Made by a program: the position numbers and the translations under genes | Shown here: piece by piece, positions 1 through 64,000 of the stretch | How the letters are laid out: each line of letters begins with the position of its first letter | Position numbering within the stretch: the first letter of the stretch is position 1 | From: a virus | DNA: 64,000 nt | Direction: 5' to 3' (one strand) | Virus record (IMG/VR): IMGVR_UViG_3300046506_000220 | Coordinates: 18,833 to 82,832 of that record | The notes under the pieces: model-generated | Told to the model about the DNA's origin: nothing | Seen by the model: the letters and a program-made list of their open reading frames with translations, nothing else | Databases searched by the model: none

Positions 1-46
1 CGGCTTCAAGGAGCTGATCAAGCTGGCTTCCGACCTGGAAACGAAC

Positions 47-3000
47 ATGCGTGGCGCGGGAGCCGGGGTCGAGGTAATCGGTACCGCGTTAGGCGGGGCT
101 GCACTCGCGGGCGCTGGACGATATGTCGGCGGGCTGGCCGGGGGTCTGACCGGGATGGCGGTGGGTGGATTCAAGGCGGCGGCTGCCGCGGCAGAGGTTG
201 GAGGTCAGATGGGTGTGATCGTTGCCGCCGCCGCCGCCGCGGTGGCGGGTATCGCTTATCTGGTTCGCGCGCTCAGTGATACGAACAAGGCGTTCGATGC
301 TCAGGTCACGGCCGTGAAAGCGGCGAAGGACGCGCAGTCGGAAAGTCAGCAGGGCATGGACAGCCTCGGCCGCACGATCGAGACGCTGGGTCACAAAATG
401 GTCGCGCTCAACCAGCATCCCGAGTTGCTCAAGCGTGAGATCGATGACGTTGCGAAGACGTTCGAGAAGTATGGTGAGCAGCTCGACAGGAGTGCGATTC
501 ACAAGACCGAGGACCTGATCGATGCGCTGCAACGCCTGCACGGTCAGATGGGTCAGCGTTATGAACTGAACACCAATATCGTTTCGGTTCAACTCGACCG
601 GCTGAAGGATGAGACGCTGAAGAAGCTGGCCGATTCGGGCAAGGACTTTACGGCGGCGACGGCTGCGGGTCCCCAGGACAGGATCAACCGCGCCCGTGAT
701 ACCTCGGTTCTCGTGACAGGGGACACGGGGGATATCGTGGAGAGCCTGGGCGACATCAGCATCCTTCCGAGTGGCCGGCGCTCCAGGGGCACGCTGCCGG
801 TCAGTGGCGTCACGCAGGCTAACCTCGGGCAACTGACGGCCTATCTCGGTGAGCTGGTCGACCCGGCCAAAGTCGCTGCGTTTCAGGCAGGTGCTGCTCA
901 GGGCCTTAATGCTTACCCGGAACCGACGACAGCTGACGAGGTTGCTAAAGCCATCGAACGGATCGACAACGCCAGTGGTGCCCTGAATGCGGCGCGTAAC
1001 GTGGTCAATACGGGTGCCCTCAACCCCAATGCGACGCTTCAGCAGAAGCAGACCGCCGGGGGGGTTGAACAGTTATTCAGTAACTATCAGGCGGCGTTGA
1101 ACGGCACGCGTGTTGTTCTTGAAACCCTCCAGCGCACCCTCTCCGAGCAGGTTACGGTTAAAGGCCAGCAGGATCAGAGCGCCTATGAGCGCAGTCCGGG
1201 CGTGGCCGCGCGCACCGCGGGAATCGACAGGGTTCTGCGTGCCGCTGAGCGTGTGCTGACCTCAGGTTCGGGCGTCAACCGTTCGCTTGACGACCTCTGG
1301 ACTGCCCAGACGATGGCCGAGAGTGGCCGGCGCCAGTTCGGCAGGGATGGCAAGCCCCTGCGCTCCCCTAAGGGTGCGGTCGGTGTAGCCCAGGTGATGG
1401 AGGGCACGGGTCCCGAGGCGGCGGCTGATGCTGGCGTCGACTGGGATCGCGACAAATGGCTGAACGACCCGGCCTACAACGAAAAGATCGGCAAAGCCTA
1501 TATGGGCAAGCTGATGAAGAAGTACCGTGACAACAACACGCTGTCGCTTGCGGCCTACAACTGGGGGCAAGGCAACGTCGACAGCCTGCTGAAGACCGCG
1601 GGCGACTTCCGCAATCCGGCGAGTGGTATCACCGAGTCGGACTTCATTGACGCGATTACGGCCAGGTCCAAGTCAACGGAAACGGCGGACTACATCGCGC
1701 GTGTCGGAGGGGGGGCCGGTGCCGGCGCACTGGGCCAGTACTATGCGCTGAAGAACAATCGTGAGATGGCGGTGGCGGCGCAGCAGGCTGCCGAGCTGGT
1801 GCAGCAACTTAAAGCCGCGTTCGATCTGGCCGTCAAGGACAAGAATCTGCCTGAGCAGGCCAGCATCACCATACAGCTGGATCGGGCGAAGACCAGTCTC
1901 GCGGCGTTCGAGACCGAATACAACAAGAAGCGCGAAGCCGCGGCCCCTGCCCTGCGCAAGGTCGCGCAGGCTGAGGAACGTGCGCTCGAAGCGCAACTCG
2001 GCGCGCTCAACAAGCAGATCAACGCCTCAACCGACATCGATGATATTCAGGTCAAGCGCGATGACACCAAGGCCCTGATCACGCAGAAGTACCAGACCCA
2101 GATCGATGTGCTGAAGAGTTCCAGCCAGATCCTGAAGGGTCCGGAGGGTGCGCCCACCTACTCGGCCGAGGTGGAGGCGCAGATCAGGAGCCTTCAGGAT
2201 GAGCTGGCCGCGAAGCTCAGGTCACAGGACGAGGCGGTCGCGCACCATATCGAGACCGTCACCAAGGCGCTGGAGGATGCGAAGCTCAAGGAGCAGCTGA
2301 AGAAAGACGCCCAGGAGTTCAATGCCTTCATGAGTCGGCTGGGCCTCGACATGAAGGCGGGCGACACGCAGCTCAAGGTCGACCTTCGCCGAAATGCCCA
2401 GCCCCTGCGCGATGATGCGAGCCAGGCGGCGTACATGAACGACCCGCGCTACAGCGCGCAGTTCAGTGGGGTACAACGCCAGTCGCTGTCGTTCAGGCAG
2501 GCGGCGGACCAGGACGTGAAGGATCAGGCCGACTTTGCCCGCCAGCAACGCCGTCAGCTCGAACTCGACGCATTTGCCGCGCAGGCGCAGGCCGAACGCA
2601 TCACGCTGAATAACCGGCAGGCGGCGCAGGAGGCTGAGGTTGCCGGTTTCAGGAACCTCCCCGAAAGCGCCCCCGAGCGTGAGCGCGCGCAGAAAGCCCT
2701 GAACCAGACGTTGAATGAGCAGCTGGCCCTGACAGGCAGGATCGGGGAGCTTGAGCGCGACCAGACCAAGAACGCCGAGGACCGGCTGGAAACCGAAAGC
2801 AGGATCAACGCGAAGAAAGCCACGCCGCTCACGCTCGGCGAGGGCATCCTCGATGCCAACGCGAACTACATCCGGATGCACGACGAGACGGCGCAGGCGC
2901 TTGACGGCTACAACCAGATGATCTCGACCACGCAGAACAACCTCGCGGGCTTTTTCGACACGATCCTGACGAAGTCGGCGAGCGCGGGCGAGGCGATGAA

Positions 3001-3589
3001 GGCGTTCGCCCGCTCGTTCCTGCAGTCGATCCTGTCGATCATGGAGCAGCAGGCGGCGCTCTCGCTGGTGAAGTCGATCCTGGGCGCGTTCGGGTCGGCG
3101 GGCGCCTCGTCGGCGGGTGCCGGTGCCGATGTGCAGGTTGGCGGCCCGATGGACCTCGGATCGGGCACCGTTACGGCGCTGCCTGCGATCCAGGGGGGGG
3201 TGGTTGGTGAGGGGGTGATCACCCGCGGGGGCGCGATCTCGCGCTTCGCGGGGGGTGGCCGGGTCAATGGCCCGGTCAGTACGCGTGACTCGGTGCTTGC
3301 GCTGCTCAAGCCGGGCGAAGTCGTGATGAACGACGGCGCTGTTTCGGCCGTCGGCGAAGACTTCCTGAATGGCCTGAATGCCCAGGGCAACCGCGTGATC
3401 TCGAGGAGCCAGCCGGCGCCGGCTCCGAAACGTGACCGGGTTCCGGATCACGTGAATGTCTGGGTCGTGGCACCGGACCAGAAGCCCCAGCTGGGTCCGC
3501 GCGACATCGTGGCCACCATCAGCGATGACATTACCCGTGGTGGCACGACCAAGCAGCTGATCCGGCAGGTTGCACTGGGGCAATCGTAA
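47..3589 (+). CDS. Tail tape measure protein with lytic transglycosylase (SLT) domain; probably starts upstream of the window
   Basis: Long Ala/Gln-rich helical ORF. SLT motifs AESG, SPKGAVGVAQVM, LAAYNWG and ETADY. C-terminal FAGGGRV..PGEVV motif. Lies directly before the tail tip genes. Confidence 0.9.
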   Translation: MRGAGAGVEVIGTALGGAALAGAGRYVGGLAGGLTGMAVGGFKAAAAAAEVGGQMGVIVAAAAAAVAGIAYLVRALSDTNKAFDAQVTAVKAAKDAQSESQQGMDSLGRTIETLGHKMVALNQHPELLKREIDDVAKTFEKYGEQLDRSAIHKTEDLIDALQRLHGQMGQRYELNTNIVSVQLDRLKDETLKKLADSGKDFTAATAAGPQDRINRARDTSVLVTGDTGDIVESLGDISILPSGRRSRGTLPVSGVTQANLGQLTAYLGELVDPAKVAAFQAGAAQGLNAYPEPTTADEVAKAIERIDNASGALNAARNVVNTGALNPNATLQQKQTAGGVEQLFSNYQAALNGTRVVLETLQRTLSEQVTVKGQQDQSAYERSPGVAARTAGIDRVLRAAERVLTSGSGVNRSLDDLWTAQTMAESGRRQFGRDGKPLRSPKGAVGVAQVMEGTGPEAAADAGVDWDRDKWLNDPAYNEKIGKAYMGKLMKKYRDNNTLSLAAYNWGQGNVDSLLKTAGDFRNPASGITESDFIDAITARSKSTETADYIARVGGGAGAGALGQYYALKNNREMAVAAQQAAELVQQLKAAFDLAVKDKNLPEQASITIQLDRAKTSLAAFETEYNKKREAAAPALRKVAQAEERALEAQLGALNKQINASTDIDDIQVKRDDTKALITQKYQTQIDVLKSSSQILKGPEGAPTYSAEVEAQIRSLQDELAAKLRSQDEAVAHHIETVTKALEDAKLKEQLKKDAQEFNAFMSRLGLDMKAGDTQLKVDLRRNAQPLRDDASQAAYMNDPRYSAQFSGVQRQSLSFRQAADQDVKDQADFARQQRRQLELDAFAAQAQAERITLNNRQAAQEAEVAGFRNLPESAPERERAQKALNQTLNEQLALTGRIGELERDQTKNAEDRLETESRINAKKATPLTLGEGILDANANYIRMHDETAQALDGYNQMISTTQNNLAGFFDTILTKSASAGEAMKAFARSFLQSILSIMEQQAALSLVKSILGAFGSAGASSAGAGADVQVGGPMDLGSGTVTALPAIQGGVVGEGVITRGGAISRFAGGGRVNGPVSTRDSVLALLKPGEVVMNDGAVSAVGEDFLNGLNAQGNRVISRSQPAPAPKRDRVPDHVNVWVVAPDQKPQLGPRDIVATISDDITRGGTTKQLIRQVALGQS

Positions 3590-3981
3590 TGGCCACTACC
3601 GCGACCTTCGACTTCCCGCTGCACATGGTGGAGGACAAGAACACGGACCCCGGCAACCGGGTCCAGCTGGGTAACTCCTATATGTTCGCCACGCCCCCCA
3701 CGGCGCCTACTCCGCGTGTGTTCGTCCTCTCCTTCGAGACCATGTGGCGGGGCCTGAAGGCCGACGGCACGATGGACACCACGACACTCGCGCAGACGAA
3801 CGCCGGGGCGCTGTGGGCGTTCTACCAGACATATCAGTTGCACAAGACGTTTCAATATCAGCATCCGTGGTTCGGCGCGGTCAACGTGCGCTTTAACAAG
3901 CCGCTTGAACTGCCCAAGGGCAGGAAAGGCGCCGACGGCTGGACCGAGGCCTTCAGCATTGAGCTGATCGAGCAGCCTTGA
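3589..3981 (+). CDS. Minor tail protein, lambda gpM-like (distal tail)
   Basis: 130 aa, coupled to the tape measure stop. RVQLGNSY, KTFQYQHP and a terminal IELIEQP fit the gpM pattern. Confidence 0.7.
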   Translation: MATTATFDFPLHMVEDKNTDPGNRVQLGNSYMFATPPTAPTPRVFVLSFETMWRGLKADGTMDTTTLAQTNAGALWAFYQTYQLHKTFQYQHPWFGAVNVRFNKPLELPKGRKGADGWTEAFSIELIEQP

Positions 3982-4472
3982 GAGCCGATCTTCCCGATAC
4001 CCATGTAGCCGACGCCTTCGAGCTGTCGCCCGATGCGCTGGTGGATCTGTTCAGGATCCAGCTCAACCAGCTCGGCGGCAGCACGATCATCTGCATGACG
4101 GCGCAGAAGCAGGTGGTCTGGCAAGGGATGACCTTTGAATCGATCGCCGTGAACCTGACCCAGGAAGGGGTCAGCACCAACGGGGAATGGCAACGTCCGA
4201 AATTTACCGTTGCGAATCCCGACGGGGTGTTCTCGGCATTCGTTGCACAGGGAAAAATGGACGCCGCGACGATTACCCGCTACCGCGTCAACAAGGCGGA
4301 CGTGGATGCCAACATCGGCCGCTTTGCGATGAACGTCTGGCGTCAGTCGAAGACCCTGTCGATGAGCAGGACACTGGTCACCTTCGAGCTGCGCTCGCCG
4401 CTGGACGGCCCCCAGTTCCAGCTGCCGGCCCGCGCCTTCTATCCTCCGGAGTATCCGCATGTCTCTTTGTAA
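3978..4472 (+). CDS. Minor tail protein, gpL-like
   Basis: Position after gpM. LVDLFRI, RPKFTVAN and VTFELRSPLD..QLPAR motifs are typical of gpL. Confidence 0.75.
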   Translation: MRADLPDTHVADAFELSPDALVDLFRIQLNQLGGSTIICMTAQKQVVWQGMTFESIAVNLTQEGVSTNGEWQRPKFTVANPDGVFSAFVAQGKMDAATITRYRVNKADVDANIGRFAMNVWRQSKTLSMSRTLVTFELRSPLDGPQFQLPARAFYPPEYPHVSL

Positions 4473-5739
4473 ATAACCCAACCCTAAAGGACGGAGCTTT
4501 CCACTGTATCAGGACGAACCCGATGCGTGAATTCAGGACGATTTACAGCGCCCCTTACCAAACCGATAGGGTTGGCAAAATCAGCTATGTTGACGGACGC
4601 GTTAACGTCTGAGTGCCGCTGATTTCCGCACAAACAGGAGAAGTGATGCTTAACCCGTTTTCCGATAGCCCCACATACCGAGCACGTTTGGCTGGTATAA
4701 GCAGGGTCGACATACACCACAGCCAATCCGGCACCTTGCGCCTTGTAGGCCACAAAGTCCTGCAATTGGGCGAAGGCCCAGCGATGCAGCCGTGTTTTCA
4801 TCCGCTTACCTGCTTTGATTCTGGCGCGGATATAGGTCAGGTCTTCCATGCGGATTTCGCCTGCCCCAACACGGATAGCTTCTGTAACGATGGCTTTGCT
4901 GGTTTCGTGGTTGACGTGCCTGACATGTCGTTGTTCACGCCCGGAGATAGCGCGCAGCTTTCGCTTGGCTGCACGGCTACCGTTGGCTTGGAGGCGACGA
5001 CGATGGGCAAGGTATTTGTCGCGGTTATGCCGCAGTTGTCCGCCACCAAACACCTTTCCAGTGCTGGTTGCAGCGAGGTTGTTCTCCCCAACATCAACCC
5101 CAAAAGTACCACCGGTAACAGGCGTGATATCGGGCAAGTTGAGAACAAGATTGAAATACCAGACGCCTTTTTTGATAACAAGTCTGGCTTCTTTCGGTTG
5201 TCCGTTGGCGAAAAGATTGAATTGATGCTTTCCGCCAACAAATGGAATGTGCTCGCGTCCGCCCAAAGTGAACAGGGAGAGCGCGTTACCCTTGATCGAG
5301 TATGTGCGCTTGTCGAAATTGACGGACGTGGGATGGAATGTGATAACTGGAACAGGCTTGTCCTTGTCGAATTTCTTGTTGGCTTTCAGCGTTCTATAGG
5401 CGTCAGCCACACGATGCACCGCCTGACACACCATCTGGCTACCGAGCGCCGGGAACCGTTCCCGCACCAGATAGTAAGCAAGATGGTGCAACGCAACGCG
5501 ATTCCAGCAACGCTGCTCCATTGCCATCGGAACGATGGAATTGCATGCACCCGAAAACTCAATAGTCAAAGCAGAAAGCGCCGCCGATTGTTCGGCAGTT
5601 GCCAGCAGCTTCAACGATATGGTTCGATGGGTCATTTTGTGATCATACAGTCTTGTGTGAAAAGTTCCGTGTGCTCGACCGCAATGCGGTCACTCTCGGC
5701 TTGAAGCTAGGATTTCTCAGGGTTCGAAGATGTCACTTT
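4469..5739 (-). mobile_element. IS200/IS605-family TnpB-only element (IS1341-like, no tnpA)
   Basis: Lower-GC insert between gpL and gpK. On the minus strand the right end reads GCTCCGTCCTTTAGGGTTGGGTTATTTAC and the left end follows a putative TAM TTCAT (5740-5744). Hairpin GACCGCATTGCGGTC lies upstream of tnpB. Confidence 0.8.
4484..5635 (-). CDS. tnpB: RNA-guided endonuclease TnpB
   Basis: RuvC motifs GVDVG, MEDL and HSDVNAS are all intact. Zn ribbon YTSQTCSVCG..CLCG. 383 aa. Confidence 0.95.
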   Translation of the reverse strand: MTHRTISLKLLATAEQSAALSALTIEFSGACNSIVPMAMEQRCWNRVALHHLAYYLVRERFPALGSQMVCQAVHRVADAYRTLKANKKFDKDKPVPVITFHPTSVNFDKRTYSIKGNALSLFTLGGREHIPFVGGKHQFNLFANGQPKEARLVIKKGVWYFNLVLNLPDITPVTGGTFGVDVGENNLAATSTGKVFGGGQLRHNRDKYLAHRRRLQANGSRAAKRKLRAISGREQRHVRHVNHETSKAIVTEAIRVGAGEIRMEDLTYIRARIKAGKRMKTRLHRWAFAQLQDFVAYKAQGAGLAVVYVDPAYTSQTCSVCGAIGKRVKHHFSCLCGNQRHSDVNASVNIADFANPIGLVRGAVNRPEFTHRVRPDTVESSVL

Positions 5740-6251
5740 ATGAACAATACATCGAGGGGTTTGAAGGTCTGCCCTATGTGGAAGGCCGGTCTGACTGCTA
5801 CGGCCTGGTGCGCAGGTGGATCCGCCTGAAGTACGACATCAGGTTGACCAACTACGCGCGTCCGCCCGCGTGGGAAGACGACGGATTCAACCTGCTTGGC
5901 GACTACTTCGGGCGGGAAGGTTTCGTGATCGTCATGGTTGCGCTGAACCGGCTGGAGATCGGGGACCTTCTTCTGATGCGCATCGCCAGTCGCAGCGGGG
6001 TGGCGAACCATATCGGCATTTATGTGGGCAACGGCTATGTCCTCCATCATCTTTACGGCCAGAAGTCCAGGGTTGATGCGCTCAATGAACAGTGGAAGGG
6101 ACGGGTTCTGGATGTTCTCCGGCATCCGGACATCTCAGCGAAAAACATTGAGACCGTCGAGAAGATTGACCTGATGACCCTGCTTCCCCCGCACATGAGA
6201 GAGAAATATGAACGAGCAGCAGCTGCTGGCACTGTGGAATCCGCAGGTTGA
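5730..6251 (+). CDS. NlpC/P60 tail tip protein (gpK C-terminal-like)
   Basis: DCYGLVR catalytic Cys motif and NHIGIYVGNGYVLHH. Confidence 0.9.
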   Translation: MSLYEQYIEGFEGLPYVEGRSDCYGLVRRWIRLKYDIRLTNYARPPAWEDDGFNLLGDYFGREGFVIVMVALNRLEIGDLLLMRIASRSGVANHIGIYVGNGYVLHHLYGQKSRVDALNEQWKGRVLDVLRHPDISAKNIETVEKIDLMTLLPPHMREKYERAAAAGTVESAG

Positions 6252-6639
6252 GCGTTGTGGCTTCATCCTGAGCGATGGCGAGATCGTCGAGTGTCCTAAC
6301 GTTCACGAGAATCCGGAAAAAGGCTTTGAAATCCCACTCCAGTCCATCACACAATACAGGGATCGCGTGAGCGCCACGTGGCACACGCATCCGGCGACGG
6401 GACCGAACCTCAGTGCGCAGGACTACAAGGCGTTCCAGCTCTGGCCCAGGTGGTACCACTACATCATTGGTGAACGGGAAGTCTGGTGTTTTTACGTTCG
6501 CAACAACGCGGTGATCCTGTTCGATGAAGACGATCTATCTGCATGGCTCCCTGAAGGATCGACACCCGGAGCCGATCAAGGTCCACGCGTCGAGCGTGGC
6601 GGAAGCGCTGTCGATCCTGAAGCAGCTTCCGGCGTTTGA
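6208..6639 (+). CDS. JAB/MPN metalloprotease (gpK N-terminal-like)
   Basis: ERCGFI..ECPNVH plus the complete JAMM motif HTHPATGPNLSAQD. Confidence 0.9.
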   Translation: MNEQQLLALWNPQVERCGFILSDGEIVECPNVHENPEKGFEIPLQSITQYRDRVSATWHTHPATGPNLSAQDYKAFQLWPRWYHYIIGEREVWCFYVRNNAVILFDEDDLSAWLPEGSTPGADQGPRVERGGSAVDPEAASGV

Positions 6640-7141
6640 CGTGGAGAACCCGGTCGAGGTCCGCGTCAGGGGCTTCGAGTGCCGGGATGCGCTTTACGCG
6701 GCGACCGATGTCGACGAGCTGCACGTGTACCCGGCGCTGCGCGGCGGCGGTGGCAACGGCGGGTTCCTGCAGATCATCATTGGCGCGGTGCTGGTGGTGG
6801 TGGGAGTCATCGTATCCTTTATCCCCGGTGGGCAACCGTTTGGCATTTCCATCGCGATGAGCGGCGCGATGATGATGCTCGGCGGCCTGATCCAGCTGCT
6901 GGCGCCCTCTCCCAAGGCGAGTACCAGCGCCGACACGAGCCAGTCGCTCTACATCCCGTCGAACCAGAACACCACGAAAATTGGCACGCGCATCAAGCTG
7001 ATCTTCGGCACCGTGCGGACCTTCGGCCACTACCTGTCCTTCAATGTCGATGCCCGACGGCTCGATAACAGCACGCTTGCGCTTGGCGGCTACTGCAACT
7101 ACACCGGGGCAGGTCAGGCCCAGAACTGCGTGCTGGGTTAA
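6524..7141 (+). CDS. Tail assembly protein gpI-like (ubiquitin-like N-terminal domain)
   Basis: IYLHGSL, SVAEALSIL, PALRGGGG, then hydrophobic LQIIIGAVLVVVG and IFGTVR. Confidence 0.85.
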   Translation: MKTIYLHGSLKDRHPEPIKVHASSVAEALSILKQLPAFDVENPVEVRVRGFECRDALYAATDVDELHVYPALRGGGGNGGFLQIIIGAVLVVVGVIVSFIPGGQPFGISIAMSGAMMMLGGLIQLLAPSPKASTSADTSQSLYIPSNQNTTKIGTRIKLIFGTVRTFGHYLSFNVDARRLDNSTLALGGYCNYTGAGQAQNCVLG

Positions 7142-10100
7142 ATGCACACCAACCGCACACTCCGGGGCGCAGGTGGGGGCGGGAGTGGTTCGAAGAACCC
7201 CACCCGCACCGATGACAACCTGTTCTCGCGCGACACGGTCGAGATCGTCCTGGCGCTCGGTGAAGGTCCGATCCGGGGACTGCGCAATGGCATGCAGTCG
7301 TTCCATGTCGGCGGCACGCCGCTGATGTCGGAGAATGGCTCGATCAACTTCGAGTCGTTCAATCTTGGCGTCAAGCTCGGGCACCCCGGCGAGTCCCCGA
7401 TCAACTTCCAGCTCGGTGGCGAAGCCTCCAACACGGCCGTCGGCACGCGCCTCTTTCAGGGTACCTGGATCACCCGCCAGACCGATGCGTCGCTTCGGAA
7501 TGACATCGACCAGCTCCAGGTCCGGCTTCAGGTCAGCACGCTGTATGTCCAGAACGACAAGGGTTCGTTCAACAACACGGCGCACTTCCATATCCAGTAC
7601 CGCGCCGCGTCGAGTCCGTCCTGGTCGGAATACAACGGCAGCGGCGGCATTGCCGTGACGGGCAAGACCTCAAGCGGCGTGATCGTCGAGTATGCATGGA
7701 ATGTGCCGCGTATCAACGATGACTGGGTGATCCGCGTTCTCAAGGACAATCCCGACAGCAGCACCACCGACTATTGCGACATCACCTGGGAAAGCTTCCA
7801 GATGGTTACCGCGAGCAACCGGACCTATAACCGGGTTGCCCTCCTCCATCTGGTTGCGCTCGCAACAAGCCAGTTCAGCTCGATCCCGGATTTTGCGGCG
7901 GAAGTTGACGGTCTCGAACTGCTGGTGCCGACCAACTACAACACCGACCTGCACACCTACGACGAAGGCACGCCGTGGAACGGGGGGTTCAAGCAGACCT
8001 GGACCAACAATAACGCCTGGGTTCTCTACAACCTGATCATGAACCCCGACTGGGGACTGGCGAAGTACTACCCGTGGATCACCTGCAACCGCTTCGACTT
8101 CTACGATGCCGGTAAATGGTGTGATGTCATGGTCCCGGACGGGCGAGGCGGCTGGCAACCGCGCTACACCTTCAACATGGAGATCAAGGACGCGCAAAGT
8201 GGCCTTGACATGCTGCAGTACGTGGCGGGCACCTTCGGCGCGGTGATCTTCGACGATGCGACCGGCATGGTCCATCTGCGCGTCGACCGGTGGGAGGAAC
8301 CGACCCTGCTGCTGACACCCGAGAACGTGTCACCTGAGGGTTTCAGCTACACCTTCACCGATATGGCCTCCCGCTATAACGACCTGGAGGTGCATTTCGT
8401 CAACCCGGACCTGGATTATCAGGGTGACCTGCGCAACGTCACTGACCCGAACCATATCGCGCTATACGGCCATATCCCGAACTCGTTCGAGGCGATTGGC
8501 TGTACCAGCGAGCATGAAGCGCTGCGCCGCGCCTACTACCGGCTGATCACGAACCTGACCGAGACCATGACGGTCACGTGCAGGACCGCGCGGCTCGGAC
8601 GCATCATTGACCCGTACAGGCCGATCTACATTGCCGACCCGACCACTGGTTATTCGACGGGTGGCCGGATCAGGTCGATCGCCAACAACCTGATCTATCT
8701 GCGCGACCCGATCTATTTTACGGTCAACCAGAACTACAACCTGAAGCTTCAGGCGCGCGGCGGCCTGTGGACACTGGTGGTGGCGCCCGATATGGTCGGT
8801 AGTGCCTACCAGTTGCGCATCGTGAGTGGCGTCATCCCACCGGACATCCCCGACCGCACCGTCTTCACGATCGAGGATAACGGCGGCTTTGGCATTGCGA
8901 AGCCCTTCCGGCCGCTCACGATCAGTCCCGCCGATGGCTCACCGAACGAATACGACATCACGGCTGTCGAGATCAACATCAACAAGCAGGCCGCGGCGGA
9001 TAACTGCACACCCGTCGGTAGCACGCAGTATTCGTTCAAGAATCCGCTGATCCCCCCTCCCCCGACGAATCTGGTCGCGGAGTCGGGCACGGCCATGCTG
9101 TTTCTCAGCCAGGACGGCACCATCATGGCGCGCATTCACGCGTCGTGGGACCCGCCTGGGACCGCCGTCATCAAGAACTACCTGATCCACTGGAAGGAGT
9201 CCAACCAGTCGACGTGGTTCGAGACGACCTCGATGAGCGAGAGTGTCATCCTGGCACCCTGCAAGACGGGGGTGCAGTACGACATCGTTGTCTGGGCAAT
9301 CAGCAGCTTTGACTATCGTAGCGCCCAGCTCGCGATGTGGAACTACACCTGCCTGGGCAAGGATGAGCCGCCGAGTGACGTGCAGAACTTCAATGCCATC
9401 AAGCGCTCACAGGACATCCTGCTGAGATGGGATCCGATTGCGGATCTGGACCGCGCCGGCTATGAGCTGCGTCTGGGGTCCAACTGGGACACGGCGGTGG
9501 TGCTCGTGACCGACTATGCGGCCACCCAGTTTGCCTGGACCACCACGCAGGGGGGCAGCTACGACTTCCTGATCCGCGCCATCGACACCTCGCACAACTA
9601 CTCCCGCCTGCCAACCCGCACGACGCTGCGGCTGTACGGCCCGTCTGCGGTGACCGGGGCGATTGCGATCCAGTCAGGCAACCGGGTCGACCTGCGGTGG
9701 AATCCGAACCCGGAAGACAACATCACCGACTACGAGATCCGCGAGGGAGGCACGTGGGCGACCGCCGTGTTCGTGGCCAAGGTGAAGTCGACCACCTACG
9801 CCGCCACGGCGGGCGCGGCAGGTACGCGGATCTTCTGGCTGAAGGCGATCGCGTCGCCGGGGATCTATTCAGACAAGGCGACGTTCGTGACCACCGACAT
9901 CGCCCAGTCCGACAGCACCAACATCCTGTACTCGTCGGATGAGGTGGCCAAGGGCTTCACCGGGCCAAAGTTCAACATGGTGTCCTATGGCCAGTCGCTG
10001 CGCATGGATGATGGCAAGACGAGGTCTGAATACTTCTTCTCGGTGAACCTGGGAGATGTATTCCGTGCCCAGAACTCGCTGTTTATCGGCCTGAACGCGA

Positions 10101-10741
10101 TCACCGATGACAAGACCACCTGGGCGCAGTCGACCTTCCCGTGGAATGACCCGATCGCCAACAAGCAGTGGTCCACACCGGGGGATATTGCCTCGATCGG
10201 CTACAGGATGGAGATCGCGACTTCATCCAGCCTGCCTTCAAACGTGCTGTACTCGTGGCGCCTGAATAACGTCCTGACGTTTGCCGGCCCTGGTGAGGAT
10301 GGCGCCGTCACGATCCAGCAGACGGTCACCTACAAGCCCAGCAAGTATGGTTCTGGCCTGTGGTGTCAGACTGCGCCGCTGCAACCGCTGCCCACGCGGG
10401 TTAACTTCAGCGTCAACATCCCGAACGTGTTCAGCACGTCGTTCTGGTTCGTTCCGGACGATCTGACCGACCACTTCCCGATCGTGAACCTGCAGGGTCG
10501 TGATGGCGTGTTCATCAAGATCGGTTATGCCGCGGCGACCCAGACGATCTATGCGCTTGACAACGCCGGCAGGAAGGTGTCGGTGCCGGCGAATATCGAG
10601 GCGGGTGAGCGCTACTTCATCGGCTTTTCGCAGAACGTTAACGAACGGATGATCTGGTTCGGCAAGGACGACGGTTCCTGGGCACGCTCGTCGATTGCGC
10701 TTCCTGGCATCGGCGCCACCATCAACTACTCGCTCTACTGA
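7142..10741 (+). CDS. Central tail fibre / host specificity protein gpJ-like with FnIII repeats
   Basis: LGEGPIRGL, WTNNNAWVLY, WCDVMVPDG..PRYTFN and FnIII-like PPSDVQNF segments. 1199 aa. Confidence 0.9.
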   Translation: MHTNRTLRGAGGGGSGSKNPTRTDDNLFSRDTVEIVLALGEGPIRGLRNGMQSFHVGGTPLMSENGSINFESFNLGVKLGHPGESPINFQLGGEASNTAVGTRLFQGTWITRQTDASLRNDIDQLQVRLQVSTLYVQNDKGSFNNTAHFHIQYRAASSPSWSEYNGSGGIAVTGKTSSGVIVEYAWNVPRINDDWVIRVLKDNPDSSTTDYCDITWESFQMVTASNRTYNRVALLHLVALATSQFSSIPDFAAEVDGLELLVPTNYNTDLHTYDEGTPWNGGFKQTWTNNNAWVLYNLIMNPDWGLAKYYPWITCNRFDFYDAGKWCDVMVPDGRGGWQPRYTFNMEIKDAQSGLDMLQYVAGTFGAVIFDDATGMVHLRVDRWEEPTLLLTPENVSPEGFSYTFTDMASRYNDLEVHFVNPDLDYQGDLRNVTDPNHIALYGHIPNSFEAIGCTSEHEALRRAYYRLITNLTETMTVTCRTARLGRIIDPYRPIYIADPTTGYSTGGRIRSIANNLIYLRDPIYFTVNQNYNLKLQARGGLWTLVVAPDMVGSAYQLRIVSGVIPPDIPDRTVFTIEDNGGFGIAKPFRPLTISPADGSPNEYDITAVEININKQAAADNCTPVGSTQYSFKNPLIPPPPTNLVAESGTAMLFLSQDGTIMARIHASWDPPGTAVIKNYLIHWKESNQSTWFETTSMSESVILAPCKTGVQYDIVVWAISSFDYRSAQLAMWNYTCLGKDEPPSDVQNFNAIKRSQDILLRWDPIADLDRAGYELRLGSNWDTAVVLVTDYAATQFAWTTTQGGSYDFLIRAIDTSHNYSRLPTRTTLRLYGPSAVTGAIAIQSGNRVDLRWNPNPEDNITDYEIREGGTWATAVFVAKVKSTTYAATAGAAGTRIFWLKAIASPGIYSDKATFVTTDIAQSDSTNILYSSDEVAKGFTGPKFNMVSYGQSLRMDDGKTRSEYFFSVNLGDVFRAQNSLFIGLNAITDDKTTWAQSTFPWNDPIANKQWSTPGDIASIGYRMEIATSSSLPSNVLYSWRLNNVLTFAGPGEDGAVTIQQTVTYKPSKYGSGLWCQTAPLQPLPTRVNFSVNIPNVFSTSFWFVPDDLTDHFPIVNLQGRDGVFIKIGYAAATQTIYALDNAGRKVSVPANIEAGERYFIGFSQNVNERMIWFGKDDGSWARSSIALPGIGATINYSLY

Positions 10742-10743
10742 AA

Positions 10744-11205
10744 ATGGCCCATACCATTTCTGACATCGCGGTGATGAATACGGTGCTCGATGATGACCTT
10801 TTCGTTGCGGCACTCAAGGGTGATGCGCCGGTCGGTTTCCAGCCGTTCCAGACGTTCTACCCTGGTGACTACCAGTACAGCGAGGCAGTCTTCCGTTTAA
10901 GCATGGAATCCACCTCAGGCGACCGCGGCGTGGTTGAGAAGCTGAGCATTACGGTGGATGTACCGGATATTTTCGACCGGGGGCTGCAACTGCTTAACGC
11001 CGGAGGCGTGGTACGGGTCTATTTCGCACGGAAGTTTCATGTCCCACCCGTCGTGGTGGTCAGCGTGGAAAGTGCGAGTGATGCCTGTGTGGCCAAGTTT
11101 GATCCGGCCACTGTCACGAAGATGTATTTCGACTGCTTTCTTGAACGCGTCACCGACAAGGTCAAGATCGCTGGCGCGCTGACCTGGGCCGCACATGCGT
11201 ACTGA
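10744..11205 (+). CDS. Tail tip accessory protein (beta-rich; H-type lectin-like C-terminus)
   Basis: Coupled to gpJ. VRVYFARKFHVPPVVVVS and LTWAAHAY. Confidence 0.6.
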   Translation: MAHTISDIAVMNTVLDDDLFVAALKGDAPVGFQPFQTFYPGDYQYSEAVFRLSMESTSGDRGVVEKLSITVDVPDIFDRGLQLLNAGGVVRVYFARKFHVPPVVVVSVESASDACVAKFDPATVTKMYFDCFLERVTDKVKIAGALTWAAHAY

Positions 11206-11215
11206 AACAAAGTCC

Positions 11216-11251
11216 TTGGGGGCGCTCATCCGCGCCATTAAAATTTCGGCA
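11216..11251 (+). promoter_or_regulatory. Putative promoter of tail fibre module 1
   Basis: TTGGGG-N17-TAAAAT. The 13-mer TAAAATTTCGGCA recurs exactly at 15206-15218. Confidence 0.5.
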
Positions 11252-11268
11252 AGCTAACGGACATCACC

Positions 11269-12771
11269 ATGCAAGGCTATACACAGATCCCCGACAGCGA
11301 GCGGGTTTCCGACTCGCTGATCCCGCTGCTCACGAATGATCAGGTGGCGATTTCGCGCAACGCGGGGTCGGCCTTCCCGACGTCCGGTCTGGTGGTGGGC
11401 ATGCCGTATCTGGCGGTCAGTGAAAACAAGCTCTACCGGCTGACCAGCCTCGCGCCGCTGACCTGGGTCGTGGAGCTGGACTACAACATCGCCTATGCGA
11501 CGGTGAATGATATTGCCGCGTCCAATGCGAACGCCAACCTGCGCATGTTGCGCAGCGGCGACCTGATGACGGGTTTTCTGACCCTGTTCAATGATCCGAC
11601 GCAGGCGCTGCACGCCGCGCCCAAGCGCTACGTCGACAACCAGATGGCCATCGCCGCGACCAGTGCGAACGCCCGCGTGGCGCGCAGCGGCGACCTGATG
11701 ACGGGCTACCTGACGTTGGTCGGGGACCCCTCCCAGCCCTATCACGCCGCGACCAAAAACTATGCTGACTACCTGTACAACGCGCTGAACAGCGCGAAGG
11801 TGGGCCGCAACAGCGACACCTTCAACGAGGTTTACAACAACGGCTGGTACCGCTCGAATGGCGCGGTCGGCTGGTACAGCCAGAGCTATGGCGGCGGCAT
11901 CTGGATGGCTGACCCCTACTATGTGAGCGTGTATGGCGGCAAGGGCTTTCGCACCGACACCCACACGCTGGAGATCGGCACGGGTGGCATCTGGACCGCG
12001 CGCTACGGCTGGCTTGAAAACCGCTTCGCCGGCAAGGGCGCGGAAGACCGGATCAACGGCACGGCGACGGTTGACGCCGGTTCGGGCGGTGTCCTTGCCC
12101 CTGCGTCTTTCTACCTTGACCGTAGCGGCTCGGCCGCGCGCCTCGTGCGCGTCTACGGCAACTGCAACTGCAACTGCGCGTGCACGTGCTTCCCGGCCGG
12201 CACGCCGATCCTGCTGGGCGATGGCAAAACGTGGATGTCCGTCGAACACATCCGCCCGGGCGACATGGTGATGACGCCGCTTGGGCCGATGCCCGTGCTC
12301 GAGGTGGAAACGCCTGTTCTCGGCGATCGCAGGATGCTCGGCTTTGCTGACGATCCGTTTGTACGCTGGACCGACGATCACGCATTCTGGACGCGCCGCG
12401 ATGGTCGCGAAGGCCTCGCCGTGGCCGATCGCGCGAGCTTCATGCGTGGCGTCGAGCTGGGCGTCGTGCGCGGCCTTCCGGATAACGATGCGGTGCTCGA
12501 GCTTGACGATGAGCGCGACGAATTCGCGCACTTTATGGGCGGCTGGGTTCGCCAGAAGGTGGTCGATTTCACCGACGGGCACGCGCCCGATACGCGCGTG
12601 TACCTGCCGATCGTGGGCGGCTGTCACCTGATCATTGCCGCCGGCTACGTGATGAGCGGCGGCGCCAACGGCTTTGACTTCGACTATCACTCGCTCGACT
12701 GGGATGCCATGCAGCGCCAGCGGTATTCCGGGAACTCACCCAGGGGGACTGCCCATGCTGCTGGTCCATAA
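11269..12771 (+). CDS. Tail fibre with Cys-rich NCNCNCACT motif fused to a C-terminal Hint (intein/Hedgehog-like) domain
   Basis: Two SGDLMTG..HAA.K.Y fibre repeats and a GWYSQSYGGGIWM segment. Hint block A CFPAGT starts at Cys307, block B is TDDH, and the C-terminal block is VYLPIVGGCH..AAGYVMSG. Confidence 0.85.
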   Translation: MQGYTQIPDSERVSDSLIPLLTNDQVAISRNAGSAFPTSGLVVGMPYLAVSENKLYRLTSLAPLTWVVELDYNIAYATVNDIAASNANANLRMLRSGDLMTGFLTLFNDPTQALHAAPKRYVDNQMAIAATSANARVARSGDLMTGYLTLVGDPSQPYHAATKNYADYLYNALNSAKVGRNSDTFNEVYNNGWYRSNGAVGWYSQSYGGGIWMADPYYVSVYGGKGFRTDTHTLEIGTGGIWTARYGWLENRFAGKGAEDRINGTATVDAGSGGVLAPASFYLDRSGSAARLVRVYGNCNCNCACTCFPAGTPILLGDGKTWMSVEHIRPGDMVMTPLGPMPVLEVETPVLGDRRMLGFADDPFVRWTDDHAFWTRRDGREGLAVADRASFMRGVELGVVRGLPDNDAVLELDDERDEFAHFMGGWVRQKVVDFTDGHAPDTRVYLPIVGGCHLIIAAGYVMSGGANGFDFDYHSLDWDAMQRQRYSGNSPRGTAHAAGP

Positions 12772-13486
12772 ATCCCTCATTGCCACCGAGCTGACGGTTG
12801 AAGAGGCACAGCAGGTTACCGACATCGTCAACGTGCTGCCGACGGACACCGGCTTCGTGATGCAGTGCCCGTCGCTGAGCCTCTACTGGCAGTTCAACCT
12901 GGAGCTGGTCGAGCACGGTAACGACATCCTGTACCTGAACCGTACGCGCGCGGGCCAGTGGACGGTCATGTGGGCGACCGACCTGCACGAGTCGAAAGAC
13001 AGCTGGTCATCGGTGATGCTGCGCAAGAACCTGGATGAGTTCCGCCCGCTGGTAATGATCGGCATCAGCCCCGACAGGAAGGACTACACCGCGATCTTCT
13101 TCTGTAACACCCGTGAGCCGAACAATCCGCAGCCGCTGGTTGATGACACCACCGAGACGGGTGACATGTCGATGAAGCGCCTGATGCCCGGCATCGAGCC
13201 GCTGCTGCAACGTCACTGGGCGAAGCACAAGCTCCTGAAGGGTGTGAAGACCAATGACTCGCTGGCCGCGCTCGAAGCGCAGGTGGACCTGCTGACGTTC
13301 TGGCTGCTCGAGTACCTGCCCGAGGACAAGCGCCAGAAACTCCTTGACGCAGGGGTGCTGAAACTCAAGGATGAAGAGACACTTTTCGATGACGTGATCG
13401 CCTACAAGACCCGCCTGCGTGAACGGCAGGCGCTCTACCTTGCGACGCTGAGCCAGTATGACAACCTTCGTCCTGAAAACGGTTGA
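12755..13486 (+). CDS. Hypothetical protein within the fibre/radical SAM module
   Basis: ATG at 12755 after the RBS AGGGGG. Overlaps both neighbouring genes. Helical C-terminus. Confidence 0.7.
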   Translation: MLLVHKSLIATELTVEEAQQVTDIVNVLPTDTGFVMQCPSLSLYWQFNLELVEHGNDILYLNRTRAGQWTVMWATDLHESKDSWSSVMLRKNLDEFRPLVMIGISPDRKDYTAIFFCNTREPNNPQPLVDDTTETGDMSMKRLMPGIEPLLQRHWAKHKLLKGVKTNDSLAALEAQVDLLTFWLLEYLPEDKRQKLLDAGVLKLKDEETLFDDVIAYKTRLRERQALYLATLSQYDNLRPENG

Positions 13487-14822
13487 CGCGACGGGTACCG
13501 GGCGCGACTTCTTCTACAACAACATGCGCAGCACGCTGGTGGATGCCGTCACCGGCCGCAGCGTCGTGCCGCTCACCGAGGCGCCTGAGCGCGCGCCGTT
13601 CCAGCATCCAGGCCGCAAGGACCACACGATCCGCACGCTCAAGATCCAGCTCGGTCTCTCGTGCAACTACAGCTGCGAGTATTGCAGCCAGCGCTTCGTG
13701 CCGCATGCGCAGCCGACCGGCCCCTACTCGGTTGACCAGTTCATCTCGCGCCTGTCGTGGAACGCGTCGCTCGCGGACGATGCGACGATCGAGTTCTGGG
13801 GGGGCGAGCCGCTCGTCTACTGGAAGACGCTGGTGCCACTGGTTGAGCAGCTGCGCATCCGCTATCCGGCGCTGACCCTGAAGATGATCACCAACGGCTC
13901 GCTGCTCGACCCGATGAAAGCAGGCTGGCTGATCTCGCAGGGTTTTCACATCGGCCTCTCGCATGATGGTCCTGGGCAGGTCGCGCGTGGTCCGGATCCG
14001 CTCGACGAACCCGCCACGCGCGAGGCGATCCTGATGTTGTACCGGCGACTGGCGCCACTTGGGCGCATGTCGTTCAACACGATGCTGCACAGGGACAATC
14101 GGTCGCGAAAAGCGGTACAGGCGTTTTTCGTCGAGCTGACGGGCGATGAGCATGTGTCCATTGGCGAGGGCATGTTCGTCGATGCGTACGATGAGGGCGG
14201 CAAGGGCATGTCGATGCCGGATCCGCATGACCACATCGATTACCGCCGCCAGGCGTTCGAGGAGCTGCGCACCGGCCAGGCGCTGAACTTCATGAATGTC
14301 ACGCAGAAGATCCAGGATTTCGCCCAGTCGGTTGCGACCGGCCGGCCGGCCTCGACGGTCGGCCAGAAATGCGGATCCGATCGCGCCGACAGCCTGACGG
14401 TGACGCTCGAAGGCGATGTGCTGACCTGCCAGAATGTCTCGGCCGTGGCGGTGGCACCGAACGGCACGCCACATCGTGCGGGGTCGCTCGATGATCTGCA
14501 GTCGGTGCAGCTCACCTCGTCGCGTCACTGGTCGACGCGTTCGCACTGTTCGGGCTGTCCGGTTCTGCAGCTGTGCAAGGGCAGCTGCATGTTCCTCGAG
14601 GGGGACCTGTGGAACGTCACCTGTGACAGCGCGTATAGCGATAACGTGGTGTTCCTCGCAACCGCCCTGCTCGAGCTGACAGGCTGCACCCTGAAGCGCA
14701 TCGAGCCGATGACGGGCAGTCTGCCTGAGCCCCGCCAGAACGTCTTTGGGCCGCTCGCCACGCCGCGGGCCGCACCCGCACCCCGCAAGATCATCTGGAT
14801 CAGAACGGAGACACCATCTTGA
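13458..14822 (+). CDS. Radical SAM/SPASM-domain protein (anSME/peptide maturase-like)
   Basis: CNYSCEYC (CX3CX2C), FWGGEPL, ITNG and SHDG. SPASM Cys in KCG..LTCQN and CSGCPVLQLCKGSC (CX2CX5CX3C)..C. Confidence 0.93.
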   Translation: MTTFVLKTVDATGTGRDFFYNNMRSTLVDAVTGRSVVPLTEAPERAPFQHPGRKDHTIRTLKIQLGLSCNYSCEYCSQRFVPHAQPTGPYSVDQFISRLSWNASLADDATIEFWGGEPLVYWKTLVPLVEQLRIRYPALTLKMITNGSLLDPMKAGWLISQGFHIGLSHDGPGQVARGPDPLDEPATREAILMLYRRLAPLGRMSFNTMLHRDNRSRKAVQAFFVELTGDEHVSIGEGMFVDAYDEGGKGMSMPDPHDHIDYRRQAFEELRTGQALNFMNVTQKIQDFAQSVATGRPASTVGQKCGSDRADSLTVTLEGDVLTCQNVSAVAVAPNGTPHRAGSLDDLQSVQLTSSRHWSTRSHCSGCPVLQLCKGSCMFLEGDLWNVTCDSAYSDNVVFLATALLELTGCTLKRIEPMTGSLPEPRQNVFGPLATPRAAPAPRKIIWIRTETPS

Positions 14823-15124
14823 ACGACGATCAGGCACAGCAACAGCAACTCGACCCGCAAGGTGTGCAGTTCACCATCCGGGCGCTGCAGGACCAGCGTA
14901 ATGAGCAGGCTGATCGCGCAGCTCAGGCCACGGCTGTGGTCCAGCAACTGCAGGCCCGGATCGAGCAGCATGTGAAGCGCGATGCTCAACTGCAATCGCA
15001 GCTCGATGACATGAAAAACCAGCTTGAACTGACGAAGTCGGCACTGGCTGATGTGCAGACACGCGCGACGGGCATGGGCGTGGTGAATGTTGCGATAAAG
15101 AGCGCGACCGGGGCGAATGGTTAG
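14819..15124 (+). CDS. Small coiled-coil protein
   Basis: 4 bp overlap with the rSAM stop. Gln-rich heptads. Confidence 0.6.
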   Translation: MNDDQAQQQQLDPQGVQFTIRALQDQRNEQADRAAQATAVVQQLQARIEQHVKRDAQLQSQLDDMKNQLELTKSALADVQTRATGMGVVNVAIKSATGANG

Positions 15125-15181
15125 TTCTGGTTAGAAAGGATACCGAAACGTATCATTTCGTTGGCGGTGCGAATAAACTCT

Positions 15182-15218
15182 TTGGCCAAGCCCTGCCCCT
15201 CCCCGTAAAATTTCGGCA
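15182..15218 (+). promoter_or_regulatory. Putative promoter of tail fibre module 2
   Basis: TTGGCC-N18-TAAAATTTCGGCA, the same 13-mer as at 11239. Confidence 0.5.
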
Positions 15219-15243
15219 CTCACCCACCACTGAGTGCTGATTC

Positions 15244-18200
15244 ATGGCCAACAGCGGCGCCCCCACCAACGCGGATGGTGCAACGGTCACGACCGTGCTG
15301 GCGCCCGTTGCCTCGACGACACCGCATGCGCCGATCGCGATGCTGTATGGTCTCGGCCCACCGATCAGCAGCATCGGGGTCGAGGGCGCGTTCTACCGGG
15401 ACATGAACAACGATGACATGTACGGTCCCAAGGCGGGCGGTGTGTGGCCTGACGCGTACAGCATCCGTGGCTGGAAAGGTGACCAGGGTGTGCAGGGTGA
15501 GGTTGGGACGCTCAACCCGGACGACCAGGCCTACATCGACGCGGCGAAGACCGCTACGGATGCCAACCGCACCGCTGCTGCTGCCAGTCAGGCTGCTGCC
15601 GCGACCAGCGCAACCAGTGCGGGGACGTCAGCCACCAATGCGCATACGAGCGAAACGAACGCAGCTGCAAGTCAGGCCGCCGCCGTAACAAGCCAGGCCG
15701 CCGCCGACGCATCGAAGACGGCCGCGGCCGGCAGCGCGACGCAGGCCGACACCTCGAAAAATGCTGCGGCGACGAGTGCCGGCGCGGCGAGCACCTCGGC
15801 GACCGCTGCGGACCAGTCGAAGCAGGCCGCCGCGACGAGTGCTACCGCCGCAGCCGGCAGCGCTACCGCCGCTGATACGTCGAAGACGGCAGCGGACGCC
15901 AGCAAGACTGCTGCGGCCGGCAGTGCGACGGCAGCAGGCAACAGCGCGACGGCCGCCGCCCTTTCCGCAACCAGCATCGGTAACTCGGAAACGAATGCCC
16001 TCGCCTCGAAGAACGCGGCGGCTGCGAGCGCCAGCGCCGCCGACGTATCGAAGACGGCCGCTGCCGGCAGTGCCACCGCAGCCGCTACGAGTGCGACGGG
16101 CGCGGCCAGCTCGAAGACGGGCGCTGACAACAGTGCCACGGCAGCGGCTGGTAGCGCGACGGCAGCGGATGCCAGCAAGACTGCTGCTGCCGGCAGTGCG
16201 ACGGCAGCGGATGCCAGCAAGAGCGCTGCTGCGGGTTCCGCCAGTGCCGCAGCCGGCAGCGCCACAGCAGCGGACGCCAGCAAGAGCGCTGCCGCTCTTT
16301 CCGCCAGCAGCATCGGTAGCTCGGAAACGAACGCCCTGGCTTCGGCCAATGCAGCGGCGGCGAGTGCGAGCGCCGCCGACGTATCGAAGACGGATGCTGC
16401 CACGAGCGCGACGGAGGCTGGGTCGAGTGCGACGGCAGCAGCCACGAGCGCGACGGAGGCTGATGACAGCGCTGCTGCAGCAGCCGGTAGTGCAACGGCA
16501 GCGGATACCAGCAAGACGGCTGCCGATGCATCGAAGACAGCTGCTGCCGGTAGTGCAACGGCCGCTGCCGGCAGTGCGACGGCAGCAGGCAACAGCGCCG
16601 CCGCCGCGAGCGCCAGTGCCGCCAGCATCGGTAGCTCGGAAACCAATGCCCTGGCCTCGGCGGATGCAGCGGCAGCCAGTGCCAGCGCCGCCGACGTATC
16701 GAAGACGGCCGCTGCCGACAGTGCAACGGCCGCTGCCGGCAGTGCCGCCGCAGCCGCGACGAGTGCGACGGCGGCAGCCACCTCGAAGACGGGGGCTGAC
16801 AACAGCGCTGCTGCAGCGGATGCCAGCAAGACGGCTGCGGCAGGTTCCGCCAGTGCCGCAGCCGGCAGTGCGACAGCAGCAGGCGACAGCGCGACGGCGG
16901 CAGGCGACAGCGCGACGGCGGCAGGCGACAGCGCGACGGCCGCTGCCCTGTCGGCCACCAGCCTCGGTAACTCGGAAACGAACGCCCTGGCTTCGGCCAA
17001 TGCAGCGGCTGCGAGCGCGACGGACGCAGCCGGCAGCGCGACGCAGGCCGATACATCGAAGCAGGCGGCGGCGACGAGCGCAGGTGCTGCGAGCAGCTCA
17101 GCCACGGCAGCGGACCAGTCGAAGCAGGCGGCAGCGACGAGCGCCACGGCCGCCGCCGCGAGTGCCACCGCTGCTGACACCTCGAAGAACGCCGCAGCCG
17201 GCAGCGCGACAGCGGCAGGTAATAGCGCGACAGCGGCAGGCGATAGCGCCACGGCGGCAGGCAACAGCGCCGCCAGCATCGGCAACTCGGAGACGAACGC
17301 ACTGGCCTCGGCTAATGCTGCGGCGGCCAGCGCGACGCAGGCCGATACATCGAAGCAGGTGGCGGCGACGAGCGCGAGCGCAGCCGCGACGAGTGCGACG
17401 GCGGCAGCCACCTCGAAGACGGGGGCTGATAACAGTGCCACGGCAGCAGCTGGCAGCGCCACGGCAGCGGATGCGTCGAAGACGGCTGCTGCTGGTAGTG
17501 CCACGGCAGCAGGTAACAGCGCCACAGCAGCGGACGCCAGCAAGACTGCTGCGGCCAGCAGCGCCACGGCAGCGGCCACCTCCGTCGCCAGCATCGGTAA
17601 CTCGGAAACGAATGCCCTGGCCTCGGCCAATGCCGCTGCGGCGAGCGCTGCTGCCGCCGATACATCGAAGAATGCTGCGGCGACGAGTGCAGGTGCAGCC
17701 GCAACTAGTGCGACGGGCGCGGCCACCTCGAAGACGGGGGCGGACAACAGCGCCACGGCAGCGGATGCCAGCAAGACTGCAGCGGCTGGTAGCGCCAGTG
17801 CTGCTGACACCTCGAAGACCGCTGCTGCCGGCAGCGCGACGGCAGCGGCCGGTAGCGCCACGGCGGCGGACACCAGCAGGACAGCTGCCGCAGGTTCTGC
17901 TACTGCAGCAGCTGACAGCGCCACGGCGGCAGGCAACAGCGCGACCGCGGCGGCTAACAGCGCATCGGGTGCAGCAACCAGCGCGAACAATGCCTCAGCA
18001 ACGTTAGCGAACGCCCTGACGAAGGCTAATAACCTGTCCGATGTGGCTGATGCTGCCACCGCGCGCTCGAACCTCGGGCTGGGCACGGCAGCTACGCACC
18101 CCGTCGGGGACCTGCTCCAGACGGCGAACAACCTGTCCGACGTGACCCCCGCCACCGCGCGCTCGAACCTCGGGCTGGGCACGGTTGCCACGCACCCCGT

Positions 18201-18711
18201 CGGGGACCTGCTCCAGACGGCGAACAACCTGTCGGACCTCCAGAGTGCATCGACCGCGCGCTCGAACCTCGGGCTGGGCACGGCAGCTACGCACCCGCTC
18301 ACGGACTTCGTCCAGCCGACGAACAACCTGTCGGACGTGCAGAACGCGGGGACCGCGCGAGCCAACATCGGGGCCAATGTGTACGACATTGCGCTGTCGA
18401 TTGAAGGCAAGACAACCAACGCAGAGCTGGTGTTCAACTTTGTGGTGGGGCGTGCCTTCACCTGGCCCGCGAACCTTACCGGCTCCGCGGCGAAAGCGTC
18501 CGTTGCAGCAACCGCTTCAGCGACCTTCTCGATCACGCAGAACGGTGGCGCGATTGGCTCTTTCAACTTTGCAGCCAGTGCCACGGTTGCCACGTTCACT
18601 TTCGCTTCTCCCGTGACCTTTGCCGCAGGCGACCTGATCCAGATTACGGCTCCGGCGACCGCTGATACCACCCTCGCGAATATCGGCGTGACCTTTGCAG
18701 GAACACGGTGA
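15244..18711 (+). CDS. Side tail fibre (Stf-like), Ala/Ser/Thr repeat shaft
   Basis: About 800 aa of SETNALAS / SKTAAAGSATAA repeats, then NNLSD..ARSNLGLG repeats and a beta-rich tip. Confidence 0.88.
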   Translation: MANSGAPTNADGATVTTVLAPVASTTPHAPIAMLYGLGPPISSIGVEGAFYRDMNNDDMYGPKAGGVWPDAYSIRGWKGDQGVQGEVGTLNPDDQAYIDAAKTATDANRTAAAASQAAAATSATSAGTSATNAHTSETNAAASQAAAVTSQAAADASKTAAAGSATQADTSKNAAATSAGAASTSATAADQSKQAAATSATAAAGSATAADTSKTAADASKTAAAGSATAAGNSATAAALSATSIGNSETNALASKNAAAASASAADVSKTAAAGSATAAATSATGAASSKTGADNSATAAAGSATAADASKTAAAGSATAADASKSAAAGSASAAAGSATAADASKSAAALSASSIGSSETNALASANAAAASASAADVSKTDAATSATEAGSSATAAATSATEADDSAAAAAGSATAADTSKTAADASKTAAAGSATAAAGSATAAGNSAAAASASAASIGSSETNALASADAAAASASAADVSKTAAADSATAAAGSAAAAATSATAAATSKTGADNSAAAADASKTAAAGSASAAAGSATAAGDSATAAGDSATAAGDSATAAALSATSLGNSETNALASANAAAASATDAAGSATQADTSKQAAATSAGAASSSATAADQSKQAAATSATAAAASATAADTSKNAAAGSATAAGNSATAAGDSATAAGNSAASIGNSETNALASANAAAASATQADTSKQVAATSASAAATSATAAATSKTGADNSATAAAGSATAADASKTAAAGSATAAGNSATAADASKTAAASSATAAATSVASIGNSETNALASANAAAASAAAADTSKNAAATSAGAAATSATGAATSKTGADNSATAADASKTAAAGSASAADTSKTAAAGSATAAAGSATAADTSRTAAAGSATAAADSATAAGNSATAAANSASGAATSANNASATLANALTKANNLSDVADAATARSNLGLGTAATHPVGDLLQTANNLSDVTPATARSNLGLGTVATHPVGDLLQTANNLSDLQSASTARSNLGLGTAATHPLTDFVQPTNNLSDVQNAGTARANIGANVYDIALSIEGKTTNAELVFNFVVGRAFTWPANLTGSAAKASVAATASATFSITQNGGAIGSFNFAASATVATFTFASPVTFAAGDLIQITAPATADTTLANIGVTFAGTR
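18029..18375 (+). repeat. Tandem coding repeats of about 96-99 bp (NNLSDV..TARSNLGLGT..THP) in the fibre
   Basis: ACCGCGCGCTCGAACCTCGGGCTGGGCACGG occurs three times, plus a degenerate fourth unit. Confidence 0.9.
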
Positions 18712-19610
18712 TGGCGCAGAAATTCGTCATCCTGACGAGTGGCAACCAGTGGGCTGTTCCGGCTGACTGTTCTGGCACGCTCGACAAGGTCGAGATGATC
18801 GGGGCCTCAGGCTCTGCCATGCGTGGTGGGGGTGCTGGTGGTAGTTACGCTGTCCAGCCGAACCTGGTCGTGGGCGCTCCGGGAACCGTGGTGAACTATC
18901 AGATAGGTGCGGCCCCCGTTGCGGGCACAAACAGTCCTGGTCCCTTCACTACACAGCGCTCATGGTTTCTCGATCAAACGAAGTACCGCGCAGGGGGTGG
19001 GACTTGCTGCTACAACAATGCAGCAGCACTAGCTACCCCCGACTCCGCTGTTCAAGCAGGAGGTACTTCGTACCTCGGCGGTAATGGCGGTGCCCAGGCT
19101 TCTACAGGTTCAGGTAATGGCGGGGGGGGTGGTGCGGCAGGGCCTTTGGGTGTTGGTGGTAAGGGGGGGTCTGCTGTTGGTTCAGGCACAGGCAGTGGAG
19201 GTGGTGGTGGCGCCAATAATGGTGTCGCTGCTGCTAATGGCACTAATGGCACTGCAACTGCAACGGCTGGTGGTAATTCGGGCACTGGTGGAGTCGGTGG
19301 TATCGCAGGTACTGCAACTGTTCCTAATGGTGGTGCCGGGGGTCCCGGTGCTGGCGGTGGGGGAGCTACCACGACCACAGGTGTTGGTGGTAAGGGCGGT
19401 GATGGTAACGGCATGGCTGATGGCTCTGTAGGCCCCGGTGGTGGGGGCGGTGGAGGGAAAGTCGCAAGTACCATGGGCGGCGCTGGTGGTCAGTATGGTG
19501 GTGGTCCCGGTGGTGGTACCGCGAATCAGGCAGGTACCCAAGGTCTCATCGTCCTCACCTACACACCCGTGGCCGCAGCCGCGCGGCGCATCGTATCGAT
19601 AGTGGTCTGA
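18708..19610 (+). CDS. Glycine-rich tail fibre-associated protein (putative adhesin)
   Basis: Coupled to the fibre gene. GGGGAAG / GGGGG loops resemble polyglycine II sandwich adhesins. Confidence 0.7.
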   Translation: MMAQKFVILTSGNQWAVPADCSGTLDKVEMIGASGSAMRGGGAGGSYAVQPNLVVGAPGTVVNYQIGAAPVAGTNSPGPFTTQRSWFLDQTKYRAGGGTCCYNNAAALATPDSAVQAGGTSYLGGNGGAQASTGSGNGGGGGAAGPLGVGGKGGSAVGSGTGSGGGGGANNGVAAANGTNGTATATAGGNSGTGGVGGIAGTATVPNGGAGGPGAGGGGATTTTGVGGKGGDGNGMADGSVGPGGGGGGGKVASTMGGAGGQYGGGPGGGTANQAGTQGLIVLTYTPVAAAARRIVSIVV

Positions 19611-19634
19611 GGACCCGTTTTTCGGAGGTCAATT

Positions 19635-19967
19635 ATGGCAATTCTGGATCGCATCGCAGCAGCCCGTGATGACCAGTTTTCCGCTCGCGTGGCGATGATC
19701 CTGATGAAGCTGTGTGTAGATGTGGCCAATGAAGACACCGGCTATATCAACCACGTGAACCGGCTTCATTTCGCAGAGCTGCACTTTCGCGCCCTGGTCA
19801 ACAGCAAGTCGCTGGCCGCGGCGATCATCGCCAACAACGGCACGATCCAGGCCGAGATCGACAGCGCGCCGGCTGAGCGTGGCGCGAATGTTCCGGACGG
19901 GGACCTCGAGTATGTGATCTCCGGACTCTACGACCATTTCGCCAACGCCTACGCGCAGGTCACCTGA
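19635..19967 (+). CDS. Hypothetical protein
   Basis: GGAGG RBS; in the operon. Confidence 0.65.
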   Translation: MAILDRIAAARDDQFSARVAMILMKLCVDVANEDTGYINHVNRLHFAELHFRALVNSKSLAAAIIANNGTIQAEIDSAPAERGANVPDGDLEYVISGLYDHFANAYAQVT

Positions 19968-20215
19968 TGAGCAGCGACCGGCAGTTCGAACAGATCGCGG
20001 ACCCTGTCAACCTCGTTGTGCGCTACACCGCCAGCGACGGCAGCAGGCAGCACGCCATCCTGCTCGAAGGTGCCCCGCTGTGGATCGAGTATCAGGCGTG
20101 GCTCGCGGCGGGCAACACCCTTGAGCCCGTTGAGGAGATGCAGGTGACCTTTAACGCGGCTGATCACACCTTCTCGCAGGACGTGTGGCAGGCTGCCATA
20201 GGAGAGAACTCATGA
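19967..20215 (+). CDS. Tail fibre assembly-like protein (N-terminal half)
   Basis: EYQAWLAAGNTLEP motif, common in fibre chaperone-like proteins. Confidence 0.5.
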   Translation: MSSDRQFEQIADPVNLVVRYTASDGSRQHAILLEGAPLWIEYQAWLAAGNTLEPVEEMQVTFNAADHTFSQDVWQAAIGENS

Positions 20216-20367
20216 TCCGGACCATCCTGCTGGTTGTACTGGTGCTGCTGCTGGTCGGTGCCTGGCCAGGCTGGCCGTACAGCACCGGCTGGGGCTATTA
20301 CCCGACGGGCATTCTGGGCGTGCTGCTGATTGTCGTGCTGGTGCTGGTGCTGCTCGGCCGATTGTGA
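20212..20367 (+). CDS. DUF3309-like small membrane protein
   Basis: ILLVVLVLLLVGAWPGWPYSTGWGYYPTGILG..LLGRL. ATG at 20212 after AGGAGA. Confidence 0.8.
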   Translation: MIRTILLVVLVLLLVGAWPGWPYSTGWGYYPTGILGVLLIVVLVLVLLGRL

Positions 20368-20397
20368 AGTTTGTGAAGACTGACACAGGAGTGAGGC

Positions 20398-20613
20398 ATG
20401 GAAAGCTTTCCCGACTGGGCCGTGCGCCAGACACATGCGCTCGCGGCCCTGTCGGAGTCGGACAGGACCGTGATCCGCTGCTATGAGAACGGGGTGCCGG
20501 TGCCGCCTGCGTGGGTGGCCTACCGCAAGGCACTGCGCCTGATCATTGCAGCCCCCACGGGTGACCCGGCGCAGCCACTGCCTGCGCGCCCCCCCTACCC
20601 GGTGGGGACCTGA
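20398..20613 (+). CDS. Tail fibre assembly chaperone-like protein (C-terminal half)
   Basis: ALSESD..WVAYRKALR..LPARP motif. Confidence 0.6.
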   Translation: MESFPDWAVRQTHALAALSESDRTVIRCYENGVPVPPAWVAYRKALRLIIAAPTGDPAQPLPARPPYPVGT

Positions 20614-20994
20614 ATGGACCTGAACGTCATGGACACGACCGTCAGTTCTGCCTGGGGCTGGATCGGGGGTGGCGGACTCGCAACCGTGGCGATGGCCGCC
20701 ATGCAACTGCGCCGGCGCCTCTCGCGCGACGATGTCGAGCGGCATAAGGACAGCGCCGAGAAAGACATCATCGACCGGCTCTCGGAAGAGCTGGACCGCG
20801 CGGACAGACGCGCCGAGGCGGCCGAGAAACGCAGCAACGAGGCGTTCGAGGCGCGCAATGCGCTGCTGCGTGAACTGGCGCCGATCCATTCAACGATGGC
20901 CGCGATGGAGGAACGGATGAAACAGCAGGCTGCACAGATCGTGACACAGCAGGAGGAGCTGGCGAGGCTGCGGGAGAAACGTCATGCCGACTAG
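20614..20994 (+). CDS. Membrane-anchored coiled-coil protein (holin/antiholin-like)
   Basis: N-terminal TM segment, then a coiled coil. First gene of the lysis cluster. Confidence 0.5.
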   Translation: MDLNVMDTTVSSAWGWIGGGGLATVAMAAMQLRRRLSRDDVERHKDSAEKDIIDRLSEELDRADRRAEAAEKRSNEAFEARNALLRELAPIHSTMAAMEERMKQQAAQIVTQQEELARLREKRHAD

Positions 20995-21454
20995 CGTACC
21001 GCAAGCCCTGATGGGCAGTATGCGCTTCCTGCGCGATGGCGTGGTGCTCACGCTCGTGCTGGCGGTGGCGCTCGGTGGCGCGATCGCGGGCTACTCGTAC
21101 AGCGAGTACCGCCTGCGCGTGATCGTGCTCAATTCGGCGGCCGAGCATCAGGCCGAGATCAGACGGCTGCAGGAGACGAATACGCGGGTGCTCGCGGCAC
21201 TGACCGCGCAGGTCCAGTCGGCCGCGCAGACCGCCAATATCGCTGGGGCCAGGGCCGCGAATGCAGCCGACCAGTCGGCGGTCGCGGCGCAAACCGCGAA
21301 GTCGGCCGCGGTCGAGACGGCGCGTGCCGCACAACGGCGGCCGACCATCGTCGTCACGCCTGTGGTACCGGAGCCCGCGCGCGCCAATCTGAACCGCGCG
21401 ATCGAGCGCACCAACCGTGCGATCGATCATACCAATCATCAGGAGCACAAATAA
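20984..21454 (+). CDS. Putative i-spanin (Rz-like)
   Basis: Single N-terminal TM plus an Ala-rich helical region. Precedes a small lipoprotein. Confidence 0.55.
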   Translation: MPTSVPQALMGSMRFLRDGVVLTLVLAVALGGAIAGYSYSEYRLRVIVLNSAAEHQAEIRRLQETNTRVLAALTAQVQSAAQTANIAGARAANAADQSAVAAQTAKSAAVETARAAQRRPTIVVTPVVPEPARANLNRAIERTNRAIDHTNHQEHK

Positions 21455-21642
21455 TGCGCACTGCCCTGCTGTGCCTGCTGCTTGCGGGTGGATGTGCCAC
21501 GCACGCGCCGGTTGCGCAGTGTCCGTCACTGCCCGTGCTCGTGAGCCAACCCAGCCCCGCCCAGCTGGCCGCCTATGCGCAGCAGGTGGTCGAGCTGTAC
21601 GGGCAATGTGCGACGTTGCAATCCTCTAAAGCTAACCCGTAG
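21454..21642 (+). CDS. Putative o-spanin (Rz1-like lipoprotein)
   Basis: Lipobox LLLAGGC; Pro-rich with additional Cys. Confidence 0.6.
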   Translation: MRTALLCLLLAGGCATHAPVAQCPSLPVLVSQPSPAQLAAYAQQVVELYGQCATLQSSKANP

Positions 21643-21648
21643 GAGTCC

Positions 21649-21894
21649 ATGATGAATGTACGTGCGAAATTCAAGGTGACGGAAGTGACCGATGCCGGCG
21701 ACGGCATGAAGATGATCAGGATGCGTCCCGTATACGGCGACAGTCCGGAAAACACGCAGTTCTTCAGGTGGACCCCCTCAGGCGAAATCTTCATGGGTGT
21801 GCTCAACCCGGCAGCATCGGCGCAGTTCCAGATGGGCCACGAGTATTACGTGGACTTCACGCGCGCCGATCCCGTTGAAGCAACCATCATCTGA
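21649..21894 (+). CDS. Hypothetical phage protein
   Basis: AGGAG RBS. VRAKFKV..EN..FFRWTPSG..YYVDFT. Confidence 0.65.
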   Translation: MMNVRAKFKVTEVTDAGDGMKMIRMRPVYGDSPENTQFFRWTPSGEIFMGVLNPAASAQFQMGHEYYVDFTRADPVEATII

Positions 21895-21918
21895 GCGGGG
21901 CATAACGGGGAGTCGGAC

Positions 21919-22431
21919 ATGGACAGTTTCCCGGACGCGTTCGCGAAGCTCATCGACGTCGAGAAGGGTCTGAGCCTGGACCCGAACGACCGCGGCAACT
22001 GGACCAGCGGCAGGATCGGCGTGGGCGAGCTGCGCGGCACGAAGTACGGCGTGAGCGCCATGTCCTACCCCACGCTCGACATCGCGAACCTCACGCTGGC
22101 CGACGCCCAGGCGATCTTCCGGCGCGATTTCTGGAACAGGGTGCAGGCCGACCTGTTCGTGCCCACGGTTGCGTTCCAGCTGTTTGACGCGGCGGTCAAC
22201 AGCGGCGTCGACGCCGCCATCCGGTGGTTGCAGAAGGCCGTGGACACCGCGCCCGATGGCGTGATTGGCAAATACACGCTCGCTGCCGTCGCGGCGCTCC
22301 CTCCCGCCGTCATCAACGCACGCCTTAATGCCTACCGGCTGCTGGACATGACCGGGATGGGCGGCTGGCAGGTCAACTCACGCGGCTGGGCGCGGCGCGT
22401 GGCGAACAACATCCTCGCGGGGGTGATATGA
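21919..22431 (+). CDS. Endolysin, glycoside hydrolase family 108
   Basis: EKG..DPNDRGNWT..GTKYGVS, FDAAVNSG, WLQKAV..DGVIG and GWARRV. Confidence 0.92.
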   Translation: MDSFPDAFAKLIDVEKGLSLDPNDRGNWTSGRIGVGELRGTKYGVSAMSYPTLDIANLTLADAQAIFRRDFWNRVQADLFVPTVAFQLFDAAVNSGVDAAIRWLQKAVDTAPDGVIGKYTLAAVAALPPAVINARLNAYRLLDMTGMGGWQVNSRGWARRVANNILAGVI

Positions 22432-23132
22432 GCAGCTGGTCAGACATCGCTGGCGCGATTGCCAAAGGAGCGCCGCTGCTGGGCAGTCTGTTGCCCGGAC
22501 CCGGCACGCTGGTCGGTGCCGGCGTGGGCGCCGCCGCCTCGATCGTGGCCTCCGCGCTCGGCGTGCCGGCCGACCCCGACAGCATCACGGCGGCCCTGCG
22601 TAATGACCCTGAGGCGCTCGCGAAGGTGCGGCAGGCCGAGCTGGACAACCAGGCGAAGCTCGCCGAGATCGCGATGCAGCGCGAGCAGAACGCGCTCGCC
22701 GCGCTTAACGCGCAGTACGCCGTCGCGGCAGCGGATCGTTCGGGCGCGCGCCAGTACGCGAGCGCCACGGAGGATCACACCGCGCGCAACCTCGCCTACC
22801 TGTACACGGGGGCGCTGTTCGCCGTGATCGCGGCGCACCTGTGGATCGTGGTGCTGCGCATCCCGATCGAGCCGGTGGCGATGAACATCATCAGCACGCT
22901 TGAGGGCGTGCTGATCGCGATGGTGCTCGGCTCCAAGGAGTTCTTCTTCGGCTCGTCGTCGAGCGCGGTGAAGCAGCAGGACAAGATCACCAACTTCGCG
23001 ACCTCGCCGGGTGCGGTGAGCGCGCCCGCCCCTGCTGCTGGCAATACGCTGACCACCACGATCCAGACGCCCAGTGACAGTCAGCAGACCGTCACCGTCG
23101 GGCCAGCGGACGACGTCTTCAGGGGGCATTGA
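22428..23132 (+). CDS. Holin-like membrane protein (3TM type)
   Basis: APLLGSLL.GP start, TM helices and the FFFGSS motif. Follows the endolysin. Confidence 0.7.
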   Translation: MSSWSDIAGAIAKGAPLLGSLLPGPGTLVGAGVGAAASIVASALGVPADPDSITAALRNDPEALAKVRQAELDNQAKLAEIAMQREQNALAALNAQYAVAAADRSGARQYASATEDHTARNLAYLYTGALFAVIAAHLWIVVLRIPIEPVAMNIISTLEGVLIAMVLGSKEFFFGSSSSAVKQQDKITNFATSPGAVSAPAPAAGNTLTTTIQTPSDSQQTVTVGPADDVFRGH

Positions 23133-23133
23133 G

Positions 23134-23496
23134 ATGCAGTTCAGACAGGGCCTGTGGTTTTTGCAACCGCGTCGGGACGACAGCCGTCGGATCGACGCAA
23201 TTTTTAGTCTGTTAGTCGATGTTTCTCACCAACTGGAGTTGATCATGAGCGCATTGGATGACCTGAAAGCCGAAGTCCAGGCAACCGTCGATGTCGAACA
23301 GTCGGCCGTCGTGCTGATCCAGGGCATTGCCGCCCAGCTGACCGAGGCGCTGGCGAATTCCGCCAGCCCGGATCCGGCGATCGCGGAGCTGACCACGAAG
23401 CTCAGCGCGAGCGCGGATGCGCTGGCGGCGGCCGTCGCGGCGAATACCCCGGCGCCCGCCCCCGCCCCGGCGCCGCCCGAGGCCGAGGCCCCGTAA
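23134..23496 (+). CDS. Hypothetical protein (start may be 23247)
   Basis: Helical Ala-rich ORF ending the late operon. Confidence 0.5.
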   Translation: MQFRQGLWFLQPRRDDSRRIDAIFSLLVDVSHQLELIMSALDDLKAEVQATVDVEQSAVVLIQGIAAQLTEALANSASPDPAIAELTTKLSASADALAAAVAANTPAPAPAPAPPEAEAP

Positions 23497-23652
23497 CAGA
23501 CACAGTGCGCGACGCAGCGGTGAGCCAGCCAACCGAGCCAACCAAGTTCCCCTCACATGCGCGCTGCCCCCTAGACAGGGTCTGCCAGGGCAAGGGGGAC
23601 GGCTGGACGTAACCCTCGCCTCGGTGCTTTCTCCGTTCACACCGAGGATTCC

Positions 23653-23679
23653 GGGAGCCTGTATGGCTCCCTTTTTTTA
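23653..23679 (+). terminator. Rho-independent terminator of the late operon
   Basis: GGGAGCC-TGTAT-GGCTCCC followed by T7. Confidence 0.85.
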
Positions 23680-23900
23680 TGCCTGTCTGACTATCTGTCC
23701 AACCATCATGACGCATGGTTAGCTTTGTTTCCTGCGTGCCTAGTTAATTGACTAGGTTTTCGCCTAGCCACCTAGGCGACTGGCTAGATGATTTGTTGTC
23801 TGGCATACACACAATCGAGTCAACCACCATCCAGCACGTTGAACTTGTCGTGTTGATCACTTATCCTCTTGCAACAATCAATCAAGTCTAAGGAGCCAGG

Positions 23901-24587
23901 ATGAGTGTGATCTGTATAGGAACAGAGAAGGGCGGCACTGGGAAAAGCACGCTGACTCAGAGTATTTCTGCCCTTCGAGTAGGGTTGAATTACAGGGTTG
24001 CGGTCGTCGACTTCGATAATCAGGGGACTACCGCGCTATGGGCCGATACTCGCGACGAGGATCAAGGGTTGAAGTCGATCAAGCTGGCCGTTCCACAGTA
24101 CAACTCGAAGGTGAGTCACGCGGACTACTTTGCTGGCTTCATCACTGACCTGGCAGCGAGTTACGACGACGTGTTCATTGACGTGGGTGGGAAAGACTAC
24201 GATGTCTTCCGCGCTGCACTGGTGGCCGCAGACAAGATCGTCGTGCCGCTGGAGCCAAGCCCAGCTGACCTGAACACCATGCCGCCGTTCGCCGCGCTGG
24301 TGGACGAGCTGCAAAAACTCATCGGCCGCAAGTTCGATGTGGGCGTGGTGCTCAACAAGGCCGACGATTCACCGATCATGCTGGCCGGGATGCTCGAAGG
24401 CATGGGCCAGTTCAAGAAGGTCGTGCCTCTGATGAAGACGCAGGTCGGAAACCGCGCCGCGTTCAAGCGCGCGACGGAGGAGGGCAGGGGCGTCACCGAG
24501 CTGGTTCGCGTCAAGGGCAAGACCAAGCCCGATCTGGCCGCGATGAACGAGATCAAGGACCTGTACCTGGAGATTTTCGGAAAATGA
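23901..24587 (+). CDS. parA: ParA-family (type Ib) partition ATPase
   Basis: Deviant Walker A KGGTGKST, VDFDNQG and FIDVGG. Confidence 0.93.
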   Translation: MSVICIGTEKGGTGKSTLTQSISALRVGLNYRVAVVDFDNQGTTALWADTRDEDQGLKSIKLAVPQYNSKVSHADYFAGFITDLAASYDDVFIDVGGKDYDVFRAALVAADKIVVPLEPSPADLNTMPPFAALVDELQKLIGRKFDVGVVLNKADDSPIMLAGMLEGMGQFKKVVPLMKTQVGNRAAFKRATEEGRGVTELVRVKGKTKPDLAAMNEIKDLYLEIFGK

Positions 24588-25063
24588 AGGCACACATCCG
24601 ACGCACGAGGAATGAACTGATCGGCGAGCTTCAGAAGGCCGAACCGGTGATTCAGGAAGCCCCTCCGGAGTCGCAGAAGCCTACGGCTGAACAGGTTGTG
24701 GCCGATCACAAGGCAGCACAGGCGCGCAGGCAGAACGGTAGCCCCGCACCCGAAACACCCGCTGCCGCCGCACCGCAGCCCGCTGGCGCAGTTTCCGTGC
24801 CCCAGCCGATGCCCACCCCCCTTCCTGCCAGACCAGCCGTTTCTACGGCCGCGGCTTTGCCGAGCGGGTACGTAAGCAAGCGGGGGGTGCGTGACCGGGG
24901 GCAGGCGCTGAACGTTTCGATTCCGACGCCGCTCTTCGCGCGGCTCCAGGCGCTGTCAGCGAACACTGGCATTACGCAGAAGGACATCGTGGCGACGGCG
25001 CTGGAGAAGGAGCTGGCGCTGATCGAGTTTGAGATGCAGCAGGAGGCACAGCCGAAGAGTTGA
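24584..25063 (+). CDS. Partition partner with C-terminal ribbon-helix-helix (ParG-like)
   Basis: Coupled to parA. Disordered N-terminus, then LNVSIPTPLFARLQALS..TQKDIVATAL. Confidence 0.7.
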   Translation: MKAHIRRTRNELIGELQKAEPVIQEAPPESQKPTAEQVVADHKAAQARRQNGSPAPETPAAAAPQPAGAVSVPQPMPTPLPARPAVSTAAALPSGYVSKRGVRDRGQALNVSIPTPLFARLQALSANTGITQKDIVATALEKELALIEFEMQQEAQPKS

Positions 25064-25067
25064 GATC

Positions 25068-25428
25068 TATTGGGACATTTTCCGGGTTGGCTGAGAGTTT
25101 TCCACAGCCAACTTGGTTTTTAGAAAGACGTTTTTTCGTTTTAACTACGTTTTAGCCTTTCCAAGCTATTGATTTTCAAGCAGTAAACGCTGCCTATTGG
25201 GACATTTTCCGGGTTCTATTGGGACATTTCCCGGGTTCAAAGGGACATTTCCCGGGTTATTGGGACATTTTCCGGTTTGGGGCCAGGTCGCTTCCGGCAG
25301 TTATCCACAGGGTACAGCCAGTTCAAGCGGGCTATGGGCGAATTCAACCGTCTATTAGCCAAGGTCAAGCTGTTGTAGGATTGGGACATCCTAAAGTTTT
25401 GCCCCAATAACCCGGAAAATGTCCCAAT
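25068..25428 (+). repeat. Iteron-containing plasmid origin
   Basis: TATTGGGACATTTYCCGGKTT-like repeats at 25068, 25195, 25217, about 25239 and 25258. AT-rich tract about 25110-25190. DnaA box TTATCCACA at 25301. An inverted iteron at 25409-25428 overlaps the rep start, which suggests autorepression. Confidence 0.92.
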
Positions 25429-26173
25429 GAATTCTCCGCTTCCTAAGTCGATGCCAGTCACTGAGCTGCACGTTAACATGAGCAACGCCTTGACGCGGGC
25501 TGCACACAGCTTGAGTCTCGCGGAGAAGAGGGTCGTCGCCGCGTGCATCGCGCAGTGTGACTCCGTTCCGATGAAGGAGCTGGAGCGCGACGGAGCGTGG
25601 ACCGTTCGGCTGCGGGCGACAGACTTCGCAGAGACCTATGGCATCGACGCAACCACAGCCTATGAGCAGCTGAAGGATGCAACAGACGTGCTGATGAAGC
25701 GTCAGGTCACCTTCACGGTGCCAGCGAAGCGCGGGCCGCGCGTCATCAAGTACCAGTGGGTGGGAAAGGCTGTGTATTACCACGGGGAAGGGTGGATCGA
25801 GATCGAATGGTCCAAGGACATCGTTCCGCATCTGTTCGGGCTGCGCAAAGAGTTCGTCTCGTACAAACTGAAGCACGCGGCGGCGCTCCGCTCGCTCTAT
25901 TCGTGGCGGCTGTTCGAGTGCCTGAAGTCCTGGCAGGGGACCGGTGAGTGGTCGCCAACGATCGAGGAGTTCAGTCACGCGATGGATGTTCCTGACAAGT
26001 ACCGGGCGAATTTCAAAGAGACTCGTGTACGGGTGATCGAGCCAGCGGTGGCTGAGCTGCGGGAGAAGAGCGGGCTGTTGGTGGAATGGGAGACCAAAAC
26101 CGCTGGACGGAAGGTCGTAGGATTACACTTCAAATTCGAAGTAAGCCCCCAGCAACAACTCGCGTTGGAGTAG
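25427..26173 (+). CDS. repB: Plasmid replication initiator (Rep_3/RepB family)
   Basis: SNALTRAAHSLSLAEKR, LRSLYSWRLFE, VIEPAVAEL and GRKVVGLHF. Adjacent to the iterons. Confidence 0.93.
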   Translation: MNSPLPKSMPVTELHVNMSNALTRAAHSLSLAEKRVVAACIAQCDSVPMKELERDGAWTVRLRATDFAETYGIDATTAYEQLKDATDVLMKRQVTFTVPAKRGPRVIKYQWVGKAVYYHGEGWIEIEWSKDIVPHLFGLRKEFVSYKLKHAAALRSLYSWRLFECLKSWQGTGEWSPTIEEFSHAMDVPDKYRANFKETRVRVIEPAVAELREKSGLLVEWETKTAGRKVVGLHFKFEVSPQQQLALE

Positions 26174-26555
26174 TCATGTTCACATCAACCACTGAGCTTT
26201 TCCTGACCTACCTTGCTGTCCGGGCCGGCTTTCGGCGCAGTGCACACGTCGATTACGGCGGGCTGCGCACTGAGTGGTCGTACGAGGAATGGCTGGACAT
26301 CATGTTGAAGAACGAGGACCAGCCAGCAGACGCTGGCTGATTTCAGTAAGACTTTGCGAGGCGGAGCACGATAGGATTTTGTGGTTTGCCAAACGCGACT
26401 AACCGTCTGCCCGCCCGTACTCTGCGCATGCAGACCGCTAGTTGCGTTATCCACAAAACCCGGCGCGCATAAAACTTTCATTACGTTACAAAAAAATTTT
26501 TCGTGAACTGACGTTCGATAAATAGAATATTACGTTTTCGACCTCGTCAGCTTCC

Positions 26556-26879
26556 ATGAAAATCGAAGACCGAGAACGCCTCGAAGCCAGACGCGGCCAG
26601 CAGCTATGCACGGCGAACGGCTACCTCCACTACAGGCGCTTCGCCAATGGCCGTGACGCGGCGCTGATGCCGCTCCTCTACACGGTCGCCATCATCACCG
26701 ACCTGACCGAATGGGGCTACGGCGACCGCTGGTGCTACCACACTCTCTTTGACGCCAGCGAGGCGCTCGATGCGTGGGACGGCGGGGAGGGCACCGAACC
26801 CACCGGCTGGCACCGCCATCCCGACACGGGCCGCAGGCGCGAGGACGGTGACCCGGCCCGGGAAGAGGTTCGCCCATGA
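26556..26879 (+). CDS. Hypothetical phage protein
   Basis: First ORF after an AT-rich promoter-like region. GYGDRWCY..EPTGWHRHP. Confidence 0.65.
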   Translation: MKIEDRERLEARRGQQLCTANGYLHYRRFANGRDAALMPLLYTVAIITDLTEWGYGDRWCYHTLFDASEALDAWDGGEGTEPTGWHRHPDTGRRREDGDPAREEVRP

Positions 26880-29800
26880 TCATCGAAGCCGACGGCGAGC
26901 TGTGCATGTGGATCATCTTCGAGCGCCCGCGCGATGCGCCCGAACTTTACATCGCGCGCCTGTTCAGGCTCGACCAGCCGATGAACACCGTGATCTATGG
27001 CGACACGCTCGACGAGGTCCGTGAGCTGCTGGCGAAGCTGTATCCTGGCCTGACCTGCCTGCCGAGAAATCCGGGCGACGAGGTGCATGTCGTGGAGACG
27101 TGGCTATGATTGATCAACTCGAATGCGCGCTGGGACGGATCGCGGATCTGGAATTCGACAACAGGGCACTGCGCCGGAAGCTGACCCAGGCCAACCAGAT
27201 GCTGAATGAACTGCGCACGGCCCGCCCGCTGCTGTTGTACGGCGATGCGTGGCTGGATAAGATCAACCAGACACTGGCGCACACCGAATGAGCAGCACCC
27301 CCCTGATGCTTGGCCCTGATGAGCGCGCTGCACTCACGGCCCTGCGCGGGCTGGCCAGTGCGAACCCCGTCGACATGCGGGTGCTGCCCAAAGCCCTCAG
27401 GACGCCTGAAGGCAAGGCCGCGCACATGGCCCGGATGACGCAGCAGTGCGTCACCATCCCGCTTGACTTCCTGGTCACCTTCAGCATCGAGACCGGGCAT
27501 CCCATGGGCGCCTGCCGGCACATGAGCATCAGCGTCGGCAAGGCCGGGCGCGTACCCAACGAGCATGCCGTGTGGCTGGTCGCCGAAGCGCTGGGCTTTA
27601 CGGGTGGGCTGGACACGTGCATGCACTGGCTGGAAACCTTGCAGGGCCACGGCCAGGCCGTTAACGTAGTGCAGTCTGTTCTGATCGCCGAAGGAGTGAA
27701 AAATGACTGATTTCGAACTGGCCTGTGCCACAGCCACGATGCTGGGCCGCCTGCAGATCGGGCTGAAAGCTGAACTGGCGGGCACGACTGACGCGGCTGA
27801 ACGGCAGCGCCTGGAAGTACTGCTGCGTGGCATCCCGGACGCCTGCCTGCTGCTCGGCGTCGCCGCAGCCAGGCTCCAGGACGATGCCGGGCAGCGCCAG
27901 CCGGTGGAGAACCTGCGGCGTGGACATGAAGACAGCCGGCCCCCGTATCACGTTGCCCTGCATCCCCTGCACCCCGACGCAGACGTCTAATGCCTATCGG
28001 ACCCGGCAAGTACGACGCCCTGTGCACCGACGTGCGTGAGCGCAGCCAGGCACAGGGCGCGATCGTCATCATCCTGAACGGCGAGCACGGCTCGGGCTTT
28101 GCGGTGCAGGCCGATGCCGCCGCGACGCTGGCCCTGCCCCGGCTGCTTGAAAACCTTGCGCGGCAGATTCGTGCCGACCTCACATGACGCCCATCTCTGA
28201 TCTTGAAATCCTTGACGGCCTGACGATGCCCGGTCTGAACGTCGAGGCGACGCTTGAGCCACGTGAGCTGACGCTGCTGCTCTACGGCATCCGCAACATC
28301 ATCGCGCGGCGCGAGCGGCTCGTTGAGCAGGTCGAGCGCGAGAAGGCCGCGCGTGAACTCCAGTACTACCGCAAGACACCGTGAGCCAGTCACGAAAGGG
28401 GTCCGCGCTCGAGGCGCTCACCAACGTGGCCGTGGGCTATGGCGTCAACTGTACGGCCAACGCGCTGCTGTTCCCGCTGTTCGGCTGGCACATCACCACA
28501 ACACAGAACATCACGCTCGGCGTGATCTACACGGTGATTTCGCTGGTCCGCTCATACGTATTACGTCGTTTCTATAACTGGCGCACCCTCCGTACGGCAG
28601 CGGCGCAGCCATAAGCGAACGGTACGAAATCCTCGAAAACGGCCGCGGCATCCGGTGCCTGCGCTGCGGCCTGACGTCGTGGCATCTGGGCGACGTGGCG
28701 CACCGCTACTGCGTGCAGTGCCACGTGTTTCATGACGATGACGATCAGGTATACGACGGGCTGAACGCACCCGACGCAACCCGCAAAGGAGTGCACTGAC
28801 ATGGCGATGACCGTATGGATCCCCGAGACGCCCGCCGGCACGGTGCTGGACTGGCTCGTGGCCGAGACGGAAGAGCAGGCCTGGCAGAACCTGCTGGAGG
28901 ACGCCGCTGACATGCCGTATAACGGCGTGGCGGGCTTCAGGGCGCGTGGCTATCAGGTCTTCGAATACGACGTGGTGGAAGAAGTGGTGAAAAACTGGGG
29001 GGCGCCGACATGAAGTATTACGTACTCGACGCGAACATGGGGCCGGTACCGGTATCCGTGAACATCTGGGTGTCTTTTCTTCGATACGGAAATCGCATCG
29101 TCGCCGTTTCAGACATCGACGATGATGCGAAAGTTACGTCAATGTTCAACGGGACCGATTCGATGATGTACGCATCGTACGTGACGCACGTCGATGGGGA
29201 ACTGCTCGGTGTAATCGGCTATCTGACCGAGGACGAAGCGAAAACCGGCCATCAGGAAATCTGCACAGCCCTGCGCGCGCTTGACGACCGCTCAGGCAAC
29301 GCCATGTTCGCGGTTCTGTGTGAGATCAACCCTGAGAACCGCAGACGCGCATCATGAGCAGGATGAGCCTGTCCGACAGGCTGGATGCCGACGAGATTGC
29401 GACCTGCGTGGAGCGCCAGGAACTGCTGCAGGAGCTTGAGGACATCGAGGACCTGGTTGAACGCATGAAGGACCGCGCTGCGCGCCTGATGCGCCAGATT
29501 GCGGCGCTTGACGCGAGAACGACATGAGCCACTTACCACTTATACGCCTGGCATGACCATCGCGCAGCTGCTGCAACCCTACACGGTCTACCTGGCCCTG
29601 TACGACTACGACGTGGAAGTCACGCTGCCCGTGGGCACTGACTTCGAACTGCTGACCAGGGTGAAGGACGACTACATCGGGTTCTTTCGGCATCCGGAAT
29701 ACGGCGAGTTTGCCGTGCAGACGCCGGACGCTTTTCAGTTGAACGGCTGACGCGTGCGGGCTGCACATGGGAATGGCTGATGGACTGAATGGGAGGGCAT

Positions 29801-31080
29801 ACAGCCATGTTTGCTATCAAGGATTTGCCAGAGGAACTGAAGCAGAACCTCGTCATGAGCGCGATTGATATCACCGGCCAGACGATGATGGCGAACCGCG
29901 AACGCCTTGCCGTGCTGCTGCTGGATCGCCGTCCGGCACTGAACGAAGCCATGGCAATCAGGGCGGTCGATTTCGCGCTCGAAGTCCTCGCGATGCTCGC
30001 GGCCGACGCCGAGGAAAACGTTGGATAACGCCTGCCTGACACATGGAATTACGCGACCTTTATGACGCTGTAGACACGCTGCGCGACATCCTGCCGGAAG
30101 GCTATGACGCGGAGCGTGTCTACAACGCGTTCAAGCACATCGACAAGATTGCGTTCGCACGCGGCTACAACCGCTGCGCCGCAGACTTCAACCTGGGTAT
30201 CACCATCGAGCCGACGGAGAACCAGGCATGATCGACCCGGCTGAAATTGACCGGCTACTGGACGAGATTATCGCCACGGTTCGCACGACGGCTAACACGT
30301 CGCTGCAGACGGCGACCGGACAGATTACGCTGCGCGGCGCGCTCCGCAGACTCTATGAGCTGGGCGTGACCGACGGCATGGAACAGATGCTGTATCCCGG
30401 CACGGCGCAGGCCAACATCGAGGCCGAGCAAACGCGGCTTTTGCTGAACGTCGTGGCTGACACGCTTGAGGATAGCCACAAGAGCGTGCTGGCCGCGCAG
30501 CTGCGCCAGCGGTTCGACCTTGGCGACACGCACATCACGCCGCTCGCGCCCGGTATCTTCGTGCTGCATGGGAAGAAATCATGAACCTGCAAACCGGCGA
30601 TAACGTGCTGATCGAGTGCGATGGTCGGCGCGTCCCAGGCGTCGTGATGCTGGCGTCCGGCAACGGCAAGTCGCTGGTGCTGGAGTTCGACGCGCTGCTG
30701 GACGGGCACCTTGGCATGATGGCCGTATCGCTCGCAGACGACGGCAAGTATTCGGCGCTTCTGACGGGTTCGGAAGTAGTCCTAATAAAACGTTGCTAAT
30801 TCCTTTTATGTCAAATCCCCTGAGGACCGCTAAATGTCTGTACTGCAGCGAGCCGGTTCTGGAGAGTGACCGCATCGGTCCGTACCCCGTGAACGGTGAG
30901 CCCGTGCACTGGGAGTGTGGGCTGCGCTGCGTCGTCGGTGGCCTCAATCATCTGAATGGGCAATGCTCATGCTGTGGCGGTACGTTACCGCCCGACCCCG
31001 AAGGCTGTACCCGCAGGGAAGCCGCCCGCATGGCGGCGCAAGTCTGGATTGCACGAAACCCACTAAAAGGAAACGCTTAA
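26876..31080 (+). other. Cluster of about 17 small, translationally coupled hypothetical genes
   Basis: Overlapping ATGA-type junctions, e.g. 26876-27109, 27288-27710, 27703-27990, 27990-28187, 28184-28384, 28801-29013, 29010-29357, 30043-30231, 30228-30584 and 30581-30799. Confidence 0.65.
28381..28614 (+). CDS. Small phage membrane protein
   Basis: SQSRKGSALEALTNVAVGY..ISLVRSYVLRRFYN, two TM segments. Confidence 0.7.
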   Translation: MSQSRKGSALEALTNVAVGYGVNCTANALLFPLFGWHITTTQNITLGVIYTVISLVRSYVLRRFYNWRTLRTAAAQP

Positions 31081-31081
31081 A

Positions 31082-31453
31082 ATGCTGACAGGAAAAAACG
31101 CAGACAGACAGCTGGCCGAGCTTCGCAGGCGCATCGAGGCTGAGCATGGGAAGTTCAAGGCCACCATAAGCGCGGCCATTCAGGCGTTTCTGGTGGAGCA
31201 CGACCTGACGCTGGATGACCTGCGGCCGGTGACGGCCGCTGCGCCGGCAAGGCAGGCCAGGGTAAAGCGGGCACCAGTGGACGTGAAGAAGGCCCCCAGG
31301 AAAGCCCTGAAGAAGCGCAAGGCGGCCTTCAAGGGAACGCAGCCGCCGATGTACCGCAACCCCGAAACGGACGCAACGTGGTCTGGTTTTGGGCGCATAC
31401 CGGGCTGGATCGCCGGCAAGGACCGTGAACAGTTCCGCATCAACGGCGCCTGA
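31082..31453 (+). CDS. H-NS-family nucleoid protein
   Basis: PPMYRNPETDATWSGFGRIPGWI DNA-binding motif. Confidence 0.85.
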   Translation: MLTGKNADRQLAELRRRIEAEHGKFKATISAAIQAFLVEHDLTLDDLRPVTAAAPARQARVKRAPVDVKKAPRKALKKRKAAFKGTQPPMYRNPETDATWSGFGRIPGWIAGKDREQFRINGA

Positions 31454-31495
31454 TGTCACCATGCCCGGCCGCTTCTCAATGACGATCGACGAGGT

Positions 31496-31762
31496 GTGAC
31501 CATGTCACCAGACTCTCTGGTTCGCTTCATCGAGGCCAGGAACGCGGCCCTGCGCACGCTCGACCTGAACTGGGCACGGCGGACGGTGCCGTATGTGAAC
31601 GACGAGACGCTGCTCGTGACGCTGCATAAAACCCGTTACGACTGCACCATGATCGAGGATCACTTGCGCCTTGAAAGTGCTGAATGGCTGCGTGCGCGCG
31701 GCTACAAGGCCCTCGGCGGGGTGCCGCTGCTGCCGCCCGGCGAGCTGCCACGCGGCGTGTGA
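31496..31762 (+). CDS. Hypothetical protein
   Basis: GAGG RBS; ORF in the transcription direction. Confidence 0.55.
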   Translation: MTMSPDSLVRFIEARNAALRTLDLNWARRTVPYVNDETLLVTLHKTRYDCTMIEDHLRLESAEWLRARGYKALGGVPLLPPGELPRGV

Positions 31763-31811
31763 GTGTTCCTGTAAAGGCTCACCTATAGCGTGTGATCAGC
31801 GCTCCTGTGGT

Positions 31812-31841
31812 GTAGTATGCTATACACGTATAGCATACTAC
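31812..31841. promoter_or_regulatory. Operator palindrome of the RelBE-like operon
   Basis: Perfect 14 bp inverted repeat GTAGTATGCTATAC-AC-GTATAGCATACTAC, 15 bp before the antitoxin ATG. Confidence 0.8.
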
Positions 31842-31856
31842 CGTTGGGAGGTTCCC

Positions 31857-32081
31857 ATGCTTGCAATCCGGCTCCCCAGGGAGATCGAGGAGCGTCTTGA
31901 TGCGCTGGCAGCCGCCACAGGGCGCACCAAAACCTTTTACGCCCGTGAGGCGATCCTGGAATACATCGACGATCTGGAAGACCTCTACCTTGCCGAACAT
32001 GAGCTTGAGGAAATCCGCGCCGGGCGCAGCATCCCCATTCCACTTGAAGATGTGATGAAGCAGTATGGTCTGGCGGATTGA
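31857..32081 (+). CDS. RelB-like RHH antitoxin
   Basis: MLAIRLPREIEERLDALAAATGRTKTFYAREAI; GGAGG RBS. Confidence 0.9.
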   Translation: MLAIRLPREIEERLDALAAATGRTKTFYAREAILEYIDDLEDLYLAEHELEEIRAGRSIPIPLEDVMKQYGLAD

Positions 32082-32337
32082 GTTGTCGGGGCTGGCACAG
32101 AAAAATCTGCGCGCCCTCGATCATGGAGCCGCAGACCGCATCCTGCGATATCTCACCGATCGGGTTGCCAGGCTGGACGACCCCCGCAGCATCGGCGACC
32201 CGCTCAAAGGCGCGAAGCTCGGCGAGTTCTGGAAGTATCGCGTGGGCGACTACCGGATCATCGCCGACATTCAGGACCACGCGTTGTGCATTCTGGTGGT
32301 GCGGATCGGCAACCGCCGCAAGGTCTACAGGCAATGA
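32065..32337 (+). CDS. relE: RelE/ParE-family toxin
   Basis: GDPLKG..FWKYRVGDYRIIADI..IGNRRKVY. Confidence 0.92.
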   Translation: MVWRIELSGLAQKNLRALDHGAADRILRYLTDRVARLDDPRSIGDPLKGAKLGEFWKYRVGDYRIIADIQDHALCILVVRIGNRRKVYRQ

Positions 32338-32347
32338 CACTCACACC

Positions 32348-32593
32348 CTACTGGGCCGTGCTGGGTGCCGGGGGCACGCGGCCCTCGCAGCTGGCAATGA
32401 ACTCCTTCATCGCGACCAGCATGTCCTCGCGCCGCGCATTGCTGATCCAGTTCATCCGGCCGCCCTGGATCACCTCCAGATCAAACACCAGTAACGCGAA
32501 GCCGTAGCCTTCGAAAATCTCGGAAAGGGCCTGCGCGACCGAGTTCATTGTGTTGTGATGCTTCGCCTGAATCGGTGCCTCATTCTGGTCCAT
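32348..32593 (-). CDS. Hypothetical protein
   Basis: GFALLVFD..MNWISNARREDM; last gene of the minus-strand operon. Confidence 0.6.
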   Translation of the reverse strand: MDQNEAPIQAKHHNTMNSVAQALSEIFEGYGFALLVFDLEVIQGGRMNWISNARREDMLVAMKEFIASCEGRVPPAPSTAQ

Positions 32594-32813
32594 GCTCCCT
32601 TCTCCCTGAGGTGACTGCCCTGATCTCGATCTCAAAGCGCGGCACGCCATCAACCGTGACCACGTGCGTTTCGCCCACGCCGATGTACTCGATGATCGCC
32701 TTGATGCAATCGCTCGTGACATCGACGGCGCCACGGTGAAACGTGTTGCCCGCCCGGTTCGTGTGCCCCGCCTTGATGCGCTTCGTGAGCGCGGTGCAGG
32801 CGACGTGGATCAT
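32580..32813 (-). CDS. Hypothetical phage protein
   Basis: Coupled ORF, IHVACTALTKRIKAG..DVTSDC. Confidence 0.6.
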   Translation of the reverse strand: MIHVACTALTKRIKAGHTNRAGNTFHRGAVDVTSDCIKAIIEYIGVGETHVVTVDGVPRFEIEIRAVTSGRREHGPE

Positions 32814-33100
32814 GACGGCTCCTGAGGGGCGATGAGCGGGTCCAGCCCGCGCGCGTGACGCCACTCGCGCACCGATGCGTCACCATCGAGCACGACGCGG
32901 GCGGCCATCACGGCGGTCTGCACGGCCTCCTTGCGCACCCTGGCAGCGCTCTCGTCGAACACGGCCTTGCACAGTTCGCCAAACTCTTCCGCAAGTGCAA
33001 TGGTCATGACCCGGTCGCCGGGAAATTTCGCCCGCGCGAGGCGCAACTCGGCACGAACCTCGTTGAGGAAAATCTTCACCTCGTCATCATCGCGGATCAT
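32810..33100 (-). CDS. MazG-like nucleotide pyrophosphohydrolase
   Basis: LAEEFGELCKA..KEAVQTAVMA motif. Confidence 0.7.
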   Translation of the reverse strand: MIRDDDEVKIFLNEVRAELRLARAKFPGDRVMTIALAEEFGELCKAVFDESAARVRKEAVQTAVMAARVVLDGDASVREWRHARGLDPLIAPQEPS

Positions 33101-33280
33101 TCGAACCGTCCTCCTCTTCGTCGGGTATCACCCCCCGTTGCGGGTAGAGATCAGCTGCTACCTCGGTGCGCAGCACTTCAACAAAACGGAGCAATGACTC
33201 CTCGTCAAACTCGATCGTGCCGTCGCTATAAACGATGGCGTATTCGCTGGCGAGTTCCAGGATGTCCTGTCTTGGGTCGC

Positions 33281-33568
33281 TCATGCTGCTTCCTCGTCGT
33301 AATGGGCGAACGCATGCCACACATACAGCCCGCCGTGCTCGAAGAAGGTCGACACATAGTCACCCGCATCCGGTGGCACATCGTGGCCGGTGCCCACGAT
33401 GTTCACCGTGACCGCCTGCTGGTCCCCGGTATCGACCAGTGCGCGGTCCAGCAGCACCCAGGCGAAAAAGTCGCCGCTCTGCCAGTCCACCCTCTCGACC
33501 AGCGCCCCTGGTGGCAGCATCAGCTGCGTAGCACCCAGCTCAACCGGGTACTTGTAGATCGTTTGCAT
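33281..33568 (-). CDS. Hypothetical phage protein
   Basis: TIYKYPV..IVGTGH..VWHAF pattern. Confidence 0.65.
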   Translation of the reverse strand: MQTIYKYPVELGATQLMLPPGALVERVDWQSGDFFAWVLLDRALVDTGDQQAVTVNIVGTGHDVPPDAGDYVSTFFEHGGLYVWHAFAHYDEEAA

Positions 33569-33622
33569 GCGACCCCCATCGGTTGCTGACACACGTAATG
33601 CTCGGCCTGTATCGGCTCTCCT

Positions 33623-34003
33623 TCAATAGATTTCAGCGGGCGCGGTGAACCACAGGCGCCTGGGCACACCCCCGGCGACGGGCAGCGCGTACTGGATCAG
33701 ATAGTCCTGATCCTTCTTCTGGGCCATCGACAGCTCGCCCGCATCGTGCCGCGCGCGACACAGGGCCAGCCGCTCCAGATCCCGCTCAAGCCAGCGTGAC
33801 TCGCCGGGGCGCTTGCGCGCCACGATGAACCCGTACAGCTTCGGATCGCCCCAGCCGGCGAGCGGCAGCGTTCGCATGACCTGCACGACATGTTCGAGCG
33901 GGGTGTCCAGACGCGCGGCGATCAGCACAGGCGTGTAATTCAGCTCCAGTAACGACCTGATGGTTTCCACGATCAACCTCCATGCGCACCTACGCCAGCT
34001 CAA
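33623..34003 (-). CDS. Hypothetical protein (N-terminal HTH-like; start uncertain)
   Basis: ORF in the operon; PVLIAARLDTPLEHV. Confidence 0.45.
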   Translation of the reverse strand: MSWRRCAWRLIVETIRSLLELNYTPVLIAARLDTPLEHVVQVMRTLPLAGWGDPKLYGFIVARKRPGESRWLERDLERLALCRARHDAGELSMAQKKDQDYLIQYALPVAGGVPRRLWFTAPAEIY

Positions 34004-34316
34004 AAAAATACGTTTCCTTTCCGTCGGGCAGCTTCACGCGCACGGGCGACAGGTTGAACAGGCCACCCGTCGTGTAGTTGCACGGGCCGTTGCCCTTGCC
34101 TCGCGCGAACGCATCGCGTGGCTCGCCCTCGCGGTAGCGGCCGATGCACGAGAAGGCGACGGCACCCTCTGGCGCACCGGCATCGCGCCAGTCCTCAGTC
34201 GCGGCCTCAAACTTGCACAGCGGGCACACAAAGCGCCATTTCAGCGGATCCGCACCGAAGCGCCGCACCGCCTCAGCCTTGAAGTCTTCCAGCGTGGTTT
34301 CGCGGATCTGGCTCAT
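33990..34316 (-). CDS. Cys-rich hypothetical protein (VVA0879-like)
   Basis: RRFGADPLKWRFVCPLC..CIGR..CNYTTGGLF. Confidence 0.65.
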   Translation of the reverse strand: MSQIRETTLEDFKAEAVRRFGADPLKWRFVCPLCKFEAATEDWRDAGAPEGAVAFSCIGRYREGEPRDAFARGKGNGPCNYTTGGLFNLSPVRVKLPDGKETYFFELA

Positions 34317-34320
34317 GGCT

Positions 34321-36342
34321 TCAGGCCATCAGAGGAAGGCTGAACACGTGATCCGCAACCGGTCGCTTGTGGGTCACGACGATGACCTGCCTGATGGTCT
34401 CTTTCAGCCGCTGCAGACACTCGGCGGTGTAGCACGCGCGCTCCTCGTCCATTGACTCGTCGAACTCGTCGGCCATGAACACACTGAACACGCCGTTGGT
34501 GAGCACCTGCCCGAGACCGATGCGCAGCGCGAGGTTGGCCACCGCCTTGCCTGAACCGGAGAGCGTCTGCACCTGCTGGCCGTCGACCGTGATGTTGAAA
34601 TCGTCATCCACCACGATCGAGCTGCGCGCGCCCCCCGTCATCTGGTTCATCAGCAGTGAGGCCACCTTGTTGAGCGACGGAATCAGGAACGACTTGATGA
34701 CCGTCTTCGCCTCCGCGATCGCCGCCTTCGCGTTCGCGTAGTCGTCGGCACGGGCAACCAGCCCGTCGTGCTGCGCCCGGTCAGCCTCCCAGGATTTCAC
34801 AGCCGCTTCGTACGCGTTATGCGCCTGCTCATAGGCGCGCGACACCACCAGCCGCTCGTCCAGCTCACTGAGTGTCTGCTCGACGCTCGCCAGCTCGGCG
34901 ATGCGCGCTTCGCGCGCGGCCAGCTTCTCGAAGAACTGCTCGTAGGACATCAGCTGCGCGCCGTACGCGAGCAGCTCGCCGTCAAACTGCTGGCGGGCCT
35001 TGAGGTCGGCCGAACGGTCAGGGGTGTTTTCAATCGCCTCGGCCAGCGTCCTGACCGATGCTTCGGTGTCGCTTATCTCGGCCGCAAGCTGGCCGATCTC
35101 GAGCTTCAGCGCCTCGATCTGCTGCGCGAGGTCCGCCCGGTAGGCCTCGATCAGGCCCTGCGTGTGGGTGACGGCCTGTTCCAGCTCCGCGCGGCGCTCG
35201 ATGTTGCCCAGCAGCGCGCGCTGGTTGCGCAGGAACTGGCGCGTCAGCTCCGGCGCCGGGGTCTCGGTGACGTCGGCGTACGCTTCGAGTGCGGCGCTCG
35301 CAAGCGGCCAGTGGTGGTCGCACTTCGGGCACACGTGCTCGCCCTGCCCGAGCAGCTTCTGCCTGGCGACCCACCGCTCGTGCATGTCCCAGTGCGCCTC
35401 AACCACGTTGATGCCGGCTTCCTGCATCTCCGGCATCGGCAGCCCGGCGAGCTGCTGGGTGATGCGCGCCAGATCCATGTCAAGCATCGAGCGGCCATCG
35501 CGCTCGGCGTCAAGCTTCTCCAGCCCGGCGCGCTTGCGGTTCAGTTCGGCCGCCTGGCCGGCGAGCATGCCCTCCAGCGTCTTCTTCGACGTGATCAGGG
35601 TGCTGCGGCTGTCGAGCAGCCCCTGCAGCGTCCCGGCGGTTTCGGTGATGGCGCAGACAGGCTCGACCGGTTTCAGCGGCTTGTGGGCCACCATACCGCG
35701 CAGCTGATGCAGCTCCGCGACCAGTTCAGCCGTCGTCGTGCGTTTGAGCGCGAGCGTCGTGCTGCTCTCGTAGCCTGACGGGATGGCGGGCTGCACAGGC
35801 TCGCGCAGCACGCTCGCGAGGCCTTCGGCCTGGCGGCGGAACGTGAGCGACTTCTCGTTGAATTCCTTGACCATGTCATCGAGCACCGTCAGGCCAATGG
35901 TCTGGTCGACGATCTTCTTGCGCTCGGCGGGCTTCGCGTCCGAGAGCTTCTCGATCTGCCCCTGCAGGCAGGCGTTGGCCATCGTGAACACGTCGAAGTC
36001 GTAGCCGAAGATCTCCTTCATCTTTGCGTTCACGGGCTTGGTGCCCGTCGCGACGTCCTGCTCGCCGTCGTTGAGCACCCGGATGAGCTTCGCGTTCTTC
36101 ACCGTGCGCACCACGCGGTACATCATCTCGCGCACGACGAACTCAAGCGTCACCTCCAGCTTTTTGTAATCCTCGACGGCGCCGCGCAGCGCCACGGTGC
36201 CCCACAGGGCGAACAGGATCATCTCCAGCGTGACGCTCTTGCCGCTCTCGTTCTTGCCCGTGATGGCGGTCTGGCCAGTCTTGAACTCGAACACCGAGTT
36301 CGCGTGGCGATAGCCGTTCCTGATATGCAGTCTGTTAAGCAT
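34321..36342 (-). CDS. SbcC/Rad50-like SMC ATPase
   Basis: Walker A GKNESGKS, Zn hook CPKC, signature LSGSG, Walker B MADEFDESMD and VTH. Confidence 0.92.
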   Translation of the reverse strand: MLNRLHIRNGYRHANSVFEFKTGQTAITGKNESGKSVTLEMILFALWGTVALRGAVEDYKKLEVTLEFVVREMMYRVVRTVKNAKLIRVLNDGEQDVATGTKPVNAKMKEIFGYDFDVFTMANACLQGQIEKLSDAKPAERKKIVDQTIGLTVLDDMVKEFNEKSLTFRRQAEGLASVLREPVQPAIPSGYESSTTLALKRTTTAELVAELHQLRGMVAHKPLKPVEPVCAITETAGTLQGLLDSRSTLITSKKTLEGMLAGQAAELNRKRAGLEKLDAERDGRSMLDMDLARITQQLAGLPMPEMQEAGINVVEAHWDMHERWVARQKLLGQGEHVCPKCDHHWPLASAALEAYADVTETPAPELTRQFLRNQRALLGNIERRAELEQAVTHTQGLIEAYRADLAQQIEALKLEIGQLAAEISDTEASVRTLAEAIENTPDRSADLKARQQFDGELLAYGAQLMSYEQFFEKLAAREARIAELASVEQTLSELDERLVVSRAYEQAHNAYEAAVKSWEADRAQHDGLVARADDYANAKAAIAEAKTVIKSFLIPSLNKVASLLMNQMTGGARSSIVVDDDFNITVDGQQVQTLSGSGKAVANLALRIGLGQVLTNGVFSVFMADEFDESMDEERACYTAECLQRLKETIRQVIVVTHKRPVADHVFSLPLMA

Positions 36343-37336
36343 TGCGCATCTCCTGATACCTGCCGAGCACTTCACTGCCCACCTCACCACTCACGCCGTG
36401 CTTCGTCAGGCACCGGCCCAGGATGTCCATCATGTCGAACGACTCGGTCTGCATCGAGATGTCGACGAAGTCCTCGCCGTTATCTGCAATCGGCTTGGTG
36501 GTCACCGCCCACGCATCGACCTCGAAGTCGATCTGCTCACCGGGCCTGAGCGCCACGCGCACCGCCATGTCGTGGAACCGCCCGGGCGAAGCCGCAAGCG
36601 CCTCCTTCAGCTCGTCGAGCGTGAGCGTGACGTAGACGTTGCCCTCCGGATCCTCGCCGTGCGCGTACGGCTGCAGGGAGCCGGGAAACAGCACGCGCAC
36701 GCCGTCGATCATCTCGTCATAGGGGCGATGATCGTGACCGCTCACCACCACCTTCGTGTACGGGCGCAGCTCGAACAGCGGGATCGCGTTGTGCGGGTTC
36801 TCGTCGAATGTCACGCGGTCCCAGTGGCCGACCACGAGGTCATATTCCCTGTAGCCCTCGTTGCCCAGCTCGCGCGCCATCTCCTTCGAGTTCCTGAACG
36901 GGTGCCACGGCAGCACGCCCACGCGCAGGATGCCGTGCTCGATGACGGTCAGCTCGTCCTTGACCACGACGATGTTCGGCATGCTGTCCAGCAGCTCGTA
37001 GAGCAGATCGAAGGAACTGGCCTTGTCCGAGTCGCGTGACGCATCATGGTTGCCGCGCACCAGCACGAACCACGTCTTCGGGCGGCGGATCGCCGCGTCG
37101 CGGTACGCGATTGCGACCTTCAGCACGATCTCGGGCGCGACCACGTACGAGTTGAAGATGTCGCCCAGGCAGATGTTCATGTCGACCTCGGCGTCCAGCT
37201 CGTCCCTGAACTGGGCGAACTGGGCGGCTTCGCGCTCGCCGCGGCGGTGCAGCGGCACGCCCGTCTGGAATGACAGGCCGAGATGCGGGTCGCCGATGAA
37301 CCCGATGGTCCGTTCCTGCAGAGTGATTGTTTTCAT
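36335..37336 (-). CDS. SbcD/Mre11-like metallophosphoesterase nuclease
   Basis: GDPHLG, LGDIF, GNHD, GH, SGHDH and PGSL motifs. Coupled to sbcC. Confidence 0.9.
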   Translation of the reverse strand: MKTITLQERTIGFIGDPHLGLSFQTGVPLHRRGEREAAQFAQFRDELDAEVDMNICLGDIFNSYVVAPEIVLKVAIAYRDAAIRRPKTWFVLVRGNHDASRDSDKASSFDLLYELLDSMPNIVVVKDELTVIEHGILRVGVLPWHPFRNSKEMARELGNEGYREYDLVVGHWDRVTFDENPHNAIPLFELRPYTKVVVSGHDHRPYDEMIDGVRVLFPGSLQPYAHGEDPEGNVYVTLTLDELKEALAASPGRFHDMAVRVALRPGEQIDFEVDAWAVTTKPIADNGEDFVDISMQTESFDMMDILGRCLTKHGVSGEVGSEVLGRYQEMRNA

Positions 37337-37383
37337 GTTGTGTGGTGGTGTGGTGGTGAAAGTGATGGTGGTGGTGGTAAAAC

Positions 37384-37965
37384 TCAGGCGTCCGGATCCG
37401 GATGCGGCGTCGAGTGCGCCTTCGCCGCAAGCAGGACCTTGATCTGGTGCACCACGTCGAAGAGCGCGCTGTGCGCATCGCCCTCAAACGGAATGAGCCG
37501 CTCGAACGGCGGCGGATCATGCGGAAAGTACCGGCCGCGCAGGAACGAGTTCATGTCGTTCACGTCCCGGTAGTAGAACGGGTTGGGCAGCGCGAACTGC
37601 CTGCAGTAGCTCTCGATGAACGGGTACTCGAAGTGACTCGGCTTGGCCCACAGGCGCAGGCTGTCGTTGGCGGGGTCGATGCCGGCGCGTGCCCATTCGA
37701 CGAACGCCTGCATCACCACCTCGGGCTTTTCCGAGCGCTCGAAGATGCTGCGCAGGATGTGGCTCTTGTCCTTGAGCCACCACTCGCGTGTGCTCTCATC
37801 GAAGAACCGGCCGTGCGGCATCATCAGGCAGCGGTCGAACATGACGGGTGAGATCTCACCCGACTCCATGTCAAAACGCACCGCTGCGATCTGGATGATC
37901 GCGGTGGTTTCAGGTGATGTCCCCGTTGTCTCCAGGTCCACCATCGCGTTAAGCATCTTAGTCAT
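37384..37965 (-). CDS. DEDDh 3'-5' exonuclease
   Basis: MVDLETTG..AIIQIAAVRFD..HSALFDVVHQ. Confidence 0.85.
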   Translation of the reverse strand: MTKMLNAMVDLETTGTSPETTAIIQIAAVRFDMESGEISPVMFDRCLMMPHGRFFDESTREWWLKDKSHILRSIFERSEKPEVVMQAFVEWARAGIDPANDSLRLWAKPSHFEYPFIESYCRQFALPNPFYYRDVNDMNSFLRGRYFPHDPPPFERLIPFEGDAHSALFDVVHQIKVLLAAKAHSTPHPDPDA

Positions 37966-38407
37966 TTCGTTGAACCAGTTGAGAGAACATTCTTGAATGT
38001 TCAAGTTTGTAGGGTTCAAGTTCAACCCAGCGTACTGACTTTGCATCGTGCTGGATAAATACCCGAGCCGGGACGACATACCATTGAGGGACGCTCTCGC
38101 GTCTGATCCAGAAGTAATACATGCCATCCGCCGCAATAACCTGACGGCACGCGGCCCACTGCGCCTTCCTGATCATTGAAAATGAAAATGAAGGTTCACT
38201 GAGGGTGCTTTTCACTTCGGAGTAAAACGTGTAGCCATCCCAGGTGACAAGATAGTCAGCGGGCTGGGCATCCTTGAAGGACGCGGACACGCCCGACTCG
38301 CCACGCACATGCGCGGTGTCGGTCAGGCGCTGGACGTACGCGCGCTTTCCGAAAGGTGCGAAGAAGGAAACGAATTCCGACTCCGCATCTTTCCAGATGC
38401 TCGTCAT
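37958..38407 (-). CDS. PD-(D/E)XK nuclease, RecU-like Holliday junction resolvase
   Basis: PADYLV..YSEVKST..FSFSMIRKAQ. Confidence 0.7.
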   Translation of the reverse strand: MTSIWKDAESEFVSFFAPFGKRAYVQRLTDTAHVRGESGVSASFKDAQPADYLVTWDGYTFYSEVKSTLSEPSFSFSMIRKAQWAACRQVIAADGMYYFWIRRESVPQWYVVPARVFIQHDAKSVRWVELEPYKLEHSRMFSQLVQRND

Positions 38408-38477
38408 TTTCTTTGTGTTTACCGTGGTGGTGGTGTACGCAAAGTATAGCGAGCGTGAACCGTTTCGGTATCCTTTT

Positions 38478-41168
38478 TTATGCCGATACCACTTCGGCTT
38501 CATCGACCAGGATGTAATTCAGGATCGCCTCGCGCTCCTCTGCAGTGGCCCGTTGTTCCCACCGGTCTTCCGCCACGCATGGCACACCCTTCTGGATCTC
38601 CATCAGCTCGATCATCCCGCTCGGCGCCTTCTCCAGATCCCACGGCTGCATCGTCTTGCCGATCGCGAGTGATGAGTCGAGCTTCAGGGTGTTGAAGAGA
38701 CCCCGCGGCTTGATCATCTCATCGTACAGCGTGTCGCAGAACCTCAGCACCTGCGAACGGGGCACGGAGTAAACCAGTTCGTCGTGGATCAGCAGGTAGA
38801 AGCGCGCGCGGAAACCTTCAAGCTTGATACGGGCCTTCATCGCAATCATGGTCTGCTTCGACAGTGCCGCGACCAGCCCCTGCACCTTCGCGTTGACCGC
38901 CTGGTTGCCGGCGCGGCGGTTGACCTTTTTGATCACCAGCTCACCGAACGCGGCAATCGCCGGGATCCCATAGGCCTCGAACTTGGCGCGCATCAGGTTG
39001 ATCCACTCATAGGTCGCTTCGAACCGGTCGCGCCGGTGATGGTCGGGCAGCTCGACATAACCCTGGTCGCGGGCCTCCTGAATCGTGTCGACGCGCCACT
39101 GCTCGGCGACCGCAAAGGTGGCGCGGTACCGGTCGGTCATCTCCCACATGAACTCGCTCGACCAGCCGAGCGCTTCACCCGTGGTGCCGAGCGCGCCGGA
39201 GTACCAGTAACCAAAATTCGCTGGCTTGCCGATGTCCTTGCGCAGCTGCTTCCTGTCCTCGCGGGCGTTGTACTCCTCCTCGCTGATGCCCATCAGACCC
39301 GTCACGGCACGCTTGTGCAGGTCGTCGTGCGGCCGGTGGTCATAGGCCTGCGCAAAGGCGGGGTCGCCCGAGTACTCGCCGATCGTCACCAGCTCGACGG
39401 CCGACCAGTCAGCCGACACCAGCACGTGCTCCTCGCCCCCGGCGTCGTCGTCGTCGGCCTCGTAGAAGCCGCGCACGTACACGCTCTCGCCAAACTTGCT
39501 CAGCTGCTGGCCGTTGGGGGTGGCCATCGCGCTGCGGCGCGTGGCCAGCATCGACGACAGCACCGGGTACACGCGGCCCGTATCCGGGTCGACCAGGCGC
39601 AGGTAGGGCGTCAGATACAGCTTCATGCGCTGCGCGATGCTGGCCATCTCCCTGAAGGTCCTGAACACCGTCAGGCCCGCCTCGTAGCGCTCGATGTCAC
39701 GCATGGCCACGCTCTCGCCGCGCGCGGCGAGCTTGATGTGCGCGTGGATCTCGCCCTTCCCGTCGAGCACCGCGTCGCCCCACAGCTCGCGATGCTTCCT
39801 GATCCAGCGGCGCTCCAGCTCCTGCCGGCAGTCGTCATCACTTTGCGTCTTGCCGTCGGCCTGCATGTACGAGCCGCGCAGCAGGTCGTAGAGGACCGTG
39901 CGCATCGGCATGTAGTGCACGAGGTTCACGCCCGTGGGCTCGCGCATCCTGCGCTCGGTGGCCCAGGCGTTCGACACGGGGCTGCGCACCTGCATGCACT
40001 GCGCGAAGTCGTCGTCGCTGTCGGCCGTGCTGGCCCAGTCCTCGATCTGCCTGCGGTACTTCCGGAAGCCCTCGCTGCCCTTCACCGGGTCCACATACCA
40101 CCTGTCGTACTTCGCCAGCTTCTCGTGCGGCTCGTCCCCGAACGGCAGCAGCGTGCGGATCGCGGCCTTCATGATGCGCAGGTTGCGCGCCTCGTTTTCA
40201 CGCTCGAGCGCACGCCGCTCGAACACCGCGCGCGCGTTGAGCTTGATGCCGTGCTGCCACACTTCGGACGCCTCGCGCACGAAGGGCATCTCCTGCGTCA
40301 TGAACGTGTCGAACACCGGGGGGTTGGTTTCCATGATGTACTGGAGCACGCGGTGGAAAAGCCGCATGCACCACCAGGCGTCATCCACGCCGTACTCAAA
40401 GGTTTCCTCGCCGGTCAGCTGTCCCATGTGCACGCGAGCGCCAAGCGTCTCCTCGTAGGTCGCCATGCGGTAACCGAACCAGCTCTCGACCGCGCGCTTG
40501 AGGTCATAGCCGATGCGGATGCCCGCGACGTAGCCGTTGTAGCTATGTGCGGCCGTCGACTCCTTGGCGCAGACCTTGTAGAGCAGATCCTCCTGTTCGG
40601 CCGTCATCGGCATGCCCTGCTCGTAGCCCGCGAACACACGCGCCACGGCCGGCAGCAGCTTCTCGATGCCACCCAGACCCGGTTCACGGAACCGGTCCTT
40701 GAAGTAGGTGTCGGGTGAATACGCCGACACGCACAGCTGCAACGTGCAGATGACGCGCTCACCCAGCTCGAAGCCGAGCGACTTCATCATCATCGTCCAC
40801 TCGAAGTTCGCGTTATGAATGACCCAGTACGCATCCTCGGCCTTCGCAACAAGCAGCGCGCGCGCCTCTTCCCACGGCACGCGGTTCTCGATGTCCGCGT
40901 GCATCAGGTTGATGTAGTAGCCCGCCGCGTTTTCATCGGGGTAGAGCGAAAAGCCGCACACATCGGTGCGGTTCACGTCGAACACGAGCCGCGTTGAGGC
41001 GGACTTGCGCCCCTCGTCATCGGTCTTCAGGAATTCGTTCAGGCCCGCGTGACGGCGGGAGTCTTCCGTTTCAATGTCGAAGCCGATAAAGCCGGCCGCG
41101 GCAACCTCCGCGATGATCCTGGGTGCGATCTCGTGGAAGTTGCGCGCGTCAACGAGGACCTTGTCCAT
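38478..41168 (-). CDS. polA: Family A DNA polymerase with 3'-5' exonuclease
   Basis: Exonuclease motifs FDIETE and HNANFE. Motif A SADWSAVEL, motif B RKDIGKPANFGYWY, motif C IHDEL. Confidence 0.93.
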   Translation of the reverse strand: MDKVLVDARNFHEIAPRIIAEVAAAGFIGFDIETEDSRRHAGLNEFLKTDDEGRKSASTRLVFDVNRTDVCGFSLYPDENAAGYYINLMHADIENRVPWEEARALLVAKAEDAYWVIHNANFEWTMMMKSLGFELGERVICTLQLCVSAYSPDTYFKDRFREPGLGGIEKLLPAVARVFAGYEQGMPMTAEQEDLLYKVCAKESTAAHSYNGYVAGIRIGYDLKRAVESWFGYRMATYEETLGARVHMGQLTGEETFEYGVDDAWWCMRLFHRVLQYIMETNPPVFDTFMTQEMPFVREASEVWQHGIKLNARAVFERRALERENEARNLRIMKAAIRTLLPFGDEPHEKLAKYDRWYVDPVKGSEGFRKYRRQIEDWASTADSDDDFAQCMQVRSPVSNAWATERRMREPTGVNLVHYMPMRTVLYDLLRGSYMQADGKTQSDDDCRQELERRWIRKHRELWGDAVLDGKGEIHAHIKLAARGESVAMRDIERYEAGLTVFRTFREMASIAQRMKLYLTPYLRLVDPDTGRVYPVLSSMLATRRSAMATPNGQQLSKFGESVYVRGFYEADDDDAGGEEHVLVSADWSAVELVTIGEYSGDPAFAQAYDHRPHDDLHKRAVTGLMGISEEEYNAREDRKQLRKDIGKPANFGYWYSGALGTTGEALGWSSEFMWEMTDRYRATFAVAEQWRVDTIQEARDQGYVELPDHHRRDRFEATYEWINLMRAKFEAYGIPAIAAFGELVIKKVNRRAGNQAVNAKVQGLVAALSKQTMIAMKARIKLEGFRARFYLLIHDELVYSVPRSQVLRFCDTLYDEMIKPRGLFNTLKLDSSLAIGKTMQPWDLEKAPSGMIELMEIQKGVPCVAEDRWEQRATAEEREAILNYILVDEAEVVSA

Positions 41169-41359
41169 CAGCCGATCCTCTTCACGCGATGGAACAGCGA
41201 ATCGAGCATGATCAGGCTCACCCGCCCGTCCATGCGCAGATCCTCGTTCTCGTAATGGACCGTGTCATCCAGCACCTGCGTGACGACGTGCACGTTGCCG
41301 GTTCGCTTGCAGCGGATGAGCTGCCCCGGCTGCGGGAGTTGGGGTAGTTCGTCGGTCAT
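41168..41359 (-). CDS. Small hypothetical protein
   Basis: Coupled between the 5'-3' exonuclease and polA. Confidence 0.55.
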   Translation of the reverse strand: MTDELPQLPQPGQLIRCKRTGNVHVVTQVLDDTVHYENEDLRMDGRVSLIMLDSLFHRVKRIG

Positions 41360-42141
41360 ATCATGAACTCCGTGAGGATCTCGTTCATCTTCTGGTCGTC
41401 TGGCACCCCAACGACCAGGTGCCGGGTGATCAGCGCTTCATCAACATCGAAGAAGCCGATGATCTCCCACATGCCCCTGAGCGCGGCGTCATTGCCTGGC
41501 GTCCTGAGCCAGTTCAGTGCGCGGCAGTCATTGATGCCCAGCGCCTCGCCTTCCGCGTCCCAGTCGGGCGTCGCACCTTCGGTGAAGAACTGCATCCAGC
41601 GCGCCCGGTCACACCGCTCCCAGGACTTCTCACCGAAGAACGGGAGGCCTGTGATCTTGTCCGCGTTATCCCCCACCAGCGCCTTGTACAGACGCACTTC
41701 AGTCCAGTCTGTGTTTTCGTAGCGGATGTTCTCGCGCCCGACGATCTGCGTGTGCCTGCCATCACACAGCGCGAGCATGTCGCCATCGGTCGAGTGGATG
41801 CGGATCGCGTCCGCGATCGGCGCATACAGCCGGTGCAGCTTGGCGATCACGTCGTCCGCCTCCCAGCCGGGGATCTCCAGTGACATGCAGCGCGTGGCCG
41901 GCAGCACCTGCTTGAACAGGTCCATCGTCCGGTAGAACACGTCAGAGGCCCTCGCGCGGCCGACCTTGTAGCCGGGATACAGCGCGCGGCGTCGCGCCTT
42001 CGCGTTGTAGCCGTCCCAGACGAACAGGATCGGGTCGAAGCGCGGATAGGCGTTCAGCTCGAACAGGTAGGCGCGGATCGAGCCGTAGGTTTCGAAGTTG
42101 ATGCGGAAGATGTTGTTGCCATCGATGATATGAAACGGCAT
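41356..42141 (-). CDS. 5'-3' exonuclease (flap endonuclease)
   Basis: IIDGNN, FVWDG, YPGYK, WEADDVIA, STDGD and LVGDNADKI. Confidence 0.92.
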   Translation of the reverse strand: MPFHIIDGNNIFRINFETYGSIRAYLFELNAYPRFDPILFVWDGYNAKARRRALYPGYKVGRARASDVFYRTMDLFKQVLPATRCMSLEIPGWEADDVIAKLHRLYAPIADAIRIHSTDGDMLALCDGRHTQIVGRENIRYENTDWTEVRLYKALVGDNADKITGLPFFGEKSWERCDRARWMQFFTEGATPDWDAEGEALGINDCRALNWLRTPGNDAALRGMWEIIGFFDVDEALITRHLVVGVPDDQKMNEILTEFMI

Positions 42142-42162
42142 ACAGGCCCTCCCGGAACGAAG

Positions 42163-42196
42163 AAAAGCCGCAGGCCTGGGTATCAGCCTGCGGCTT
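42163..42196 (-). terminator. Putative terminator after the ssb-like gene
   Basis: AAGCCGCAGGC..GCCTGCGGCTT stem with a short T tract on the minus strand. Confidence 0.6.
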
Positions 42197-42215
42197 GCGT
42201 GGAACGCAGCGACGC

Positions 42216-42923
42216 TTACGCGTGCTCTTCCGAGTAGACGCCGAGCGGCTCAAACGTCATGACGCCCCACTCGTTGCCTTCCTTGTTCTTCATCTTCCGG
42301 AAGCTGACCTGCACCTCGACCTGCTGGTCGAGCAGGCCCTCGGCAGTGGCCTTGTTGTAGAAGTCGCGCCACTCGCGAAAGCCGGTGGTCGAGGTGGCGT
42401 AGCCCACGCGCTGACCCTTCTTCGCCAGCACAACCTTCTTCGGCGACACGACGTCCTCGGTGAGGACCATCGGGATGTCAACGGCCGAGTACGGCCTGGC
42501 CTTGTTATCGAGGCTGCAGGCGCGCTCGATTGCCGCCGACCACGGAATGCCCTTGTCGGACATCACGCCGTCGTAGGTCGACCAGTACTGCGCCGGGTTG
42601 CCCGCCTTGATCGAGTACTTGGGCGAGAAGCCCACGCCATCGGTCATGTCGATGATGGCGACGAACGTCGAGATCAGCTCGTCCGACTGCCCGAAGATCA
42701 GGCCGAACTCCTTGACCTTGACCCACAGGTCGACGTTCATGCCACCCGTCATCAGCTGCTCCATCGACACCTTCTTGCCGGGGGGCAAGGCAGCGGCAAC
42801 GGCGGTGCTGGCTGCCGGGACGACAGCGGTGCCAGTGACAGCGGTGGTGCCCGCAGCAGCGGTGGCGACCGTGCCAGCGGCGGCCTGGGCTTTTGCAATT
42901 GCTTCCTGAATTTTGTCAGTCAT
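42216..42923 (-). CDS. Hypothetical protein, possible ssDNA-binding protein
   Basis: Position in the replication cluster, flexible N-terminus and beta-rich core. Function inferred from context only. Confidence 0.45.
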   Translation of the reverse strand: MTDKIQEAIAKAQAAAGTVATAAAGTTAVTGTAVVPAASTAVAAALPPGKKVSMEQLMTGGMNVDLWVKVKEFGLIFGQSDELISTFVAIIDMTDGVGFSPKYSIKAGNPAQYWSTYDGVMSDKGIPWSAAIERACSLDNKARPYSAVDIPMVLTEDVVSPKKVVLAKKGQRVGYATSTTGFREWRDFYNKATAEGLLDQQVEVQVSFRKMKNKEGNEWGVMTFEPLGVYSEEHA

Positions 42924-43077
42924 GATTTTGATCCTTAGCCAGTTTAAGTTTGATATCGCCCTACCTCACCCCCGTGGTGGAGGGGGTGAGTCCGAAGATA
43001 TTATCTTCGAACTTCTAACGATTCAACCTGTTTTATCTGATAGATCAGGCTGAATGTGTGCTGTCTCACAGTCCCCT

Positions 43078-44517
43078 TCAGGAGACGTCATTCATGGCCA
43101 TTTTGCGGGCCGGCGCGGCGCTTTTGTCGAACATCGTCTGCTGCTCCTGCCGGCGTTGTTCGGACAACGAGAAGACTTCTTTTGACGGGTCAACCAGATG
43201 CGCGTCGCGTGATTTCTGTTCAACGATCTGGAAGATGCGCTGATCAATCGAATGCCGGTATTCCAGCAGGTAGATCAGCAGCGACTTCTCGCGTTTGCCA
43301 CGGATGCCCCGTCGATAGGCCTGCACGAAGCTGTCATCCATGTAGTTCAGCGACGTGAACACCATCGTGTGCAGGTGCTGCCAGTTAAAGCCCACGCCTG
43401 CTGTATCGGTGGAGGCCACCACGCAGTCAAGCAGGCCACTGCGGAACTGGTTATCGATCACCGCACGGCGGGCCGACGATACATTGCCGTTGATGAGCGC
43501 GGTGCGCAGCCCCATCGAGCTGGCGAGGCGCCCGATCCGTTCCTGCTCGGGAATGAGCGCGGCGAACACCGCGAGCGGCTCGCCCGACTGCACCGCATCG
43601 GCCAGATGGATGATCAGGCGTTCGTCCTTGCCGGTACGCTCGCCCGCAGCCAGCCCGAACGATTCCGGGTGGGCCATGATCTGGCGACAGCGCATCGCGT
43701 TCAGAGCCGGCGACTCGCCGTTGAGGAACGAATCCTCCAGCTCGACGAGCGCCTTCTCTTCCATCTCGTCATACGCCGCACGCTGTTTCGGCGACATGTC
43801 GCACAGCTCGGTAACGATCACCTTGGCCTCAGGCCCGTGGATCTCCTCAAACGTGTGACGTACCGCTATCTTCGAAAGCACGGCCCCAAGGTGCGCATGG
43901 TTCTGCCAGCCGATCGTCTTGCCGGATGCGTCGGTGACCCGGTGGTAGTTCAGAAAACCGTTGAGCGTGCCGTAGAAACGCGGCTCGATCGCCTCCAGCA
44001 CCGGGTAGGCACTCGAGATCTTTCCCTTGATGATGGTCCCCGTCATGCCGACGAAGTACGACAGGGTCTTCATCGCCTGGAGGAACGCCTGCGTACGCTT
44101 CGCGTTGTAGCCCGACCAGCCGAGGTGGATCTCGTCGCCAACCAGCGCGGCCAGCTCCGGGTGCCAGCTCTTCATGCGTTCCCAGTCGTCGCCAAAGCGC
44201 TCGAAGCCCATCAGGAACACCTTCGCCTGCGGGTTGCGCATCTGGCGCTCGCGCCGCGCCTTGTCGCCGTCGATGATCTGGACGTCGTCTTTCGTGAAGC
44301 GCGTGAACTCCAGGATCTCATCCCGGTTCTTGCGCAAGAGCGACATCGGCATCACGAAGAACGACTTCACGCCCTTCTCATGCCACAGGTAGTCCATGTA
44401 GACCACCGCGCTGCCCGTCTTCTGGCACGCCGGATCGCTCAGGTTCAGGCACCTGGGCGTCATCATGTAAAACGTCAGGTCCGCGATCTGGTGATCGCGA
44501 AGTGCTTTCTTTTCCAT
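43078..44517 (-). CDS. SNF2-family helicase
   Basis: LRDHQ, DPACQKT, DEIH, MTGT, AGVGFN and QAYRRGIR. Confidence 0.88.
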   Translation of the reverse strand: MEKKALRDHQIADLTFYMMTPRCLNLSDPACQKTGSAVVYMDYLWHEKGVKSFFVMPMSLLRKNRDEILEFTRFTKDDVQIIDGDKARRERQMRNPQAKVFLMGFERFGDDWERMKSWHPELAALVGDEIHLGWSGYNAKRTQAFLQAMKTLSYFVGMTGTIIKGKISSAYPVLEAIEPRFYGTLNGFLNYHRVTDASGKTIGWQNHAHLGAVLSKIAVRHTFEEIHGPEAKVIVTELCDMSPKQRAAYDEMEEKALVELEDSFLNGESPALNAMRCRQIMAHPESFGLAAGERTGKDERLIIHLADAVQSGEPLAVFAALIPEQERIGRLASSMGLRTALINGNVSSARRAVIDNQFRSGLLDCVVASTDTAGVGFNWQHLHTMVFTSLNYMDDSFVQAYRRGIRGKREKSLLIYLLEYRHSIDQRIFQIVEQKSRDAHLVDPSKEVFSLSEQRRQEQQTMFDKSAAPARKMAMNDVS

Positions 44518-45237
44518 TCAGGCAGACCTCCCCCGTGGTGCCGGCAGGTCCGACAGCGGGTCCTCGCGGCGCGCGTAGCGGCGCAAGGCGGTCATGCCGA
44601 GCGCCTCGAGCGGCAGGGAGATGATGGGGCTCTCCTCGCCGGCCAGCAGCGTCGAGCGGATGCGTTGCGCGGGCTTGCGCACGATGAGGTCGGCGGTGCC
44701 CGTGATCACCACCCGGCGCGGGGTGGTCAGGCACTGGTTGGCGACCTCATCGATCAGCCGCTGGTGCTTCGGATTCGCCTGCGTGAGCACCAGCGGCTGC
44801 ACGTTGGTGCGGGTCAGCTCGGTGCGCAGGTCGGTGGCGGTGAAATGCCAGATCGGGCGCACGATCGGCGCGATCGGACTGCTCATGCGCGAGAGCGACA
44901 GCAGGATCACGTTCATCTCGTCGTTGGTGTCCTCGAGGATGAACACGCCCGCTTCAAGCGCATCTTTCGGCAGCGGCAGCATGGCCTTCACCAGGGGGTC
45001 GGTCACGAGCTGCTGGAACTGTTTCCAGTGGCTCGCATCCGGCACCACGGCACTCACCGGAAACAGATGGTTGCAGGGCAGGCGCCGGGGTGTCTGCACG
45101 ACAAAGGGCGAGGCCTGCTTCAGCGACAGGAAATTGGTGGCCGCGCGCCCCTGATGCAGATAGGCGATGCCGTCTGCCGTCCAGTGGATGCCGTAGAGCG
45201 GCACCGCGATCTTCTCTTCAACCGCAGCAGCAGTCAT
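44518..45237 (-). CDS. Hypothetical protein
   Basis: Adjacent to the helicase, in the operon. Confidence 0.6.
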   Translation of the reverse strand: MTAAAVEEKIAVPLYGIHWTADGIAYLHQGRAATNFLSLKQASPFVVQTPRRLPCNHLFPVSAVVPDASHWKQFQQLVTDPLVKAMLPLPKDALEAGVFILEDTNDEMNVILLSLSRMSSPIAPIVRPIWHFTATDLRTELTRTNVQPLVLTQANPKHQRLIDEVANQCLTTPRRVVITGTADLIVRKPAQRIRSTLLAGEESPIISLPLEALGMTALRRYARREDPLSDLPAPRGRSA

Positions 45238-45631
45238 GGGGAAAAAGCTCCGAAAGTGTCTTGTGCGTGTAGGTGCAGATGTCCATCAGGTCGGTGAGCG
45301 TGACGTCATAGCGGCCACCCTCGACGGCGGCGACCTTGTGCACGGTCCAGCCCAGGCGCGCGGACGCTTCCTGGCGCGTGTGCCTCATCTCGATCGAGCG
45401 GCACAGCACCAGCTGCTCGCCCAGGCGCTCATGTGGGCGACCCAGCGATGGCCTGAGGAATTTCTCTGTCCGAAGCCGGGATCCCGCCTTGACCCCCTGC
45501 TCCCTGATGATCAGCCGGATCGTGGCTTCCGACAAGGAAAAGGAGCGTGCGAGCGCCGAGGCGGTTTCTCCGGACGAGTACAGATCCGCGATCTGTCGAT
45601 CGCGGTCGGCCTTGTCCATGTCAACCATCAC
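45218..45631 (-). CDS. Double-HTH transcriptional regulator (Mor-like plus XRE-like)
   Basis: RDRQIADLYSSGETASALARSFSLSEATIRLI and TRQEASARLGWTVHKVAAVEGG. Confidence 0.7.
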   Translation of the reverse strand: MMVDMDKADRDRQIADLYSSGETASALARSFSLSEATIRLIIREQGVKAGSRLRTEKFLRPSLGRPHERLGEQLVLCRSIEMRHTRQEASARLGWTVHKVAAVEGGRYDVTLTDLMDICTYTHKTLSELFPHDCCCG

Positions 45632-45855
45632 ACTTTCGTGAACGGATAGGCCTCGGGATGTTTCCTGATCAGGCGCGCGAAGGCGCTGCCGAACGAGTCA
45701 GCCGTGACGAGTTCATCGACGACTGCCTGCGGGACGTTGCTGTACTGGTACTCGTCGCCGTGCTTCACGAACACGATGTTGAGCAGCTGGGCGCCTGCAT
45801 CGTAGGCGTACGAAGCAATCTGTGACGACGTCACAGCGATATGGCCAGTTTTCAT
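45628..45855 (-). CDS. KTSC-domain protein
   Basis: VTSSQIASYAYD..LNIVF..YQYSNVP..ADSFGSAF. Confidence 0.88.
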   Translation of the reverse strand: MKTGHIAVTSSQIASYAYDAGAQLLNIVFVKHGDEYQYSNVPQAVVDELVTADSFGSAFARLIRKHPEAYPFTKV

Positions 45856-45918
45856 GTTGATCCCTGTGTGTTATCGGACATCGTCAGCCGTGGTGTTGCT
45901 GGTCGATGCCGTGTTCAG

Positions 45919-46466
45919 TCAGCCTTTAACCTTCGTGCGGCGCAGCTCGTTGCGCAGGGCCTTCAGCTTGCGCTGCTGGTCCCGGTCCAGCCGCCCGGAG
46001 TCGAGCAGGTTCTTCGCCGCCGCATACCAGATGGCGCGCGTGACCGGCCGGCCGGGGTCAAGCCCGTCCTTCTTCACCGTGATCGTGCCCGACCGGCGCA
46101 GGCCCGCACCCGTCGTCATCATCGCGTTGAACGCGGCCTGCGGGTCAGCGTACGGATCAGGTGTCACTCGCAGTCCTCACGAAAAACCCCCACGATGGCC
46201 GGCGATTCGTGGTGTTGTCCGAACCAGACGCCGTCGGCCAGCTGGTCATTGACAAGGGTCTGCAGCTCCTCCCACAGGATCACGCCCGTGCTGTTCCAGA
46301 ACGGGTCATCACTGTTGCGGATCGCACGGTTCAGACCCAGCGCCAGGTACTTGTCCTTCAGCTCGACGAACGCGTCGATATCGACCCTGATCAGGATGGT
46401 CAGGCCCACATCGACGATGTCGCGCAGGTGCGTGCTGCTGGCACGGATCTCGAGGACGGGCGTCAA
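45919..46466 (-). other. Two small hypothetical genes (45919-46167 and 46164-46466)
   Basis: Coupled ORFs in the minus-strand operon. Confidence 0.5.
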
Positions 46467-46662
46467 GGTCTATCTCGTCACCACCACCCCTCGCGGCAGG
46501 AACGCCAGCGGGAAGGTGTGATAGTCAACCACGGCCCCCATCACCTTCAGATGGCGCATCGTCATCTGCCATGCCGCGCAGCTCACCGTCGAACTGAAAA
46601 AGCGCTGGCGATGGCTGCCGTCCAGGTAATGCGTGAACATGGTGAACTGCGTGATCGCCGGG

Positions 46663-47205
46663 TTACCCGGCGAGATGTTCTTTGCCGATGGCACGGAGTA
46701 CCTCCTTGATAAGTTCGGGCGGAAAGTCCGCCATATACGGGTGATCCTGCACGTCGCCAAAACATCGTGGTGCACTGGTTGCCAGTTGCGACTCCAGCAG
46801 CTCCTCACAGTCCCGGCGCAGGGCGGCCAGCGGGTTGGCCGGCATGGCCCCGCCCACCCGACGCGGGGCACGCCTGTCTTTCAGCAGCCAGTGCGTCGGG
46901 TTGCAGCACAACGTGAGTCCGCAGGTGTTGATCAGCCGGAAGTGCTCCGATTTCGGCACCTCCTGCGTCGCCCACCGGTACACCACCCGATGCACCACCT
47001 CACGCTTGCCGCGACCGGTCTTCACGAGGCCGTACGCGTCCACCCGCACCGGCACGTAGAAGCCACGGTAGTCACGGTCACGCACCAGCTGCCGGCGCAG
47101 ACCCGCCCTGGTACGGGCACCCGTCCACGGCCAGCAGACGTCGTCGACGCCGAAGTTCTCGATACGGTCCCTGATGCGCCCGACGATATCGTCGAGCGCG
47201 CTCAC
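46663..47205 (-). CDS. HNH/His-Cys endonuclease-like protein
   Basis: CWPWTGA, AYG, VHRVVYRW and CGLTLCCNPTH. The catalytic His appears to be replaced (LINTC). Confidence 0.65.
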   Translation of the reverse strand: MSALDDIVGRIRDRIENFGVDDVCWPWTGARTRAGLRRQLVRDRDYRGFYVPVRVDAYGLVKTGRGKREVVHRVVYRWATQEVPKSEHFRLINTCGLTLCCNPTHWLLKDRRAPRRVGGAMPANPLAALRRDCEELLESQLATSAPRCFGDVQDHPYMADFPPELIKEVLRAIGKEHLAG

Positions 47206-47356
47206 GGTGGTGAGGGGGAAGGAGTGGCCAGTTTCATTGATGACATTCCTGTCAGTGGGTCGAACGTCCGTGGTGGTGAGCTTTGCTGCCGTGACAGCAG
47301 GCGTCGACCTGCGCGCGCTGTCAGGAAAGCCGCGTCGCGAGACGCGGCCCTTTGCG

Positions 47357-47764
47357 TCAGTTCTTGATCAGGGTCGGGTGCAGCTTGAAGTGCCGTGACA
47401 GATACGTCAAGACCGAATCGCCCTCTTCCGTGAGGTTCTCGAGCAGCTGCTCCTCGGTGATCATGGGCGGGAGCGTCTTCGCTTCAGCGGCCACGTTACC
47501 GTCTTGCGTCACGGCGGGGATGGTGTGGCTTTCAGCGCCCTTGAACAGCAGCGCGATGACCTGCCTGAGCGATGCCTCGCGTTCCGATACGAACGCCACG
47601 CGCACGCGTTCGAGTTCCGCGAATCTCGCTTCATCCGCAGCGGTCCAGTTCGTGCGCGCTTTCGGCGCCCCACGCAATGCGCGTGGTGAAACACCGTCGT
47701 TGCCCCCCTTCCTCTTCGATGCGGAATCGGGATTCTTGGCGCTGTTCGTCATAGCTGCTTCCAT
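47357..47764 (-). CDS. Hypothetical protein
   Basis: First ORF after the 47.8-48.2 kb intergenic region. Confidence 0.55.
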   Translation of the reverse strand: MEAAMTNSAKNPDSASKRKGGNDGVSPRALRGAPKARTNWTAADEARFAELERVRVAFVSEREASLRQVIALLFKGAESHTIPAVTQDGNVAAEAKTLPPMITEEQLLENLTEEGDSVLTYLSRHFKLHPTLIKN

Positions 47765-48246
47765 GTTTGAGTTCCGTAAAAGTTAAAGGGTTAAACGCCA
47801 GCAGCAGGCCAATGCTGGCGCCACGGTTCACGGCCCTTCTCCATGAAGGGCCGTTTAAAACAGCTGCGTTACTTCCACTGCGATGTGGTGGTGAGCGATT
47901 GGGGTCCCTGTAACACTTTCCAGCAAAGTCAACTCGCATAGGCAAGAAATGCCCGCCCCTCGATTTATTGATCGTTATTGTTTAAGGCTCAATGCAAATT
48001 CATTGTCACAAAGGATTGCGCCGTTACCGCGCGCCGCTGTAATGCCGGCACCGGCAGTGGTGTGGTGCAATCTGTGGTGGAAACTTTACTCCTCTATGAA
48101 CCGGAGTGGCGAAAAATCAAACCGAGTTGAATCCGGATTTTTCATGCGGCATTGCAGCAGGAATGCCAGCGGGCGGGAATGATTGTAATAAAACGTATCA
48201 AAATGTAAACCGATATTGCCTCCGGCCTATAAAACATGTAGCACCG

Positions 48247-48957
48247 TTACAGGGTAATCACGTCCCGTTCGCCCCAATATTGTGCTTCAGCCTGTTCTTT
48301 CGCCGCGGCATTATCGGAATCGCGCTTCATTGCGGCAACATTTGCAGCGCATTCAATCGCGACTTCCATGTGATAGTCGTCCCAGGTCTCAACGCGCCAC
48401 AGTGAGTCCTGTAATGCGGGATCGCTTTCCACCAGCTGGCCGTCCTCGTCCTCAACCATCAGCGTCACGATCACACCGACGTAGCGCCAGTCGTCATTGC
48501 ACCAGCCGCGCAGGAACTCATAGTCGCGGCGCACGGCTTCCTCGCGGATCTCGCCGGCCGTGAGCGGCAGCCTGGCCGGGTCGCGACCGGGAATCTGTAC
48601 CTTTACCTGCCAGCGCGTCTCTACACCGCTCGGGCTCGTGCTGCTGGTCCACTCCCAGCGATAGCGCGGCCGGCACAGCCGCTCAAGCAGTTCGGCCTTG
48701 TGCTCGTCACACAGGCCCCAGCCGTCGCGCTTCGCGATCGCCGTGCTCGCCTGTACGTCGTAGTAGCGTTTGCTGCCACGATCCGAGCACAGCACGCGCT
48801 CGCCAGGGCACTTGTCACGGCGGGTCCAGTCAGAGACCACGCCGTGGCCATCGCACTCCTCCCACGGCGGGCCGCTATCGGTGTCGTCCTCGAACTCGAC
48901 CCTGAAGGTGAGGCCCTCGTGCCCGAAGGTGTCGCCGTGATACAGATTGTTCTTCAT
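48247..48957 (-). CDS. Hypothetical early phage protein
   Basis: AGGAG RBS. PPWEECDGHGVVS..WCNDDWRYVGVIV..DSLW. Confidence 0.7.
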   Translation of the reverse strand: MKNNLYHGDTFGHEGLTFRVEFEDDTDSGPPWEECDGHGVVSDWTRRDKCPGERVLCSDRGSKRYYDVQASTAIAKRDGWGLCDEHKAELLERLCRPRYRWEWTSSTSPSGVETRWQVKVQIPGRDPARLPLTAGEIREEAVRRDYEFLRGWCNDDWRYVGVIVTLMVEDEDGQLVESDPALQDSLWRVETWDDYHMEVAIECAANVAAMKRDSDNAAAKEQAEAQYWGERDVITL

Positions 48958-48975
48958 GAAAGTCTCCTGGCCATG

Positions 48976-48998
48976 AAAAAGCCGCCTTGCGGCGGCTG
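48976..48998 (-). terminator. Rho-independent terminator
   Basis: Minus strand AGCCGCC-GCAA-GGCGGCT-TTTT. Confidence 0.8.
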
Positions 48999-49027
48999 TT
49001 GTGGTGGCTGTTGTGGTGGCTGTCTGG

Positions 49028-49444
49028 TTATTCGGTCGAGGGCTGGAATCTTGGCCCGCTCATGTTGATGTCGATCCGGTAGATAGGGAACCTCGTCGGT
49101 ATGGTCACGGCGGCCGACAGTCGTGAGGACGCGGTCGCGAGGTACTTCGGCTCGACCATCAGCAGGTGCTCCCCTTTCGGCAGATAAAGATCGACGGCAT
49201 CACTGGTGCCCAGCTCTGCGGTTCTCTCCCCATCCACATCCAGGAACAGATGCACACCCGAGCCGATCATCGTTCCCCCGTCGCGCACCACGGTGATTTT
49301 CTGCTTGCCCTCACCGGGTGTCGTGTGGGCGGTGGAGAAGATGCGTTCAGCGGGGACCTTGTCGGTGTCGGCCAGCGGGGTCAGCGTGGAGCCACAGCCC
49401 GCGAGCGCGGCGGTGGCAATTAAAGCGGGAAGGAAGCGATGCAT
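49028..49444 (-). CDS. Lipoprotein
   Basis: Signal peptide with lipobox LAGC. Confidence 0.8.
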   Translation of the reverse strand: MHRFLPALIATAALAGCGSTLTPLADTDKVPAERIFSTAHTTPGEGKQKITVVRDGGTMIGSGVHLFLDVDGERTAELGTSDAVDLYLPKGEHLLMVEPKYLATASSRLSAAVTIPTRFPIYRIDINMSGPRFQPSTE

Positions 49445-49476
49445 GATTACCCCCTGTCTTGTTAGTTAAAGGTGGG

Positions 49477-50259
49477 TCAGACGTTGCGGTCGAAGAAGTG
49501 ACCTTCTTCTTCGTAGAAGTCGAACTGCAGACAGCCAGTCCAGTAATGCTCCCAGTCAATGTAGCTGAACATCGGGTGATCTTCCCCGATCACGCCGGTC
49601 TCAACCGCCCACTCCTCGGCGAACGCCTTCGTGCTGTCCCACTTGCCCCGGTAGGCCTCACGGAACTTTTCAACCGTCACGTCCTTGATGTCGCCACCCT
49701 GGCAGTCGTTCACGAAGATCATGAACGCGTCGATCTCGTCGTCGCTGTTCAGCTCGCCGAGCTTCTCCTCAAGATCCGCGACCTCCGACATCGACGTGTA
49801 CTCGCCGATGAGGCCGCGCGGAAAGCCCTCGTGGTCATGAATCGCATACTCTTCGGCGCTCGGTACCTTGCCGGTACCGTGGCACCGGGCGCACAGGTCG
49901 ACGGTGACAGACTCACCATTACGGAAGGCCTGGAGCGCGTCGATCCGGGTCGGGCCGGTGTAGTTCATCGAGCCGAGGCCTTTCCCGACGATCCAGGCAC
50001 CGCTCTGGTCCATGCGGATGTCAAAGCCGGCAGTCTCTGCAGCATTCTCCAGCTGCTCTTCGAGCGTGTTCTCGCCCTCGCAGTCGGGGCACGTCACGAT
50101 GACGTTCGGGTAGGGGCTCGTGAGCAGGACTTTCTCGTTGATCTCCTTTGAGAGATCGTCTTCGTCCAGGCCTTCGGTGTCGATCCAGGCGCCATGCAGC
50201 ACGCCGTTGTTATACGACGCGAGACAGGCCACGTAAATGCGGCGGGTGGTGGTGTTCAT
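49477..50259 (-). CDS. ardA: ArdA-family antirestriction protein with internal Zn-finger insertion
   Basis: IYVACLASYNNGVLHGAWID, EEYAIHDHEGF, AYRGKW and YIDWE. Strongly acidic. Confidence 0.9.
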   Translation of the reverse strand: MNTTTRRIYVACLASYNNGVLHGAWIDTEGLDEDDLSKEINEKVLLTSPYPNVIVTCPDCEGENTLEEQLENAAETAGFDIRMDQSGAWIVGKGLGSMNYTGPTRIDALQAFRNGESVTVDLCARCHGTGKVPSAEEYAIHDHEGFPRGLIGEYTSMSEVADLEEKLGELNSDDEIDAFMIFVNDCQGGDIKDVTVEKFREAYRGKWDSTKAFAEEWAVETGVIGEDHPMFSYIDWEHYWTGCLQFDFYEEEGHFFDRNV

Positions 50260-50291
50260 GATGCCTGTTCCCTGGCAGAGGTGTAAACGAA

Positions 50292-50361
50292 AACAGCGCG
50301 TCGATGACGCGCTGTTCTGGCAGATGCGGAATCAAAAAAAGCGCGTCAATGACGCGCTTTT
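50292..50361. terminator. Two tandem near-identical hairpins AGCGCGTC(G/A)ATGACGCGCT
   Basis: About 50295-50313 and 50340-50358. The second is flanked by A7 and T4 runs. Confidence 0.65.
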
Positions 50362-50385
50362 CTATGGGTGATGCGGGCGTGAATG

Positions 50386-50616
50386 CTATGCGATTGACAC
50401 ACGATCACGTTGAGCGGGTTGCCCGGCCTCAATCTGGTCCGCTGAGACCTGCGCCTGCAGGCGCCTTTCCCGGTTCTTCAGCGCGATCACTTTCGACGAC
50501 CAGTTCTCACTGGCGCTCTGGGCGACCAGCAGTTCAAGCTGGGTCTCGCGAAGCTGGTTCCTCGCTTCCCGTTGGGGGTTTTTAAATGAAAACAGTTCGG
50601 CCAGATAACGCAACAT
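50386..50616 (-). CDS. Small hypothetical protein
   Basis: AGGGA RBS; helical. Confidence 0.6.
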   Translation of the reverse strand: MLRYLAELFSFKNPQREARNQLRETQLELLVAQSASENWSSKVIALKNRERRLQAQVSADQIEAGQPAQRDRVSIA

Positions 50617-50631
50617 GACAGATCCCTGGTA

Positions 50632-50679
50632 GTGGTGGTGGTGGTGGTGGTGGTGGTGGTGGTGGTGGTGGTGGTGGTG
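50632..50679 (+). repeat. (GTG)16 microsatellite
   Basis: 16 perfect copies counted in intergenic DNA. Confidence 0.97.
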
Positions 50680-50701
50680 AAGTCAACTAATGCGGAATGA
50701 A

Positions 50702-51049
50702 TCAGGCAGCTTTCTGTTCAGGCTCCTCGATCAGGTACTCGTCGCGATTACCCACGATCCATTGAGGCTGATGGCCACGCCCGCTCCAGGTCCTGCCGCT
50801 TTCCGGATCCCGATACTTCGGAGGGGCGACTACCTTGGCCAGCTTGACCGGGAAAGTCTTCTTCTTCGGGTCTTTCCTGGCCTTGACGATTTCGGTTTTC
50901 ACGAGGCCAATATCAGAGGCCGTCAACTGAAACTCGTTAATAAATTCCTTGACCTGCCTGATCCCCTCCGCGCGTTCAACGAGAAACGCCTCTTCGGCCT
51001 GGCGTAACAGGGCTTCAGCCTGTTTTTTCAATTCTTTATAGCTGGCCAT
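50702..51049 (-). CDS. H-NS-family nucleoid protein
   Basis: MASYKELKKQ..PPKYRDPESGRTWSGRGHQPQWI; GAGGAG RBS. Confidence 0.92.
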   Translation of the reverse strand: MASYKELKKQAEALLRQAEEAFLVERAEGIRQVKEFINEFQLTASDIGLVKTEIVKARKDPKKKTFPVKLAKVVAPPKYRDPESGRTWSGRGHQPQWIVGNRDEYLIEEPEQKAA

Positions 51050-51074
51050 TCTTTTACTCCTCTGTGTGCCCGGT

Positions 51075-51431
51075 TTATCGCACCGGAATGACGCGACGTT
51101 GAATAACATCGAGTCGGCACCATACAACGCGCCCGCGCATTTCTTCAAGCGACACAATTGGGGACACATTAGCACCTTTATTATCGGTGCCCAGAACCAG
51201 TCCCCGTCCCGCGAGTGGCTCTTCCTTAAAGTCGGGAATCGCGAACCACGCCTGTTCTAACAGATTTCCGAGTAATCCCTCTTCATCGACATAGATACAG
51301 TCCTCATTGTCCATGTAAACGACTTCAATCATCTGCACCTGCAGAAGCGCATAGATGGACTCAAGCGAACCATCCGTTTCAACTTCAGTGATCTCGCGAT
51401 TGAATGGATCAATCAGAAAAGCCTTCATCAT
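51075..51431 (-). CDS. DUF3846-like protein
   Basis: IEVVYM..IYVDEEGLL..PLAGRGLVLGTD. Confidence 0.75.
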   Translation of the reverse strand: MMKAFLIDPFNREITEVETDGSLESIYALLQVQMIEVVYMDNEDCIYVDEEGLLGNLLEQAWFAIPDFKEEPLAGRGLVLGTDNKGANVSPIVSLEEMRGRVVWCRLDVIQRRVIPVR

Positions 51432-51457
51432 TTTTTCTGTCCTTTCAGGCTAGTGCG

Positions 51458-51616
51458 TCACTTGAAGTAGTGCTGAATCATGCCCAGTGCGAGCACCGCA
51501 CCCACCGTCCACACAATTACGGTATTGCGGCTGTTGGCGATCGCCACATCGACGTGCGCCTTCAGGCGCGTTTCAAGTCCTGCGATATCCGCCTTCATGA
51601 TCGGCTCGTCACTCAT
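51458..51616 (-). CDS. Small coiled-coil plus C-terminal TM protein (DUF1640-like)
   Basis: MSDEPIMKADIAGLETRLK..IVWTVGAVLALGMIQHYFK, read from sequence (below the ORF track cutoff). Confidence 0.6.
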   Translation of the reverse strand: MSDEPIMKADIAGLETRLKAHVDVAIANSRNTVIVWTVGAVLALGMIQHYFK

Positions 51617-51843
51617 TTGAAAAAGTGGTTGATCACCCCGGACGCCGATGCGACGAGGATCACCGCCGACCAGATGTGGTTGCGCAGCCGGTGTTCGAGG
51701 ATGTTCAGGTCGCTCTTGGTGGCCACGCTATCCGACAGCGCCTCGTTGAGCGCTTCAGACAGCGCCTCGGCCGACGCCTCGGACATGTTGCCTTCGGTCA
51801 CCAGTCGCTTCACGAGCCGGTGCGTGTTGATCATGGTCGTCAT
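51613..51843 (-). CDS. DUF1640/CCDC90-like membrane-anchored protein
   Basis: NTHRLVKRL..SEASAEAL..VATKSDL..IWSAVILVA. Confidence 0.7.
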   Translation of the reverse strand: MTTMINTHRLVKRLVTEGNMSEASAEALSEALNEALSDSVATKSDLNILEHRLRNHIWSAVILVASASGVINHFFK

Positions 51844-52109
51844 TTTTTCCTCTTTTTAGGTAGCAGGTCGTTGTTGATGTCGACCTCGACCGTCGGCTCG
51901 TTTTGCCGCTCACGCACGATGGCTCCCAGCTCGTAGTCTTCAAGCCGGTCGAGCAGCGCTTCCCACGCGGCGGCCGGGATCAGGTACGCCACCGGCCTGT
52001 TGCGGTTCAGGATGGCAACGGCACACCCGTCTGCGCCGTCGATGACCGCGTTGGGGTTCGCCTTCAGCTCGGAGATGCCGACCGATTGATCCGCCAGAAT
52101 CTGTTCCAT
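51840..52109 (-). CDS. Phd/YefM-family antitoxin (no adjacent canonical toxin)
   Basis: SVGISELKANP..VAILNRNRPVAYLIP..LEDYEL. Confidence 0.9.
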   Translation of the reverse strand: MEQILADQSVGISELKANPNAVIDGADGCAVAILNRNRPVAYLIPAAAWEALLDRLEDYELGAIVRERQNEPTVEVDINNDLLPKKRKK

Positions 52110-52122
52110 ATCAGCCCCGTTT

Positions 52123-52144
52123 AAAGACCTAAGTATAGGTCTTT
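52123..52144. promoter_or_regulatory. Operator palindrome upstream of the antitoxin
   Basis: AAAGACCTA-AGTA-TAGGTCTTT. Confidence 0.7.
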
Positions 52145-52388
52145 CAGGAGGTCACTGTAAAGCCGCACTCCCTCGCCCAGTCGAGGAAGTTATTGGCCCA
52201 GCGCGTGTCGCCCAGCTCCCAGCCGCACAGCTCTTCGAGCTTCTCGTGCGGGGACATGGCCAGGATCTGCGCGTCCTGGCTGATGTCCGTCTCGTCAAGA
52301 TCGCGCCGCTGGCGCAGGTTCTGCAACAGGTCGAGTCTCATATCAAAAAATGTTCACCGTGAACTTTCTGGTTGATGCGTTCGCGTTA

Positions 52389-53069
52389 TCAGGATTGATA
52401 GACCAGCCCGTCGTCGCCGATGTAGAGGTCCCGACTACCTGCGCTATCCGCGGCGGCGGTGAGTTTCTCCCCGAGGCCTTCGGCCTCCAGCTCATCGCGG
52501 TCCCAATACCCCGCGCCGTGGCCGCAGCGCGTGAGCCAGAAGTCGTGGCCCGCGCGCCCGGGGCTGTAGCCGTTGATCTGCATCGCGGCGAGCAGCTGCG
52601 GCTCGGCGAAGTCACAGAAGTCCTTGCACTCCTCGCGGAACGCGGCGGCAGTCTCGGGGGCCAGCTCGTAGCCCTCCATCCCCTCGACCTCCTGCTCACC
52701 TTCGGGCAACGTCGGGTCGGTGCCGGTGCTCGACCAGAGCGCAGCCGTTTCGTAGCCCATCACGAATTCCTCGAACCAGCGCTCGCGCGGCGTGTCAACG
52801 ATGGTCGCGTTCGGATACTGCTCCCGGACCTGCGCGAGGGCTTCCCAGCGGTCCTTCGCGCGCAGGAAGAACTCGACATCACCGTCGGGTTCGAGCGCAC
52901 GCCAGACGGGCTCGCCCGCACCCCCCCAGTAGGCGCCGCCCTCGTCGTAGTCGCCATCGACGAACGGCAGCACGTGAACGATCAGCTTCACGGGTGTGTC
53001 GCGGTCGGTGTGATGTTCGGTGCGCCCCATCGGGGCGCCCCGAGCGCTGCTTACGTCAGAAAGTTTCAT
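52389..53069 (-). CDS. Hypothetical early phage protein (two apparent domains)
   Basis: GAPMGR..GDYDEGGAYWG, then AGHDFWLTRCGHGAGYWDR. Confidence 0.7.
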   Translation of the reverse strand: MKLSDVSSARGAPMGRTEHHTDRDTPVKLIVHVLPFVDGDYDEGGAYWGGAGEPVWRALEPDGDVEFFLRAKDRWEALAQVREQYPNATIVDTPRERWFEEFVMGYETAALWSSTGTDPTLPEGEQEVEGMEGYELAPETAAAFREECKDFCDFAEPQLLAAMQINGYSPGRAGHDFWLTRCGHGAGYWDRDELEAEGLGEKLTAAADSAGSRDLYIGDDGLVYQS

Positions 53070-53472
53070 TCGCAGGACTCCAGGTGCTTGAGCAAAGCCG
53101 CCGTCGCCCTGGCAACGCGCAGTTCAACCTGCGCATGGGCGACCTTGTCATCGGGCCTGCTCCTGATGGTGGTGAGACGAACGCAGCGCGCGGTGGCCAT
53201 CAGGCCCGCCAGGCGCATTGCTTCGTCGATCTGTTCGCGCGTCATCTATTTTCTCGCGGTGTCGGTCCAGACCCAGTCAAAGCCCCAGTGGCCCTGCGTG
53301 TTGCTCAGGATCGTGAGGACGAAGTCGTGGGATTGCAGGACAAGGGCCTGGGTGCCGTCTGCGTGTGAGGTGCGCAACACGTCGCCAGGGTGTTTCATGA
53401 CCGCCTGCTGGCGTTCGGTGCTGTCCAGAGTCGCCGCAAGCAGCGCGGCGAACAGGTTGTCGTAAAGGTAGT

Positions 53473-53844
53473 TCATTTCTTCCTCTCGTCAGGTTTCTCC
53501 CAGTCCTTCTCGGCGACTGGGTCGGTCGGGTTGTCGTAGCGCACCACAGAGCCGCGCAATGCGTCGAGCGGGTTGTCCTCCGGTTTGAGCAGGTACAGCG
53601 AGTAACGCGCGCCGGCCAGCGGACTGCCACAGCACTCGCACGGCGAGCGCGAGAATCCGTCGGTCTGCTCCCCGGCCGACAGGTGGCCACCGTCGCGGGT
53701 CAACCCGACCATGCCGTCCTCGCATTCCTTCAGACGGCGGTCGGCCTCGGCGCCCTCGTAGTGGTAGTCGAAGGACGTGGCATCGCCCGTCGCTTCGAGC
53801 ATGAAGCAGTCTTCGCAGACACTGAAGGTGTCGGTGTGAATCAT
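53473..53844 (-). CDS. Zn-finger hypothetical protein
   Basis: CEDC..FSRSPCECCGSPLAGARY. Confidence 0.6.
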   Translation of the reverse strand: MIHTDTFSVCEDCFMLEATGDATSFDYHYEGAEADRRLKECEDGMVGLTRDGGHLSAGEQTDGFSRSPCECCGSPLAGARYSLYLLKPEDNPLDALRGSVVRYDNPTDPVAEKDWEKPDERKK

Positions 53845-53868
53845 GGTGTTGCTCCCGTTACGGATGTG

Positions 53869-53884
53869 TTATATTTAAATATAA
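53869..53884. promoter_or_regulatory. pemIK operator palindrome
   Basis: Perfect palindrome TTATATTTAAATATAA just upstream of the pemI RBS. Confidence 0.75.
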
Positions 53885-53900
53885 TAAACCGGAGGTTCCT

Positions 53901-54158
53901 ATGCACACAACCAGTTTGCGCAAGGTGGGTGGCTCAATCATGCTGACCGTCCCTCCCGCGATTCTTGACCTGCTGCACCTGCAGGCCGGCTCGACCGTTG
54001 GGGTACGGGTTGAGGGCGAGCGGCTGGTGATTGAGGCGAAGCCGCACCCGCGTTATACGCTGGCCGGGTTGCTGGCCGCGTCCAACTATTCACAGCCACA
54101 GCCCCCCGAAGAACGCGAATGGGTTGATGCGCCGGCCGTGGGACGCGAGCTGCTGTGA
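53901..54158 (+). CDS. pemI: PemI/MazE (AbrB-fold) antitoxin
   Basis: MHTTSLRKVGGSIMLTVPPAILD..RYTLAGLLA..REWVDAPAVGRE. Confidence 0.92.
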   Translation: MHTTSLRKVGGSIMLTVPPAILDLLHLQAGSTVGVRVEGERLVIEAKPHPRYTLAGLLAASNYSQPQPPEEREWVDAPAVGRELL

Positions 54159-54481
54159 AGCGGGGCGATATCTATCTGGTGTCACTCGACCCGACCGAAG
54201 GGCGTGAACAGCGCGGGCACCGGCCGGTTCTGGTGGTGTCGCCCGCCGAGTTCAATGCCGCCACCAGGCTACCCGTGGTGTTGCCGATCACGAACGGCGG
54301 GGAATTTGCCCGTCGCATCGGTTTCGCGGTGCCGATCACCGGGATCAGGACCACGGGCGTGGTTCGCTGCGATCAGCCACGCGTGCTCGATCTTGATGCG
54401 CGCCACGCCCGCAAGGTCGACGCCTTGCCACCCGATCTGCTTGACGAAGTGATGGCGAGGCTCGCGCCTATTTTCGATTAA
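54155..54481 (+). CDS. pemK: PemK/MazF endoribonuclease toxin
   Basis: RGDIYLVSLDPTEGREQRGHRPVLVVS..TTGVVRCDQPR. Confidence 0.95.
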   Translation: MKRGDIYLVSLDPTEGREQRGHRPVLVVSPAEFNAATRLPVVLPITNGGEFARRIGFAVPITGIRTTGVVRCDQPRVLDLDARHARKVDALPPDLLDEVMARLAPIFD

Positions 54482-54637
54482 CGGAGGGTAAAAATGGCAG
54501 CGGCAACAAAGCGGGAAATCGACGCGCTGATCAGGCACGTGAACACCTCGACCAGAGAGGCGAATGCCGCACTCGACAGTGCGCTGGTATTCGTCGCGGA
54601 GTCCAACCAGCGCATTGCTGCGATGGAGGCCACTACG

Positions 54638-57600
54638 TCACAGCGACGGCTCCTGATCTTCCCGTACCGTGCACTGTGACATCGGCCAGGTCTCGCCGTC
54701 CTCATCGATCACCAGCGTGTCACCCTCAATGTCCTGGGTCTTCGAGTCATCCCAGTACATCTCGGTCTCGCTGGCCCAGACCGGCTCCAGCCTGCCGGCC
54801 GCGTCCAGCTCCCAGCCACTCACGTGGGCACATCCGGGGACATGCTCAAGCGTGCCGATGATCAGGTTGCCGTTTGGGGCATAGAGCTGTTTCATCCGTC
54901 CACCTCCTTATGACCGGTTTCGCCGTCAACCTCAAAGCACGGCAGGGTTTCATCGTCGACGGAGGCCTCGCCGAGAATCGGTGAGCCATCCGGCCACGCG
55001 CCGAAGTTGCAGTCGGCCGCATTGACGTGCTCGCGCAACATGTCGCGCGCCTCGTTGACGTTGCGCGCCTTGACGCGGATCGCCGCGTAGAGCTGTACGT
55101 CGAAGGCGTACTCGTGGAGCTGGTCAGTCGTCATGTCAGCCTCGCAGATGGGCGTCGAGCTTGCGCCCGATCTCGCGGGCCACCGCTCGCCAGGCACGGC
55201 CGCTGAACAGCGGCGTGTCGAGCCTGTCGGCCTCTTCGTCGCTGAGCGCGGTGAGGTGAGCGGCATGTTTTGCCAGCGCGTCCATGACGAAGACCTGGGC
55301 CAGCGCGCCGTAGTCGCTGAATTCCATGATGCCGGTGAGGCACTCGATGTTCGTCCTGCGACGAACCGGTTTTCTGTTTGCCATGCTGATCTCTCGTGGT
55401 GGTGAGATTTGAAAAGTTCACGCTGAACTTTCTAGAAGAGCTGGATTTCAGCGCCGTGCAGCTTGTGGATCAGGCACTGCCGCGTTGCCCACTGCTCGAC
55501 TTCCTCAAGCGTCTCGATCGAGCGCAGGCGTGTCTCGCGGCAGTAGTCGCGGACCACGCCGTCATCGTTCCTGATCCTGAAGATGACTTGCCAGTTGTTG
55601 TCCTTGCGCCATTCGGCGCTCAGGTCTTCGTCGGTGAAGCGACGGGTGATGACGGGAAGGCTCATGCCTGCGTCTCCGCTTCGTAGTGGCCGCGAGCGCG
55701 AGTCAGCACTTCTTCGAAGTCCATGTTGTTGCGATCGGCCCAGTGCATCAGGTTCGCGAGTAGATCACCAGGCGCGTCGCAGAGGTCGCAGCTGGTGATG
55801 TCCATGAGTCGAGCGAGCGCGGCGCTTGCCCACTCGGCGCGCTCGTCATTCCTGTTGTCGGGATCAGGTGGCAGCGACATGGTGAAATCCTTTCGGGAGT
55901 TGAATGGCAACGTTGGCTTTGTAGTGCTCTTCGACGCTCTCACGCACTTCGTCCCAATCGTCGCAATCTGGCCACGTCTGCTCGCCGCAGTCATAGAAGC
56001 TGCCTTCATCGACGGCATCGAGACTGCGAACGTGGATGTAGATGACCTCACCGTTGTCTTCAGCGCAGCGGATCTCCTCTTCGACGCTGCCCTCTTCATC
56101 GTCGCGTGCCGGCGTCGTGTAGAGCGGATACAGCTCATACGACGGTGTCAGCTCGCACGCATGCACGTGGCGCAGCGAATCGAACAGGTAGGCGCGGAAG
56201 ATCGCGCCTCCAGCCTTCTGCTGCATCTCCTCGACCCAGTGTTCGGTCTCGTTGCGCACGAATATCCTGAAATGGGTTTTCAAGTCAGTCCTCCAGCAGC
56301 ATGAAGCCGCAATAAGCCATATCGCCCACGATGATGGCCGGGTGGCCATAGCCGTCTTCGGAGCTGGTCTTTGCTTCGAGCACGCTACGTTTGTCGTCCC
56401 ACACCTCCCAGCCCGTCATCTGTTGCGCTCCGAGCCAGATGCCGAAGTCGTCGCGCAACTGCACGGTCACCGTGTGCAACCACTGGAAACTGATGACGTT
56501 CGGGATCTCCAGCCGGTTGCCGCCCGCGTTACTGGCGATTGCCTCGGACTCAGCCTCGCTGAGGTTCTCCGGATACGGGTAGGGGTACCCGTTGGTCAGG
56601 ACCAGTTTCATGACTGGGTTTTCTCCGAATAGCGGTTCATCGCGTCGATGAACCACTGCCTGAATGGCTCGCCGACTTCAGCGAGGCTGTCGTAGGCGCA
56701 CGAGAAGTCAGGGTTGGCCGACATGTAATGAAACTGCATGCCCTGCGGCCAGCTCGCGCGGTAGACGAGGTAATACGAGATGTTGCCGACCAGTTCGTTG
56801 TCGACGATCTCGTATCGCTTGCCCTTGTAGGCGCGGCGGATGTCCTCGTGGTGCTCCCACTCGTGCATGTTGCAGAGGTTGGAGCCTTCATCCTTCAGGA
56901 AGACCCAGGCTTGCACCCAGGTTCCGTTATCGGCTTCAGACGTTTGCGCGTCATCGTCGATGCGAATGTCATCGCTGGAGTCGAGTGCGTACCTGTCGCG
57001 GGCGCGCTGGATCTCTTCTCCGGTTGCGCGCTCCGTTTCGCCCTGGTGCCAGTCGGTTCCCTGCGGGATGCCCAGCGTGTCACCGCCCTTGTATTCGCCG
57101 ACGAGGATCGACACGTCATACCCGTATTTCTGCCCGTCCAGCTCATCACCATCCCGAAGGTTGCTTTCGGCAATGTTGTGAGCTTCCTGCTCGTCATCAG
57201 CAGGGATCAGCATCGAGCACCAGTCCTCACGACCGGTGTCGCGCAGCACAAGGAGGAAGAGATATTTCTTCATTTCCAGAAGTCCCTGTAACGGAGCAGC
57301 CGACGCTGCGTGTTGTTGAGTCGCCCATGGTTGCGCAGCGTCTGCCTGAGGATGTAAGTCGAGACCATGCGCTGCATGCCGACCGACGCGAGGCGACGCT
57401 TGAGATGGCGAACCTTCACGATGCGTCACCATCAACCACGATCTCGACCTTCATGTCCCACGTGCCATCCGGGTTCAGGAAGATGAAGACAGGATCATGC
57501 GTACCGTCCTGAATGACCTGCAGCTTGAGCTGGTTGCTGACTTCGTGACGCTGCGACGTGAGATCCCAGCAATACCTGGAATTGTCGTAGGCCTTCAGCA

Positions 57601-60600
57601 CGTTGACCGCGTCTGCCGGCTTGACCATGACGCTGAGTTTTGCGCTCATGCGACCTCCACAAGCTGGTCGCTGTGCCAGACGGGTTGATGGTTGCGGTAC
57701 GTCGAGCCGTTGGTGTTCTCACGCTCGATGTAGCCGGTGGCGCCCTCATTGACCATCCGGGTGGCCCAACGGATCGCGTTCTTTTCAGAGGCGAACTCGC
57801 GGACCCGGTAGGCGCCCTTTTTCGTGGTCATGCGGGCGCGATAGAGCGGTTTATGTCTGCCCATCAGATTCTCCTGTTGCAGTCACGATGACCATGCGTC
57901 CAGAAATGTTCACGGTGAACTTTCCCCTTACTCACTGCGCCCGCTCATCGCGTGCGTGTTGCGCGAACCCACGTGCGGATGGTTCGAGCTGCCGAGGGTG
58001 CGCATAGTCCACCGGCCGGTGGTGTCGGGCCAGTCCTCAATGAGCTTCGTGTACTGCTCCAGCATGTGCTGCGTGTAGATGCCCATAATGGCGTCGCCGC
58101 CCTTGTACACGATGGCCTTCACATCCGTGCGAACCATCGCGAACTCGGCAATCTGCAGACAGCTGCCGCGATGGAGCATGAAGCTGCCGACGGCGGGCTC
58201 ACTGTTGACGCGGCTGTTCCATGCGTTCGAGATAACCGTCGTCACCGGCATGCCGAAGTAATCGAGCAGCAGGTCGCGCCCGTCGGCGTTCACATCGCAC
58301 AGCAGGCGCATTGAGTGGTGACATGCTTCGCCCGTGAGCATGTTGATGCCGAACTGTTCGAGGTGACGCCAGCAATCCACGTGAATCGTTTCCATGACTG
58401 TTCTTCCGTTGTGATGAGACGGATTGATGGCCTTACCCGCCGCGTGCGGCTCGCGCTTTTTCTTCGAGTGCGAAATTGATGAGGTTCTGTGCCTGAACGT
58501 CCTGCCAGGCTGCGTCCTTCTCCTCGCACTCCTTCGTGAGCGTGCCGTACACGTCGGACGTGTTGTCGATCTCGGCCACGTTGCACAGGAACGCCATCTG
58601 GTGGACGATCAGGCGGATCGCTGCGTCGTCGCGCACTTCCTGCGTGCCCTTGTTCTCATTGCGGCACTGGTTGATGGCTCTCACGAGCGCACGGGCCACG
58701 CCGCTCAGGTTGCAGGCGCCGCCCTGGATGCCGATGGCGTCGTTGTGGCGGTTGGTGGCCGCGTAGTTCATGTCCTCGAGCGTGTTCTTCGGCCCGGTCC
58801 AGGCGCCCGCATCGTCAAACTGGCCGGGTGCCTCGCGCATGGCGCGAAAGGCGTCGCCGAGCAGTTCAGCCGTGGTATAGGACTCGCCGTTTTCCGCCGC
58901 GCCGACGATGTCGCGCACGCCGAGGACGAGGTCACGCACAGTGCTTTCGTGCCTGTTCATGGTGGTTCTCCAGAAGCAAAAAAAGCCCGCCTTCAGGGCG
59001 GGCCACACGCCAGCAGGCCGTTAGCAGTAGATCCAGTCCTTGTCGGTGCGCACATGCACGTCGACGCGGCCGGTGTAGTCGAGCCGGCAGGAGTCGATGC
59101 GTGCGCCCGTCTCGCACTCGAACTCCACGAGCAGCGCCTTGACCTTCATGCCGAGAAGCTGGCCGAGTGTCTTCAGCTCGCGTGCCGAGTACGGCGCTTT
59201 CCCGTCGTCGTTCGGCTTCTGGGCCGCGGCGGTGTCAGGCAGGTCGCTGAGATCGAGGTTGATCTCTTCGGGCGGTGCGGCCAGGGTTTCGTTGGCAGTG
59301 CTCATGGTCCTGATCCTCAAGAATGCGCGGTGGTGTCGCGCGTTGTGGTGGTTGAACTGCAGGGAACTACGGGAACTACGGTTTGACGTCGTACATCGGG
59401 TCGGCATACTTCTCGAAGTAGTGCGCGAAGCCCTCTTCGAGAATGGCCTGGTTGGTGGCATCGGCCAGAAACCACGCATTGGCAAGCGCCGTGGTGAAGT
59501 GCGAACCACAGCGCAGCATGTTGTCCGCACGGCGCAAACGCTCCTCACGCGAAAGTTCAGCGTGAACCTTTACATCGGACATGACGGACTCCTCAATGGT
59601 GGGACACATGCCGGCGCACCACGATGCGGGTGTCCAGATGGTCGAACCGGATAAGGGCCTCGCGCACGTGCTGCGCGGTGCAGGAGGGGTGATAGGTGAC
59701 CATTGCGAGCCAGCGGGTGCCGAGAAAGACATCCCAGTCGGTGTGCCGGGTATCGGCCACCGCAGGCTCGTGACGGACTACGGACAAGGCGTTACGGAGC
59801 ATCATGGTGTTACTCCTTTAAAGACAGGAACTGGCCAGCGCGACGGGTTTTTCAGACGTGACTGTCCTCCTCCAGTGGCAGGAAACATGAGGCGTCACTC
59901 ACCTGCTGCAGGACGTCGCGGATCTGGCGCACGTGGTGGCGGTTCGCGATGATCGCCGTGCACAGCTGCTGGAGCACCGCGTCCTCCTCCAGCGAGGGCG
60001 CGAGCCCGTCATGGTGGCGCTGCCACATCACGCGCAGACGGCTGAGCAGGCGCTGCGGGAGCGCGTGGCGCACCTCGTGCAGCGCCACCTCGCGCTGGGT
60101 GCCCGTGACCTTGCCATCGCACGAGCGGAACTGACGGAGTTCTCTCACAGGTCCCACTCCTTCGCGTCGTGCCAGGCCGCGAGGATCTGCGCGATGTCGT
60201 ACGCCTTTTCCAGCAGCGCCACGTGCACGATCGCATCGAGGTAACGGTCCAGTTCAGGCAGTGCGGCGCGCAGCTGCGCGTCATCGAGCGTCGCCGCGAT
60301 GAGGGTGGTGAGGCGCGCGGGCAGCGTGCCCAGCTCGTGCCGGTTCGCGTCGGCGGCGTTCGCGAACAGCGTGCCGTCGAGCGCGAGGAATGCGGAAAAA
60401 GGTTTCATGTGGTCTCGTCTCCCGTAAAGGTTCACCGTGAACTAGCGTGCCGCCTGGGCCAGGGTGAGGTTGATGGATTCCAGCGAGTGCATGACGGCCT
60501 GCGCGACGGGCATGAACAGCACCAGCGCGAGCGCGACCACCAGCACGCTGACGAGGGCGTGCGGAAAAAGCTCCTGCAGAAGGGTTTTCATCGTTGACTC

Positions 60601-61034
60601 ACGGGTTGGTGAATGGGTTGAGACAGGGGAGCGAACCGGTCAACCAGTCCGGACAGCGCGTGATGCAGCGTGTCGGCGATGTAGTCCTTGATCTGGTTGC
60701 GGGCGCGGCCGGTCACGCGGATCACGAAGCCATCGGAGAGCGAGGGCGTGACGATGACCTGGTGATGCGACCAGCCGTCATAACCACCGTGGCTGTTCAT
60801 GTGGTGAAAATCGGCGTTGAAAACCAGCCGGTTCGATCTGCACAGGTTTTCAATTAATGTGACGCCGTTATCAAAACCTGAACCGCATGGCAGGGCGTTG
60901 AGCAGGAATGCAAGACGTTCCCGGTAACGCGGCAGGTGTTGATCATGCGCAGGCGTGCCGGCTGGCGCGTTTTCACAGCGCCCGATCGCGGCCCGCAATT
61001 GCGCGAGGGCCGAATAAAGCGGAGTCGGAGACAT
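54638..61034 (-). other. Run of about 18 small co-oriented early/accessory hypothetical genes
   Basis: For example 54638-54895, 54892-55134, 55136-55384, 55432-55665, 55662-55880, 56285-56611, 56608-57273, 57416-57649, 57646-57864, 57928-58395, 58433-58960, 59021-59305, 59376-59582, 59593-59805, 59852-60157, 60145-60408 and 60588-61034. Most have an RBS and several are acidic. Confidence 0.65.
58978..59003 (-). terminator. Rho-independent terminator
   Basis: Minus strand GCCCGCC-CTGAA-GGCGGGC-T7. Confidence 0.8.
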
Positions 61035-61259
61035 GATTAAGGTCCGTGATGGTGAATGGAGCGGAATTCAGAGCCCACAGCGGGCTCCGGGCCAGTGGTG
61101 CATAGGGTGATAACCCCAGGGTTGAAAACAGCGTAAAGAGGCTTTAAAACGCGGCTGTGGTGGGAGCCGTAAAACGGTATGAAAACGCATTAAAACGGGT
61201 TAATGCGGTTTCAAAGGTTCACGTTGAACCATCAGGGTGACTCTCGGAGTATTCCGGGG

Positions 61260-61950
61260 GCCACGCAAGGGGGATCTATCTGATAGTCGGCGGGGTTTCC
61301 GGAAAAGGGGGTTCGGGAAAACGGGGCCAGGGACAATCATCGAGTCCGGAAATCAGCTCTTTAAACTTCTTTCATCTATCTGATAGATGAAATTTCCCTA
61401 ATAAAGGAATGGCGAGTTTATTTGTTGTCCCTTGTTTTTCTTTCTGAAGGGGAAGGGGAAAGGAAGAAAGAAGAAGAAATAGAAGGTAAAACTCCTTTTA
61501 AATCAACGCGTTACAGATTGACGTTGATGCAATGGTTGAGGTTTGACCGCGACGATGCCGGAAAACCTTTGTTGTCCCTGGCCCCAGTTTTCCCGGGACC
61601 TGATGGCCGGGAGCCGGGGATCTATCTGATAGTTGGCAGCGGTTCACCGTGACCATTCCGGCCTGACTGCCGGGACCGGTCTGATGGTCCGGAACGGCGG
61701 CTGGGGATCTATCTGATAGTTGGTGGGGGGTTCACCGTGAACATTCCGGCCTGACTGCCGACAGGTGGCGAACTATCAGATAGTCCGGCTGGAGCGGCGA
61801 AAAAACGGGAGCTGGCCAATTCTTACCATTTACTACTATTAAATCGATTTACTAATAGTAAATGGCGAAAAAACTGGAGCTGGAGCGGGCTCCGGCCAAT
61901 TTTAGTTACCATTTACTACTATTAAACTGATTTAATAATAGTAAATAGCT
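61260..61950. repeat. Repeat-rich non-coding control region
   Basis: CTATCWGATAG five times, a direct repeat of about 57 bp (about 61616 and 61703), two AT-rich 36-40 bp palindromes and a purine tract. Confidence 0.85.
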
Positions 61951-62044
61951 ATCGCCTACCAGTCCAGTAACGGCTGCGCGTTGCGCGGACCCGCGCCCGC
62001 CCCCGTACCGGGCCGGTGCCCGCGCCCGCCCCGTGCCACGGCCC

Positions 62045-62428
62045 TCAGCAGCCCCAGGCCTGTTTCAGGCGCGCGACCTGCGCCGCCAGTCCGGCGTCCG
62101 CGGTGGCCTTGTGTGGCGTTGTGGGCGGTTTTGTGGCGCTTTTCCGGGCCGGTTTCGGGTTTTGCCTCTGGCCCTTTTTCTGGCCGTGTTCCGGTCGCGG
62201 CGGCGCCTGGCCGTGGCCCCGGTCGAGCGCCACCAGCCAGCCTGGCCGCGGCAGCAGGCCGCGCGCGACGGCCGTGCGCACGTCCTCCACGGCGCGCGCC
62301 TGCTCCAGTTTCGCGTCGCGCGCGCCGCGCCGGGCGTCGGCCTGTAGCCGGTCGCGGTAGTCGAGCTGCGCCTCGACGCCGCGCGTGATGCGGCGCGAAT
62401 ACGCGCCAATGGTCGGATCGTGGCTCAT
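62045..62428 (-). CDS. Basic hypothetical protein
   Basis: AAAGGA RBS; Arg/Lys-rich. Confidence 0.5.
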   Translation of the reverse strand: MSHDPTIGAYSRRITRGVEAQLDYRDRLQADARRGARDAKLEQARAVEDVRTAVARGLLPRPGWLVALDRGHGQAPPRPEHGQKKGQRQNPKPARKSATKPPTTPHKATADAGLAAQVARLKQAWGC

Positions 62429-62783
62429 GGAGCTTTCCTTTGCCACCTGCCCGTCATCACCAGCACGAGCAGGACAGCAGAGGGCATCAGGCATACGGCG
62501 CTGAGTGCCAGGGTCATCATGGGGACCTCCTTTATTTCCGGAAAAGGTTCACGGTGAACCATGGGTCCGGAAACATTGAAAAAACGCGTTATAGCGCCCC
62601 GCCGCCGCGCCGAAGGTTCACCGTGAACCTTTGCCTGCGGCCTTTTCAGGCGCATGCGCGGGCACCGCGCGTGCCGGCGGTGCCAGGCGCGTTTTTGCGC
62701 GCCAGCGCGGGCAGCGCGCCCTTTATGGAGCGCGCGCACAGGCCGGCGCTTTTCAGCGCCGGCCGTTGCTACGGGTTAGCGGG

Positions 62784-63644
62784 TCAGACGACTTCGGCGA
62801 ATTTTTCGGCCGCGACCTGCTTACGCGACTTGCGCGCCTTTTTTCCTTCTTCAACCGGCAATGCTTCGATCGGTGCTTCGATCGGTGCTTCGATCGGTGC
62901 TTCGATCGGTGCTTCGATCGGTGCTTCGTCCGCGTTATCGCCCGTCCAGTCGATAGCCGCCTGCACGTCGGCAAGAATCGCAAGTGCAAGCGCTTTGCGT
63001 GCTACTGGCGTATGGCCCGCCAGTACCGCGCGGATGGTTTCCGCAAACGCGAGCGCATTCGACAGCGCAACCGTTGCTTCGTCGGCTGTGACGTCGCCCG
63101 CATTAGGGTCATCCCCTACCCCCTTGGGACCCTTGCCCGCGTCGCCCGCGTTCGATTCGTCGGGCGTGCTGTCGGGCGTGCTGGGAGCCTTTTTCTTGCC
63201 GGTCGAAAAGCCGAACGCGGTATACAGTTCCTCGCACGTCTGCGCACCGATGGACGGGCCAAAAAACCACCCCGCCACTAAATCGCGTGCGGCTTCGTCG
63301 GTTGCCGCGTCGCAAATCGCGCGAATCGGTGCGCCCTTGTCTTCGCCCTTCTTGCAAATCCCGACGGACTTTTCCGCATAGCGTTTGGCTGTCGGGAATG
63401 CCTTGTCAAACATCACTTTCTGCTGTGCCTGCCCGGCGGCCGCGTAGACTTCCGCGCCATTGCGCGCCTTTGCAATCCCTTCGGCCAGTTCGGCCGTAAA
63501 GGTTGCGGCATACCCGCGTTCGGCAAATCCGCCAACACGAAACACGGTTGCGACTACTGCGGCAATGGTGCGCACGGTTGCCGTTTCATTCAGCGCAACG
63601 GCGGACGAAGCAAACGCGACATATGAAACCTGATTTTCAGACAT
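62784..63644 (-). CDS. Hypothetical protein with (EAPI)n tail
   Basis: AAGGAG RBS; first gene of the minus-strand early region. Confidence 0.7.
   Translation of the reverse strand: MSENQVSYVAFASSAVALNETATVRTIAAVVATVFRVGGFAERGYAATFTAELAEGIAKARNGAEVYAAAGQAQQKVMFDKAFPTAKRYAEKSVGICKKGEDKGAPIRAICDAATDEAARDLVAGWFFGPSIGAQTCEELYTAFGFSTGKKKAPSTPDSTPDESNAGDAGKGPKGVGDDPNAGDVTADEATVALSNALAFAETIRAVLAGHTPVARKALALAILADVQAAIDWTGDNADEAPIEAPIEAPIEAPIEAPIEALPVEEGKKARKSRKQVAAEKFAEVV
62863..62928 (+). repeat. 12 bp tandem repeat TGCTTCGATCGG, about 5.5 copies
   Basis: In-frame repeat encoding EAPI on the minus strand. Confidence 0.95.
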
Positions 63645-64000
63645 TTTAAACTCCTTGATTAGTGCGCTATTCGCACTGATTTAGCTGGGTAAATGTTCAC
63701 CGTGAACATTTTCTAACCCGTTTGAAAATGTTCACCGTGAACATTTCCGGAAAGGTTCACGCGTGAACCGGATTGGCGCACGTTTCCCCCGTCCCCGTGG
63801 CCAGGGGTCCCGTATTTCTCGCCACGTAAACAGGATACCACCATTTTATTAGCCCGGAATGGCTGAGAAGGGAATGACCGTTAATCCCTCCAGTTTCAAA
63901 TTCGGGATTTTCAAACAGTGCTATCGTGTATATAACAAGATAGTGGGATTTTTATGGGATTTTTATGTTGTCCATACCCCTGTGCGGCCACCGGACGCCC

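Follow-up and report, generated by a model that had tools for sequence, protein, structure and literature searches.

A TnpB-only IS200/IS605-type element lying silently and antisense in the overlap of two phage tail genes

Introduction

Insertion elements of the IS200/IS605 type are thought to be tolerated mostly in intergenic positions or, in the case of IStrons, through splicing. The window examined here, a stretch of 64,000 nucleotides from a viral record of IMG/VR, raises the question of how such an element can occupy the overlap between two tail genes of a phage and leave both of their products unchanged, and what role its TnpB may have in that position.

Results

The tail gene L-like open reading frame (ORF; positions 3978 to 4472, plus strand) encodes 164 amino acids from a TTG start, ends in ...PEYPHVSL*, and matches the Pfam family Phage_tail_L (E = 3.7e-7); its homologue in phage JWF is annotated as a minor tail protein. 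The tail gene K-like ORF (5730 to 6251, plus strand) encodes an NlpC/P60 protein of 173 amino acids with the N-terminus MSLYEQY. Between them lies a TnpB-only IS200/IS605-type (IS1341-like) element, whose family-consistent core of 1261 bp runs from 4469 to 5729 on the minus strand, with boundaries taken from the alignment with its relatives. When the sequence was re-read, the junctions carried the letters reported in a sequence-only reading of the window, which had described a TnpB element as silent in the gpL/gpK overlap. The left junction (4455-4472) reads ...CCG CAT GTC TCT TT|G TAA, closing the L-like ORF as PHVSL*, and the right junction reads ...GAAG ATG TCA CTT T|AT GAA, opening the K-like ORF as MSLYEQY, so that both HVSL* and MSLYE are kept. 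The base G (4469) of the final Leu codon of the L-like ORF and the stop codon TAA (4470-4472) are supplied by the right-end terminus of the element. The element is thus oriented antisense within the 14-nt L/K overlap of a JWF-like 83-kb phage; the L and K proteins are both unchanged by the insertion, and the stop/start overlap is thereby un-overlapped. The GC content is approximately 51-57% in the core of the element, as compared with 60-65% in the flanks, and a copy search of the record found the element only once.

That reading had also reconstructed an empty L/K junction, and such junctions do occur in related phages. We found 12 related loci, two of them in Achromobacter phages JWF and 2-1 and 10 in IMG/VR; all lack the insert, and 9 different junction sequences occur among them. 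In every one of the 12, K starts with MSLY inside the end of L and L terminates in HVSL*, the sequence being ...CCGCATGTCTCTCT..., with ATGTCTCTCT at the K start; the junctions of three of the loci (L166, L169 and L171) read ...CATGTCTCTCTATGAACAATAC, one base off the reconstructed empty site. Homology between the window and these phages extends to 4466 and picks up again at 5740. A protein search, carried out without a positive control, found TnpB in none of five related phage records. The contigs of the probable source run, in which a single contig spans the locus, contained neither an empty L/K joint nor a sequence variant, and neither these contigs nor the sampled loci yielded an insert-free allele from the lineage of this phage.

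The ends of the family were defined from about 60 related elements. The right end is ...TTTAC, which reads G+TAA on the opposite strand. In one genome, all 19 copies have the form TTCAT|left end and ...GTTGTTTAC|; their flanks are unrelated and carry no duplication. A further set of six copies (L093-L098) shares one common left end, and five of these have differing flanks ending in TCAT, the sixth (L095) carrying 5 extra nt before the left end. An apparent flank repeat at another locus (L107) was left out of use; its left flank holds what we take to be an adapter-like stretch. The TAM of the family is nTCAT (mostly TTCAT); nTCAT was present at 40 of the 43 other family sites, and together with the TTCAT flanks (19/19) this places the TAM of the window copy, TTCAT, at 5740 to 5744 on the minus strand. 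On the plus strand the TAM reads ATGAA, within which TGA is the L stop codon in the empty allele. In the window copy, 10 extra nt separate TTCAT from the family-typical left end, whose inner boundary is 5729|5730. A total of 2673 homologues of TnpB were found, the best having 81% amino acid identity; the closest relative was 54% identical in viral contigs, 73% in species genomes, and 81% in metagenomes. Searches of phage and plasmid collections for closer copies of the element returned no match beyond the flanks, and a scan for promoters and terminators gave nothing above chance. The reported absence of tnpA was borne out, as no Y1_Tnp (Pfam) match was found in the whole 82.8-kb record while control genomes matched, and likewise no intron was detected (no Rfam match at E <= 1 over 4300-5900, both strands). 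The element has the TnpB domains, the D-E-D and Cys residues, the omega-RNA scaffold and the TAM of IS200/IS605 TnpB-only elements, and no tnpA. It differs from the family in two respects, namely the subterminal DNA hairpins and an insertion without target-site duplication; IS200/IS605 elements are described in PMC10055086 as generating no such duplication.

The tnpB gene (4484 to 5635, minus strand) is intact and encodes 383 amino acids with the domains OrfB_IS605 (PF01385, E = 1.4e-9) and Cas12f1-like_TNB (PF07282, E = 5.3e-21). In agreement with the claim that the RuvC residues are intact, D181, E264 and D343 are present, as are C318, C321, C334 and C336, all in columns that are invariant in a 25-sequence alignment; solved TnpB/Cas12f chains could be aligned at the E motif and at the second D motif. 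By analogy with ISDra2, we take D181, E264 and D343 to be catalytic and the Cys to be Zn-finger residues. The 3' part of a predicted omega-RNA scaffold (4469 to 4598, minus strand) overlaps the end of tnpB and terminates as ...GGGTTATTTAC at 4469. Its consensus comprises 35 pairs, 13 of which show compensatory changes (RNAalifold, 34 sequences, from which L109 was excluded for a false right end); the omega RNA gave no Rfam match. The predicted guide, AAAGAGACATGCGGAT on the minus strand, corresponds to the flank directly 3' of the right end (4453 to 4468) and was placed by the family boundary, with a length of about 16 nt adopted from PMC12803034. The guide proposed earlier, the reverse complement of 4453-4468, and its TAM TTCAT are therefore what the family of about 60 elements predicts, and the 16 nt past the scaffold together with TTCAT make up the reconstructed empty junction. 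As had been stated, the occupied allele matches the guide over 10 nt only, with a mismatch at position 5. The record contained no second target of the guide. The nearest phages are 66-71% identical, and guide positions 2 and 15 are mismatched at their junctions.

The ends of the element show signs of decay. The left end, 94 nt in length (5636 to 5729, minus strand), contains two hairpins, a decayed subterminal one at approximately 5693-5713 and another, GACCGC-ATT-GCGGTC, at 5677-5691, in addition to a linker of 16 nt (5714-5729). The positions of both subterminal DNA hairpins, at the left and right ends, align with those of the relatives, yet they fold as remnants of 2-3 bp (3 bp at the left end; -1.1 kcal/mol), as compared with stems of 5-8 bp in nine of nine relatives at each end. 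We read this loss as the decay of a family member and not as a sign of non-membership. Since both subterminal hairpins, which a Y1 transposase requires, have decayed and tnpA is missing, the window copy is probably no longer transposable. The G-T pairs in the right-end helix weaken the DNA hairpin, but as G-U pairs they would still pair in RNA, and this pattern is what selection acting on RNA alone would leave. A plus-strand open frame antisense to tnpB and codon-aligned with it runs over 363 codons (4613 to 5704), interrupted at 4610 by a tnpB TCA codon and closed at 5702 and 5708, both of the latter stops falling inside the decayed left-end hairpin. Across the clade, the three codons with stop complements occur at 1.8 per 1000 in tnpB, as compared with 14-20 per 1000 in the neighbouring ORFs.

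One possible explanation for these observations is that the element is an inert relic, a passenger that is decaying and immobile, has an inactive TnpB or omega RNA, and persists only because the duplication at its left flank keeps it harmless to the tail operon. In addition to the decayed hairpins and the absence of tnpA, the three stops in the antisense frame, as against none or one in 36 of 44 relatives (most have none), would fit with such a history, as would the finding of no IS-free sibling among the sampled loci. Only 24 of the scaffold pairs in the window are Watson-Crick pairs, the lowest count among the 34 sequences. However, the scaffold retains 32 of its 35 pairs, within the range of the relatives (32-35), tnpB has its full length and all residues that are invariant in the 25-sequence alignment, and the right-end pairs that would survive in RNA fit selection on the RNA alone. 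We consider an inert relic unlikely on this evidence, although it deserves serious attention.

An unusual feature of the window copy is the 10-nt imperfect direct repeat that flanks it. The left copy, ATGTCTCTTT (4459 to 4468, plus strand), represents the K start in its original place within the L end and keeps the ancestral TCT; the right copy, ATGTCACTTT (5730 to 5739, plus strand), is extra, phage-derived DNA with TCA as the derived state, and it provides the start codon and first three codons of K. The two 10-mers are identical at 9 of 10 positions, and the probability of a match of at least 9/10 by chance is approximately 3e-5, assuming equal base frequencies, by which a chance resemblance of the left end to the K start was ruled out. 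Counted from TTCAT, the left-end linker would be 26 nt, whereas counted from 5729 it is 16 nt, the relatives having 15-21 nt. In addition, plus-strand frame 1 is stop-free over 5566-5800 and lands one base past the boundary 5729|5730; in this frame the hairpin loop is TTG AAG, as against CTG AAG, read by hand, at the corresponding site of one relative (L088). On the basis of the 9/10 match, the linker length and the frame register at 5729|5730, ATGTCACTTT is best read as a templated extra copy of the phage K 5' end and not as a native left end that mimics it.

The sequence-only reading had taken these 10 nt to be a native or recoded left end. In this alternative, the left end of the element happens to begin with AAAGTGACAT, insertion at TTCAT regenerates K by mimicry, and the T at position 5 reflects adaptive recoding, by which the occupied allele escapes its own guide. 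It is true that TTCAT stands immediately before the 10 nt, and that the antisense frame codon-aligned with tnpB is in phase with the TGA at 5741 only when the 10 nt are included. This register favours the outer boundary only weakly, as it would be expected in about one case in three by chance, and the codon-aligned frame runs into two left-end stops, whereas the open frame 1 fits the inner boundary. No relative has a left end that begins in this way, the linker would exceed the range of the relatives, and just 36 of the 4^10 possible 10-mers encode M-S-L plus T. As for recoding, a mismatch at position 5 would weaken R-loop initiation according to PMC12803034. The same source gives a heteroduplex of about 12-16 bp as the requirement for TnpB cleavage, so that a 10-nt match already falls short and no recoding is needed for self-protection. 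The change from TCT to TCA is a single synonymous third-position change, which is also the likeliest neutral change, and need not be adaptive. Mimicry by a native end therefore seems improbable, and the earlier proposal that the ends of the element regenerate both proteins holds for L, whose stop comes from the right end as G+TAA, but not for K, whose start comes from the phage duplicate.

If ATGTCACTTT is a phage duplicate, its origin needs an explanation, as a flanking duplication is unusual in this element family and no 10-nt repeat of this type was seen among the relatives inspected. A target duplication of the DDE type was ruled out, since the ends are of the IS200/IS605 type, and a simple tandem duplication preceding the insertion was ruled out, since L would then extend out of frame. 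Because the family makes no target duplications, an exceptional two-step history is required. By one route, the element may have inserted first at the K start codon (GACAT|), then been excised from the better TTCAT 10 nt outside, capturing the flank, and re-inserted at the TTCAT of an empty copy. By another, intra-element recombination may have joined an allele inserted at TTCAT with one inserted at GACAT.

We also compared the position of the window copy with those of its relatives. In our own locus set, the relatives are inserted antisense at start codons or ATGA junctions, and their reverse strand is kept free of stops. The upstream stop is restored by the right end of the family, which contributes G+TAA, and a GGAG ahead of the next ATG comes with the left end of the relatives; ATGAA, read on the opposite strand, is the TAM TTCAT. 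The rebuilding of the upstream stop thus appears to be a trait of the family and is not peculiar to the window copy. Docking at start codons was found at 29 of 43 sites (control, 39%) and at 9 of 19 sites (control, 28%), counts which rule it out as a universal rule. An ATGA overlap measures 4 nt, in contrast to the 14-nt overlap here, in which a plain insertion would behead K; the 10-nt duplication would make up for this. In titles and the openings of abstracts we found no description of junction docking by TnpB elements, of a Shine-Dalgarno sequence in the left end, or of an antisense open frame, although supplementary TAM tables might bear on these points.

Discussion

The element may have a role in homing. 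TnpB is reported to cleave scarless donor joints, and homing or competition is the canonical model of its function (PMC10055086). At this locus, TnpB with its omega RNA would cut IS-free sibling phages at the L/K junction, and the element would be copied in during recombinational repair from an IS-bearing genome. The process would amount to homing or marker exclusion, either in mixed infections or from one genome copy to another. Its own allele would be spared, since complementarity to the guide ends after 10 nt. Homing against IS-free siblings is plausible, and the element would persist through its harmlessness, possibly aided by homing. Taken together, we think it rather likely that the locus holds a silent antisense TnpB-only element, accommodated by G+TAA and the 10-nt K duplicate, that is predicted to home and has probably lost transposability.

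A different role for TnpB would be that of a domesticated binder, which at the K start would serve as an RNA-guided repressor of the TldR type, or as a roadblock, with no nuclease function. At that site the occupied allele does retain the TAM and a match to the guide at 9 of 10 bases, and mismatches distal to the TAM are reported to allow binding of targets by TnpB without cleavage (PMC12803034). However, TldRs are described as nuclease-dead (PMC10705468), having lost the RuvC catalytic residues, whereas D/E/D are intact in the window TnpB, and the mismatch at position 5 disfavours binding; we regard this role as very improbable. Finally, the insert is known from one sample only, but a chimeric join in the metagenome assembly is scarcely credible, given that a second assembly of the same run (a Logan contig of 34.7 kb) covers 3900-6300 with 0 differences, that both junctions are family-typical, and that both ORFs are exactly preserved.

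Free-standing homing endonuclease genes of the T4 seg/mob type lie between phage genes. The predicted homing of the window element resembles theirs, in that a nuclease gene between essential phage genes would cut the insert-free allele of a co-infecting phage and be copied by repair. Unlike the protein recognition of the seg/mob type, the window element would use an RNA guide and a TAM, and it is derived from a transposon. Among TnpB systems, ISDra2 and the ISGst elements of Geobacillus stearothermophilus, which include tnpA-less copies, are described in PMC10055086 with the same features: a TnpB with OrfB_IS605, RuvC and a Zn ribbon; a scaffold that overlaps the tnpB 3' end and runs to the right end, with the right flank as guide; a 5-nt TAM abutting the left end, which in ISGst5 is also TTCAT; and the predicted cutting of the scarless empty site. 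The window copy is unlike them in its 10-nt imperfect direct repeat, its decayed end hairpins, and its site in a 14-nt overlap of phage tail genes with the ORFs preserved. IStrons, in which IS607 or IS605 TnpB is carried in group I introns, also limit the cost to the host gene and keep a homing guide (PMC10690162). They do so by RNA splicing, whereas in the window copy the solution lies in the DNA and in translation, with the stop rebuilt, the start duplicated and the antisense frame open.

A broader hypothesis is that the clade is specialised for life in operons. Its members would dock antisense at stop/start junctions, rebuild the upstream stop, supply a ribosome-binding site, and keep a stop-free reverse frame for translation to the next gene. 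The window copy would then represent an element that colonises longer overlaps by carrying or duplicating the downstream first codons, and that, after the loss of transposability, acts as an RNA-guided homing endonuclease in a tail operon, with above-Mendelian inheritance in co-infections. We put this forward tentatively, as a possible and not a probable account of the whole.

The signs that the clade is adapted to operon junctions are strong and can be counted, as in the scarcity of the three codons with stop complements in tnpB. To the intergenic and splicing routes of tolerance, the window copy adds a third, an insertion within an essential-gene overlap that is silenced by the element's own terminus together with a 10-nt duplication. 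If its TnpB is active, the element would be a natural, phage-borne RNA-guided homing nuclease that has outlived its dependence on a transposase.

A TnpB Element Between Tail Genes L and K

The viral record is 82,832 bp in length, and the window corresponds to its bases 18833–82832. The module around the insert consists of lambda-like tail genes: a tape-measure-like ORF ending at 3589, a 130-aa ORF (3589–3981), an L-like ORF (3978–4472, plus strand; Pfam Phage_tail_L), a K-like ORF (5730–6251, plus strand; NlpC/P60), and more tail genes 3' of the latter. The tnpB ORF, of 383 aa (4484–5635, minus strand; OrfB_IS605 and Cas12f1-like TNB), lies between L and K. The GC profile gave approximately 51–57% for the insert versus 60–65% for the flanks. 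The junction letters reported for both insert ends by a sequence-only reading were an exact match to the sequence.

The Insert-Free Junction in Related Phages

That reading had predicted an empty L/K junction in relatives. In the nearest named phages, Achromobacter phages JWF and 2-1 (approximately 68% nucleotide identity), the nucleotide match skips the insert, and the L/K overlap reads ...CCGCATGTCTCTCTACAGTAA, with the MSLY start of K falling within the end of L. A degenerate pattern matching the C-terminal end of L brought up 10 additional loci in IMG/VR; all of them lack the insert, and one shares the junction of JWF. The predicted junction therefore exists, with 12 related loci lacking the insert and nine distinct junction sequences among them. 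Three of these 12 carry ...CATGTCTCTCTATGAACAATAC, where L ends in HVSL plus stop and K starts with MSLYEQY; this sequence differs from the reconstruction by one base. Homology between the window and the relatives runs up to 4466 and again from 5740. Since the insert-free relatives are only 66–71% identical to the window, no same-lineage sibling is present among the sampled loci. TnpB was absent from five related records (four complete) in a protein search without a positive control, and the empty allele was not seen in the contigs of one sequencing run, the probable source sample.

Element Ends and the TnpB Family

The protein collection contained 2673 TnpB homologues, the best showing 81% identity, and we compared 80 loci from species genomes and 80 from metagenomes. 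In TnpB orientation, the relatives have in common a flank ending in nTCAT, a left end with a linker of 15–21 nt, a 7–8-bp hairpin, GGAGG and tnpB, followed by a right end of the form ...GTGGAAAGC-hairpin-GG(TTG/AACAG)TTAC. Two multicopy sets fixed these boundaries independently. In one (L093–L098), a single left end occurs in six copies, five with differing flanks ending in TCAT; in a chlamydia-like genome, all 19 copies have TTCAT directly before the left end and terminate in ...GTTGTTTAC, their flanks being unrelated and free of duplication. The right end of the window element, ...GGGTTATTTAC at 4469, agrees with this anatomy, indicating that the right boundary, the guide and the TAM (TTCAT) had been correctly assigned.

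Some irregularities were observed among the relatives. One copy of the first set, L095, has five extra nucleotides, TTCAG, between TCAT and the common left end, either because a variant TAM was used for the insertion or as some other minor irregularity of the flank. Three pairs of loci (L093/L094, L090/L091 and L107/L108) have one element flank in common and the other different; the right flank of L093 and L094 is identical over at least 50 nt and their left flanks differ, L090/L091 showing the opposite pattern. Such sharing could stem from copies recombining with one another, from strain variants or from assembly joins. The left flank of L107 has the appearance of adapter contamination.

Every residue that is invariant in a 25-sequence alignment is kept in the window TnpB, including D181, E264, D343 and four Cys, in line with the earlier statement that the RuvC residues are intact; its E motif and its second D motif could both be aligned to TnpB/Cas12f chains of solved structure. 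For the omega RNA, RNAalifold on the final 130 nt of 34 sequences gave a consensus of 35 pairs, of which 13 show compensatory changes. The window scaffold forms 32 of the 35 pairs, as compared with 32–35 in the relatives, with the fewest Watson–Crick pairs; no Rfam model matched it. A -10-like TATGAT (within 5636–5665, minus strand) seems to lie just 6 nt 5' of the window tnpB ATG, and in the relatives, TATAAT-like boxes precede CCTATATG. The position of the box suggests that the tnpB mRNA may be leaderless or near-leaderless; a promoter consensus scan gave nothing above chance. The window left end also has a 6-bp hairpin, GACCGC-ATT-GCGGTC (5677–5691, minus strand), downstream of the decayed transposase hairpin, and many relatives have a second left-end hairpin at the same place.

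An Imperfect 10-nt Repeat Flanks the Element

The window linker is 26 nt when counted from TTCAT and 16 nt when counted from 5729, as compared with 15–21 nt in the relatives. Inward of 5729, CTTCGAACCCTGAGAA and a hairpin remnant align with the CAGnnGCTCCGAGAA and hairpin of the relatives. The extra 10 nt, ATGTCACTTT (5730–5739), equal 4459–4468, left of the element, at 9 of 10 positions; by our own arithmetic, the chance of such a match is approximately 3e-5, and 36 of 4^10 10-mers encode M-S-L plus T. Position 9 of the repeat is T in both window copies and C in 12 of 12 relatives, and TCA in the 5730–5739 copy is the derived state, because all 12 relatives have TCT. Plus-strand frame 1 is stop-free after 5563 (within the listed region 4400–5800), reads the window hairpin loop as TTG AAG (hand-read as CTG AAG in one relative, L088), and lands one base beyond 5729/5730, where a canonical ATGA junction would place TGA; codon-aligned frame 2 has TGA at 5702 and TAG at 5708, both within the left end. 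Taken together, linker length, repeat match and reading-frame register place the element core at 4469–5729, with an imperfect 10-nt direct repeat around it. The 10 nt adjoining the left end thus appear to be phage DNA, not a native end. No comparable flanking direct repeat was found in the elements of the relatives, and PMC10055086 describes the family as making no target duplication.

Preservation of Both Tail Proteins and Possible Origins of the Repeat

Insertion between TT and ATGA changes TTA TGA of L to TTG TAA; this is the usual stop rebuilding of the family, which accounts for half of the silent insertion. The ATG of this ATGA is not the K start. K begins 10 nt upstream, so that a plain insertion would have beheaded it, and the 10-nt duplicate makes good exactly this loss. 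The right junction is canonical for insertion after TTCAT, and the left junction for insertion after GACAT, the K start codon.

Two routes, each using known chemistry only, would produce the observed structure. In flank capture, the element would have first inserted at the poor TAM GACAT (a non-T at TAM position -4 occurs at only 2 of 43 sites), been excised at the perfect TTCAT lying 10 nt further out, and re-inserted at TTCAT of an empty copy. In the recombination route, exchange within the element would have joined a TTCAT-inserted allele to a GACAT-inserted allele. The lone T/A difference between the repeats may have arisen later as a neutral change or been inherited as a polymorphism.

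Homing or Relic

The 16 nt past the scaffold (reverse complement of 4453–4468) form the predicted guide, and with TTCAT added they are identical to the empty junction as reconstructed. PMC10055086 and PMC10690162 describe this layout as the canonical one, where the insert-free site is cut by TnpB and the element is restored there through repair. After TTCAT, the occupied allele has four matches to the guide, a mismatch, five matches and then none, exactly as the first reading had stated (mismatch at position 5, divergence after 10). Cleavage needs roughly 12–16 bp and TAM-proximal mismatches block unwinding, according to PMC12803034, and the match of the occupied allele falls below the requirement reported there. 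The right junction has TTTAC at the TAM position, and the record contains no second guide target. Compared with the guide, the sampled relatives have other bases at positions 2 and 15 and are therefore probably poor targets.

Both window DNA hairpins for the Y1 transposase are only 2–3 bp, as compared with 5–8 bp at each end in 9 of 9 relatives, and no tnpA was found in the record, as had been noted. In the right-end helix, the changes have left G-T pairs; their RNA counterparts, G-U, would still pair. We read this combination of decayed DNA hairpins, missing tnpA and RNA-compatible changes as an element that is probably no longer able to transpose but may still home. The main alternative, that it is an inert relic, we regard as rather unlikely.

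Docking at Gene Junctions in the Clade

Read on the opposite strand, the TAM of the relatives (nTCAT) gives ATGA. Across the loci used for the clade tests (L006–L013, L055, L086–L139 and L018–L060), a long or contig-limited ORF begins with the ATG of the TAM complement at 29 of 43 unique insertion sites versus 39% of 538 control TCAT sites, and 17 of 40 sites have a Shine–Dalgarno motif in their right flank versus 24% of controls. In the multicopy genome, start-codon docking was found at 9 of 19 sites versus 32 of 116 control sites (28%). Start-codon docking is a tendency, not a rule.

Several docked opposite-strand ORFs have signal-peptide-like N-termini, and CTCCG in the left end of relatives gives GGAG on the opposite strand, 6–7 nt before the docked ATG. 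The element of L005, an IMG/VR viral contig with a 54% identical TnpB, is docked between an AGGAGG Shine–Dalgarno and the ATG that opens a small ORF, whose product by eye resembles a helix-turn-helix protein.

In 36 of 44 elements, no more than one stop interrupts the best reverse-strand frame over approximately 1.25 kb, and this is usually the TAA of the right-end terminus. Of 37 sequence clusters, 22 have the frame set by the TGA of ATGA fully open across the element, and 26 have at most one stop in it; where it is open, the remaining two frames have 10–23 stops each. TTA, CTA and TCA codons number 30 in the 16,769 codons of 44 distinct tnpB ORFs, two of them fragments (1.8 per 1000), as compared with 14.4 per 1000 in 158 flank ORFs with 150 codons or more and 20.2 per 1000 in 51 of similar GC, the flank ORFs being uncurated stop-to-stop frames. 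The antisense open frame of the window copy spans 4613–5704 (plus strand), with three stops in frame at 4610, 5702 and 5708. Among titles and abstract openings, we found no published description of junction docking or of the open antisense frame.

The original observation was therefore confirmed, and its interpretation was supported in part. The insert is a member, with decayed ends, of a known transposon family, unusual in being flanked by a duplication and fully silent inside a gene overlap, and it belongs to a clade with marked operon-docking traits.

Follow-up and report, generated by a model that had tools for sequence, protein, structure and literature searches.

Why does a phage carry a radical SAM/SPASM enzyme beside a tail fibre, and could the Cys-rich run inside that fibre be what the enzyme acts on? 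The question is raised by a window of 64,000 nucleotides (the whole stretch of DNA that was analysed) from a phage genome of 82,832 nt (~83 kb). Four overlapping genes lie on the + strand at 11269-15124, and their open reading frames encode a fibre (11269-12771, 500 aa), a 243-aa protein (ATG 12755 to 13486), a radical SAM enzyme (13458-14822, 454 aa) and a coiled coil (14819-15124, 101 aa), with overlaps of 17, 29 and 4 nt between consecutive genes. The open reading frame of the 243-aa protein has an alternative TTG start at 12674; the protein collection holds the 243-aa form (P0001).

The overlap of the four genes had been described in an earlier note and was borne out, while its account of the gpJ neighbourhood had left uncounted a further conserved gene before the fibre. 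This gene encodes a 153-aa protein (10744..11205, + strand) between gpJ (7142-10741; FNIII-A_GpJ 1e-14, Phage-tail_3 2.7e-11) and the fibre. The protein gave no match to a Pfam or PHROG family, and a tblastn search placed a homologue directly upstream of the fibre homologue at 39 of 162 loci; it accompanies the N-terminus of the window's fibre and is outside the modification cassette. The cluster had also been credited with its own promoter-like motif, TTGGGG-17-TAAAAT at 11216-11244, which matches at 8 of 12 positions and at which a sigma-70 scan found no site; it is not a conserved part of the module. Nor could the 101-aa coiled coil be retained as a component of the system, its homologues being confined by tblastn to 7 of 162 loci, all within the window's own clade. 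The genes found 3' of the radical SAM gene across loci belong to unrelated families (n=8 for the window's family), and the coiled coil is probably clade-specific and outside the conserved system.

The fibre, its Asn-Cys ladder and the Hint domain

The fibre body (11269..12159, + strand, aa 1-297) has an attachment part at its N-terminus, together with fibre repeats and a segment that is PilV/shufflon-like. Matches were obtained to PHROG tail-fibre families (best 5.6e-6) and, by tblastn, to annotated tail fibres, and Shufflon_N aligned with aa 189-232 at E 0.0046, under its cut-off. The gene is positioned downstream of gpJ, and an equivalent position is found in Achromobacter phage JWF, a cultivable relative. 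By sequence type and tail-module position the 500-aa protein meets the description of a phage tail fibre, a prediction without virion data.

The body is followed by an Asn-Cys ladder, NCNCNCACT (12160..12186, + strand, aa 298-306), which on direct reading of the sequence runs straight into Cys307-FPAGT, so that the Cys-rich run abuts Cys307 as first described. The ladder is unique to the fibre within the whole 82,832-nt genome, and an alignment of 10 homologues (A2) shows little or no variation at its positions (N61-C70). Across 42 distinct ladders the non-Cys positions were N in 71%, D in 12% and A in 8%, a composition skewed toward N/D by the search regex. The ladder was followed by 0-9 residues in 106 loci, by 18 in one and by 161-193, corresponding to a Hint-type extension, in 11, with no distances between 18 and 161 residues among those loci. 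The ladder is proposed to be both the substrate of the enzyme and the future C-terminus of the fibre.

The extension in the window's fibre (12187..12771, + strand, aa 307-500) was assigned as a Hint (intein-like) autoprocessing domain, with Cys307 as residue 1 and a TDDH block at aa 368-371 (nt 12370-12381). The earlier claim of a Hint domain after the ladder held at the level of the family and failed for the window's copy taken alone. A profile of the 10 homologues matched the intein 8w20_A at 5.1e-8 and PI-SceI at 7.8e-7 in the PDB, with the matches spanning Cys1 through TxxH, and Hom_end_hint was found in 10/10 homologues at E<=1 (best 1.2e-12). In the Hint_2, Vint and Hom_end_hint alignments Cys307 falls at model position 1-2; the His of the TDDH block (H134 of A2) is invariant and the Thr (T131) nearly so, being Ser in JWF. 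The window's own copy fell below the Pfam thresholds for Hint_2 (15.2-15.7 vs 28.4, E 0.02-0.03), Vint (13.8-14.1 against 27, E 0.04-0.05) and Hom_end_hint (11.3-11.9 against 32.1, E 0.2-0.35), a relaxed Pfam scan of the fibre C-terminal part listed only Hint families, and the AF2 model of this copy was poor (pLDDT 45.7). The assignment rests on the match of the family profile to inteins, not on the window's own copy. A hairpin just before the ladder was seen only in a low-confidence model of the fibre's Hint region.

With no C-extein downstream of the window's Hint domain, the expected reaction is cleavage and not splicing. Locus L056 encodes a Hint-less fibre of 306 aa that matches window aa 1-307 over its full length (E 1e-24) and whose final Cys pairs with Cys307; a second, divergent Hint fusion (L107) occurs in another clade of the radical SAM enzyme, and the Hint state changes 2 times on the tree. 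Because Hint-less relatives end at the ladder, as predicted, it is well supported by comparison that Hint cleavage would expose the ladder as the new C-terminus, the self-cleavage itself being inferred only. Intramolecular chaperone domains that cleave themselves off are known from the C-termini of phage fibres and spikes (endosialidase / T5 pb1 type, peptidase S74). The proposed arrangement is similar in that a C-terminal domain of the fibre would remove itself and leave a mature tip, but the fold and mechanism are different, the window's domain being of the Hint/intein type with Cys1 and TxxH.

The radical SAM/SPASM enzyme and its linkage to the ladder

The enzyme had been described as a complete radical SAM/SPASM protein, and this was confirmed: it contains CxxxCxxC (nt 13662-13685) and a 7-Cys SPASM region (C305-C389, nt 14370-14624), and passes the cut-off of TIGR04085 SPASM (30.2, cut-off 27, aa 305-379). 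No variation was seen among 3 phages or among 15 homologues at C69, C73 and C76 or at the SPASM residues C305, C324, C364, C367, C373, C377 and C389. The enzyme also matched phrog_1802 (6.4e-57) and Fer4_12 (22.9, cut-off 22), with PF04055 under its cut-off (25.9 against 29.5), and its relatives in the PDB are 8vpo_A, CteB and anSME. Membership was rejected for PapB (NF047865, 46.1 vs cut-off 340), QhpD (TIGR03906, 42.8 vs cut-off 453), the CrpC family (TIGR04463, 27.9 vs cut-off 525), the SCIFF maturase (TIGR03974, 23.4 vs cut-off 425) and anSME (TIGR03942, 41.2 vs cut-off 349.45; no CxPxR motif in the ladder), and the matches to the first four fall mainly on the radical SAM core. No chemistry can be transferred by family membership, because the enzyme lies far under every curated family cut-off. 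Neither the enzyme nor the 243-aa protein drew a PqqD/RRE family in the Pfam and curated-family scans; only ~57 aa lie N-terminal of the core, and query position 45 is matched by CteB residue 81.

The link between enzyme and ladder is strong in both directions, as had been predicted for neighbourhoods of enzyme homologues and (NC)n-ending fibres with or without Hint. The forward survey was limited to loci in which the radical SAM homologue is preceded by at least 3.5 kb (113 of 162 loci), and a + strand ORF with an (N/D-C)n ladder, sought by regex within 4.5 kb upstream, was present in 104/113. Among the 9 misses, 4 had the ladder farther upstream and 4 others had Cys-alternating C-terminal tails overlooked by the regex (NCNCNCACTCK*, GNCACACNCACSD*, ACNCAGGACDCG*, NTNCQCGN*); by inspection such a tail was present in 8 of the 9. 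When dereplicated at 70% identity, 18/22 evaluable clusters of the enzyme were ladder-positive, as were 9/11 at 60% identity. As background, the regex matched 4 of the 7,949 remaining ORFs of the 162 loci, all 4 being the same kind of fibre farther upstream. For the reverse survey, 120 viral loci matched the NCNCNCNC DNA pattern, which in 65 of them coded for the C-terminal end of an ORF at least 90 aa long; where at least 4 kb was available downstream of such a C-terminal ladder, a radical SAM homologue was found on the same strand in 35 of 36 loci. These counts include close relatives, and some contigs are common to the forward and reverse sets. The linkage spans siphovirus-like, myovirus (RSP15) and prophage contexts. 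Because the enzyme adjoins ladders in nearly every related locus sampled, phages with both probably modify their fibre tips chemically, an inference from gene content. Most other cassettes also have 2OG-Fe(II) oxygenases along with a ~280-aa protein, both absent from the window's locus, so that clades may not share the full chemistry.

Known chemistries and alternatives to a thioether

In the CrpC/CrpA pair from Methanococcus voltae, a SPASM enzyme installs ranthionine thioethers (Dieter et al. 2026, PMC13692751). CrpC resembles what is proposed for the window's enzyme in being a 7-Cys SPASM enzyme whose substrate is an entire Cys-rich protein of 28.8 kDa from an adjacent gene, not a short peptide, and in having a neighbouring protein, CrpB, that may help; three-Cys ligation of AuxI is argued there to leave one iron open to a cysteine of the substrate. 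CrpC differs in being archaeal and cellular, in having an RRE and in belonging to TIGR04463, a family whose cut-off the window's enzyme falls far below, and the pair lacks an Asn-Cys ladder, a C-terminal constraint and a Hint domain. The terms 'phage' and 'viral' have 0 occurrences in the PMC13692751 text.

The direction of the links also varies among these systems. CrpA cysteines precede their acceptors (PMC13692751), whereas in the NxxC of a streptococcal RaS-RiPP the acceptor is N-terminal to Cys, NxxcB joining Cys to the Asn beta-carbon and tolerating Ala, Gln and Asp (PMC9389541). The window's ladder contains, by direct reading, three overlapping NxxC (N298/C301, N300/C303, N302/C305); NxxcA is a short leader-bearing peptide giving a secreted natural product, while the substrate here would be a 500-aa fibre. 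PapB forms Cys-Asp/Glu thioethers in PapA with carboxylate acceptors C-terminal to Cys, and can also link Cys to a residue bearing the free C-terminal carboxylate (PMC12373016), which could explain the need for a C-terminal ladder. QhpD makes Cys-Asp/Glu thioethers on QhpC, a protein subunit of quinohaemoprotein amine dehydrogenase, and CrpC/CrpA and QhpD/QhpC provide the precedent for whole-protein substrates (PMC13692751). Neither QhpD nor PapB is viral, and the window's enzyme is under both family cut-offs. The acceptor geometry of the ladder is ambiguous, the Cys neighbours at -3, -1, +1 and +3 all being N/D. No description of such a fibre-ladder/radical SAM module was found in the literature searched.

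It is unlikely, though it cannot be set aside, that the ladder is modified by the enzyme through a chemistry other than thioether formation, giving formylglycine in an anSME-like manner, an alpha-carbon sactionine, epimerisation or C-C links. The anSME alignment spans almost all of the enzyme (profile positions 70-392 vs anSME residues 14-343, E 2.5e-12), the TIGR03942 alignment covers aa 65-377, the two share the lack of an N-terminal recognition domain (~57 aa before the core), and non-thioether chemistry is left room by an enzyme that meets no curated family cut-off. The auxiliary cluster I of anSME is fully Cys-ligated and its substrate motif is of the sulfatase type, such as CxPxR. On direct reading the ladder has no CxPxR-type motif, which speaks against formylglycine, and in the HMMER alignment the additional AuxI cysteine that anSME carries six residues past the first SPASM Cys is missing from the enzyme, which is CteB-like here; the second Cys of anSME (TCtcQ) faces a Cys-free stretch of the query. 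The N/D enrichment at alternate positions is also easier to reconcile with residues that act as acceptors than with mere bystanders.

More unlikely still is a ladder that serves as a metal- or Fe-S-binding motif of a trimeric fibre tip, with the SPASM enzyme loading or building the metal site. His-x-His iron sites reportedly occur in T4 gp37, and Cys at every second residue would, by inference, suit one beta-strand face lining the trimer axis. CrpA was suspected of binding metal by the CrpC authors (PMC13692751). A metal site, however, does not call for a radical SAM enzyme of its own, and 35/36 testable ladder loci nonetheless carry one; outward-facing positions need not be 83% N/D, and no precedent was found for a SPASM enzyme loading or building a metal site. 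That the enzyme is auxiliary or anti-defence cargo (e.g. viperin-like or metabolic), unrelated to ladder and Hint, can scarcely be sustained: cargo genes gather in phage tail regions and weak viperin-family matches were obtained (NF038283 2.2e-10, far under cut-off; PDB viperins E ~7e-4), but the linkage runs both ways over siphovirus-like, myovirus (RSP15) and prophage contexts and clusters of the enzyme to 60% identity, the genes share one strand and overlap in translation, and only 1/36 ladder fibres with long flanks is without the enzyme.

Proposed maturation of the fibre tip

The 243-aa protein (12755..13486, + strand), which could be placed in no known family, is beta-rich in aa 1-130 and helical in aa 136-237. 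None of its 19 homologues has a Pfam domain, and it lies between ladder and enzyme in 16 loci, 6 of these Hint-less. Its AF2 model (pLDDT 86.1, pTM 0.76) gave no Foldseek match at E<=0.001, with a best VIA Z of 5.6. Complex prediction of the enzyme with fibre tail aa 238-306 and the 243-aa protein gave 0.60 (runs 0.62, 0.60 and 0.00), and the best of 3 controls, one with the enzyme replaced, gave 0.00. The mark was reached by 58/80 solved complexes and 2/110 mismatched pairs, with only 7 of the 80 solved complexes and both mismatches at 0.60 or under; the prediction was a three-chain job, unlike the tool's calibration. The runs agreed in at least 1% of contacts and the partner pLDDT was at least 73. 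The suggestion that this protein is a chaperone or adaptor thus gained only weak support, from the complex prediction, and the protein probably serves as a partner of the enzyme.

The reading favoured here, with moderate confidence, is that the locus of this JWF-like siphophage encodes a fibre-tip maturation module in which the Hint domain removes itself and the radical SAM enzyme then modifies the ladder, most likely with thioethers. The action of the enzyme on the ladder, the bond made and the Hint cleavage are all inferred, with no experimental datum for any step. The fibre would be made as a 500-aa precursor, and the Hint domain would remove itself at Thr306/Cys307 through an N-S acyl shift at Cys307 assisted by TDDH, as inferred from its family. 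Removal would leave the ladder as a free C-terminus, the state directly encoded by most relatives. The dedicated enzyme, whose action is deduced from the two-way gene linkage, would then modify the ladder, possibly with the 243-aa protein as the partner of an enzyme without a detected RiPP-recognition domain. The likeliest products would be Cys-S to Asn/Asp side-chain-carbon thioether (ranthionine-type) crosslinks, a bond type inferred from the enzyme class and the N/D-rich acceptor positions, and the substrate Cys may sit on the open iron of a three-Cys auxiliary cluster I. The outcome would be a fibre tip resistant to reduction and protease.

A wider proposal is tentative and remains doubtful: that many phages of Beta-/Alphaproteobacteria bear a non-proteinogenic, radical-SAM crosslink stack on the receptor-binding end of the fibre, with the Hint thioester possibly captured. 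If true, the ladder crosslinks might run between the three fibre chains and need a free C-terminal carboxylate, and in Hint-bearing clades the Thr306-Cys307 thioester could be captured by a ladder thiol or other nucleophile, not simply hydrolysed. Autoprocessing and radical chemistry would then jointly give a cyclised or ligated tip, and no earlier case of a virus particle modified by an enzymatic radical reaction would precede it.

The fibre gene cluster and its Hint domain

The gene order of the tail region was the same as that of Achromobacter phage JWF (81.5 kb). The gpJ gene (7142–10741, + strand; FNIII-A_GpJ 1e-14, Phage-tail_3 2.7e-11) was followed by a conserved gene for a 153-aa protein (10744–11205, + strand) and by four overlapping genes on the + strand, spanning 11269–15124, whose presence downstream of gpJ had been claimed in the earlier note and was confirmed by the ORF coordinates. 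These genes encode a fibre of 500 aa (11269–12771), a 243-aa protein (12755–13486), a radical SAM/SPASM enzyme of 454 aa, here termed rSAM (13458–14822), and a coiled-coil protein of 101 aa (14819–15124). The promoter-like motif that the same note had placed upstream of the fibre did not survive analysis, as TTGGGG-17-TAAAAT at 11216–11244 failed a sigma-70 scan and no site was obtained within 11206–11268. The sole promoter-like site to pass the scan within 10600–15400 was TTGGCC-18-TAAAAT at 15182–15211, immediately 5' of a large fibre gene, which has its TAAAAT hexamer in common with the weak motif (11239–11244). A terminator-like hairpin was located on the - strand at 15160–15144. The large fibre (15244–18711) is an Ala/Ser/Thr-rich repeat protein of 1,155 aa, encoded by a stretch with a GC content of 0.71 and an AT skew of 0.38, and its C-terminal end consists of three NNLSDV...ARSNLGLG repeats. 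A Gly-rich ORF of 300 aa lies 3' of it at 18708–19610, and no Pfam family was found for either product. The window corresponds to bases 18833–82832 of a single contig of 82,832 nt. Its DNA was present in only one sequencing run, a rhizosphere metagenome (DNA) from which it may derive; no RNA runs were listed.

The sequence of the 500-aa fibre is ...VRVYG-NCNCNCACT-CFPAGTPILLGDG..., in which an alternating Asn-Cys run, the ladder, is followed directly by Cys307, the first residue of an intein-like Hint autoprocessing domain (aa 307–500). The position proposed earlier for the ladder, aa 298–306 (nt 12160–12186) with Cys307 adjoining, was exact when read from the sequence, and the ladder contains three overlapping NxxC motifs. 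Pfam gave only sub-threshold matches to the window's own Hint copy, all three of which begin at profile position 1–2 on Cys307. Hom_end_hint was detected in 10/10 Hint-fibre homologues at E ≤ 1 (best 1.2e-12), and a ten-homologue profile matched the solved inteins 8w20_A (5.1e-8) and PI-SceI (7.8e-7) with coverage from Cys1 through the TxxH block. Cys307 and His371, the latter within TDDH (aa 368–371), were invariant in the Hint homologues. An AF2 model of fibre residues 238–500 (10 sequences) had a mean pLDDT of 45.7. Its quality did not permit a fold search, and the evidence for the Hint domain consists of sequence profiles. Self-cleavage at Thr306|Cys307 is inferred; cleavage would be expected rather than splicing, since no sequence follows the Hint domain.

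Linkage of the ladder to the enzyme and to the fibre C-terminus

Loci containing relatives of rSAM were surveyed, comprising 80 of 460 confirmed viral and 80 of 122 genomic loci together with JWF and Ralstonia phage RSP15. A ladder (N/D-C)n ORF was present on the + strand within 4.5 kb upstream of rSAM in 104 of the 113 loci that had at least 3.5 kb of upstream sequence. Four of the nine misses had the ladder farther upstream, and four more had Cys-alternating C-terminal tails that fell outside the regular expression, including an RSP15 'fibre fragment' ending ...NTNCQCGN (stop). This left L153, which has a non-phage context, as the sole locus of the 113 without any ladder or Cys-alternating tail. 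The background of the regular expression was 4/7,949 other ORFs, all four being the far-upstream fibres of the misses. When 157 sequences were clustered, with L001 omitted as a phage already represented by L012 and rSAM fragments below 380 aa set aside, the ladder was found in 18/22 evaluable enzyme clusters at 70% identity and 9/11 at 60%.

The reverse scan of viral contigs for DNA encoding NCNCNCNC gave at least 120 loci. Among the matches listed, the ladder lay no more than 15 residues from the C-terminal end of an ORF (90 aa or longer) in 65/120, and a same-strand rSAM homologue was present in 35 of the 36 terminal-ladder loci with at least 4 kb downstream; some of these homologues were only 20–26% identical to that of the window. 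The other 55 of the 120 listed loci were left unscored, since the pattern there fell in short ORFs or other frames, or was internal; many belonged to AT-rich giant-virus bins. Some contigs occur in both the forward and the reverse set, and close relatives are included, so that the two are not independent samples. In both directions the neighbourhood survey, the kind of test proposed in the earlier note, supports the interpretation put forward there from the sequence alone, that a dedicated rSAM would modify a ladder exposed by Hint cleavage; the modification and the cleavage themselves are inferred.

Small proteins with ladder ends, mostly of about 70–135 aa with one of 393 aa, were observed at L172, L224, L236, L263, L279 and L245. 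Their ends are of the NCNCNC type, for example ...HTHIFYDDYSTACNCNCNCNC... and QGCQTCQGCQ...NCNCNCSNCDC..., and the occurrence of such proteins near the rSAM genes of 20–26% identity suggests, from sequence, that there may be a wider superfamily of ladder-enzyme pairs. L153 belongs to a Sulfuritalea MAG and has an rSAM homologue of 42% identity with long flanks, the only such homologue without a Cys-alternating tail. Its upstream ORFs resemble ABC-exporter/HlyD-type proteins, as judged from C-terminal sequences only, so that here the enzyme may serve a cell and not a phage.

After the ladder, 106 loci had 0–9 further residues, one had 18 and 11 had 161–193, with no intermediate lengths. The 11 loci with long extensions were the clade of the window and L107, from a Burkholderiaceae MAG. 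The L107 cassette differs in type from that of the window and has a protein of about 280 aa (family F2) and an oxygenase. A different fibre in L107 (L107:4205-5335, ...NCDCNCNCGTC-CFPLDTQITMADG..., where the ladder runs into CFPLD) has, after its ladder, another Hint-type domain, which is divergent (33% identity over 45 aa). On a quick tree built from 58 enzymes, each representing an 85%-identity cluster (LG+G4, midpoint root), the Hint state changed twice; the long branches L002 and L161 join this tree unreliably. The Hint-less 306-aa fibre of L056 (L056:4705-5625) aligned with window residues 1–307 (11269–12189) at an E value of 1e-24, and its last residue is the last ladder Cys, aligned to the Hint nucleophile Cys307, which indicates that the Hint domain was fused in register with the ladder. 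Taken with the C-terminal rule, this alignment makes the Hint fibres look like ladder-terminated fibres carrying a removable cap at the last ladder cysteine. A free ladder end could serve the geometry of the tip or the enzyme; linkage of Cys to a residue with a free C-terminal carboxylate is within the ability of PapB, according to the accessible part of that paper (PMC12373016). Sequence and comparison establish which parts are present and in what order, as well as the linkage in both directions and the C-terminal rule.

The enzyme, its cassette and the proposed chemistry

The CxxxCxxC motif of rSAM (C69/C73/C76) and its seven-Cys SPASM pattern (C305, C324, C364, C367, C373, C377 and C389) were invariant in three phages and in 15 homologues. 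The enzyme met the TIGR04085 cut-off (30.2 vs 27) and matched phrog_1802 at 6.4e-57, and its scores lay far below all the curated maturase cut-offs (PapB 46 vs 340, QhpD 43 vs 453, anSME 41 vs 349, TIGR04463 28 vs 525). The stretch ahead of the core is only about 57 residues long, probably too short to accommodate a full recognition (RRE) domain. The closest solved relatives by sequence were 8vpo_A, CteB and anSME. In the alignment rSAM has no cysteine opposite the second SPASM-region Cys of anSME, CteB likewise having a single Cys there, and three protein ligands are therefore expected for auxiliary cluster I. Such a three-ligand cluster was tied to substrate-cysteine binding by the authors of CrpC, in the portion of the paper available (PMC13692751).

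Action of rSAM on the ladder is inferred, and so is the formation of thioethers there. The grounds for thioethers are the class of the enzyme, its three-Cys cluster, the prevalence of N/D at alternate ladder positions, the three NxxC motifs of the ladder and the NxxcB precedent. These positions were N in 71%, D in 12% and A in 8% of 224 positions from 42 distinct ladders, a distribution biased by the regular expression; the acceptor of NxxcB is Asn, with Asp and Ala tolerated, in the accessible text (PMC9389541). Another reaction at the ladder, for example one that yields formylglycine or sactionine, is considered unlikely, though anSME is among the solved relatives of the enzyme. It is more doubtful still that the cysteines of the ladder simply bind metal, with the enzyme as a loader, a reading that leaves the N/D bias between them aside. 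That rSAM is an unrelated cargo gene is scarcely credible beside the two-way linkage.

The commonest arrangement of genes between ladder and rSAM, at 48 loci, had F2, for which there is no Pfam family, and then an oxygenase of the 2OG-Fe(II) type (PF13759), with further oxygenases in some loci; loci without a ladder matching the regular expression, or in which the ladder lay over 3.3 kb from rSAM, are excluded from these counts. In the window-type cassette the family of the 243-aa protein (F4) stands alone between ladder and rSAM, at 10 loci with Hint. F4 was also present in six Hint-less loci, with a minimal fibre-F4-rSAM layout in L089 and L161, and never occurred together with F2 among the architectures listed. 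In most cassettes the interval from ladder fibre to rSAM contained between one and three 2OG-Fe(II) oxygenases (PF13759 up to 8e-10; PF13640), for example at L017:6315-7001, L013:5490-6771 and L025:5668-7001, which hints at additional hydroxylation; no such oxygenase was found in the cassette of the window. A second radical SAM gene (340–362 aa, PF04055 1.2e-11) lies directly 5' of the SPASM enzyme in Ferrovibrio- and Rhodospirillaceae-type cassettes (L144:5699-6787; also L145, L150 and L154). The genes 3' of rSAM belonged to unrelated families across the loci, the coiled-coil gene (14819–15124) being limited to the clade of the window among the loci surveyed.

The 243-aa F4 protein (12755–13486) had 19 homologues, and no Pfam domain was found in it or in any of them. 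Its model (pLDDT 86.1, pTM 0.76) comprises a beta-rich domain and a helical part. No convincing structural relative was identified by Foldseek against the PDB (nothing at E ≤ 0.001), by a VIA wide search (best Z 5.6) or in the ESM Atlas, which gave no usable feature match and whose own F4 model had a pLDDT of 0.36. SPP1 gp22 (2xc8) aligned over 95 residues of model residues 2–118 (Z 5.4, rmsd 3.3), which is under the stated noise level of the tool and leaves this likeness as a lead only. Comparison of the F4 family with F2, which occupies its place in other cassettes, gave an hhalign probability of 0.1 and no detectable homology. A three-chain complex of rSAM, fibre tail residues 238–306 and F4 as the scored partner was predicted with a score of 0.60 (runs 0.62, 0.60 and 0.00), contact agreement among runs of at least 1% and a partner pLDDT of at least 73; the best of three controls, one of them with rSAM replaced, scored 0.00. 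In calibration the mark was reached by 58/80 solved complexes vs 2/110 mismatches, and at 0.60 or under by only 7/80 solved complexes and both mismatches. The prediction is thus weak support, and binding of rSAM by F4 is a hint and no more.

Precedents and implications

The nearest precedents, so far as the available parts of these papers describe them, are the SPASM thioether systems on protein substrates CrpC/CrpA and QhpD/QhpC (both from PMC13692751) and the peptide systems NxxcB (PMC9389541) and PapB (PMC12373016); by score cut-offs, rSAM lies outside the curated families of CrpC, QhpD and PapB. The literature searched contained no description of a radical SAM enzyme that accompanies a phage fibre, with most subscription papers and supplements outside the scope of the search. 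One match for radical SAM, tail fiber and thioether (PMC12801897) was not relevant in the part available, and the accessible portions of two matches for phage JWF (PMC9959647, PMC7996906) contained 0 occurrences of 'radical' and 'Hint'. The system resembles known pairs of a SPASM maturase and a Cys-rich protein, and what sets it apart is its viral setting, the virion fibre as the inferred substrate and the Hint cap, whose cleavage is likewise inferred.

The system is testable in JWF, which is a cultivable relative, and nature has provided, in the two Hint fusions, an experiment on the need for a C-terminal ladder. If rSAM acts as inferred, SPASM enzymology would acquire a large additional family of substrates, proteins marked by a simple repeat. 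The host range of phages is set by their fibre tips, which to our knowledge are thought to be built of ordinary amino acids, aided at most by chaperones, self-cleaving chaperone domains and bound metal ions. An enzyme of this kind, dedicated to the C-terminal end of the fibre at considerably more than a hundred loci of phages and prophages, would bring chemistry of the peptide-antibiotic type to virion assembly.

Follow-up and report, generated by a model that had tools for sequence, protein, structure and literature searches.

The fibre locus

The window analysed here is a stretch of 64,000 nucleotides from a complete 82.8-kb phage record. It contains a side tail-fibre gene downstream of a gpJ-like tail-tip gene, with a radical SAM/SPASM gene following closely (Table 1). 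Over residues 290-500, the fibre protein was 57-87% identical to 15 relatives.

Table 1 Genes and predicted features of the fibre locus. Positions refer to the window, residue numbers to the 500-aa fibre protein.
Feature	Position	Strand	Basis or remark
gpJ-like tail-tip gene, upstream	7142-10741		phrog_31 match, E 1e-149
ORF of 153 aa between the gpJ-like gene and the fibre gene	10744-11205
Side tail-fibre gene, 500 aa	11269..12771	+	Weak PHROG tail-fibre matches; relatives
Predicted mature fibre, aa 1-306	11269..12186	+	Collinear with fibres of 306-330 aa that lack Hint
Asn/Cys ladder, N298-C-N-C-N-C-A-C-T306	12160..12186	+	Cys in register with Cys307
Predicted Hint fold, C307-G464	12187..12660	+	Predicted scissile bond T306/C307
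Block B, T368-D-D-H371	12370..12381	+
S463-G464	12655..12660	+	Where inteins have their penultimate His and terminal Asn in the structural alignment
Conserved family-specific tail, G465-Y486	12661..12726	+	N/D-x3-[FY]-D-Y-x4-W, then a short helix
Last 14 aa and stop codon	12727..12771	+	Unconserved, disordered; model pLDDT 49-73
ORF243	12755..13486	+	ATG overlaps the fibre gene end; inherited together with the radical SAM gene
Radical SAM/SPASM enzyme, 454 aa	13458..14822	+	Two genes downstream of the fibre

Near the C-terminus of the fibre, the Asn/Cys ladder runs into the motif C307-F-P-A-G-T, which begins at position 12187. A preliminary description, made from the sequence alone, had read this motif and the T-D-D-H of block B as intact parts of a Hint domain. 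Both are indeed in place, and the residues of the N-S acyl shift are kept family-wide. The same description had the domain ending in G-Y-V-M-S-G rather than in His-Asn followed by Cys, Ser or Thr, and this was borne out. After A-A-G-Y-V-M-S463-G464 come 36 more residues (G-A-N-G-F-D-F-D-Y-H-S-L-D-W-D ... P500), and neither a His-Asn nor a C/S/T nucleophile behind it was seen at the Hint end of the 500-aa protein. A C-terminal extension, estimated at about 35 aa, is present at 36 aa, but it has two parts: residues 465-486 are conserved and modelled, and residues 487-500 are unconserved and disordered. No Pfam match to Peptidase S74 was found in the fibre protein at E≤0.1.

Structural prediction of the Hint domain

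In Pfam, the fibre protein matched Hint_2 with 14.8 bits (cut-off 28.4, E 0.038, residues 306-338) and Vint with 13.1 bits, below the cut-off of 27, while the isolated Hint piece gave no match at E≤0.01. The only PDB match by phmmer was 8w20_A, an intein C-terminal splicing domain protein (E 0.076), and the sole NCBIfam match was an intein-containing radical SAM model (E 0.074). Sequence searches with this protein were thus nearly blind to the domain. Among its relatives, Pfam Hint-type models matched 43 of 54 family members (Hom_end_hint, E≤0.01). Pfam Hint (PF01079) had weak matches in 28 of the 54, and none for the fibre's own piece.

A first, shallow AF2 model, built on 10 sequences, had low confidence (pLDDT 63.7; best Foldseek match 6.2e-4). 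The model from a 54-sequence alignment reached a pLDDT of 90.7 and a pTM of 0.86. With it, Foldseek returned 44 PDB matches at E≤1e-3, and the 39 of these 44 that were listed all had a Hint fold. The best match of those listed was BIL2 (6y75, E 1.2e-7, TM 0.77). VIA-align superposed the model on BIL2 with Z 17.6 and an rmsd of 2.4, aligning 143 of 150 residues over the model range 9-173; overall, 81 of 668 chains had Z≥8, with inteins at Z 12-15. In the structural alignments, C307 (model residue 14) coincided with the first intein residue, and G464 (model residue 171) with the last residue of the gp41-1, RecA and PI-SceI inteins and with N143A of BIL2. The conserved tail was also modelled confidently, its block at pLDDT 94-95 and its helix at model residues 185-193.

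As modelled, residues 307-464 of the fibre are a true Hint fold, with the horseshoe-like beta architecture of these modules, in agreement with the preliminary description. The assignment is far beyond chance, given the 134 family representatives described below and the Hint-only structural matches among those listed.

The Hint family across phages

A profile of 10 relatives retrieved 134 representative proteins at E≤1e-30, and residue counts were taken over the 133 that have one full-length domain. Although family members diverge to about 30% identity, Cys1 is kept in 132 of them and the block B His in 131. The first block B position is Ser in 106 and Thr in 25, that is S/T in 131. Where inteins have His-Asn, the family has G (65), S (38) or T (14), followed by A (85) or G (36). 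The conserved tail has its Asp in 114, its Tyr in 123 and its Trp in 122 representatives. N467, a position with Asn in 71 and Asp in 44 of the 133, was considered as a displaced cleavage Asn and rejected, since it lies off the structural Asn position.

The domain ends at most 20 aa from the C-terminus in 116 of the 133 representatives. What precedes it varies: Cys stands at -2, -4, -6 and -8 before Cys1 in 45, 52, 49 and 39 representatives, respectively, and about half of the family is ladder-less, with Pro- or Gly-rich linkers before Cys1. In P0002-P0005, the ladder and Hint domain are 79-90% identical and the N-terminal part 41-46%. By these sequence comparisons, the Hint domain is a swappable module on many phage fibres.

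Comparison with known Hint and fibre systems

BIL2 of the Tetrahymena thermophila BUBL1 locus (6y75, 6tmm) and the BILs including that of Clostridium thermocellum (2lwy) were the best structural matches (Z 17.6 and 14.7); sequence identity between the phage domain and the BIL structures was 14-21%. Like the phage domain, the BILs have Cys1 and block B in a Hint fold; their function is autoprocessing, not the mobility of inteins. The phage domain has Gly where a C-terminal Asn is kept in BIL2 and the type A BILs; the solved BIL2 structure is that of a C1A-N143A mutant. Type A BIL domains have a C-terminal His-Asn (PMC4031507), which the phage domain lacks. Type B BILs are set apart by the absence of an intein-like block G, by cleaving without coupling to splicing and by sequence motifs of their own. 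The missing His-Asn of the phage domain would fit them, but its last strand is still block G-like (I-I-A-x-G-Y-V-x). Unlike the BILs, the phage family sits at the extreme end of fibres and has its own FDY...W tail.

Hedgehog (1at0) shares the fold, with 129 residues superposed at an rmsd of 2.5 and Z 13.4. It resembles the phage domain in N-terminal cleavage only, via a Cys thioester (predicted here), in the absence of a terminal His-Asn and in a short extra C-terminal segment. Hedgehog resolves its thioester with cholesterol, which is bound by a sterol-recognition region. In contrast, nothing in the phage domain points to a sterol or another acceptor, and the Hint-less homologues described below argue for plain release of the fibre.

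The preliminary description had also proposed an alternative to the S74 chaperone, an analogy that holds for position and predicted removal. Like Peptidase S74, the Hint domain is a C-terminal fibre module, predicted to remove itself and to be absent from the mature virion protein. The fold and chemistry of S74 are different: it is trimeric and uses a Ser-Lys dyad.

The closest named counterpart is PJWF_00028 of Achromobacter phage JWF (KP202971), 49% identical over residues 1-481 and with the same gene order of fibre, 240-aa ORF and radical SAM gene. GenBank labels the phage JWF proteins, as annotation only, 'Hom_end-associated Hint family protein' and 'anaerobic sulfatase-maturating enzyme'. 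No account of the function of PJWF_00028 was found in the papers searched, and our literature searches found no paper describing a Hint-capped fibre. Papers on a Hint domain together with a tail fibre (phiCbK, CBB) concerned terminase inteins only, and the cyanophage, Achromobacter and Acinetobacter phage papers made no mention of a Hint fibre gene.

The cysteine ladder and Hint-less fibres

The four Cys before the junction had been noted in the preliminary description, which overlooked that they form a conserved (C-x)n ladder coupled to a radical SAM/SPASM gene. All 16 aligned fibres have C299, C301, C303 and C305. Several fibres of 306-330 aa have no Hint domain; they are collinear with residues 1-305 and terminate at the ladder in the alignment. 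They were matched by phmmer at E 1e-15 to 1e-20, with query residues 1-83 and 237-305 matching through to the target ends, and the ladder columns were invariant in 8 of 8 sequences of this alignment. Because these homologues stop exactly at the ladder, a cut at T306/C307 would recreate a natural fibre end.

Radical SAM/SPASM enzyme and ORF243

The radical SAM enzyme has the motif C69-x3-C73-x2-C76 and seven Cys in its C-terminal half, all of them invariant columns. It matched the SPASM model TIGR04085 with 30.2 bits (cut-off 27) and phrog_1802 at E 6e-57. Against the named NCBIfam maturases (PapB, QhpD, anSME, SCIFF maturase), all scores were far below the cut-offs, the best being 46.1 bits against 340 for PapB and 41.2 against 349 for anSME; the enzyme therefore forms a family separate from these.

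Among the 59 radical SAM-family loci with at least 3 kb of upstream sequence, 39 had a ladder-ending protein without Hint, 16 had ladder and Hint, and 4 had neither. Looking from the fibre side, the enzyme gene lay at most 2.5 kb downstream in all 15 non-redundant Hint fibres that have three or more Cys before Cys1, and in only 1 of 14 Hint fibres with one Cys or none (Fisher p 2e-7, which overstates independence, as many of these loci, gathered with family-derived patterns, come from related phages). One ladder-less Hint fibre (L017/L018) also has radical SAM-like genes downstream. By gene neighbourhood, it is the ladder, rather than the Hint domain, that tracks the radical SAM/SPASM enzyme. 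An anSME-like conversion of Cys307, whose surrounding C-F-P-A-G we take to resemble the sulfatase motif C-x-P-x-R, was dropped for the same reason. Since Hint fibres without a ladder exist, the role of the Hint domain is independent of the enzyme, and the two stories are joined only loosely.

The ladder, which the predicted cut would expose, is probably the substrate of the co-encoded enzyme. Like the thioether maturases NxxcB/NxxcA, PapB and CrpC/CrpA, this enzyme combines CX3CX2C with a 7-Cys SPASM region and a Cys-rich partner, here the closely linked Asn/Asp-Cys ladder. NxxcB forms a Cys to Asn beta-thioether (PMC9389541), and CrpC of Methanococcus voltae introduces thioethers into a protein of full size (28.8 kDa; PMC13692751). 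By family resemblance, thioether cross-links are the product that we would somewhat favour. Unlike the substrates of NxxcB, PapB and CrpC, that of the phage enzyme would be a virion fibre tip.

ORF243 had no Pfam, PHROG or NCBIfam family match; 19 homologous ORFs were found among the loci examined. In the ESM Atlas, its own model had a pLDDT of 0.36, and all TM scores were <0.4. When a complex of the Hint piece, the radical SAM enzyme and ORF243 was predicted with ORF243 as the scored partner, the score was 0.46 (runs 0.46, 0.54 and 0.37), which counts as weak support. The best of three controls scored 0.00, as did the complex with the radical SAM chain replaced. In the calibration set, 116 of 157 solved complexes attained the mark, as did 2 of 215 mismatched pairs; only 18 of those 157 solved complexes, together with both mismatches, did so at ≤0.60. 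Contact agreement between the runs was at least 0% and partner pLDDT at least 68, and no interface was given. The complex models, which we do not count towards the function of the Hint domain, weakly suggest that the only predicted contact of ORF243 leans on the radical SAM enzyme and not on the Hint piece.

Proposed mechanism and alternatives

We consider it likely that the Hint domain is an N-cleavage-only, removable C-terminal cap, with cleavage itself a prediction. Cys307, aided by T368 and H371, would attack the T306 carbonyl and form a thioester. As the domain lacks both a terminal Asn and a nucleophile downstream, hydrolysis would resolve this thioester. The 194-aa Hint module would then be discarded, leaving a 306-aa fibre with the free ladder end ...N-C-N-C-N-C-A-C-T. 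Both hydrolysis as the outcome and this order of events are what we infer. The conserved FDY...W tail could form a site for another nucleophile.

The preliminary description had left open whether the fibre end is released, cyclised or ligated. Release is favoured, and cyclisation and ligation less so, because homologous Hint-less fibres end at the same ladder. The same homologues weigh against a Hedgehog-like transfer, in which the T306 thioester is resolved by a small molecule, ORF243 or another virion protein, giving a tip adduct or ligation, and the FDY...W tail is the counterpart of the sterol-recognition region. Several observations would fit such a transfer: inteins have nothing like the conserved tail that follows the Hint domain and is modelled with confidence, Hedgehog is among the structural matches, and ORF243 is co-inherited and has no known function. 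However, homologues that end in a plain ladder imply that a working fibre needs no adduct chemistry. The tail, at about 22 aa, is much shorter than the sterol-recognition region, and the complex score of ORF243 fell to nothing when the Hint piece was kept and the radical SAM chain replaced, although that test gives weak support only. We regard transfer as unlikely. Capture of the thioester by C305 or another ladder Cys, giving a C-terminal thiolactone or cyclised end that the radical SAM enzyme may lock further, is the cyclisation route of the preliminary description and would agree with ladder Cys that stand strictly in register with Cys1 (-2, -4, -6, -8). It is highly improbable, as about half of the family keeps the same Hint domain with no ladder and ladders without Hint exist. 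In addition, a thiolactone would be labile in water as a matter of general chemistry.

The Hint domain might instead be a structural knob that no longer cleaves itself and stays in place as a distal domain of the mature fibre. Cleavage is, after all, predicted, and the acidic block F residue that class 1 inteins have was not evident by eye in V-Y-L-P-I-V. Against this, near-invariant Cys1 and block B His in a family that diverges so far are difficult to account for unless the domain is catalytic. In P0002-P0005, conservation is also higher in the module than in the fibre body, the opposite of what is expected of a receptor-binding tip, and the Hint-less homologues stop at the junction; a knob is thus quite improbable. 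An intein, true or degenerate and mobile, inserted in the fibre gene would account for 8w20_A being the closest PDB sequence match and for the predominance of inteins among the structural matches. But a C-extein, a His-Asn, a +1 nucleophile and a Pfam endonuclease match are all missing, and the domain is terminal in most representatives, so that this reading has next to no probability. A canonical class 1 intein in particular was rejected, with S463-G464-G465 at the His-Asn-+1 positions and only 36 aa following.

The removable cap and the modified ladder could also be steps of one joint pathway, which as a whole we hold to be unlikely. The Hint domain would hold the ladder as an internal, enzyme-accessible segment, ORF243 would dock on the radical SAM enzyme, and the enzyme would staple the Asn/Cys ladder, possibly across three fibre chains. 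The thioester would then be resolved, leaving a cross-linked, non-standard C-terminus.

Implications

Among phage fibres, the S74 chaperone domains are the main known case of a C-terminal module that removes itself. If the removable cap is real, Hint thioester chemistry would be a second, unrelated solution to self-removal in fibres, and protein engineering would gain a compact N-cleaving Hint module of natural origin. When capped fibres are set against uncapped ones, a 306-aa product ending in ...CACT is predicted. The joint inheritance of ladder and radical SAM/SPASM gene points to enzymatic modification of the host-recognition tip of the virion, of which our literature searches found no description. 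Should the unlikely joint pathway be true, RiPP-type and intein-type chemistry would together build the receptor-binding tip of the virion.

Terminal domain of the tail fibre

The source virus record comprises 82,832 bases and is 100% complete according to CheckV; the window spans its bases 18833–82832. A gpJ-like central tail-fibre gene and a 153-aa ORF precede a side tail-fibre gene, whose product has a Cys ladder, a (C-x)n run, directly followed by a Hint domain (residues 307–464).

Main features of the window (residue numbers refer to the tail-fibre protein).
Feature	Position	Strand	Remark
gpJ-like central tail-fibre gene	7142–10741		phrog_31, E 1e-149
Fibre gene	11269–12771	+	500 aa
Ladder N298-C-N-C-N-C-A-C-T306	12160–12186	+	read from sequence
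Hint start C307-F-P-A-G-T	from 12187	+	read from sequence
Block B T368-D-D-H371	12370–12381	+	read from sequence
ORF243	12755–13486	+	ATG overlaps end of fibre gene; own end overlapped by radical SAM start
Radical SAM/SPASM gene	13458–14822	+
Repeat ORF	15244–18711	+	1155 aa
Glycine-rich ORF	18708–19610	+	300 aa

The preliminary description had noted an intact CFPAGT start and TDDH block, a GYVMSG ending without HN-C/S/T, and a short extension. All of these were seen directly in the sequence, where the domain closes with I-I-A-A-G-Y-V-M-S463-G464 and 36 further residues follow.

The fibre body (window 11269–12186) had a PilV-like segment, N-N-G-W-Y-R-S-N-G, in residues 189–232 (PF04917, E 0.011). 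PF04917 describes the constant region found in PilV, the shufflon adhesins of the pilus tip; it was precomputed on 11 of 15 fibre relatives, and one relative is named PilV by NCBI. The segment recurs in fibres of Shewanella and Aeromonas phages as well as in MAGs of Patescibacteria/Gracilibacteria. Further downstream, Ala/Ser/Thr-rich repeats (...AAGSATAADTSKTAA...) make up nearly all of the 1155-aa ORF; after them come three copies of the motif N-N-L-S-D-V...A-R-S-N-L-G-L-G-T-A-A-T-H-P and a C-terminal globular part. This ORF is probably a second, long fibre. The glycine-rich ORF, with G-G-x-G-G runs, comes directly after it.

Hint fold

Sequence methods alone barely detected the Hint domain of the window fibre. 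Pfam gave Hint_2 at E 0.038 (residues 306–338) and Vint at E 0.087, and phmmer against the PDB gave a single match, an intein C-terminal splicing domain protein (E 0.076). A word-based search recovered 15 relatives with 57–87% identity across residues 290–500, some of them from Burkholderia and some with precomputed Hom_end_hint matches. A family profile, built from ten C-terminal pieces (alignment A2) and searched against 1.84 billion representative proteins, matched 3391 proteins at E<=1e-3, 688 at E<=1e-10 and 134 at E<=1e-30. Pfam Hint-type models matched 43 of the 54 members of a larger alignment (A3) at E<=0.01, a threshold at which the isolated window piece was unmatched.

An AF2 model built from ten sequences had low confidence (pLDDT 63.7), and its weak Foldseek matches were already Hint folds throughout. 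With the 54 sequences of A3, pLDDT rose to 90.7 and pTM was 0.86. This model had 44 PDB matches at E<=1e-3, and all 39 of the matches listed were Hint folds. The top match, and the nearest structure to the model, was BIL2 from Tetrahymena BUBL1 (E 1.2e-7, TM 0.77 on target; VIA-align Z 17.6, rmsd 2.4, 143/150 residues). Many inteins reached Z 12–15, a C. thermocellum BIL 14.7 and Hedgehog (1at0) 13.4. In BFVD, the nearest viral models (E 1.8e-15) carried the automatic name 'Hint domain containing protein [uncultured Caudovirales phage]'. In the VIA-align pairings, model residue 14 (C307) corresponded to intein residue 1. Model residue 171 (G464) corresponded to the last intein residue, Asn, so that S463-G464 replace His-Asn.

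Family anatomy

The family was sampled with 166 proteins, i.e., proteins P0001–P0016 and the best 150 of the A2-profile matches. One full-length domain was present in 133; the other 33 were set aside as multi-domain or truncated. Among the 133, Cys1 was kept in 132, Phe+1 in 129 and Gly+4 in 119, and block B had Ser in 106, Thr in 25 and His in 131. The consensus of the last Hint strand was (I/V)(V/A)(N/D/E)-G-Y-x-V. The intein His-Asn positions were occupied by Gly (65), Ser (38) or Thr (14), and then by Ala (85) or Gly (36). Beyond the Hint domain, we found a family-specific tail, N/D-x3-[F/Y]-D(114)-Y(123)-x4-W(122), which was modelled at a pLDDT of 94–95 and closes with a short helix. The final 14 residues of the window fibre were neither conserved nor ordered in the model.

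The domain is mostly terminal, ending at most 20 aa from the protein C-terminus in 116/133. Its carriers range from ~200 to 2600 aa, some with collagen repeats or a Gp38 adhesin domain, as expected for fibres. Cys1 was preceded by Thr (67), Ser (39) or Cys (14). Upstream Cys occurred at −2, −4, −6 and −8 in 45, 52, 49 and 39 of the 133, always in register with Cys1; this strict alternation (−8, −6, −4, −2, 0) suggests that the final ladder rung was the fusion point of Hint or was recruited by it. P0002–P0005 were 79–90% identical to the window fibre in ladder and Hint and only 41–46% in the fibre body, which indicates that the ladder–Hint module moves between fibres.

Radical SAM enzyme and ORF243

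The order fibre-Hint, 240–270-aa ORF, radical SAM was kept in Burkholderia paludis (L001), in seven IMG/VR contigs (78–83 kb), in L013, a locus with a fibre only 35% identical, and in the cultured Achromobacter phage JWF. The JWF genes are annotated as 'Hom_end-associated Hint family protein', hypothetical protein and 'anaerobic sulfatase-maturating enzyme'. The presence of Hint itself is therefore not new, the JWF homologue being already named a Hint protein in GenBank. The window's radical SAM protein has C69-x3-C73-x2-C76, seven more invariant Cys and a SPASM domain (30.2 bits; curated cut-off 27). Its resemblance to PapB, QhpD, anSME and other maturase models was sub-threshold.

Because their ends and starts overlap in series, the fibre gene, ORF243 and the radical SAM gene form one unit. 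The ORF243 family had 19 ORFs among the related loci examined. Of the non-redundant radical SAM loci, 10 of the 12 with a Hint cap had a match at 249–392 bits, and 4 of the 20 with a terminal ladder had one at only 80–101 bits. No family assignment for ORF243 was found in Pfam, PHROG, NCBIfam or ESM Atlas. A three-chain complex prediction (Hint piece, radical SAM protein, ORF243) gave a weak contact signal, which was lost when the radical SAM chain was replaced.

The enzyme follows the ladder, not Hint. The window and loci L001–L050 together gave 29 Hint-family ORFs once redundancy was removed at 90% domain identity. All 15 ladder-bearing ORFs (>=3 Cys among the 16 residues preceding Cys1) had a window-type radical SAM gene <=2.5 kb downstream (352–766 bits). 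Of the 14 ladder-poor ORFs (<=1 Cys), two of which had <4 kb of downstream sequence, one had such a gene. In this case, L017, it scored 335 bits and lay 5 kb downstream, at the end of a series of four radical SAM-like ORFs; ladder-poor L049 had a 48-bit match upstream. The Fisher p of 2e-7 is an upper bound on significance, as the loci come from related phages and were collected by patterns derived from the family.

The sole exception to this rule lies on an 81-kb viral contig (L017/L018/L023/L024), where a 304-aa ORF and four CX3CX2C ORFs, only the last resembling the window's enzyme, come after a ladder-less Hint-capped fibre (...V-P-P-V-L-T|C-F-P-A-G). On a 109-kb viral contig, one radical SAM gene comes after a tandem pair of Hint-capped ladder fibres (L035, 6458–7639 and 8329–9519), and a third such fibre, at L034, has a radical SAM gene of its own.

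Ladder proteins without Hint

The radical SAM family has >517 IMG/VR relatives. Among the best 80 loci, the 59 with >=3 kb upstream were counted and the 21 with shorter upstream sequence were not. The upstream protein ended in a ladder in 39, had ladder and Hint in 16 and neither in 4 (20, 11 and 4 of 35 when non-redundant at 90%). Terminal ladders, such as ...N-C-N-C-D-C-N-C-C-stop and ...C-N-C-N-C-D-C-Y-C-stop, left zero to four residues before the stop. Several of these proteins were window fibre homologues: phmmer (E 1e-15 to 1e-20) matched ORFs of 306–330 aa (L102, L114, L120, L144, L154 and others) end to end with its residues 1–83 and 237–305. In their alignment (A8), the Hint-less fibres stop at the ladder, with ladder Cys columns invariant in 8/8. 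The predicted N-fragment of the window fibre is 306 aa.

Elsewhere, three tandem ~95-aa ORFs (L168–L170, 3651–4533), each with an N-C-N-C ladder end and without fibre body or Hint, lie upstream of one radical SAM gene. In L162 (3951–5093), G-G-G-C-F-T-E-E comes after the ladder, and then a 224-aa region with a partial Hint family profile match (39 bits, profile positions 2–55), which may be a decayed Hint cap.

Proposed working of the Hint cap

In Hint chemistry, Cys1 and the block B Thr and His turn the preceding peptide bond into a thioester. With neither a terminal Asn nor a +1 nucleophile, there is no C-terminal cleavage and no splicing, and the thioester goes to water or another nucleophile. 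Judged by sequence, the residues for the thioester step are all present and conserved in the window Hint, and those for later steps are all absent. Canonical inteins and type A BILs have His-Asn, which excludes the window domain from both; it is predicted to work like a type B BIL or the Hedgehog autoprocessing domain, with N-terminal cleavage only. The earlier proposal of such a domain is supported by fold, conserved first-step residues and absent later-step residues. The S74 self-cleaving chaperone occupies the same position as the putative cap, but the window domain is not S74.

Cys307, with T368 and H371, would form the thioester at T306|C307. Release, ligation and cyclisation of the fibre end had all been put forward. 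Since first-step residues are kept, later-step residues are absent and homologous fibres end exactly at the junction, we consider hydrolytic release, which would leave a 306-aa fibre whose C-terminus is the free ladder and make Hint a disposable cap, the most likely outcome, with fair confidence; ligation and cyclisation are less favoured. About half of the sampled family had neither ladder nor radical SAM gene, so the predicted cap role appears general, beyond ladder fibres.

From gene linkage, the ladder is likely what the SPASM enzyme acts on. Thioether cross-linking seems the likeliest chemistry, by a slight leaning and by analogy with NxxcB and CrpC: PMC9389541 gives the NxxcB product as a Cys to Asn beta-thioether, and PMC13692751 reports CrpC thioethers on a full-size protein.

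Our literature search found no description of Hint-capped phage fibres or of a ladder–radical SAM pairing. The terminal Hint caps described here appear to form a large, uncharacterised phage family, predicted to be N-cleaving. In the window phage, the predicted cap sits on a Cys ladder that shows linkage to a radical SAM enzyme; the exposed tip would be this ladder, which the SPASM enzyme would modify.
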